Assembly: GCA_943704425.1 (NCBI GenBank)
Contig: CALSCP010000437.1
Coordinates: 1 to 43,560 of the forward strand
Length of the DNA stretch: 43,560 bases
Origin: Ministeria vibrans ATCC 50519
Lineage: Eukaryota; Protista; Filasterea
Reading direction: 5' to 3'
Each line of letters begins with the position of its first letter. Position 1 is the first letter of the stretch. Of the stretch, positions 1 to 43,560 are shown in pieces. Made by a program: the position numbers and the translations under genes. The notes under the pieces were generated by a model. It was not told where the DNA came from, ran no database searches, and saw nothing but the letters and a program-made list of their open reading frames with translations.

Positions 1-126
<126 letters not shown>

Positions 127-140
127 GTTTGCGATGCGTA

Positions 141-1995
141 CCAGTGGCCGGGACGCCACGCCTGAACCACTGCCCCTGTGGCGTTCTTCCACTATTTTAC
201 ACAAGACACAGTGACTCAATAATTAATTTATTTTTGATGTCAAAGGCAAAAACTGAATTACCTGAAGAGACGGACTGTACGTAAGACCGGAAGGAATGCG
301 ATAGGTAAAGGCACCGCCGCCACTGGTCTTGCTGGAGCACCAGTAGCCCTCTGGCGGAGTGAAGCCCTTGCAGCAACCGCCAACGCCCAGCTCAAAATAT
401 TGAAACTCAGTCTAGAGGAGTTGAAACATCCGTGAGGGGAAAATGCCCTCTCGCGTTAATATACCTGCTCAAAACCACGATTGGGAGAGGTCACTTCAAT
501 GTTCTGATCTGGATCAGCGGGAAGGACAGGCTTGAGCCAGGACTGCGCCTTGCTAATCCAGCCGGTGGGGAAGAGATCGCGTTCGGGGTTGGCGTTGGGG
601 TAGCGGGCACGGACAACACGCTCTCCATTGGCGCGCAGGGATGGAATGGTCGTAAGGCCAGCGGGGAGCTGAACTCTAGTGCGGTAGATGTTCTTGAAGG
701 TCCGGTAGCCACTAATGTGACCAGCCTAAGAAGTACATAAAAAAAGCTATAAGACAACACACACCCACACACACCCATGGTTCAGAATTGAAATAAAAAA
801 GTACCTCGGGCGTAGGGGAAAAGACGCGGTCGGTGCGGATGTAGCAGTCGTTGGCGTAGGCACCCTGTTGAGCATCGTGCCACACGTACGACTCGCACGA
901 TGGACGAGAATCGCACAGCGCTTCACAGGCATCCACCGTTGATGTGTGGCCCAGCAGAAAGATTGTCTTGTTCACCTGAGGTCCCGGAACGGAACCCATA
1001 ATGTTGTTTTCGCCAATGAGACGACGAAACCCCGAGCCAGACTGGTTGAAGGGAGCCCAGTTGACCTCAAGAGGGTGTCCACCGCTCACCCAAACATCGT
1101 CGCCATCGTACGACATGATGGTCAGGCCCGAGTCCTCGGTGCCCAGCTCAATGGTGTGAGAGAGATAGTACGTTCCCTTGCGCATGACAATCGAGCGTTT
1201 GGCAACACCCAGTGTGCGCGACATGGTCACGGCGTGCTCGAGCGTCTTCAAGGGCGCCAGTTCCGTCCCGGGGTTGCTATCGTTGCCTGACTCAACATCC
1301 ACAAAGAGTGTCGCATCCGCTCCAGTCTTAATGGCAAACTTTCGCTGAACGTTTTCGGGAATTGGAGCAAGCTTGTGCTCGCGAGCGTACGATGTGTTGC
1401 ACAAGTCAAGCTGCAGTGCATCGTAGACGGCACGCAGTTTGGGCTGAGTCGGCTGAATCTGAAGATCAATCCACAAAAACGTAAAAAAATAAATAAAAAA
1501 GTGGTTAGCTGTTACAATCTATCAAGTATCAAACACTCAAGTCCCAAGAAAAAATCGCGGTTATCATGAAAAAAAAAAAGAAAAAGTGAAACCGGAAAGA
1601 TAAACAAACAAAATGATTAAAACAAAAATGATTACCTTTTGAGCATAGGCGTACGCACCCTTGCGCCAGGCACAGTCAAAGGCCGGGTCGACTCCGCGGG
1701 GCGGAACAGCAGCATAGGGGCTGCTGAGATCGTACAGATCGGGAGCAGTGGTCACCTGCGCACGAAAACAGAAAGAGCGTTTAGGGGTTTGCGCAGAACC
1801 CCAACGGGCCGTTTTCGCGCCTCAAACGCAACAGGATGCACGTTGGTATCAAGTGGGTGGGCCGGGAAGGCGATAATCGGGACGGTTCAGGCGCAATACC
1901 TGTTTGAGTTCATGATACGACTGGAAGTCATGCAGGGCACTCGCGACGGCCACAAGGCACGCAATGGCTAGAGTGCTCCTCATGAGGCGTGTCAT
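141..1995 (-). CDS. Secreted protein with right-handed beta-helix/pectin-lyase-like N-terminal signature and a PAN/Apple domain (multi-exon; 3' end runs off the window)
   Basis: Signal peptide MTRLMRSTLAIACLVAVASA from ATG 1995. LFVDVESGNDSNPGTELAPLKTLEHAV...IVMRKGTYYL...DSGLTIMSYDGDDVWVSGG is typical of the start of parallel beta-helix proteins. CEALCDSRPSCESYVW...CY is PAN/Apple-like. GT-AG introns. Confidence 0.6.
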
Positions 1996-2221
1996 TATTG
2001 AGCTTTCGGAACACGAAAATAGCAAAAATATTAACAATTATTAAACAAACAAAATTATTCATAACAGAGTTCAGAAAGACTTCTTTCGCAACTAGAGCAT
2101 TGATACTCGAGAATCTGGAGGAAGCGCAAATTAGTGCAGCGACTTGGTTGGCATTGAAAACGTTTTAGTTTTGCATTAATTTTTTATTCACTCGCTCAAA
2201 AAATGGTTAGAAAAGATATAT

Positions 2222-5200
2222 TTACTGCAGGGCATTGAGGCACTGACGAGCCCCCTCGTCGGTGGTTGCGGCGCTCGTACTGCGCACCCACACCTCAAGT
2301 CCGCCCGCAAGCAGTTTCCCATGGATGAGCACAACACCGCTACAGACAAACAGAGAGAGAAACAAGGTGACAAAGAAAACAAAGTTATAGAGAGAGAGAC
2401 AAAGTGATAGAGAGAGAAACAAAACGAAAAAAGATAAGCTAGGATTCCACAAGGTATTAAAAAGTCGGTGTCATACCCATCAGAGGACTGACCCGCGACA
2501 ATTCCTTCGGTTCCAATGACTTGCACTGGATGAAGATTGATACTTGACAGGCGTGCCATGAAATCCTAGAAATAAAACACGAGAGTGTGAGTCCACGAAA
2601 TTTGGCATTGAATACAGGTCTCAATTCTCCAATTATTTTCTTAGTCCACGAAAAAAAAAAATTACCGTGACTTTCTTGACAGACGAGTTGCGAATGATAC
2701 GCTTGGTCTCGTGGCCAAAAGTGGTCCATTTTGCGCCAAACTGGGGCGTGGTAAGAGTGAGGGGGGAGAAGGCAATGGAGGGAGTAGCGGTGAGGAGGGA
2801 GACGGACGGGGACTGAGCGGAGGCGGGGGTGTCGTAGAGAGACATTATGTCGAGGGAGGCGGCGGGAGCAGCGGAGGCAGAGGCAGTGGTCGTAGCCGTG
2901 GAAAGAGACATAAGGTCGTTGAGATCTCCAAGCGCGTTGGTGGAGGAGGGTGGCGGCGCGCTTGAAGTGGTGGGGGAGGGTGCGCTCATGAGGTCGTCGA
3001 GGCCAAGCAGATCGGTGGCTGCTGAGGCAGCTGGAGCGGCAGCGCTGGAAGCAGAAGGAGGAGTGTAGGAGGAGACGGGTTTCGCGGCAGCCGTAGTAGT
3101 GGTTGCGGAAGCCGTGGCAGTCTTGGAGGGTTGACTCGTCACTCCGCCAAAAAGCATGCTTGCTTGCTCCTTTTTGCGCTTCTCGGCCTCGCTGAGTTCG
3201 CGCACGACTGGTGCTGATGCAGTCGCTGTGACACGGGGCTGTGAGGTGGTGCCGGACGAGGGAGTCGATGAGCTGGCACCGACTGAGGCAAGGGCTGAAG
3301 AGAGCGACAGGTTGTCGCCGGGAGTGGACGTCGCGGTCGCGTCTGTGGCACCCGTGTCAAACATGGAAGAGGGCTGTGTGGGCGTGGCAGGTGTCGCTTG
3401 CTTCTCGGCATAGCCTGCCTTGCCCCACTTGCGCTGACCGCTCACGTTCAGACCAGTGGCAGAAGGTGCGGCGGCGGCGGCGGCGGCGGGCGTCGAAACA
3501 CTTCCAGCGCCGGGTGTTGACGCACCACCAGCACTGGGGGCTGGGAGACCATTGAAAAGACCGGTGGCGGCGGCGGCGGATGCCGAAACACCCGAGCCGG
3601 CGGGAGTTGCAGATCCACTGCCGAAGGACGGGTCCGATTGGCGCATAAAACCGCCGCCAGCCGACACGGCGGGCTGTTGCGGTGTGGGGTACTGGCTAAA
3701 GTTGAGTCCCGACGACTGGGCACCACCGGCGGCACCACCGGCGGCAGTGCCTGTGGCGTCCACGCCCGCTTCGGCATTGCGCTCACGCTTCGACTTGTAG
3801 GCTGGTTTACCTGCGCGCAGCTGAGCGGAGACGTAGCTGTCGAGGAAGGAGATCTCGGAATCGGGTTCGAGGTCTTCGCACGACGAGTCGACGGGCAGCA
3901 TGGCGAGCATGACGCCGTTGGGCTCTTGAGTAAGCTGACGGAACTCAAAAGCACGCTGCTGCAGGTCGACGCTACGTGAGTTGCAGTAGCGCGCGACGGC
4001 AGCCGTAATGCTTTGCGGTAGCTGTGTCGTGTTAGCCTGCGCGACCAGCTTCATGACGGCTGTCAAGATCCAGCCCTGAGTCTCATCTTGCGCACCCAGT
4101 TCGAGCAGCGACAAGAGACGCTCGGCCACATTGAGCGGGTGAGTCTCTTGCCCGAGCACATAGGTGTACTCGCCCAACACCCAACACATGGTCTGCACGC
4201 AAATGTCCGGCAAGCGATGCGACGCACGATCGAGCATGTTAAGGTACGCCTGCACAGCATGTACACGCAGACTGCTGTCGGCAGACTCGTCGTCACTACC
4301 TTCGGCAATGAGCCGCATCAGATTGTGCGCAACCTCGGGGCGCACAAGGTCCCCGCCCAGTTCAAAGATGGCATTCATGGTCGTTATGAACCATTCGTTG
4401 TCGGGTGCGTATCGCTCTGCCAGCTGTGTGATGCGTGCCACAAGGTCCGCGCGCAGGTAGGAGTCCACTGTGGATCGCAAGTAGTTGACCTAAAACGAAT
4501 GCACAGGCAATAAGTGACTCATAAAAAATAAAAAAATAAAAAAACAGAAAATAAGAGTACCATTTTCTCGACGATGAACGTGACGTTGATTGGGTTGGTC
4601 ATCTTGTAGAGCAGTTCGAGTGTCTTTCGCTTAAGTGTGTCATCCTGATCGTCCAGACAGTCGACGACAACCATTTGGTGGTCAGCGGCGTACTTTGGAT
4701 CCACCTAATGTAGTTCGAAAGACGTACAATTTGCTTTGAGTGAGAAGGACGATTCTTGATATATTTTTATATTTTTAAGGCCGACCTGCACAATCTGAGT
4801 GAGTGCAGTAATACCCAAATAGCGCAAGTTGTTGTTGCCAGAGGAGAGGAAACGGGCAATGCTCTTCGCAGCGAGTTCGATGCAGCGGGTGTTGGGGTAG
4901 ACGGTGGCAATGGTGCGAACACACTCGTTGATGACAGCATAGCCAGCGTGTGTACCCGACTCGGCGCGACGCAACGTGTCCGCAAGCACATCGTACATTC
5001 CCCTAAAAATGAAATCTGATAAGTATATAGAAAAAGAGAAAAAAAGGGAAAAAAAAGAGAGAAAGAGAGAACAAATAGAGAGAGAAAGAAAGAACAAATG
5101 GAGAGAGAGAGCAAGAAACAAAGTGATAGAGAGAGAGAGAGAGGAAGGAAAGTATATTTCCCATCCTGTCGAATGGATTGCCAGAGAACAATGATAATGA

Positions 5201-6551
5201 CTTACGCTGATGTCTTCTGGTCATCAAGCCCTAGGTTGGCAAGAACCTTGAGACACTTGATCTGGATCCAGGGCGCAGGTACCCCGTGGTACTCATACTC
5301 GCGCGACAATCGGTGTTCAATCACCTATTAGAGTAAATAAATAACAATTATTAGTAGTAGTATTGGGAGAGACGCTTGTGAGAGAAGCACAACAAAATAG
5401 GGGGGTTTGTACCTGTTTGAGAATGTTGGTAAAGGCCGATGTGAGGTCCTTGTACTTGGCCGCATTGTCTTTGGCCGTCAGTGACACGTAGACAGTCAAT
5501 GCCGCACTCATGACAGACGGATCGGGGTCGCACAGTGCCTATCACAAAAAAGAAAGAGAGACAGACAGACAGTGAGACAGAGAGACAGTGAGACAGAGAA
5601 AGGAGAGAGAGAGAAACAATGTGTAGAAAGAAAGTGATAGAAAGAAAGTGATAGAAACAATGTGTAGAAACAATGTGTAGAAACAAAGTGATAGAAACAG
5701 TGTAGAAACAAAGTCATAGAAACAAAGTCATAGAAACAAAGAGATAGAAACAGTGTAGAAACAATGCGTAGAAACAAAGTCATAGAAACAATGTGTAGAA
5801 ACAAGGTAATAGAAACAATGTGATAGAAACAAAGTAATACAAACAAAGTGATGGATACCAATGAGACATGACACAAAGACTGAAAGATCAAATTTCTGCA
5901 TGTTCTACTGTACCTTTCGGAAAAGAGGATTGTAGTTTGTGATTGAGAGGGGGTCCAGTTCAACAAACTTGAACAGCGCCATGACAGCCTAGAAAAAAAC
6001 AAAAAAAAAACGAAAAAAGGGTATAATATAAGAAAGGAACAAACCTCTCAAAAATGTACCTTCTTTCTGACGAGTGGCTTAGAATGGGCGAGTTTCTCCT
6101 CGACAAGGGAGGCGACGGCGGGCATCATTTCGGCGTTGATGAGCTTGCAGGTGACAGTGAGGGCGGCGCACACGGCGAGCATGTTGGACGACTTGATGTC
6201 GCGCTGGAGCGTATTGATCAGCAGCATCAGAAAGTTGTGTTCGGGCGTGAGGAAGAGCGACGACGCAAGATACCCCATCCGCTTCTCGGTGATGTTGGTC
6301 GACTACGCGCGGAGGCGGGAGGCGGTTAGAAGGCCGAGGAGAGGCACAGACGAACGGGAAAAAAACCCCAGAAAGAAAAAAAAAAATGGTGTTTTGTACC
6401 TGAGACATTTTGATGGCGTGAATGTAGCCAAAGCTGGCGTCGACGCCAAGCATCTCGCAGTAGATGAGCCGCACAAGGTACTCCTTCATCTGCTTCGGGG
6501 AAATGTCCGCCTCTTTGAGCTTTTCCTGTGGAACAGAAGAGAAGAGAGGAG

Positions 6552-6584
<33 letters not shown>

Positions 6585-6873
6585 AGGAGAGAGAGAGAGG
6601 TTTATGAAAATAATACAAAATCCAAAAACATACTTGTAAGATACGACCCTCTGCCGCAATGATGCGGTCCTCTTCATGCTTGGTTTTGGCCTCGCCAATG
6701 AGACTAGAGAACGGCGGCGCAAGAGAAGACAGAGACAGAGAGAAAGAGAGAGAGAGTATGAGAGAGAGAGAGAGTGTTGTGACAGAATTGAAAGAGAGAG
6801 AAAGCTACCGAATCAATTCTAAGAATTGTTTGCTTGCGTTTGGCACGGTCGTTCCCGTCACCAGTGAGGCCAT
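2222..6873 (-). CDS. AP4E1: AP-4 complex subunit epsilon (multi-exon)
   Basis: Spliced exons give FLELIR..GEAKTKHEEDRII, MKEYLVRLIYCEMLGVDASFGYIHAIK, KRMGYLASSLFL, YEYHGVPAPWIQIK, HQMVVVDCLDDQDDTLKRKTLELLYKMTN, LAERYAPDNEWFI, VAHNLMRLIAEG. These are followed by a Ser/Ala/Pro hinge and a short epsilon-type C-terminal ear (PLTLTTPQFGAKW...VLIHGKL). Confidence 0.93.
5545..5880. repeat. Intronic minisatellite of ~14-bp units (ATAGAAACAAAGTG / GTAGAAACAATGTG variants)
   Basis: Direct tandem degenerate repeats visible inside an AP4E1 intron. Confidence 0.85.
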
Positions 6874-7169
6874 TTTGTATTGAAGAATGAAAATAATAAT
6901 AATAATAATTCAATTTTTGAATTTTATTTATTATTGTTTTCAATTGTTATCGCTCAAAGCCACTTTCTAAGCTACAAAAGGTTCAAAAGCGTTGAGAAGG
7001 AGCGAAGACACTCAAGACAGGTTGGATAGCGGCCAGACAAGTAAGTAAGTAACGCGACTAAATTTACGCGATAGGCACCAGACACATTTATTTGATGACT
7101 AAATTTTTGTGACTGAAACTATCCACACACTCACACTTGCTTTACAGACGAACATCGCTTTTCATTGAT

Positions 7170-7537
7170 TTACTGTGCGCCCTCAAAGACCTTGGTGGTG
7201 ATGCCATCCCTCTGGGTGAGGCGGTTGAGGGCATCGTCGCTCTCGCTAATGCCACGGACGAAGCCGCTGATAACATAGGGGGTGTTGGTACCGGTGTAGC
7301 GGCCCTGCTCGTCGACGTTGCCGACGTTGATCTGCACCGACGCCTTGTCGCGGGCACCAATGATGCGGCCCGAAGCGGAGCTACAGACAACAGCAAATCT
7401 CGTTCAGACATGACATGTAACGTAACATACAATTATTATAATGTAATATTATAACGATAAGTAAAAAGACGGCTTTCATTTCCTTACCATCGTCGGGGAA
7501 TGTAGACGTCAACAACCTCACCAGCGTCGTTCTGCAT
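7170..7537 (-). CDS. RPS21: 40S ribosomal protein S21 (eS21); two coding exons 7537-7488 and 7380-7170
   Basis: Splicing gives MQNDAGEVVDVYIPRRCSASGRIIGARDKASVQINVGNVDEQGRYTGTNTPYVISGFVRGISESDDALNRLTQRDGITTKVFEGAQ*, a clear eS21. It is absent from the ORF track because it is spliced. Confidence 0.97.
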
Positions 7538-7546
7538 AACTGATGT

Positions 7547-8266
7547 CTGAGAGGAGAGAAGAGAGAAAAAAAAGAGAAGACAAAAAGGTTTTAGTGTTGG
7601 CAAAAATTGGTCGTGTTTTTGCTGAAGAGAGAGTGGACTCTCAAGTACGAGTCATTATCGACAGTAATTGAGAGCAGAAACGGGCAAAACGCAAAACAAG
7701 AGAGAAACGACCAAAAAAAAAAAAAAAAAACGAAAAACGAAAAATTGAAGAAAATGTGTCATTTAACGAGAGTATTTTCCTGGCGAGCGGCCGAGAGCTA
7801 GGGGACGTGAGCCCAGAGGGAAGTCGAGAAGACGACGAGGAGAGGCGGAAAGAGTCGACGCATGTCTACTTTTTTTGACGGCAAACCCTACTCGCGCTCT
7901 CCGGCCTTTCCCGGTGTCTACTGCAGTCGTCACGGAGAGTGCATGCGTGCTGACAGCGAGAGACGCGAGGAGGCGAGCCAATTCAACGCGGGAACGTGTG
8001 TAGGAACGAGAGAAAGGGAACACAGTAACAAAAAAAAAAAAAAAAAAAAAAAAAAGAAGAAGACTATGGCAAACGCTCCATAGACAGCGGCGCACGTCGA
8101 CCAAGGGTGCACATGATCATCATACACGCACACGAAAGAGAGGAGGGAAGGGGAGGAGAGGTAGAGGGAGAAAGAGAAGGAGAAGATGCAGTTGCTCTCC
8201 TTTTCATCGGACGCAGGACCCCACTCGGTAGTGATCAGAGTCCCTAGAAGTAGGAACATGGCATAC
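7547..8266 (-). other. Probable 720-nt 5'-UTR intron of RPS21
   Basis: CAAG|GTATGC donor at 8266 follows a pyrimidine-rich (TOP-like) first exon at ~8290-8267. Polypyrimidine tract plus CAG acceptor at 7547, 9 nt before the RPS21 ATG. Confidence 0.6.
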
Positions 8267-8376
8267 CTTGGAGAGCGATAAAAAAAAGAGACTCAACGAT
8301 AATTAGATGAAACAACAGATCAGTCAAAACTCAAGATCCCTTTTTCTTTTCTCTACCTGATCCACTCTCATTCATT

Positions 8377-9307
8377 ATGATCAGCACTGCTCTTGTAGGA
8401 AGAACATCGTCTGTGCTTCGTATCACGTTGACCAACGCACGCAAGAGAAATGTTCTCTCCAAAGCCGTTTTGACCGAGTTGAATGGAGTGTTGACGAATC
8501 CGCCAGAAACTGCGCGCGCTATCGTCATTGCGTCCGACGGACCAGTGTTCTCGTCGGGACACGACTTGAAGGAGCTTTTGAATGGCGATCAGAGTGAGCG
8601 AATTGATATTTTCAGTCTGTGTCTTGAAGGTACAATACAAATTCATGTACATCAATCGATCTCTGAGTTGCTATTTTCTCAAGTCATGATGCGACTCCGC
8701 CACCATTCTCTGCCGACTCTCGCTCAAGTGGAAGGCCATGCCTTTGCCGCAGGACTGCAACTTGTATCCGCGTGTGATATGGCGATTGCGGCGGACACGG
8801 GAGTCACCTTTGCGACACCAGGTGTCAAAGTGGGCCTTTTCTGTCACACGCCTGCCGTCGAACTGGGACTCAACAGTACGCATCAGATTTATATTTTGAA
8901 AGTAACACTGTCTCTTTATACTCCCTTCTCCCTTCTGTTTTGCCTCTCAAGTCCCTCGCAAAGCGCTCAATGAGATGCTACTGACAGGCAAAGCAATCGG
9001 TGCGGAACGTGCACTCCAAATTGGACTCATCAATCGGATTGCGTCCGACTGTGCCAGCGAAACACTCGCATTGGCCGACGATATTATCGAAGGGTCGTCG
9101 CGTGAGGTGTTAGAATCAGGAAAGACAGTCTTAGCAGAGCAGGTAAACTTTCAAGTCAAAAGAGTCAACTTACAGTATGGTGTTCGTTTTCAGTTGCACG
9201 AAAGCGATCCGATTAAGGCATATGAAATAGCCGCGTGTGCAATGGTGGAGGGTCTGGCGAGCGAACACGCAATATTGGGAATCGAGAAGTTTTTCAAAAA
9301 GACGTAA
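8377..9307 (+). CDS. ECHDC3: Enoyl-CoA hydratase domain-containing protein 3-like (crotonase fold; multi-exon)
   Basis: KRNVLS, GPVFSSGHDLKEL, AAGLQLVSACDMAIA, FATPGVKVGLFCHTPAVEL, IPRKALNEMLLTGKAI are ECHDC3-type motifs. Short GT-AG introns. Confidence 0.88.
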
Positions 9308-9380
9308 ACACAAAGACTGTTTTGAAATGAAAAAAAGGGGGGACAAGGAACTGTACACAGCTTTAGAGAAGAAAAAAAAG

Positions 9381-10639
9381 TTACGCGAATTGCTTTGGGT
9401 TGATCTTGCGGGTTCGTTGGAGAAGACCCGCGTGTTCTTCACGAATGACTTTGCAGACATTGCGAAGGGCCTCATGAGCCTACACACAGTGAAAAGAGAC
9501 AATAGAGAGACGAGTAAGTGGGAATAGAAAAAAGACTCTGATCGAGTGAGAGAGAGTGGACTTGCAAGAGTCACAAAATGAGTGAGTGAGTAAGACTAGG
9601 CGAGACACTGATTTGTGTGTGAGAGGGTCAGACTGATTGAGTCGGTCAATGAGTGAATTCAGTAGGTGAGTGAGGGTGTGAGAAACACTGATTGATGTGA
9701 AAGACATCGCCACATCGAGATTTGTTCGTTCGTACCTTTAGTGCATTTTTTCTAAATCGGTTAATGCCAAAGTCTTCAAGACGCGATCGCCATCCCCAGA
9801 CGGAAGACGTCACCCGAGCATCAATATGACACACAGTCCTAACCAAACAATCAGTGGCAGAACATTCCATTGTTTCTGTGCATACTCTGTCTCAGACTGT
9901 TCGTAGACACAGCGCTCTTCCACCACCATAAAGCTGCGCAGGGTGATGTTACGCGTGAAGGTACGCATGGTTTGCTTCTCAGGGTCGACAACACTGTCCT
10001 CCACAATGAACGAGCGGGTGTTGCGAACAAGCTGCGGCACAAAAAGAGACATCGACTGCACTGAGGTGGTGTGTGTGTGTGTGCTGACCACTTGACTTCG
10101 CCCGTACCATTTCACCCCAAGCCGGCTTTCCATTGGTCTTCACAAGTAATCTTCTGGTATGCAAAAAGCCGGTCTCCGGGTCCACATAACGATCAATCAC
10201 GTCTGCGTTCAACTGTAAGAGCGGAAGAGAGAGAGAGAAAGTGGCGGTTGAGGCGGTGTGAGCACACGACACGAAAAATGTCAAATCCCAGCAGTGTTTG
10301 CATAATGGCGCATGCGTTGCTGTCGGACGGGTCCCTTGATCAGACTATGGGGATGGCCGGGAGCAACGTGGGGGCGGACAAAAGAGCGGTACGCAAAACA
10401 TTTGGAGGAAAGTCACAGAAAAAAAAAACTCCCCATCCAAAACCACGCGGAAAGAGAGGAGCACCAGCGAGCCGGGCACGTTACACAGATAAGCAACACT
10501 CGGGTGGTCACAGCCAGTGGCAAGGGTGTCTTACAACGTGGCGCGTTAAAGGTGAGTCAAGTCCGTATTTTCTCCAGAAAGCGAGTGTGACGACGGCAAA
10601 CGAGTCGGGAAACGACATGTGTTGTGTTAGAAGACGCAT
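9381..10639 (-). CDS. PRELI/Ups/SLMO-family mitochondrial lipid-transfer protein (PRELID3-like; multi-exon)
   Basis: MRLLTQHMSFPDSFAVVTLAFWRKY..., DVIDRYVDPETGFLHTRRLL, IVEDSVVDPEKQTMRTFTRNITLRSFMVVEERCVY, LEDFGINRFRKNALK match the PRELI domain. An in-frame upstream extension through an exon at ~10770-10860 is possible. Confidence 0.88.
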
Positions 10640-11007
10640 GTTGAGATTCTATATGTATAAAGTGAGGCAGGCAAACAATAATAATTTACAATATGTTATA
10701 ACTCATCTTGTCCAAGTCACACAAGCGCGAACATTTTCATTTGTGATCTTCTGAAAAAACGAACTCACCGGGTGATCGGCCGCGATGTAGACCTGGAAAA
10801 TGGCGTAGACATGTTGAACTGTTGATATATCATGAAGCGGTAGATACCCAGACGATCGAATAAAGGCTGGATATTTCAAAAAAAAAAAACAGAAAATTCC
10901 ATGACTCCACTCTTCATTTTGCTACGCCTTTCCACTGTTGAAAGAATGTCATGGTTATATCAGAGTAAATGACAAGAGACGTGCGGTAATAAAATCGAAA
11001 ATGATGT

Positions 11008-11013
11008 TATATA
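11008..11013 (+). promoter_or_regulatory. TATA-like element upstream of the permuted tRNA
   Basis: TATATA ~37 nt upstream of the 3'-half start. Upstream TATA-like elements are described for permuted tRNA genes, where the internal A/B boxes are in reversed order. Confidence 0.4.
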
Positions 11014-11049
11014 CCACTTTAGCGATAAAATTCGGCACTTTGAGTTGAA

Positions 11050-11181
11050 ACCGTGCGGTCCAGATGGAAATCGCAATAGTAGGAAAAATCGCTTTTTTCC
11101 AGGATTTGGTTCGAGCCCCTGGCGAGGCAAGTTCTCTTGTTCTCGCCTCGCTAGCTCAGTTGGTAGAGCACACGGCTTTTA
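11050..11181 (+). tRNA. Circularly permuted, intron-containing tRNA-Lys(TTT): 5' half 11145-11181; 3' half 11050-11063 + 11108-11129; intron 11064-11107; spacer 11130-11144
   Basis: Reassembled sequence GCCTCGC TA GCTC AGTTGGTA GAGC A CACGG CT TTT A|A CCGTG CGGTC CAG|GG TTCGAGC CCCTG GCGAGGC A. It has a 7/7 bp acceptor stem, 4/4 D stem, 5/5 anticodon stem and 5/5 T stem, with invariant T8, GG in the D loop and TTCGA. Confidence 0.9.
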
Positions 11182-11185
11182 AGTC

Positions 11186-11197
11186 TTTTTTTTTTTT
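11186..11197 (+). terminator. Pol III-type poly(T) terminator
   Basis: T12 run 4 nt after the end of the tRNA 5' half. Confidence 0.65.
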
Positions 11198-11357
11198 GGT
11201 CGTGACTCTTTCTTAATTAATTATTATTATTAATAATTATTATTATAATAATAATTATTTTATTTTTTTATTTTTTTTATTATTATTTATTTTCGCTTTT
11301 CGTTTGTGATTGATAATAAATTGAAAATGTCTTCTTCTTCTATTATTTTTACATAAT

Positions 11358-11442
11358 AACCCCATTTATTAATGATACAGTCACCACGCGAAGACACAGC
11401 CAGACCGTCTTGCAAACTCAACCGAAACTCTAGAGGTAACAT
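11358..11442 (-). mobile_element. 5'-truncated non-LTR retrotransposon 3' end (copy 1)
   Basis: CCCATTTATTAATGATACAGTCACCACGCGAAGACACAGCCAGACCG...CTCTAGAGGTAACAT is near-identical to ~36997-37078 and ~43480-43560 and to the reverse complement of ~41230-41305. Confidence 0.85.
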
Positions 11443-12686
11443 AATTTCAAGAGGGCCCCGTCCCACAAATCGCTCAGCATGAGTACAGCTATTCGCAGTC
11501 ATTTTTTCGCCTATCCACAAAGGAAAAGGTTGTTTCCCACATCAATACAGTGAATACACGTGCATTGGGGGTGGGATCGGGTGGGGGTTAGGGTGAGCGT
11601 GATGATCCTGAAAATCCTGGCGCGTTCACAACGGTTTTTTGTGATTCTCATACCCTAAGCCCTAGTGCAAGTGTGGACTGTGAATATACCCATGGTTGCG
11701 TAATGTGGTTGCTTTTAATATGGATTTTCGTTGGGATCGCCGAGCGTGTTTGCATTCTGGATTTCACATTCATTCCGCCTTTTCCGCTCACGGTTTGCCT
11801 CATTTGAATCCGTATATGTTCTTTTGGAGATCTTTATGCATCTTTATGGACAGAAATGCCATTTTCGTGACGTGAAGGACTTCTGTGGAACGCGGGATTA
11901 TTTTTCTGTGACCCTTAATGGACCCTTAATGGAACCTTAATGTCCTTTCTGCATCCTTAATGTTCTTTCTGTATAGTATCCGTGTCATGTCGAAAACAAG
12001 GAGGGCTAGGAGTGCGCGTATAGACACGAATGGCGCTGGGCGTGACGGCTGCAAGGAGGATCTGACCCCTCAGGCAAAGTATGTTGTGCTTGTTGTCTTT
12101 TTATGCGGATTTTATTACTCTGATAGATACGAACGCAAACTGCGCGGTAAGGACTAAGGAGCAGAGGTATCAAGTATTGAATTCGTGACTATTTTTTCAA
12201 AGCTGGCAAAAAAAACTGAAAACTTGAATTATTAATATTTTTTTTTTGTTTTGTGTATTCTCCTTGTTTGGACTTTTGACATTTCTACAACTCTCCGACC
12301 GCTACAGTAAGTCACAAACATATCAGGGGGTTGTGTGTGTCCGTTTTCGGTGTCGGCGGAGGTCGGCATGGTGGCACACGGGCATATATATATAATATGA
12401 CTGCGAGAAAAATTCGAGAATAAGAAGAGAATAAAGCGAACACAACGCAAATATTGCTCGCAAACGAAATACCCGGCGTATTTCCGCGTGCCGTGTGCGC
12501 CCAGGGGTTGGTACCACTTACTCCGTACCAGTGGTGGGATGACGGGGGTAGGAGGACCGTGTACCTTTTTTTTTTAGTTTTTTCTGGCGAACATTTTTCT
12601 CCATTAAATTTTTTCGTATTCTCCTTTCGCTCTATCTCAGAATCAAAGCCAGTTTGCCTGTCCTGAATTCCTGCCGCAATTTAGAT

Positions 12687-14045
12687 ATGGTTTCTATGTC
12701 CATCTTTGTCTGCCTACTATTTGCTTCGCCAACACTGGGGGACCTAATTTGTCCCGTGACCGCAACGACTGTCTCCTGTGAAAAGCACATCATAGGTCCT
12801 AACAAACATGAGGCCTTCTGTTGGTGTCCCAACTCCGCACAGTGCTATGACGTCAACTGTGATCGACCGCCCAGTGACGTGATGAGCTTTGGCGGATCGT
12901 GGACATGTACCAGCTCTCCGTGGGATCAACCGGGCAATATCAACATCAACGGCCTTAGTGTCTTCTATCCTGGCACCGCTACTTGTGAGGGTGAAGGCTC
13001 CCCTTCGCCCTGCATCTCAGCTCCTTGCCAAAATGGGGGAACTTGCATTGCGACTGCAGGCGACAGCGCATTCACCTGCACGTGCCCATACGGGTTGTGT
13101 GGTCCTGAATGCACACAAAGGAACACTTCTGCCGATTTGTGTCCGTTCACCGCGGCCAAAGTCACGTGCACTGAAAGCCACTTTCTGGGACAGGATACTA
13201 CGGAACATTTCTGCTGGTGCGTCGAGTCTCCAGGAACCATTCCAGGCTACACTCCCTTCACAGCAGAGCCAAGCGTACCGTCTTCGAGTTGGACATGCAG
13301 CAACACGCCGTGGGTCCAAGCAAATCCGGCATATGGCTTCTACCCTGGCACGAGGACGTGCGACGGAACTCTCAGCCTTGAAAATCCATGCGACTCATCG
13401 CCTTGTGCAAACGGAGCAACATGCCTATCGTACTTATCGTATTATACAGCCCCGTCTACCATATCAGAGGTATATTCATCTCCGCAGTGCACTTGCCCTG
13501 TCGACTACATCGGCGAGTATTGTTCCATTCCTAACCCATGCACGGCAATTCCGAATCCATGTGGGCCAGACACTTTGGGAGGCTCATGCGAGACTATTTC
13601 TTCCGACTTTCCGCCATCATTCCAATGTTCTTGCAACCCATCGGGCGCCTCTATTGCCCCTCCTGAGGGCTCTCCATGTCCCTGTCCGTACGGACTACGT
13701 GGACCAAATTGTGAAATTGAACCGTGTGCTTCGTCTCCATGCATGAACGGCGGAAATTGCACGAATATTCAAAAGATTGACGATCCCTACGACTCTTTCG
13801 CAACTTATTGGACGTGCTCATGTCCTCCCGGCTATGGCAATTACGACTGCTCGTTTATAACCCCGGCCGATTCGGCTTCCCTGGCTAAATCGTCAAGTAT
13901 GATTCCGCTCATTGCTGGCGCTGTTGGGGGAATACTCATCGTCGGCGCCATCATCGGAGTAATTTTGTATCGCCGACGTCAGCGCCGCAAGTCAAGCAAG
14001 CAAGATATACTTCTAAACACAATTGAAACACCGTACGACGAATAG
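12687..14045 (+). CDS. Intronless EGF-like-repeat type-I transmembrane protein with two copies of an unrecognised Cys-rich module
   Basis: Signal peptide MVSMSIFVCLLFASPTLG. EGF repeats such as PCISAPCQNGGTC...CTCPYGLCGPEC, PCDSSPCANGATC...CTCPVDYIGEYC and PCASSPCMNGGNC...CSCPPGYGNYDC. TM helix IPLIAGAVGGILIVGAIIGVILY followed by RRRQRRK and a short tail ending ETPYDE. Confidence 0.88.
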   Translation: MVSMSIFVCLLFASPTLGDLICPVTATTVSCEKHIIGPNKHEAFCWCPNSAQCYDVNCDRPPSDVMSFGGSWTCTSSPWDQPGNININGLSVFYPGTATCEGEGSPSPCISAPCQNGGTCIATAGDSAFTCTCPYGLCGPECTQRNTSADLCPFTAAKVTCTESHFLGQDTTEHFCWCVESPGTIPGYTPFTAEPSVPSSSWTCSNTPWVQANPAYGFYPGTRTCDGTLSLENPCDSSPCANGATCLSYLSYYTAPSTISEVYSSPQCTCPVDYIGEYCSIPNPCTAIPNPCGPDTLGGSCETISSDFPPSFQCSCNPSGASIAPPEGSPCPCPYGLRGPNCEIEPCASSPCMNGGNCTNIQKIDDPYDSFATYWTCSCPPGYGNYDCSFITPADSASLAKSSSMIPLIAGAVGGILIVGAIIGVILYRRRQRRKSSKQDILLNTIETPYDE

Positions 14046-14444
14046 GTTATTTGCTTGTTTTTATGTTGGCTGAGAAATCGAAATACAACAAAAAGGAACT
14101 GAAAAAAATTAAGCTGGCAACAACAGGACAGTAAAATAAACTCAGAATTTCAGGCCTTGTTATCCAGCAATTTGGCCTTCAACTTAGTCGGCTGTTAAAT
14201 TCACCGTTAGAATTGCTGCCAACTTTTTGACCTCCAAAATCCGAAAAATAATAATGACTCTCAGTAATTTGACTTCAATTTCCTGCGCTGTTGATGTTGA
14301 GTGTACATGTAGAGGCTGTAGTGACTAGTGACTACCTAGTGTTTGAGGTCGGTTTGCGAGACCGCTGGAAAGAAAGAGACAAAAAAGAAGTTGCGAGTTC
14401 GCCCTTACTTGAAAAAATGAAACTAAAGTGAACTCTTAATACAT

Positions 14445-15844
14445 TTATTCGACTTTGCTATCAATTTCTTTGCGCGCTCGCCACGCAGACAAAATCGCCC
14501 ATACAGACAAGGGGCGCATGTACGACAGTGATCGATATGTGTGATTGATGCCCACCGCCTCGGGAAGCCTACAAGAATAAAACAGAGGTAAACGTAGCCT
14601 TTGTGTGTTGTGCTCCGCTGCGTACTGGAAGGCATAACCAGCACGATTGTAGAGGTAGTCCACAAGACCATGGGCAGTCTCAAACCCTTCGGCAAGCATC
14701 CCATTCTGAATCATAGTGGCAGCTACAGCAAACGTTGTGCCGAGCCACACTTCCTCCGACTGCATACTTGCACGATCGACTCCGCCTAAAACCACTCCAT
14801 ATCAGCACACTAGCCACACACTAAGCACACACACACACACTAAGCACACCAAAAAGACACATACATACACAGACGCAAGCACGCACACTAAGTACATACA
14901 CGAAGCACACATATACACTAAACACACACACACACACTAAGCACACACACATTAAGCACATACACACAATAAGCACACATACACACACTAAGCACACACA
15001 CACTAAGTACACACACACATGCATGTTGTTATACCACCATTGGGGCGCATTCCATTGACTGCGCCCATGCGACCGCCCGCATAGCGCTTCACATTGTTCT
15101 CATACACGGTTCGCAGTGCACTAGCAATGTCCCGCTCACTCACCACCGGCTCAAGACCACTCTGTTGCAAATACCAACTTCCAGCACACTGATCCGCCAT
15201 GATCGAATTGCTATAATTAAAAATATGGCATAAAGTAAGTGGGTTTGCAACTTCAAACACGAAGACGAAAAAAAAGGACCTGTGAGTGCTCTTTGAGCTG
15301 TCATAGTCAAAGTAAGCGCCATTGAACAGTTTCTCGGTGTACGCTCGTTTCCCACGCGCCAGCCACTGCTCAAAGACCGCCTTGGCCTCAGTGGCGCGCA
15401 CGCGCAACGCATCCGACGCAATGCGTACACACGCCGGGTCGGACACACTGATTGCGTCGGATGCACAAATGGCCGATTGCAGAGCAGCCAACCACAGTCC
15501 ACCACTGTACGCACTGCACCCCCGCACACTCCATGCGTCATACGTCTGTATGTATGTATGTGTATGTCAGTGGCGCAAACAAAAATATTGAAAAGGGGTT
15601 CAGGAGAAGAGAGTGAGTGGGAAAGCACAAAGTGGCAGTGAGTAAGCATGCAAAGAGTTGAGAGTTGAGTGAATCAGACAACCTACAAAACGCCAAATAC
15701 CCCCACTCACCTGATCAGCACTTCCTCGGTTGTCAATCACTCCATCTCCATCTAACAACACGCAATAAGAAGGTTGTCTCACTCTACCACTTTCTTTCGT
15801 TCTCTATCGCATTGTTTCCTTTCTCCACCCTTTCTCTCACTCAC

Positions 15845-15935
<91 letters not shown>

Positions 15936-16364
15936 GTATGTACCTTCGTCAAATGTAAACATATACTCAATTGCGCGTAAAAGTGACGGAAACACAGTCA
16001 CCAGAAACTCAGAATCGCCAGTGATCTTATAGTCTCGATAGACCTAAGTGAAAAATTTGGGGGATATTGAGATGACACTGGATTGATGTTTTGAGCTGGC
16101 ATTTTTTTCGAACCTGTAGCACAAACTTTGAGTTGAGGTCCTTCCACTCACTCGTGTTGTGAATGTTGTAACTATTGACGCGCTCAAAGGGAGCACCACT
16201 TGGCTCACCAATGTCGTGTGGGATGGCACCTGCACCAAGTGAGAGAGAAAATGGGGGAAAGGAGCAGGGTTGAGGATAGGATTACACTTGACAATAGGAA
16301 ACGAGTGAACCAAATTGTCCAACTTGTCAGATTATTTGTGTGGAAAAAAAATAATAATAATAAC

Positions 16365-16436
<72 letters not shown>

Positions 16437-16464
16437 TAATTTTGCGTTGCTATTGTNNNNNNNN

Positions 16465-16561
<97 letters not shown>

Positions 16562-18580
16562 TAATTTTGCGTTGCTATTGTTTTTACCGGGCACTTTGCG
16601 GGTACCACTCCTTCCGTCCATCACAAACTGCCTCTGATCGCGATCCTCAATGCCCAGCGCACGTCCCATCTCGCGCTGAATCTCCAGCTCAATGCGCGGC
16701 CAATTGGTCAGGAGTGCGACAGATGCGTAAAAATGCACATCATACGTATTGTACATGCGATACTCGTGTCCCTCCAAATACCCAAAGTACCCCATATCTT
16801 CCCCTTCCGGCCCCTCCTTGCGCGCCGTCTTCTTCTCCGCCGTGTGGTCTAGCCACAGTGTCCCGCCATCCGCCACAAAGTAAAGTCCGTTGAATAGTGC
16901 TCCCTTGAGCCATCCAGGCAACTCTGGCTCCTCCAAAATCACCCGCTGCCACGCAAAGATGCGCTCTTCCCACTCCACGGCCCTTTCCAACGCATACTCT
17001 GCAGCTTCTGCTGCACTCGACACGTACCGCGCATAACGACGTGTGTACTCCCGCTCGGAGTCGTTGAAGCGCACCTCAGGCGCATACCAGCTCAGTGCAA
17101 ATCGCCCCACTTCAAGGCGCTCACCACCACTGCCTTGCGAAAGCCCAGTGCGTGTGACAGAGAGTGCCGCACTCATTGCCTCCCCTACACGCGACGTCAT
17201 TGTCGTCGTTGCACTCTCGCTGTGCTGCTGCTGCATTGGCGAGGGTGCCACGCTGCCTGTGTCGCGTAGTGTGCGCCAGACTGCGCGTGCACTTGAGCCA
17301 TCGCCCCCCTCCGACACAAACCCCACACAACGCCCCACAGTCTCTCCCTCAGCCGCAATCGCAAAGTCAACGGGATACGCTCCATCACGATGCTCCAGAA
17401 CAACGGTATGCTCGCCACTCGCACGGTTCACGTGTCCTCCATGCACGTCTGCGTTCTCGCCCGTCCCATTCTGCCAACTGAAACACACCGACACAGCCAG
17501 TGTGCTACCGTCCCGTGTCCCTTGCTCGTCCGACACCACTGTCACCTCCCACACAAAGACCGCGCACGGAAGACTGCTGTCACGGTAGTCGTCGGCAATC
17601 ACAGGTGACACCTTGGCGAAAGGAAGAAGAGCAAAAATGAGAAAAATTGAGAAACAATAATAATGCAATAATTTAGTATTAATATAATAATAACTATAGT
17701 TAATAATGTTAATTTGGTGCACCTGACGACAGACGAGTCGCAAAAGAATGCCACACTCATCGATGGTGTACGTGGTCCAGGAACGTGGATAGAGGGCATG
17801 GTAGGTGGTGTTGGCCGGCGAGTGGGTCGTGCGTTCGGGATCCCAGTGGGTCGGGCGACCGCTCAGTATCTTCTGCACAAGGTGGAACCTGGAACAAAAA
17901 CGGCACAATATTGCGTCAATGTGCACACTGCCTTGGTCGCACAGCGTACCGTTCGCCTGTTGTAGGGTGGATGCGTGCAACGGAGACCACAAAGGCGTCG
18001 GCCTTCACTTCGGTGCTCTGGTACACGCCAGGCTGAGACACCTGCCAACGGTCAAAGGCGCCCGTCAGTCCTCGGCCGATTGTGCCCGCCCCAATGCCAC
18101 CCAGCGGCACGCCGCCGCGCGATGGCGACAGCGGTAGCTGATGGAATGGATCCATGTAGGGAACGCGGTTCATGGCGCGCGACTGACGCACTTGCTTGTA
18201 CATTCTGTCAAAAGGAGATATTATATAAAAATAGGAGTTAAAGTCAAAATGTGGGGTAATACGGTCGATTCGACCGCACGATGCAAGAATATACACAGCA
18301 TCACACTATGCTCAGTCAAACAGGAGCAACTGATGCAAGGAAAAGAGCAAGGGAAAGCGGGAAGGGCGCAAAAACAAAGAATTGTCATGCTGTACCGCCA
18401 TGCGAGCGGCAAAAAGCCAATAGCCTGGCGGAATCGAGGAGTGAAGGGGCGCGGCTGGCATTCAAAGGAGGCGGCGGTCGAGGAGCGGAAGTAGCAGTTG
18501 TCTTGCGACGGAATTGCAGTGGAAGCTGAAGAGGATGCTGATGGAGGCGCTGCTGCGGCTGTCGCGTCTTCTGAACTCAT
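14445..18580 (-). CDS. GBA2: Non-lysosomal glucosylceramidase (GH116; multi-exon)
   Basis: [127 protein letters not shown]. Confidence 0.95.
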
Positions 18581-18807
18581 GCTGCACGCGCAAGTCAATA
18601 CACGGTTTGACTTGTAAAAAAAAAGACACACAGCCAGAGAGAGAAATGAATTGTCAATATTAATTACGACGAGCACTTATGTGATCTCAGTGATCTCTTC
18701 AATAACTTTTAATCATCATAATTATAATATTAATATTAATTTTTATTATTTATTATTCATAATTCACACACAAATTTTCCTCTCTCTCTCTCTCTCTCTG
18801 ACGCAGT

Positions 18808-21751
<2,944 letters not shown>

Positions 21752-22048
21752 AATTTGTCCTTTGAACATATGTTGCAATTTCTCTATCTTTCTCTATCTC
21801 TCTCTATCTCTCTCATTGCTCTCCGGGGTCCTGGACTCAAATCCTTAGATGATCCGCCAAAACATTTTAACAGGCTCGCATGTGTATTAGTGGGTCTATG
21901 GACTTCTCTCGGGAGTCGGGCTGAAAAAAAAACAACAAACTGTGTGTGTGTGAAACGGAATCTCACTCCATTATCATCTATTATTGACACACAAAATATC
22001 ACGTCTTAATATTAAAAAATCAAGTATCGTATTGTTACAATATACAAA

Positions 22049-23654
<1,606 letters not shown>

Positions 23655-23845
23655 CACAGAAAAACTTTGAAATTACTTGAAATTTGCATTTGGATGATCA
23701 GTGCAGACAACACGCGCGTCTATGTTCATGTTGGCGTTGAAAACGTGCCCTATAGTCTATAGCTTTTTTTTTTTTTTTTGTGGGGGGGGGGACTTTACTT
23801 GTTAAAACTTAAAGGTAGATCTGAGTAAAACCAGTATTATTTTCG

Positions 23846-26800
23846 ATGGACTCGGAATCGGCGCCGTCCTCACGGGCCACAGAGCCAGCAATTGCCACTC
23901 GCACGGCACGCCCCACTCGACGAGCCGCTGCCGGTGTGGCTCTCGCCTTTTCGGCTGCGGGCGAAGACGTTCGGGCGGGACACGGACGCGGAACGAAGCG
24001 ACGATTCGACGAGGACGACTACGACTACGACGAAGAGTATGTGGATCCTGTCAGTGTGGATGGCGACACTGCCGTCGCCGAGAACCCGTCCAACCTGCCT
24101 CAGGATGCTGCACAGGCAGCGACGAGCTCAGCAGAGTGCGCTACAGCAGCAAGCGCGGCTGATTCGTCCGAGTTGTATCAACCGAGAAAACCGCGTCGGC
24201 GCCCGACCTCCAAGCGCGCGAGTGCCAGCACGGGTGCCGCATCGGGTAGCAGCAGTACGGTGTTGGCTGTGGCTGGCGACGACGACGACGGCGAAGAGGC
24301 GGCGCCCGAAAGCGAACGCAAACGCGAACGACGCAAACTCGAGCGGCAATGGTGCAGTGTGGGTGACGCGTCGAGCCGCCTTGCACTCATCAGCAACGTA
24401 CACGTGGCGAGTCTTGCGCAACTGATCACGGCGGCAACCCTTGATCCGCAATCACAGGTACGTGCGGCGGCCGTGTACCATTTGGGGCGTCTGGGCGAGG
24501 CACACGACCTGGCTGTACGTGTCGCGTTGCATTCATGTGTGTGCGACACCGCCGACAATGTACGCGCCGCTGCGCTCCGACAACTTTCACTGCTGCCCAA
24601 TAACTCTAGTGTGGCTGTCGTTGCGCGACGCCGCGCCACCGACTCGAGTGCGCTCGTGCGCATTGAAGCACTTCGGGCTCTCACGCGAGTCACCACCGCA
24701 CAGTCCAGCTCCGCCATGGACACCACCAATGATGATGACGATGAGAATGCCACGGTTGCCCTGCTGACAGTGTGCGCCACGGACGACGGCGATCCTCGCG
24801 TGCGTGCTTGTGCCGTTGAGTCGCTTCTTGCCGTGCACGAGTCGTGTGCTTCGCTCATTCGCGCGCCGCGTCTTTTTGGTGCCCTCGAACGATGTGTTGT
24901 GGATGTTGCGGCGCCCGTCCGCTCGGGCGCTGTCGCCCTCATTGGTTCGCTTGCCGTCAACGACTCGGCTCTGGCCAATGGCGCTTTCTTTGTTCTCTCA
25001 GGGGCAGCGCTTGACCTGAGTGTCGATGTACGAGTACATGCACTCACGCAACTGGGCAAGGTGGCGCTCACCGCGGACGAAGCAGTGGTGCTGTGTGCCT
25101 TCACCAAACGTCGTCCTGGTGCACCGCTGCACGCCATGTCTTCTACACCTCTCAGCACCCGTGATGCCGAGGCAGCCGCAGTGCACTCGGCCTCTGCTGC
25201 CTCGGCCATGACAGACTTTCAAATGGGGGCGTTTGTGCACGCCCTCGAAGACGAATTCTCTGTCGTACGCACGGCCGCACTCAATGCCATTCAAACACTT
25301 GCGACTCGCTCGCGAGTGCTGGCGGGCACAGCCCTGGAACATCTCACCGACGCATTTAATGACGATGTGGAGGAAGTGCGAGTGTGTGCGGTGCGCTGTC
25401 TCACGCGCATGGCCCATCTTGCGGTGGTCGGGTCCGAGCTGGTGGCGCCCGTGCTTGCCTCACTCGAGGACCAAAGCAGTGAAATGCGAGCGCAGCTGTT
25501 TGCGCTGCTTTCAGTGGTGTCGCTTGCCAATGCGGGCTGTGTGTACTCATCGTTGCTTGCGCTGCTGAGCTGTCTCGAGCGCAACCCATCAGACTTTCTT
25601 GGCGTGCTCCACGCGTGCGCTCAACTGGGCGCGCACCACCCGTTTATTACGCAGTCGCTGGTGACGCGCGTGCTGGGTGTCGACGGGCGATTTCTCACCC
25701 AAGAAGTGGACGTCGAGGACCGCTTCTATCTGTGCCGCTTGGCCTTCATCTGTTGTGCGGCTGCCAAGTGCAGCATCACACGCGCACTCGTCCCACCCTT
25801 TGTGCACCGCCAGCGTCGCTTTCTCTGCGCTGAGTTTCCCAGTGCTTTCCCTGCCTGGCCCGAACAGCCGTGTACGACTCCCGCCGAGGATACATTAGCG
25901 AACGATTCTTCCCTGAGCGCCTCGCGCGCAGTGCTCACCCAGAGCATTGCTGCATTGGCTCTCAAGGGAAACCACAACAATAACAAACACCGTCCGCTAA
26001 TGAATCAGCGACTGTGGTCGCGTGTCATTGCCGATGTGCGTGCAGTAGGCGCAGCTCATCCGGTGCTGTGGACCACGACCGAGTTCTACGCGTTGGCCTT
26101 TGAGGCAACCTCCGCACTGAGTGTGTCCGTGTCTCAGGTAACTCGGGTGGATGCGAGTGGCGCGGGCGGTGCGGCTGCAGAAGGCATGGTGGTTGGAGTG
26201 CAGCGTGCATTGGCGTGTGTGCAACGCGTGCGAAACTACTTTCCCGCTGTGAGCGACGCGACTGCGCGTGTGCTGTTACTGATGGAGTGGACTGCCGTGG
26301 CGGCGGTGAGTCGCGCGCGATGTGTCCCCATGCCGATGTACACTGTGCGTGAGCTACAAATGGCCGTCGGAGGAAGTGAGCCTGATCCCATGTGGCCCGA
26401 CTGGCTTGTTCAAAGTAGTCAGACGCAAATCAAGAGCGAAGAAGAGGACGCAGATCAGCTACAACGGCAATCACAACATCAGCAGCAGGGGGATAGCAAA
26501 TCAGTTCTCATTCGCGACTTACTTCTGCAGCACTGGTCTCCTCCACTCGACCACTGGCGTACCCTGTCCACCACTACAGCCACTGTTCCAATGATTCGTG
26601 TCGTTGACTTTGCCGTTGCACCCGTCACTTCCCAGAGCGATCCACTCGTGCACTGTGCGGGACTGCCCATCTCAATTGACGCAGACGCGCGTGTGCTCGC
26701 GCTACCCACCGACCGTACGCACCACATTGTGCTGCGCGTCACCTACGCCAATGGCTCCCACGCACTGCACTATCCCCGTGCAACCGAATTTACACATGAG

Positions 26801-27032
26801 TCAGGTGCCGTGCGAGTGCGCTCTTCCGTGTTTCTCACGCAAGTTCCACAAGCCGGTTAGAGAAGCAAAGAGGAAAATGGACACACAAACCTGATATGAT
26901 GTTTCACTTATTTTTTTGACAGGTGTGGGGTTAGTTGATGTGCGTGTCTGTATGTTGGTGGATCGCGATCGAAACCTTGCGTTGCCACTGAGTTTGCCAC
27001 GCCGCGTATTTGTGAGAACAACTCAAATGTAA
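23846..27032 (+). CDS. INTS4: Integrator complex subunit 4 (HEAT repeats); long first exon plus a probable short last exon at 26923-27032
   Basis: Diagnostic GAFVHALEDEFSVVRTAAL...ALEHLTDAFNDDVEEVRVCAV, LGAHHP, EVDVEDRFY, and a C-terminal beta domain (AGLPISIDADA...LRVTYANG). Confidence 0.88.
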
Positions 27033-27548
27033 ACATATTAATAATGAAAAGCGTTTTAATAATATCGAAATTGAAGTCATGAACAGTATAATTTTTTGTA
27101 TCGTTCAGGACTGTCAACCATCATTGTAAGTAATATTTATAATTATTTAATATTTCAATGGTTTCTATTATCAGTGAAATGTGCGGTGGGGCTTTCGTTT
27201 AGAATAAATAAGAAAAATAATTAGGAAAATAAATAGTGAATCGAGAACTGAATAAGTAATGGAGAATCGAGAAAAAATTATTTTCGTTTTTTATTTTTAT
27301 TTTTCTGTCTGTTCTCTACGAGTCTTCATTGGGCTCTTCATAAGTCATAAGATACTTCTTAGGTTCTTGTCGTGTTTGGACAACCCCTAAGCACACCGAT
27401 TGAATATACATCTCTTCAAAAGAAACTCGACAGTTGATCGACCAAACTGAATATAAATAGTTACATGGCCGATCTGCCGCACAACACAACGTCTCCATCA
27501 AACCCATCTCACTCTCCCACATTGCCACCAAATCCACAATAGCACGAA

Positions 27549-29515
27549 ATGTCTTCAAAGGTAATATTGTGCAGCAATATTTCATCATCAACACTATCAA
27601 TATACTAATTGCATCATACTATAGTTTGACGACACCTTGGCAACACTGGAGCAGCTTGCTCCGCCCAACAACAAATCTCATGCTGACAGCAAGAATACTG
27701 GCTCTCCACTTTCAACAGCGCCGGCGTCGCCGTTTCATCGCCTCTCGCCCGAGCAGGAGCAGCGTTTACGCGCTGCCTTGAAAAAACTTGTCCAGCCCGA
27801 TCGCACCGGCTTTTCGCGCTCCGCTATGACCACCCAAGACAAGTCTCTCAAGAAGAAGTGTGGCATCCGAGTACGCCGTGCTCGTCCTTATGGCGCGCCT
27901 GAACTCGCCGCCGCAACAAATACAACAACAAATGACCCGCCGAAAAAAGAGCTCAACCGCGCGTCAAAATGTTATGTTTGCAAGCAATCCTATCGCCTCC
28001 TACACCCTTTCTATGACCAGCTATGTCCACCGTGTGCCTCACTTAACATGATGAAGCGCACCCAGTCATTTCCACTTCCCTCCAAGGTTGCCTTGGTTAC
28101 GGGCGCGCGCCTGAAAATCGGCTTTCAAATTGCCCTCAAACTTCTTCGCGCCGAAGCAACCGGTATGAAATTGAGCTATTGAGAATTATAAATGCTAACT
28201 CGAACATGCAGTCATTGTCACAACTCGCTTCCCCCACGACGCTGCTTTGCGCTACTCGCGCGAACCCGATTTTGCGTCCTTTTCACACCGACTTCACATT
28301 TTTGGCGCGGATTTTCGTGTTCGCTCTCAGGTAAAAAAAAAATTGATAGTAAAACTTTCTTCTCGTCATTGATTGGGTCAAAAACAAATTTCCATTATTT
28401 ATCAATTTAAATTGTATTAATAATTGACGCGCAAACTTTAGATCCACTCTCTGGCCGAAACGATTCTGGCGCGATTCTCTCGTCTGGATATCGTGATTCA
28501 CAACGCAGCGCAAACCATTCACCGCCCACCTCAATTTTATGCCCACCTACTGGACACTGAGCGCAAGCCACTGGCCAAACAACTCACTCACACACTCCTC
28601 TTCTCAGCCACTCATCACCGTTCACTTCCAACGTCGTCAACAGTGACAGAACACTCTCATGATCATCCTACGGCACGTTTCAACTCGGACCATCACGACA
28701 GTACCGTTCCGGATAATGACGCCACTGTTTCTGCCGCGCATCGATATCCGCAATTTCTTTCTCCCGCCCTCTGCTCACAAGTCAGAAAAAGAGAAAAAGA
28801 AACATGCCAATCAACCCCCTTCCCAACTCTCTAACCCTTTCTTCTTCTATATAGATTGCGACTGTTCCATCGGATCTCGACGCATCGCAATCAGTCTATT
28901 TCCCAGAGGGTGAGGTGGACGGCGATGGTCAGCAGGTGGACACACGCCCCACTGTGTCTTGGGACCATCCACTAAGTCAGGTGCATGTAAATGAGATGGC
29001 TGAGACAGCCACTGTCAACTACATTGCACCAGTGTTCCTGACGCAGCTCCTGCGTCCTCTCCTTGCGGCCACGGCGCGTCTGCAGTCCCCGCAGCGCGCC
29101 TATGTGGTGAATGTGTCGTCAATGGAGGGCAAATTTGCGCGGTTTTTCAAGTCCGCGGCTCATGCACACACCAACGGACCAAAGGCCGCTCTCAACGTAT
29201 AACAGAACTACTGGCCGTACTCTCACGTGCAACAATTCTTACATTAAGATACGTATATACTTGGGTTTGTAGGCGTTTACTCGATCGAGCGGCGAGGACT
29301 ATGCGCGTGAGCACATTTTCATGACGGCGGTGGACACAGGCTGGGTGACGCAGGAGCACGGTGCGACCATGCGGGAGACCATGGCGGATTTTGAGCCGCC
29401 CATTGACGACGTGGACGGAGCGGCACGTGTGCTCGACCCGGTGTTCATGGGCGAGAGTGAGCATGCCTTTGCTGCCGGTGTGTTTCTCAAAGATTATGCG
29501 CAGTCTCAGTGGTGA
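27549..29515 (+). CDS. Short-chain dehydrogenase/reductase with N-terminal CxxC...CxxC module (multi-exon)
   Basis: [115 protein letters not shown]. Start inferred as MSSK|FDDTL. Confidence 0.85.
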
Positions 29516-29560
29516 TTAAAGAGTTGGTTTTGTTTTGAGGGAATCAATAAGAAAATAGAA

Positions 29561-29601
29561 GAAGAAGAAGAAGACAACCCATTTATTAATGATACAGTTA
29601 C
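29561..29601 (-). mobile_element. Extremely 5'-truncated retrotransposon 3' end (copy 2) with a 16-bp target-site duplication
   Basis: (GAA)n-ACAACCCATTTATTAATGATACAGT is flanked by CAATAAGAAAATAGAA at 29545-29560 and 29602-29617. Confidence 0.85.
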
Positions 29602-29745
29602 CAATAAGAAAATAGAAAATACGTCTATTGAACTAGTCGTAACTCGCTTTGTTTTGTATATAGTTTTGTTTTGACATGAAAAGTTTTTCTAAGTCGTAAC
29701 TCGTTTCATTTCACTGATCACTCCTTTCTCTCTCTTCCCTATCGC

Positions 29746-30350
29746 ATGTCAGAAGTAGCCTTCACCACCCAGGTGCGATCGCTCCCTGCCTCCGCCAATG
29801 GCTTCCCTCTCAACCGCCCTTCCTTGCTCTTTAGGCTCACGTCTTTCGCATCGAACCCGGTTCAGGCGCATCGTGGACTCCGGTGGCCGCCGCGGCCGTC
29901 CCTATCTCGTTTGTACATGACAGAACAGCCTTTACAGCACGCATCGTCGCCACTAGCGGCAGCACAGTACGTTTTTCACCAGCTCGTTTTTGAAAAAAAA
30001 AAAAAGGGCAAACCCTCACGAAACGAGCGGTTTCCCATCGCCTTCCTCTGCTCTTAGGGTGTCGTCGACTGCCTGCTAGATGAAGAGGTTGCCTTCGCCA
30101 AGTCGTCACAGAAGTTTGGGCAGTGGGAGGACCCTGCGACGGGAGTTCTGTACGGCGTTGGGTTTGCGTCAGAACTGGATTTAGCAAAGGTAGCACACTG
30201 GAAGCGTATTTTCACGCATGCCATACGCTTGTAGGGAGGGGGGGGGGAGGGTGGTGGTGCCTGGTGCCCTGTATGAACCCACTCTTGACCTTTTTTATTT
30301 ATCACCTTCCTTCTTCCTCACTCACTCACTCTGTCTCTCTCTCTATCACT

Positions 30351-30386
<36 letters not shown>

Positions 30387-30388
30387 CT

Positions 30389-30482
<94 letters not shown>

Positions 30483-32058
30483 ATCTATCTATCTCTCTCT
30501 ATCTATCTATCTATCTCTGTTAACATTTTCTTTGCAGACCTCGAGTCAAAACGGAATGGAACAAACGATTTAACAATGCCAAACTGGGCGTATCCAAACC
30601 CACCAAAGTTACCACAGAGCCATCAAGTTCAAAGGGCGGAAAAGGTATTACACGAAACAAATTATTATGATTATTAAATTTCTTGTTTTCTTAGCATCAG
30701 TCACAACTGCTTCGACTGTTCCCTCTGGCACATTCTCGAGCACGGGCACAGCTGCTGAATCAGCACTTTCTCCTGATTTTAGACGAGTATGACACAAAAA
30801 AGAGAGCGTGTGAAAGTGTGATAGTAAGAATGAGTGGATTAACTGTGTTTGTGTTTTAGGCGTCAAAGAAATATGGTAAAAGTGTTGCTTCAGCAGATTC
30901 CACGAAGACTAGTAAAGAGATAACAGAAATTAATAATCGTTACTCATACTAATGTTTTCTTATAGCGTCAATATTAGGACACCATGAGACTGAGGCAGTG
31001 TTGGACGTAGACGACACTGTAACCTCGGAAATGGCAACCATGGCAACGGTCATGTCAATGATGCCCGATGAAGGGTACGCACACACGCACACGCATATGT
31101 TGTGCGTTTTCTGAGTGATACAAGATGTACTGTGTGTACTTATGTTTTGTGTACTTGATCACTCACATACATACACGCAGCGAGAGCGTGTGAGTGCGTA
31201 TGTGTGTATGTGTGCATTACTCGCCCTTCTCATCAGATTGACACTCGCTTTTTGTAGTGACTCGAGCGACGAAGATTCGGACAACTCGGCGCACTCTGAT
31301 GGGATTGACGATCTGGACGACACACAGGTCGAAGGAGCCTACCCTTTCTCTCCTGAAGCAAAGCGCAAGAAGCGACGGGAGCGCGAGAAGCGCAAGAAAG
31401 TGGGAGGAAGCGGTACAAGTGGAGCTACCATGTCACACTCACCGGACTACAACAAACGGGGCACAGTGCACAAGATGGACATGCTGGCGAATCCGGCGGC
31501 GGCCAAGGCTCGCGTGTCCAAGCGTGGTGAGATCCTTGATGGCCCTCTGCTCACCACCGACCCGGTCGATGAGTATGTCACGTCCCGCTCTGCAATGGAG
31601 TCTCTTGCTCCCCCCGTCAATCCCTTCCGCACTCAGTCTAGAAAATCTCGTGACTCCAGCGTAAGCCATTGCTTTGTCATTATAATAGTCTTATGACTAA
31701 CAATTTTTTTTGTTACTACACCATACTCGTCTAGGCTGTTCCTGCTTCTGAGATTCCAATGGTTGATCTTGAGCGCTCTCCGCGACACTCCAAACGACAC
31801 GAAATTGCTCATGCGGCAATCTCAGATGTACCCACAATTGCACACACACACACACATGAGCCAATTCTCACCCACTTTTCTTTTCAGCTGGACCTGTACA
31901 AGGTTGACGCCCCACCCCCTCCCACCAGCGAGGCCTTTGTCATGGACACCGAAGCCCGCACTCTTCAGGAAATGCAGTCTCGTGCTTCCATTGCCACTCG
32001 CTTTTCCGCTATCAACATCTCTCCATCAGATCTCCCTCAAAGCTCAAACAATGTCTAA
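29746..32058 (+). CDS. Homer-type EVH1 (WH1) domain protein with long low-complexity tail (multi-exon)
   Basis: Spliced exons give MSEVAFTTQ|AHVFRIEPGSGASWTPVAAAAVPISFVHDRTAFTARIVATSGST|GVVDCLLDEEVAFAKSSQKFGQWEDPATGVLYGVGFASELDLAK. This matches the Homer EVH1 pattern (AHVF.I.P....W.P, F.K.SQKFGQW.D....YG.GF.SE). Confidence 0.85.
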
Positions 32059-32765
32059 CGCACCTTATTATTTTCTGTACTCTGAATTAATATAATATTA
32101 TAAACAATCAACGTACTAATTTGTTTTTCGGATCTCTCTCATACATAAACCACTCCAAGAAAAGGTCATTAAATACAGCATCATACTCATTCGTCATTCC
32201 AATCCACATTGGTTTGCCATTCTTTTGTCTGTCTCAAAAACACATGCAATGCAATTCAAATACTGACATTATGAACAATCAAACAACAATAATAATTTCA
32301 AAAAAAAAACACTGTTTGTTTGGGAGAATCGCAGTCAAGGAAGCAAAACGCGAAAGGGGGTGTGGCGAAGAAAATTTATCTTATAAATTAGTGAACTACA
32401 CCGGTGGAGTTTTATCGGCGATTAAGCGCATTCTTTTGTTTTTTCTTTATGTTTTGTCTTTGTTTATCAATATCAAATATGGCTGAGCGCAAAATGCGCA
32501 AAATGTAATTACCCCCCTCAAAAATAAAAAGTAAGCTGCTGGGTCTTGCGCAAATGTAAAGGTAATTTAGGGATGTGAAACCAGAAACAACGAACGTTGT
32601 ACAAGCCCATTCTTGTTCTTTTTCATCCATTCAGATCATTATTAATTATTTCTTACAGCTCTTCTTAATTTATTTTCTTTCATTTTTTGTTGATACACAC
32701 GCTCGCTTGCACCTCATCCCGTAACGTCACCTGACTGTGAACTGTCTTCAAGCATACAATCGGAG

Positions 32766-33743
32766 ATGGCCTCTCGACTGTCATCGCTTTCCCTGAGCGA
32801 GTCCGACGAGGAGCATCGGCCACTGTCGACTGCCGTTGGCACTCCCCGAGCATACCGGGCACCTCCGGCCTTCTCGGAGCCCAGCACGGACGACGACGAT
32901 GCCGAGGAGGAGTACAGCGACGCCGATGCGGCCGACATGCCCGACGACGGCCGTGGTCGTCGCTTGAACTTTGACGCATTTGAATCGCCGTCGCAACCCG
33001 CACGTCTGCTGATCTCGCGCGCATCGTCGCATGCGCCCTCGCCGGCACGCTCCCCTGTCACACACCGCGTTCCCGAGCTCATTCCAAGCTGGCTCAGCCC
33101 CGCACGACGACCGCAAGCGCCAAAGCGGATGCCGCAGTCTTTCAAACACTCACCAATGCCGACCAACAGTTCCCTCTCGGCAACATACAGCAAGCCTGCG
33201 CCGGACCCTGCCTCGTCGCTGGGTGCCCCCCGATCCCAAACCTATTCTCATGCGTATCTAGTGGACCAATCCGCCAGAGACAGTCCCTTGCGGCGTCCCG
33301 ACGAGCGACTGTTGCGTTCGCTTCGTGACGAGATTGCCTCGCTGCACGACGAGCGCTTGCATGCCCAAGACCAATGGCTTGCGCGTCTCCACCGTTTAGA
33401 ATCTTCAGTAGAAGCTCTGGAGCGCGCATCCCAGAGGGACAAGCAACGACCGCACGACACTACTATCGACCGTCAACGAGCGCCCTCCTTTGCCACTCCG
33501 CACCGCGCCCACCGTCTCCCCCACCACCACCACCACCATCGTCAGCCCGACGTATCCACAGTCGATCCAACCAATTTAGAGTCTCTTCGTCGCACCAATG
33601 ACCTCCTTCTCTCCCAGCTCGAGCAACAGACAGAGCGTCTCCAGTCGACTGTTCTCTCCTCTTCCTTTACACCCTATTCTCCCGTACGCATCCACCAACA
33701 TATCGAAAGAAAACAGAAAATGCCTTGCGGAATAAGATTGTAA
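32766..33743 (+). CDS. Hypothetical Ser/Pro-rich protein with C-terminal coiled coil
   Basis: 325-aa GC-rich ORF with acidic N-terminus and heptad-like LRSLRDEIASLHDERLHAQDQWLARLHRLESSVEALE. No family recognised, and the 3' end is uncertain. Confidence 0.6.
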   Translation: MASRLSSLSLSESDEEHRPLSTAVGTPRAYRAPPAFSEPSTDDDDAEEEYSDADAADMPDDGRGRRLNFDAFESPSQPARLLISRASSHAPSPARSPVTHRVPELIPSWLSPARRPQAPKRMPQSFKHSPMPTNSSLSATYSKPAPDPASSLGAPRSQTYSHAYLVDQSARDSPLRRPDERLLRSLRDEIASLHDERLHAQDQWLARLHRLESSVEALERASQRDKQRPHDTTIDRQRAPSFATPHRAHRLPHHHHHHRQPDVSTVDPTNLESLRRTNDLLLSQLEQQTERLQSTVLSSSFTPYSPVRIHQHIERKQKMPCGIRL

Positions 33744-33889
33744 CCCCTCTTCTTTTCTTATAGATGTCCTCTTATTGATAAACGGAAAGACTAAAGTTTA
33801 TTGAATTAATCAAAAAGAGAGTGAGAGAGACAAGTGATCGAGAGCCGACAAGACCAAACAAAAACGAAAGAAAGAGAGAAAAGGTGCTC

Positions 33890-34253
33890 TTATGCAGCAT
33901 TGGCGAGAGAGTAAAGGACATTGAGGAGGGACTGAGCAGCACTACGAGGGTCGTACATATCCAGAGTAATCCCACCCAAATGCTAAAGGTAGAGAGTAAG
34001 TGAGTGAGTCACAGTGAGACAGTGAGATATGAGTCTCAGTGAGACATTGACAAAGAGACAATGAGTCACAGAGAAACAACGAATAAGAGCAAGCGTATGA
34101 TAGAGCGACAGAGAGCGAGTGAGTAAAGAGACACTACGAGTATATTCTTGTTCTATTCACCTTCAGATTGAGATGAAGTGCGGTAGATTCGTGATTGGAA
34201 CTTAGAATGTCTCCAAATTTCGATTCCCAAAGAACCTATCGCACAAAAACAAA

Positions 34254-34322
<69 letters not shown>

Positions 34323-34995
34323 GGAGAAAGAAACAAAGTGATAGAGAGAGGGAGAAAGAAGGGAATGAGGGAGAAAACAGAGCGTGTGTTGACGAGGGTA
34401 CCACTCCATCTTTGTCAGTAGTGCGCAAACCAGAGTCATGACAGACTTCAAAGACAACGGGACGGCCATTGACACTGGAGTGGAAGGGGGCGAGAGGAGT
34501 TCACGAATGATACATTAGGGTTAGGGTTAGTACATATGTTATTTTACACTTGTCATCAAGGTGAGGGTTATCTTACAATGCGTCAAATTTGAGTGAGTCG
34601 ACCTTTCCCATTCCCGTCGTCAGTGCAATCTCAATTGCGTCACACCAGTCATCACAATGCGTCACAGTCTCTGTATCACACAAACACACTATTAATGCAG
34701 TACACACAATATACCTTCAGGAATCATAATATTTATACAAAACAATCATACACACCAAACACAACACACGCAAAGATATTTTTGCAATCTGTATACCAGC
34801 ACTAAAGTAATAAAGTTGGCCCTTTGCGGAGATGAGCGCGAAACAGCCATTGCGCCGGTCGTACTGGTGCTGTCCCTCCATTGTGCGCAGTCGTGTGTCA
34901 CTTAGCGCCAAGCACAGTTGGCTATCTTGCAGTTCTTCCGATTTGCCCTGAGTGTGCGTGAGTGTCGTATGTGAGTACAAGTGTGAGTGCCCATG

Positions 34996-35051
<56 letters not shown>

Positions 35052-36844
35052 TTCTCATTTTGTTCCTCTCTCTCTATAATCGTACCGGTGCGACTCCTGA
35101 GAACACATTGAGGTCATAGTCCGTCAGCACCACATACACCCACCGCCATTTCCCGCCCGTGATTTGCTGCGACAGCCACCCACACTTCACTGCCTTTCCT
35201 GTGAATGGTGCAGGCGCATTGCTCTTCACAAGCTACATGGATGTGATTGTGCAAGTGACAATGAGATCGATATGAAAATTGTGTTGTGATTTTGACGCAC
35301 TGTTTTCACAAAGAGGTTGGAGAGACGCTCTGCTGCGGTGTAAATGGCCTGGTACCACTCATACGCCTCTTCTGTCGTGTTGAAGTGCAATGCGGCACTG
35401 CGTTGCAAGACTCACAGATTAATATTGAGCATTCCAACTTGACTCTCTATCTACTCCATTTACCCAAATGAGCCGCCGTCGCTTGCTCTGAGAAACACAC
35501 TAAGATTGCTGCACTTGTCTCCGTCTGCTGTGGTAAACTGGGAAACACTGATGCGATGCAGAGAAATACGCACAACATCCTCAAGAGACGCACCATCAGG
35601 CTACGAAAAGAGGGACGATGATGAGGGCTAGGGCTAAGGGTAAATTTTGTTCTCACCAGAGTAAGAGAATCTGATTTGTTAAGGCTTTTGGTCGAGCGAT
35701 CGAGCTCCGATGCAGCTACTCCAATGCTGCCTACAACTGTCTGGTCACTTCCACTTGTTGTGCCTGGCACTGCAAAAATAAAATAAAATAAAATAAAATC
35801 AACAATCTATCAATCAAAATCACAACATCTCCATCATTTTTCGCACTGGAACGCTTGAAGTGACGCAATTTCAACACGGCCGCTTGCCCAACACTCTTTA
35901 GCGCAGCGACTGCTTCGTCGTGCGAAGCGTCCACGAGATTGTGCTCGTTGACAGCAAGAATCTGCAGATTGAAAGAAGAACACCAATCAATAGTTTGTAC
36001 AAGCGCACTATCGGCACTTACAATGTCTCCAGCGTGCACCTGCCCGGTTCGGTCAGCCGCGCCGTTTGCAAACACACGCGAAATCAGAACAGGCAAGTTG
36101 TGTTCACGTCCGCCCTGAGTACGATAATGAATAGTGAGTGATGTGGAGTGACGGGAGCATAAGGAAGAATGACTCTCGCTTGATTGAGAGTCACTTGAAA
36201 GTTCTCTGCTCTCTTACCTTAATGCTGAAATCCAGGCCGGTGCCGCTCTTGGTGACGCTCACGGTCACTTCTTCAACATCGACGCTGTCCTGCGTGGCTG
36301 CTGTTGCCTTGGCCTGTCAGTGCCAAACACAGTCACAAAATGTACAAAAACGCCTCTCCTCTCTTCCCCTCGGCGACTCTGCCCCTGCTACCTTCTTGGC
36401 AATCAATTTCTCGCCTGTGAGTTGGATGTAGACACGCGCCGGTGGCTTGGGTGCCTATTCAAGAGAGGTTTTTTGAAGGTTTTTTTTCCATTTTGAATCC
36501 AAGTTTGAAAAAAGAACGACAAACGCAATGCCAAACGCGACGAAGGCCAGGGATAGGGTGCAACACAGCAGCGGGCACGGCCACCCAGCCCACGCAGTGA
36601 GGGAGAAGGAAAGGAGAACACAAAAGACAAAAAGCACATCTTTTTTTTTGACACTGATGCGACAGTTGCGACCGAATGGGCTTACTCTATTGGGCAACGC
36701 CAGCTGTAGGTGGCACCAGATTGCCTGGATGGACGAGGGGGCGCCAATGTGGCGCGAGAGAGTCAGTCAGAGGGGAAAAGGGGTTTCCATTTTCATTCTT
36801 GCCTTAGTGACTGCTGCACCGCTTGTGCCCGAGTTGGACGCCAT
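33890..36844 (-). CDS. Syntrophin (split PH - PDZ - PH - SU; multi-exon)
   Basis: RVYIQLTGEKLIAKK (PH-N). PDZ: VTVSVTKSGTGLDFSIK|GGREHNLPVLISRVFANGAADRTGQVHAGDI|ILAVNEHNLVDASHDEAVAALKSVG...LKLRHFK. Second PH: AVKCGWLSQQ...WRWVYVVLTDYDLNVF. SU-like end: VLWESKFGDI...GGITLDMYDPRSAQSLLNVLYSL. Confidence 0.88.
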
Positions 36845-36924
36845 GGAGAATGCGACGAGTCTCAACAAAGAACAGGGGATGAGGAAAAGCGATGTGACTG
36901 AAGTCTTTCGTTCGTCTTTCGTCT

Positions 36925-37597
36925 AAATAGTAATTAATAGAAGAAGAAGAATACAACCCATTTATTATAGTAATTAATAGAAGAAGAAGAATACAACCCA
37001 TTTATTAATGATACAGTCACCACGCGAAGACACAGCCAGACCGCCTTGCAAACTCGACCGAAACTCTAGAGGTAACATGGGAGAACAGTGGCAGGTCATA
37101 GTGCTGTGTCGACGCTATCCAGTGAGGCAATCGCAATGGTACGCCATACCCCCAGAGGAGGCTTAGGGCTCTGACACCATGAAGGTGTCTGTCGGCAAGG
37201 AGTGTAAAGTCGAAGTCGTGGTTGAGGCAATCGGATCGGTGGTCGGCGGCGGCAAGTCCAGGTGGCTGCGGGGCGCTCCCGTGGTACACAGGCGGGGCGG
37301 GTCGGCTGTAGGGCGGCTGGTGTGCTTCGTGACTGTGTGTTAGATTATGAGGATAGAGNNNNNNNNNNNNNNNNNNNNNNNNNNNNNNNNNNNNNNNNNN
37401 NNNNNNNNNNNNNNNNNNNNNNNNNNNNNNNNNNNNNNNNNNNNNNNNNNNNNNNNNNNNNNNNNNNNNNNNNNNNNNNNNNNNNNNNNNNNNNNNNNNN
37501 NNNNNNNNNNNNNNNNNNNNNNNNNNNNNNNNNNNNNNNNNNNNNNNNNNNNNNNNNNNNNNNNNNNNNNNNNNNNNNNNNNNNNNNNNNNNNGCAG

Positions 37598-37628
<31 letters not shown>

Positions 37629-38060
37629 GGCTGTCGGATGGCTGCGCACGCCCGACACCGGAACGTGTCGACCGACGCGCCGGCGGGGATGTTGAAGCGC
37701 GCAAAGGCTGGGCCCGCCATGCCCCAGCTGATGCAGGTGGTGCCCGTGATGAGTGCGTTGCAGCGCAGCAGTAGCAGCACTTGCCCCGATCTCTTCGGCA
37801 TCTTGCTCAGGTACTTGGATGTGCTCAGTGGGTTGTACCTCCTGTCTTTGAGTGGCGACGCGCTCGTAGGTCCGCTGAGGCTGGGCGTGTCTTGGAGACG
37901 CGCTCGCCACTCGTTTGTGGACAGACTCTCCGCTGCCTTCACGAGCTCGCCGTCCTTGACACGGTCGTAGCACAGGACCCGTCTTGCTGGCGCCCCCGCC
38001 GGCATTGGGTGCAGCGTCTCGAGCGTGTTGAGGATTGACAGCGGTCGTCTGATGGAAAGA
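36925..38060 (-). mobile_element. Longest copy of the non-LTR retrotransposon (copy 3): ORF2-like C-terminal fragment, N-gap, 3' region, AATAAA and ~40-bp tandem-repeat tail
   Basis: Minus-strand ORF ...EWRARLQ...YNPLSTSKYL...LLLLRCNAL...CRAC resembles the post-RT C-terminal region of LINE ORF2. The 3' ~330 bp is shared with 41015-41337. The tail unit TAATAAATGGGTTGTATTCTTCTTCTTCTATTAATTACTA occurs twice. The 5' boundary is uncertain. Confidence 0.7.
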
Positions 38061-38137
38061 CACTCATTGCACACTCTGAAGAGGGAAGTCAGACTGAATG
38101 GCCCACTCATGAGCTCAACATTCCGTAAGAGCAAATT

Positions 38138-40660
38138 GTGATGGTGTTCTTTTACTCATTCGTTTCTCATGCCAGTGGCATTGTCCGTCCCTCCGACATT
38201 GCGTTCTCTGCGGCACTGGCTCGTGGGTCAGTGATCAGTCGGTCGATCAAAGTGCTGTTCTTGGGTGCGACTGAGGCGGGCAAGACTGCTCTGTTGGCTG
38301 TGCTGAGGGGCGAGACACTGCCGGAGGAGGAGGACCGGTCAGTGGCAACGCGCATGCACAAACTGCGGATGGTCTTTGACGAGGGAACGGGTGTGTTTGT
38401 GAGTGTGCCGGTGGAGGAGTTCCATCTGCGGAGTGTGATGGGAGTGAAGGCGGAGGAGAAGGAAGAGGAAGTGGTGGAGGAAAGGAGCAGCGGTGGTGGA
38501 GAGACATCTGGACCATCAGGAGTGACACCTCTGCCTCATCACTCACCAAGCACAACTGCGCCTGTTGCGACTGCTTCAGCGCCCTCCACCGACGCTGGAC
38601 CCTCAAGTGTCAGCAGCGCACCATCTCCCACTTCAACCTCTGTCTCACCTTCGCCTGAGCCCACAATTTCTCCCGAGATGGCGTTTGTGCGAGGACTGTT
38701 GGAGAGTGAGCTGCGGGAAGAGCATGTTGACATGGACACGTTTGACTTTGCAGGTAAGATGAAATACATCCAGTGTTGTCTCCGTTTCTCATTGTTGTGT
38801 ACAGGCGAGTCGATGTACGATTCACTTCCAGCTCTGTTCATGGGGTCCAAGTCGGTGTACGTCCTTGTCTTCGACCTGTCCGTCATGCTCAACGCCATTC
38901 TCGCTCAGCGACAGTACGAGCACCTGTCGAAGTGGGCGCACATCATTGCGCACCAGGTGCCCACCACTGCCAAGTCATACTTTCGTGTGATCATTGTGGG
39001 CACACACATCGACACCTTCCCCAACAACACCGTCCCCAATGACCTCGTTTCGCTTGTCTCTGGTGAGATTCTGCGTCTGGACGGACCTGTGCTTGGCAGT
39101 CATCTGATGATGCCACGCGAGACGCCGGGTGTGCCGTTCTTCCAGGTGGGCAGCCGTGCGGGTCTTGGGCTGGGAGCAGTGAGCACGGCGATGCACAAGG
39201 CTGTGCGTGATCGCACACTGCCACTTGAGTTTGTGGCGGCACAGGATCTGATTGGACGATGGGCGCGAATGGGACGTGTGTCACTGCTGTCGAGTGTGAG
39301 TTCACTGGACACACTTGAGCTCAACGACGACCCACCAGTGCGACTGGGTGGGATGTTGACGAGTGAAAGCGCGATACGAGAGGGACTTGTGCCGTATCTG
39401 GAGAGTGCTGCGGACATTCTGGTGTGTCGTGAGGATGCGACGAGTGAGGCTGTGAGAGGGACGGACACGATTGTGTTTGATGTGCCACGACTGATTGGTG
39501 CGTTGGAACTGTTGTGCTCGGTGGTGATGGCGCAGTGGGGACGAGCGACGAGCAGGCGAGCGCAGGCGATGTTGCGAGAGGTGATCGCGGCGGGACTGGC
39601 GCATGCAGACGACGGGATGAGACGGACGACACGACTTCTCGAGGAGTTGGACATGTCAAAAGAGCAGTCTGAGTGTGGATTTCCTGCGGAGGTGGCAGAG
39701 TGGTTGGTGTGGACTGCGCCATCGAGTCGTGCAGGGGATATGATTGCGGTTCCAGCTGAGACTGGGGCAAAGGTACAAACTGTGCCAGCCCCTGTTGAGG
39801 CTCCACCAGTGCCCATCGCATCGCCCTCTGAGCCTACAAAACCTCTTTCGTTCTGGGCAAGGTTGTTTAACAAGTCATCGACAGTGGCCGTTCACGCCAG
39901 TGCACCGTCAATCTTACCCCCACCTGAGTTTGACCCTCCAACAGCCCCTGAGGCCGATCTTGTCCCTCTCCTTGCTGGTGCCGACGTCACCGACGTCCCC
40001 TCCTTCATGCTCTCTCTCGAACGTCTGAGTCTCGTCCTCCGTCGCGGCGATCGTCTCTTTGTGCCCATGCTCCTCCCCAACCACGCTCCCTTCCTCAACA
40101 TCCCCGTCCCTCTTCCCGTCCAACTCTTCCTCTACCAGTTTGTCAACAACGAACTGCTTCCCGTCTCACTCGTGACCTTCCACCTTCTGATGGTGGCGCT
40201 GTGGCGTACATCGCTGCTCAACAGTCCCATTCGAGCGACACAGCGATGCACCAATGCCATAACAATGGCGGAGTGTGCGCCCGTGCGACTGCGACTCAAT
40301 CCCAACGAGTCGTTTGTGCGCATCGAGGTGATGGACGACAGTGACGCGGAGCGAGTGCAACGCACCGTTGAGCAGATCTGTGTGGACGTGTGTGGGCAGA
40401 CTCGGTCACTGCGATGGGGCTGGCGTGGCACTCCTGTGCTTGTGCCGGCACATCCCCACAGGAGCAACTCGCCACTGTTCCCACCGAAAGAGGTCGCGCG
40501 CTCTCCGTTGCACTACCGACGAATGGAGAGTGTGTGTGCGGAGATGGCAGCGCACCCTGGCGAGCGACAGTGCAACGAGCGACTGGAAGAGTGGTGGGTG
40601 CCCACTCAGGCGACACGTAAGGAAGGGAAACTACAAACATTCAATCCTCATTCACTTTGA
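38138..40660 (+). CDS. Roc-type (Roco family-like) P-loop GTPase with COR-like C-terminal region; one in-frame intron at ~38755-38805; start uncertain
   Basis: IKVLFLGATEAGKTALL (G1), FDFAG|ESMYDSLPALF (G3), SVYVLVFDLS, W..II, VIIVGTHID (G4), and COR-like LFVPMLLP. Confidence 0.72.
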   Translation: MMVFFYSFVSHASGIVRPSDIAFSAALARGSVISRSIKVLFLGATEAGKTALLAVLRGETLPEEEDRSVATRMHKLRMVFDEGTGVFVSVPVEEFHLRSVMGVKAEEKEEEVVEERSSGGGETSGPSGVTPLPHHSPSTTAPVATASAPSTDAGPSSVSSAPSPTSTSVSPSPEPTISPEMAFVRGLLESELREEHVDMDTFDFAGKMKYIQCCLRFSLLCTGESMYDSLPALFMGSKSVYVLVFDLSVMLNAILAQRQYEHLSKWAHIIAHQVPTTAKSYFRVIIVGTHIDTFPNNTVPNDLVSLVSGEILRLDGPVLGSHLMMPRETPGVPFFQVGSRAGLGLGAVSTAMHKAVRDRTLPLEFVAAQDLIGRWARMGRVSLLSSVSSLDTLELNDDPPVRLGGMLTSESAIREGLVPYLESAADILVCREDATSEAVRGTDTIVFDVPRLIGALELLCSVVMAQWGRATSRRAQAMLREVIAAGLAHADDGMRRTTRLLEELDMSKEQSECGFPAEVAEWLVWTAPSSRAGDMIAVPAETGAKVQTVPAPVEAPPVPIASPSEPTKPLSFWARLFNKSSTVAVHASAPSILPPPEFDPPTAPEADLVPLLAGADVTDVPSFMLSLERLSLVLRRGDRLFVPMLLPNHAPFLNIPVPLPVQLFLYQFVNNELLPVSLVTFHLLMVALWRTSLLNSPIRATQRCTNAITMAECAPVRLRLNPNESFVRIEVMDDSDAERVQRTVEQICVDVCGQTRSLRWGWRGTPVLVPAHPHRSNSPLFPPKEVARSPLHYRRMESVCAEMAAHPGERQCNERLEEWWVPTQATRKEGKLQTFNPHSL

Positions 40661-41014
40661 TTTGCAGATGTCTGTGTCCCTCCGGCGTTCACACACGCGG
40701 CAGCACTGATTGTTGGGGTGAGTCGGTATGGCAAGGACGTCAATCCTTTGCTTGAAGCGAAGGAAGAAAAAAAAAGAAAGAGAGAGAAAGAAAGAGAAGG
40801 AAAGAGAAAGAGAGAGAGAACAACAGCCAGCAGCAGCGCCAAAAAGAAAAAAAAACTACGAAGACTGAAGAAAACAAGAACAATGAAATAGAAGAGGGTT
40901 ACGCTAAAGAATACGATCAATTTTTTGACTAAAAGTCTCATATTGAATATCGGCAAATGAGGCGGAAAGTTTACTAAAATGAGAAGAGTGTAGACCAAGT
41001 ATCATTAATTTTGT

Positions 41015-41337
41015 CCGTGTACCCACGGGAGCGCCCTCCGCAGCCACCTGGACTTGCCGCCGCCGACCACCGATCCGATTGCCTCAACCACGACTTCGAC
41101 TTTACACTCCTTGCCGACAGACACCTTCATGGTGTCAGAGCCCTAAGCCTCCTCTGGGGGTATGGCGTACCATTGCGATTGCCTCACTGGATAGCGTCGA
41201 CACAGCACTATGACCTGCCACTGCTCTCCCATGTTACCTCTAGAGTTTCGGTTCAAGGCGGTCTGGCGTGTGTCTTCGCGTGGTGACTGAATCATTAATA
41301 AATGTGGGTTGTATTTTCGTTGTATTCTTCTTCTTCT
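41015..41337 (+). mobile_element. 5'-truncated non-LTR retrotransposon (copy 4) with a 13-bp target-site duplication
   Basis: Reverse-complement match to ~36985-37290 with small indels. It ends AATAAA...TTGTA(TTC)n and is flanked by TCATTAATTTTGT at 41002-41014 and 41338-41350. Confidence 0.9.
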
Positions 41338-41613
41338 TCATTAATTTTGTAATTTGAAGGCGTGCGATCTTTCGAACTCCTTCAGTTCTTCGTACGTGTA
41401 TCGCGAGAGCGGACTTTTGTGTTCATCTCGGAGTGAATGGACGCTCCATCTTCTTGGGGCCAGTCTCTGGGTATTACTCTCTTTTGCTATTAACTGCATT
41501 GTGCTTTTCGGTTTGAGTAAACTTTTCCTCTTCATTTACTCCTACTCCTATGTTTATTTGTAACCGAGACCCGACTCGTGTCACCATGGCTTCATGATCT
41601 GACCTAACTTGCG

Positions 41614-43158
41614 TCATGTTGGGCTAAGAACATGCCGCATTACCTGCAGCGTTACCGTAAGCGCGGTGCCATTAACCCACTGGATTCCGTAGAGCACTGT
41701 GCTCTCGTTCAGGGCAACCACCGTCTGTCCCATGTTGTACATAGTATGCGGAAATAGCCCGTCATACGCGGGCGTACCAAGGTATACACGGTCTGCCTGT
41801 GCAAAGGCAGCATGTCCACTCGAGGGGTTGTAGTCAATGAAGGTCGGCACAAAGGTAAAAAGGTGTGAGCCGATGACTGTCGCGTTCGAAATGGTCTCCA
41901 TGCTGAACAGTCGCACTGTGTCCCCTTCGTGCTCCGCCCGTTTCAGCACCGGCTGTAACACCGGCTCAAACGCATTCTGGCCCATGTCGTTGCACGCTGG
42001 TCTCAGCGGAGACCAAAAGAGCGGTTCCTCTCCAATGACAAGCGATTGTGCCTCAACATCGGCACGTATCAGCACCCACGCAGCCATCGCAACAAAGCCA
42101 GGGTAGCAGTGGAGCATTTGGACGGTTGAGTTGGTGCACCACACGCGCACTCGTGCAAGCGCATGGGTCTGGTTGACGACGGCAATTCCCGGCCGTTGAT
42201 CCGGCGTGATATCGCGAGTCCCCGGTCCCTTCATGAATGGGGGGAAGGACCGGCTTGCCAGGATAGAAATGTTCAAATCCACTCTCAGTTGTGCCAGGGC
42301 AAGGGCAGTTGGTCCATCCTGGCATTGAGCGGACACAAGCAGTGTCATGTTGGCAGCATCCGCCACCTCAACGATAGGCATGGGTGTGTAGTCAAAGACG
42401 TCACAAGCCTGGCAGTAGCTATCACGCAGTGCCTGTGGCGCGCCCGCCACCACGCCACCGTCCCCATTGACACGGAATGCCTGCAGAGTTGAGGCATAGT
42501 TGAAAACATGGGAGTCAAACCCCATCACGAACATGTCATCGCGCACATATTTGACGCAGAAGTAGATGCTCATCGGGGCAAACGCAGCATTGAAAATGTT
42601 GGTCGTTTGCATGAGAACAGGCGCCGTGATGAAGTCGCCAAGGACGAATTTGAAGGTGTGCACGTTCACAAGTGGGTTGTTGTAGTTCGAGTTGTCAGGC
42701 AGCACCACCACAACAAGGCCTCCCTCGCCCACAGCGACCGCCTGTGTGTGATCGAACGCCATATCGGCCCAACTATAAAAAAAAAAGTACACACACAAGA
42801 GAGAAATCAGCATTTCGGTTCTAACCAAGCATACAAGCAAGGGTTCGACGTACTCGCATGAGGATGGTCCTACACCGGCAGCGTTGCCAAGTATCACCGT
42901 ACCATTGTCCGCAACGTAAATGCTTTGAAGGCTCATACTCTCTGAGTACTGACCACCCTCGACGATGCCAACGACACGATTCGGCTCCAGCAACTGCGCG
43001 GCAAACCCAAAGAACTGCCCTTGCACCCAATCACTCGAAGTAGTCTCAACCCAGCCGTTGGTGAAGGCGAAGTTGGTGGTGTTTGTGTTGACATTGAGCG
43101 AATAAGCGAGCGAAAGACTGACGAGGGCCACAAGAAAGACGCAGAAGGGCTTTAACAT
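41614..43158 (-). CDS. Hypothetical secreted beta-rich glycoprotein (one probable in-frame intron at ~42775-42835)
   Basis: Signal peptide MLKPFCVFLVALVSLSLA, several N-x-S/T sequons, scattered Cys, no TM segment. No family recognised. Confidence 0.65.
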   Translation of the reverse strand: MLKPFCVFLVALVSLSLAYSLNVNTNTTNFAFTNGWVETTSSDWVQGQFFGFAAQLLEPNRVVGIVEGGQYSESMSLQSIYVADNGTVILGNAAGVGPSSCEYVEPLLVCLVRTEMLISLLCVYFFFYSWADMAFDHTQAVAVGEGGLVVVVLPDNSNYNNPLVNVHTFKFVLGDFITAPVLMQTTNIFNAAFAPMSIYFCVKYVRDDMFVMGFDSHVFNYASTLQAFRVNGDGGVVAGAPQALRDSYCQACDVFDYTPMPIVEVADAANMTLLVSAQCQDGPTALALAQLRVDLNISILASRSFPPFMKGPGTRDITPDQRPGIAVVNQTHALARVRVWCTNSTVQMLHCYPGFVAMAAWVLIRADVEAQSLVIGEEPLFWSPLRPACNDMGQNAFEPVLQPVLKRAEHEGDTVRLFSMETISNATVIGSHLFTFVPTFIDYNPSSGHAAFAQADRVYLGTPAYDGLFPHTMYNMGQTVVALNESTVLYGIQWVNGTALTVTLQVMRHVLSPT

Positions 43159-43276
43159 ACTTCTCTACCCTGCGGTGACTGGTAAGTGTGGCTGTCAATG
43201 GATAGTGACTCAACTGTTCTGTGACGGAAAAGTGAGAAAATTCAGTGGTGATCTCATCGTTCGCTTATTTTTTGTT

Positions 43277-43560
43277 CCATGGAGAATGCGACGAGTCTCA
43301 ACAAAGAACAGGGGATGAGGAAAAGCGATGTGACTGAAGTCTTTCGTTCGTCTTTCGTCTAAATAGTAATTAATAGAAGAAGAAGAATACAACCCATTAT
43401 AAATAGTAATTAATAGAAGAAGAAGAATACAACCCATTTATTATAGTACGGAGTAATTAATAGAAGAAGAAGAATACAACCCATTTATTAATGATACAGT
43501 CACCACGCGAAGACACAGCCAGACCGCCTTGCAAACTCGACCGAAACTCTAGAGGTAACA
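43277..43560 (-). mobile_element. Retrotransposon 3' end (copy 5, runs off the window) with three tail repeats plus ~85 bp identical to the syntrophin 5' leader
   Basis: 43277-43560 matches 36841-~37077 except for one extra tail unit and small changes within the tail units. Confidence 0.85.

What the first reader, a model, noticed from the sequence alone, without database searches (positions are those of the whole stretch)
11058..11108. Non-canonical BHB-like intron in the T-stem (position 51/52) of the same tRNA
Seen: a 44-nt insert (11064-11107) splits the T-stem strand CAG|GG. It folds as an archaeal-style motif: central 4-bp helix GTCC(11058-61)/GGAT(11102-05), 3-nt bulge AG^A, intron helix TGGAAA(11065-70)/TTTCCA(11096-101), and a second 3-nt segment TT^G. 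Cutting after the second nucleotide of each bulge restores exactly CAGGG, which pairs 5/5 with CCCTG. The outer exon helix is weak, so the motif is relaxed. Established: most eukaryotic tRNA introns sit at 37/38, and ectopic BHB introns are typical of archaea and C. merolae. Inference: this organism has a splicing endonuclease with broadened, structure-based specificity, so one tRNA is assembled from three segments.
Basis: partly seen in the sequence, partly recalled or inferred. Interest (0 to 1): 0.85.

Follow-up and report, generated by a model that had tools for sequence, protein, structure and literature searches.

The report
T-stem intron in permuted tRNA-Lys
A lysine tRNA gene of an unidentified eukaryote is written back-to-front and is also interrupted in its T-stem by a 44-base insert that folds into the bulge-helix motif cut by tRNA-splicing enzymes; this is a rare kind of scrambled tRNA gene, but one already described in a few algae and archaea.

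Summary
Window 11051-11182 (+) is a circularly permuted tRNA-Lys(UUU) gene. The 3' half (positions 38/39-73) lies upstream, a 15-nt linker follows, then the 5' half (1-37/38). A TATA-like box lies upstream and a T12 terminator downstream. A 44-nt insert (11064-11107) splits the T-stem between positions 51 and 52. Re-ordering the halves and deleting the insert gives a perfect 73-nt cloverleaf (21/21 stem pairs). The outer helix is essentially absent, so this is a relaxed HBh' motif. Its exact register occurs in only 3.5-6 x 10^-5 of shuffled inserts. Its energy is 1.6 kcal/mol above the best fold. A BHB-type ectopic intron is the best reading, but splicing is unproven, the insert contains a T6 run, and an unusual endonuclease is not strictly required. 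The same combination (permuted gene plus ectopic intron) is published for Cyanidioschyzon merolae and Ostreococcus. Marine metagenome contigs carry permuted tRNA-Lys(UUU) genes without this insert. The source organism has no close sequenced relatives. Verdict: new member of a known kind, of moderate interest.

The parts
11007..11013 (+). TATA-like element TTATATA, about 40 nt upstream of the 3' half; likely upstream Pol III promoter
   Evidence: Read directly from the sequence. TATA-like boxes within 50 bp upstream are the described promoter of permuted and disrupted tRNA genes in C. merolae (PMC3978253; PMC3728597). AT-rich boxes lie at a similar distance in the marine permuted Lys genes. The function here is inferred.
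11036..11049 (+). Leader, removed at the 37/38 junction; the transcription start is not known and the 5' coordinate is approximate
   Evidence: UUGAAA 11045-50 pairs with anticodon-loop U33-A38. Alternatively, G11047 pairs with C32 (an anticodon-intron pair at -3), which leaves the bulge A11048 A11049 | A11050.
11050..11063 (+). Exon segment a: tRNA positions 38-51 (A38, anticodon stem 3' strand CCGTG, variable loop CGGTC, T-stem CAG)
   Evidence: The junction at A37/A38 is ambiguous by up to 1-2 nt, because both the leader and the 5' half carry the As.
11064..11107 (+). 44-nt insert, the putative BHB (HBh') intron at position 51/52
   Evidence: It is single-copy in the window and absent from all fetched loci. 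It contains a T6 run at 11093-98.
11058..11061 (+). Central helix H, exon strand GUCC (pairs with 11102-11105 GGAU)
   Evidence: four standard pairs, one of them G-U.
11062..11064 (+). 3-nt bulge AG|A holding the 5' splice site
11065..11070 (+). Intron helix h', 5' strand UGGAAA (pairs with 11096-11101 UUUCCA)
   Evidence: six Watson-Crick pairs.
11096..11105 (+). h' 3' strand UUUCCA (11096-101) followed by H intron strand GGAU (11102-05)
11106..11108 (+). 3-nt segment UU|G holding the 3' splice site; not closed by a stable outer helix
11108..11129 (+). Exon segment b: positions 52-73 (GG, T-loop TTCGAGC, CCCTG, acceptor 3' strand GCGAGGC, discriminator A73)
   Evidence: This holds the only exact B-box match in the window.
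11130..11144 (+). [quoted passage not shown]
   Evidence: Processing is inferred by analogy with PMC3978253.
11145..11181 (+). Exon segment c: positions 1-37 (acceptor 5' strand GCCTCGC, D-arm, anticodon stem 5' strand CACGG, CTTTTA)
11182..11197 (+). Trailer AGTC plus T12 run (11186-97), the likely Pol III terminator
   Evidence: All marine permuted Lys genes likewise end in AAG + 1-5 nt + T6-T9.

Best explanation
This is a nuclear, circularly permuted tRNA-Lys(UUU) gene with its junction at 37/38 (type II). It carries one extra, ectopic protein-spliced intron of 44 nt between T-stem positions 51 and 52. Proposed pathway (all steps inferred): Pol III starts downstream of the TATA-like box and ends in the T12 run. 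The transcript is leader, 38-51, intron, 52-73, 15-nt linker, 1-37, trailer. The tRNA-splicing endonuclease recognises the local HBh' motif (4-bp H, 3-nt bulge, 6-bp h') and cuts after G51 and before G52. The ligase joins the ends and the T-arm can then form. This probably happens first, because the body of the tRNA cannot fold without the T-arm. The leader and trailer are then cut at the canonical 37/38 site and the ends are ligated into a circle. That site does not form a good BHB, so it is probably read by the ordinary eukaryal distance-measuring mode together with the C32-G(-3) pair. RNase P and tRNase Z remove the linker from the circle, and CCA is added.
For: After re-ordering and deleting 11064-11107, ARAGORN finds a perfect tRNA-Lys(ttt). 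It has 7+4+5+5 stem pairs and carries U8, A14, G18G19, G15:C48, U33, A37, G53, T54T55C56 and A58. A control in which only the insert is deleted, keeping genomic order, is recognised as Lys(ttt) with its 'intron' at 38. The BHB pairs are verified. The exact register is reached in 3.5e-5 of mononucleotide and 6e-5 of dinucleotide shuffles. The conformer lies 1.6 kcal/mol above the body-constrained best fold. The isolated motif scores -6.9 kcal/mol, within the -11.1 to +1.15 range reported for processed C. merolae motifs. A TATA-like box upstream and a T12 run directly after the 5' half match the described architecture. Real permuted type II tRNA-Lys(UUU) genes exist in marine eukaryote contigs, with compensatory changes in the acceptor and T stems between two groups. 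The pathway has experimental precedent in C. merolae tRNA-Gly(CCC), which is type II plus a T-loop intron; its intron is removed before the linker.
Against: No RNA evidence is available. The insert contains a T6 run (11093-98), which could end Pol III transcription early. T4-T5 runs do occur inside the linkers of the marine permuted genes, but their terminators can be as short as T6. The BHB conformer is a minority of the predicted ensemble, about 0.1, and competes with an internal hairpin. The outer helix h is missing. None of the 33 related permuted Lys loci has an insert at this position, so there is no covariation support. Only 43.5 kb of the genome is visible, so an intact second tRNA-Lys(UUU) gene elsewhere cannot be excluded. 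Insertions in T arms of eukaryotic tRNA genes are often pseudogene marks (PMC4090602).
Confidence: 0.68

Rival explanations
1. This is a dead or decaying gene. A once-functional permuted tRNA-Lys gene was hit by a 44-bp insertion in the T-stem, and the BHB-like fold is fortuitous or a relic. The mature tRNA-Lys(UUU) comes from another locus.
For: The insert holds a T6 run. The BHB is not the predicted dominant fold and lacks the outer helix. No homologue shares the insert. T-arm insertions in eukaryotic tRNA genes are usually regarded as pseudogene marks.
Against: All 21 stem pairs and all conserved tertiary nucleotides are intact, as are the promoter-like box and the terminator. A random insert gives this motif in this register with probability of about 5e-5. 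Small genomes with permuted tRNAs tend to have one gene per anticodon: 43 genes in C. merolae and 33 in Bathycoccus.
Confidence: 0.2
2. The insert is removed, but not through the proposed HBh' geometry. In the alternative conformer H is kept and extended by G11057-U11106, while the intron folds into two small hairpins. The 5' site then sits in a multiloop, or another nuclease pathway is involved.
For: The 'body + H' conformer is 1.2 kcal/mol more stable than the full H+h' conformer (-48.8 against -47.6). C. merolae processes motifs without H or h.
Against: The six-pair h' placed exactly one nucleotide after the cut site is what makes the motif statistically exceptional. Both conformers predict the same cut sites, so this is a refinement rather than a different outcome.
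Confidence: 0.08
3. It is not a tRNA gene at all: tRNA-like fragments lie next to each other by chance, or it is a tRNA-derived repeat.
For: ARAGORN and Rfam report nothing in the native sequence.
Against: Those tools cannot see permuted or T-stem-interrupted genes. They also miss the marine permuted genes. The re-ordered sequence is a perfect cloverleaf, 74% identical to the marine tRNA-Lys sequences. The locus is single-copy in the window.
Confidence: 0.02

Closest known systems
Cyanidioschyzon merolae tRNA-Gly(CCC) a/b (Soma et al. 2013, PMC3728597; Soma 2014, PMC3978253 Table 1)
   Same: It is a type II (37/38) permuted gene that also carries an ectopic intron in the T-arm of the upstream 3' half. 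It has a short linker (7 nt there, 15 nt here), an upstream TATA-like box and a downstream T-stretch. A circular intermediate was shown, and the intron is removed before the linker.
   Different: Their intron is 13 nt, sits in the T-loop at 55/56, and is a 'no h' motif. Here the intron is 44 nt, sits in the T-stem at 51/52, and is HBh'. The isoacceptor and the organism also differ. C. merolae's own Lys(TTT) gene is type IV (59/60), has a 38-nt linker and has no intron.
Other C. merolae T-arm disruptions: the single T-stem intron among 42 introns, and tRNA-iMet permuted at 50/51
   Same: They show that a eukaryotic splicing system handles BHB-type sites inside the T-stem, one base pair away from the site seen here.
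   Different: The identity and position of the single C. merolae T-stem intron could not be read, because the figures and supplements are not held. The iMet case is a permutation junction, not an intron.
Ostreococcus lucimarinus permuted tRNA-Ser(TGA), with a 56-nt intron at 27/28 (Maruyama 2010, via PMC3978253 Table 1)
   Same: It is a type II permuted gene with one extra non-canonical intron of similar length, in a nuclear genome.
   Different: The intron is in the anticodon stem and is a 'no H' motif. The host is a green alga, whereas the window's AP-4 epsilon falls outside crown Viridiplantae in a quick tree.
Permuted tRNA-Lys(UUU) genes on marine metagenome contigs, found here (group A e.g. 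L005:119-263(-); group B e.g. L004:8176-8352(+))
   Same: Same isoacceptor, same 37/38 junction, same order of parts, a trailer beginning with G followed by a T-run, and a similar acceptor 5' strand (GCCTCGT or GCCTCCA against GCCTCGC). The mature sequences are 73-74% identical to the window's.
   Different: None has a T-stem insert. Linkers are 13-48 nt. They carry a U4.C69 mismatch. There is no synteny with the window. Their organisms are unnamed in the databases; GC content near 45-47% and high abundance would fit Bathycoccus-like picoalgae, but that is a guess.
Archaeal non-canonical tRNA introns with hBH or HBh' motifs (Thermoproteales and others; Marck and Grosjean 2003, Sugahara 2008, as reviewed in PMC4090602)
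   Same: The local motif logic is the same: a 4-bp H, a 3-nt bulge cut after its second nucleotide, a flanking helix, any position in the cloverleaf, and often several disruptions in one gene.
   Different: Those are cut by archaeal (alpha-beta)2 or epsilon2 EndA enzymes. Here the host is a eukaryote, with eukaryote-only neighbouring genes (AP-4, Integrator-like, GBA2).
Chondrus crispus T-loop (58/59) and D-loop introns, and Guillardia theta nucleomorph T-arm introns
   Same: These are experimentally verified ectopic tRNA introns in eukaryotic genomes.
   Different: They sit at fixed loop positions, or are very short (3-24 nt). C. crispus has no permuted genes.

Membership tests
BHB-type (protein-spliced) tRNA intron, relaxed HBh' class | Removing the insert restores a canonical cloverleaf, with unambiguous boundaries | tested here: met
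   perfect T-stem CAGGG/CCCTG and a full 73-nt tRNA-Lys. The boundaries cannot slide.
BHB-type (protein-spliced) tRNA intron, relaxed HBh' class | A central 4-bp helix H formed between 5' exon nucleotides and the 3' part of the intron | tested here: met
   11058-61 pair with 11102-05, giving 4/4 standard pairs (one G-U).
BHB-type (protein-spliced) tRNA intron, relaxed HBh' class | A 3-nt bulge next to H with the splice site after its second nucleotide, closed by a helix h' of at least 2 bp | tested here: met
   bulge A G | A, h' of 6 Watson-Crick pairs. This register is reached in 3.5e-5 to 6e-5 of shuffles.
Strict hBHBh' motif | A second 3-nt bulge on the opposite strand, closed by an outer exon helix h of at least 2 bp | tested here: not met
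   U U | G is present, but G11057 is unpaired opposite it. Once the anticodon stem forms, only C11056-G11109 remains. This is not a strict BHB.
BHB-type (protein-spliced) tRNA intron, relaxed HBh' class | The motif is thermodynamically accessible in the precursor | tested here: inconclusive
   the motif lies 1.6 kcal/mol above the constrained best fold, its pair probability is about 0.1, and a hairpin competes with it.
BHB-type (protein-spliced) tRNA intron, relaxed HBh' class | [quoted passage not shown] | not testable with these tools
   No transcriptome or enzyme data exist for this organism.
Circularly permuted tRNA gene, type II | [quoted passage not shown] | tested here: met
   15-nt linker at 11130-44, with acceptor pairing 7/7.
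Circularly permuted tRNA gene, type II | The junction of the halves lies at 37/38 in the anticodon loop | tested here: met
   The 5' half ends in CTTTTA(A) and the 3' half starts with (A)CCGTG. The junction is ambiguous within the A run.
Circularly permuted tRNA gene, type II | The leader and trailer form a BHB motif around the junction | tested here: not met
   The best fold is a continuous leader:anticodon-loop duplex (-13.6 kcal/mol). H would have only 2 of 4 pairs. A C32-G(-3) pair with a 3-nt bulge is possible but weak (-3.9). Marine group B does form a near-canonical BHB, whereas group A does not.
Circularly permuted tRNA gene, type II | An upstream TATA-like box and a downstream T-stretch, with no terminator between the segments | tested here: inconclusive
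   TTATATA at 11007-13 and T12 at 11186-97 are present, but a T6 run lies inside the intron at 11093-98.
Circularly permuted tRNA gene, type II | Maturation through a circular RNA intermediate | not testable with these tools
   This needs circular RT-PCR or RNase R sequencing.

The most novel reading that the evidence does not exclude
The host may be a eukaryote outside the red and green algae. No protein hit exceeds about 49% identity, and its AP-4 epsilon falls outside crown Viridiplantae. If so, this locus would be the first sign that permuted tRNA genes and ectopic BHB introns, and hence a position-independent BHB-reading mode of the Sen complex in vivo, exist in a further major eukaryotic lineage. 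Related permuted tRNA-Lys genes lack the insert, so this would also be a lineage-specific gain of an ectopic intron inside an already permuted gene. That would give a natural test case for how such introns arise.
Probability: 0.3. Interest if true: 0.72.

Novelty: new member of a known kind. Interest (0 to 1): 0.5.

Why it matters
Standard finders (ARAGORN, Rfam) cannot detect permuted tRNA genes or introns outside the anticodon loop, so genomes that use them look as if they lack essential tRNAs. Each new case widens the known distribution of position-independent tRNA splicing in eukaryotes. So far that distribution covers C. merolae, Chondrus, a few green picoalgae, Auxenochlorella and nucleomorphs. 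Each case also bears on whether these architectures are archaeal-like relics or repeated inventions. An intron inside the T-stem blocks T-arm folding. It therefore imposes an order on maturation: splicing must come before RNase P and tRNase Z cleavage and before pseudouridine-55 formation (compare cmPus4, PMC9602550). If this is the only gene with anticodon UUU in the genome, decoding of AAA codons depends on two splicing-type reactions and a circular intermediate.

Tried and rejected
1. ARAGORN and Rfam on the native window, both at gathering thresholds and at E up to 10 around the locus, returned no tRNA. These tools cannot see this architecture, so the blank is uninformative.

2. An exact scan of metagenome contigs for the T-arm/acceptor/linker/acceptor/D-arm arrangement found 0 hits. 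Of these, 33 are permuted Lys genes and none has a T-stem insert.

3. Synteny between the window and those loci: none.

4. Identifying the organism failed. Exact protein look-ups found nothing. Homology searches gave at most 35-49% identity. An AP-4 epsilon quick tree only shows the window outside crown Viridiplantae. The naming search for the marine group A organism returned no names.

5. The window is not from C. merolae: its Lys(TTT) gene is type IV and has no intron.

6. A canonical BHB at the leader/trailer junction was rejected.

7. Alternative splice boundaries were rejected. So was a pseudo-T-stem using the intronic CCAGG (11099-103) with CCTGG (11118-22): it would give a 14-nt loop, which is not a T-loop.

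8. The insert is not a repeat or mobile element: it is single-copy in the window and absent from the loci.

9. Other tRNA or permuted tRNA genes in the window: none. There is one exact B-box, and a duplicated-tile ARAGORN scan hits only this locus.

10. Viral contig scans found nothing related to the insert.

11. Supplements of Soma 2013 and Michely 2013 are not held. I therefore could not check the position of the C. merolae T-stem intron or the list of permuted Bathycoccus tRNAs.

12. It was not sent to Rfam or any database tool, because those accept references only. That step was left out.

Full report
**What is in the sequence**

Read on the + strand, the region shows the parts of a tRNA in the wrong order. 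The T-arm and 3' acceptor strand (GG TTCGAGC CCCTG GCGAGGC A, 11108-11129) come first. A 15-nt spacer follows (11130-44). Then comes a complete 5' half: GCCTCGC TA GCTC AGTTGGTA GAGC A CACGG CTTTTAA (11145-11182).

The 3' strand of the anticodon stem (CCGTG, 11051-55), the variable loop (CGGTC) and the first three T-stem bases (CAG, 11061-63) lie further upstream. They are separated from GG 11108-09 by the 44-nt insert that the finding describes.

ARAGORN and Rfam find no tRNA in the window. I then joined the pieces in a local script as 11145-11182 + 11051-11063 + 11108-11129. ARAGORN calls the result a 73-nt tRNA-Lys(UUU) with every stem perfectly paired. The usual invariant and tertiary nucleotides are also present. 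With only the insert deleted and the genomic order kept, the duplicated sequence is recognised as Lys(ttt) with an 'intron' at position 38.

The locus is therefore a circularly permuted tRNA gene with its junction at 37/38 (type II in the nomenclature of PMC3978253). The finding concerns an additional interruption at position 51/52. The joined sequence was not sent to any database tool, because those take references only. That step was left out.

**Checking the observation**

- Helix H is G11058-U11105, U59-A104, C60-G103 and C61-G102.
- Helix h' is six Watson-Crick pairs, 11065-70 with 11096-101.
- The bulge A11062 G11063 | A11064 lies between H and h'.
- U11106 U11107 | G11108 follows H on the other strand.

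Cutting after the second nucleotide of each 3-nt element joins CAG to GG exactly. The boundaries cannot slide, because the flanking bases differ.

On the exon side there is no real outer helix. G11057 is unpaired, and once the anticodon stem is formed only C11056-G11109 remains. In the usual classification this is a relaxed HBh' motif, not a strict hBHBh' (PMC3728597 Fig. 2 legend; PMC4090602).

The motif is far from a chance feature. With the exons fixed, 7 of 200,000 mononucleotide shuffles and 3 of 50,000 dinucleotide shuffles of the insert give H 4/4 plus h' of at least 6 bp in the required register.

Energetically it is accessible but not dominant. With the acceptor, D and anticodon stems forced, the BHB conformer is -47.6 kcal/mol against -49.2 for the best fold. 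Its pairs have about 0.1 probability. The competitor is a hairpin between GGAAAAA (11082-88) and UUUUUCC (11094-11100), which uses the same U-rich strand. The isolated H+h' motif scores -6.9 kcal/mol. That is inside the -11.1 to +1.15 range reported for C. merolae motifs that are processed in vivo.

**Surroundings**

- A TATA-like TTATATA sits at 11007-13, about 40 nt before the 3' half.
- A T12 run starts four bases after the 5' half.
- This is the arrangement described for permuted and otherwise disrupted tRNA genes in C. merolae, where TFIIIC-independent transcription from an upstream TATA box is proposed.
- The locus lies in a 1.9-kb gap between protein-coding ORFs.
- It is single-copy in the window, and its insert matches nothing else in the window or in any fetched locus.
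- It is the only B-box and the only permuted tRNA detectable in the 43.5 kb.

One feature argues against easy expression. The insert contains a T6 run (11093-98), which may act as a Pol III terminator in some organisms.

**The permutation junction**

I expected a BHB between leader and trailer, as reported for C. merolae. It is not there.

The best cofold is a nearly continuous duplex (-13.6 kcal/mol). Leader UUGAAA (11045-50) pairs with anticodon-loop U33-A38, C32 is bulged out, and a G.G mismatch is followed by two more pairs. In the canonical register H would have only its two end pairs, C32-G11047 and U35-G11044.

That register does contain the eukaryotic anticodon-intron pair: position 32 pairs with the nucleotide at -3 from the 3' site, and a 3-nt bulge A A | A38 results. 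It is weak, at -3.9 kcal/mol.

My inference is that the junction, which sits at the canonical 37/38 position, is read by the ordinary eukaryal distance-measuring mode on a folded tRNA body (PMC4090602). Only the T-stem insert depends on local BHB recognition. The T-stem intron would then have to go first, because the body cannot fold while the T-stem is split. This agrees with the C. merolae tRNA-Gly(CCC) result that the T-loop intron is removed before the linker is processed. It also agrees with the finding that the pseudouridine-55 synthase does not act on T-arm-interrupted precursors.

**Relatives**

An exact-pattern scan for the permuted arrangement found nothing in metagenome contigs. A looser scan, for a Lys(UUU) 5' half followed within 8 nt by a T-run, returned 57 loci.

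Thirty-three of these are permuted type II tRNA-Lys(UUU) genes on marine eukaryotic contigs. They fall into two sequence groups, A and B. Their re-ordered sequences are called tRNA-Lys by ARAGORN. They are 89% identical to each other and 73-74% identical to the window's tRNA.

Between the groups, pairs 6:67, 7:66 and 49:65 change on both sides. These are therefore genes under selection for the cloverleaf.

They share several features with the window gene:
- the order of parts;
- the 37/38 junction;
- a trailer that begins with G and runs into a T-stretch;
- a very similar acceptor 5' strand.

None has anything inserted in the T-stem, and there is no synteny with the window. So the permuted tRNA-Lys(UUU) architecture is real and recurrent in nature. 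The 44-nt insert is specific to the window's lineage, and no comparative (covariation) support for its fold can be obtained.

**The organism**

Neighbouring genes are eukaryotic and contain spliceosomal introns. They include AP-4 epsilon, an Integrator-4-like HEAT protein, GBA2/GH116, malic enzyme, a queuosine-salvage protein, and EGF and PAN domain proteins.

None of the window's ORFs is in the 15-billion-protein collection. The best homologues reach only 35-49% identity and come from mixed lineages: Mesostigma, haptophyte, oomycetes, animals and plants.

In a quick AP-4 epsilon tree, crown Viridiplantae form a clade with 100% SH-aLRT support that excludes the window. The window branches alone between that clade and the rest. 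This is a single gene and an unfinished search, so it is weak evidence.

The window is not C. merolae. That alga's Lys(TTT) gene is permuted at 59/60, has a 38-nt linker and has no intron. I could not place the organism further. It is not human.

**Comparison with what is known**

The combination of a permuted gene and an extra ectopic intron is published for four C. merolae genes and for Ostreococcus lucimarinus tRNA-Ser(TGA). C. merolae has one T-stem intron among its 42, and a permutation junction at 50/51. Ectopic introns are also verified in Chondrus crispus and in the Guillardia nucleomorph. Permuted genes have since been reported in Bathycoccus, prasinoviruses and Auxenochlorella.

The present case passes the tests for a type II permuted gene and for an HBh' intron. 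It fails the strict hBHBh' test at both sites. I therefore file it as a new member of a known kind. It is an ectopic intron at 51/52, 44 nt long, in a type II permuted tRNA-Lys(UUU), in an organism that is not one of the described ones.

It is untested here. It is also not strictly needed, because yeast and Xenopus enzymes already cut BHB substrates.

**Verdict**

| Item | Assessment |
|---|---|
| Observation | confirmed |
| Interpretation | partly supported |
| Best explanation: functional permuted tRNA-Lys with a BHB-type T-stem intron | about 0.68 |
| Pseudogene reading | about 0.2 |
| Interest | 0.5 |

The interest would be higher if the host proves to lie outside the red and green algae.

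Noticed in passing
window 11036-11055 with 11171-11189: The leader and trailer of the permuted precursor do not form a BHB. The predicted fold is a continuous leader:anticodon-loop duplex (-13.6 kcal/mol) with C32 bulged, so both cut sites would lie inside a helix. How the 37/38 junction is recognised is unexplained; a C32-G11047 anticodon-intron pair is possible but weak.
   Followed up: partly
window 11093-11098: There is a T6 run inside the putative intron, on the strand that also forms h'. It could act as an internal Pol III terminator.
   Followed up: partly
window 11066-11092: The intron contains an imperfect direct repeat, GGAAATCGC (11066-74) and GGAAAAATCGC (11082-92). Either copy can pair with the downstream U-rich strand, giving two alternative helices.
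   Followed up: partly
window 11205-11290: A long tract made only of A and T (ATT/AAT-type low complexity) lies directly downstream of the tRNA terminator.
   Followed up: no
L005:119-263(-), L018:5021-5165(-), L026:4407-4551(-), and about 25 more loci (group A); L004:8176-8352(+), L003:3065-3228(-), L008:921-1102(+), L014, L033, L052 (group B): Abundant marine eukaryotic contigs (GC about 45-47%) carry type II permuted tRNA-Lys(UUU) genes that ARAGORN and Rfam miss. tRNA-Lys is not among the 34 permuted genes tabulated for these algae in the 2014 review. Both groups keep a U4.C69 mismatch and G1.U72 in the acceptor stem, while 6:67, 7:66 and 49:65 covary. Group B termini fold into a near-canonical BHB; group A termini do not.
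   Followed up: partly
L009:3285-4245(+) and L031, L039, L041, L044, L049, L056, L059: This is an array of at least 10 tRNA genes. Its tRNA-Lys(UUU) carries a T-rich insert of about 23 nt (including a T7 run) after the anticodon loop. The origin was not determined; it may be viral or organellar.
   Followed up: no
L010, L017, L020 (= viral contig L064), L034, L040, L043, L045, L050, L055; and L011, L019, L030, L046, L047: These loci have a tRNA-Lys 5' half ending in CTTTTAA followed by a T-run, with no T-arm within 130 nt upstream and no Rfam tRNA hit. At least one is on an IMG/VR viral contig. They could be split genes, genes with long introns, or decoys.
   Followed up: no
window 2633-4480(-), 6079-6618(-), 15003-17992(-), 19074-20998(+): AP-4 epsilon, GBA2/GH116 and malic enzyme are each split over several ORFs, so the genome has spliceosomal introns. 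Several long ORFs have no Pfam match at all (41614-43158, 32766-33743, 37017-38063, 10071-10754).
   Followed up: partly
L001 (JGI 3300035187, contig Ga0335047_0000782): This is a compact, intron-poor eukaryotic metagenome contig. It encodes the best database homologue of the window's 1004-aa Integrator-4-like protein, at only 34% identity. It has no tRNA genes.
   Followed up: partly
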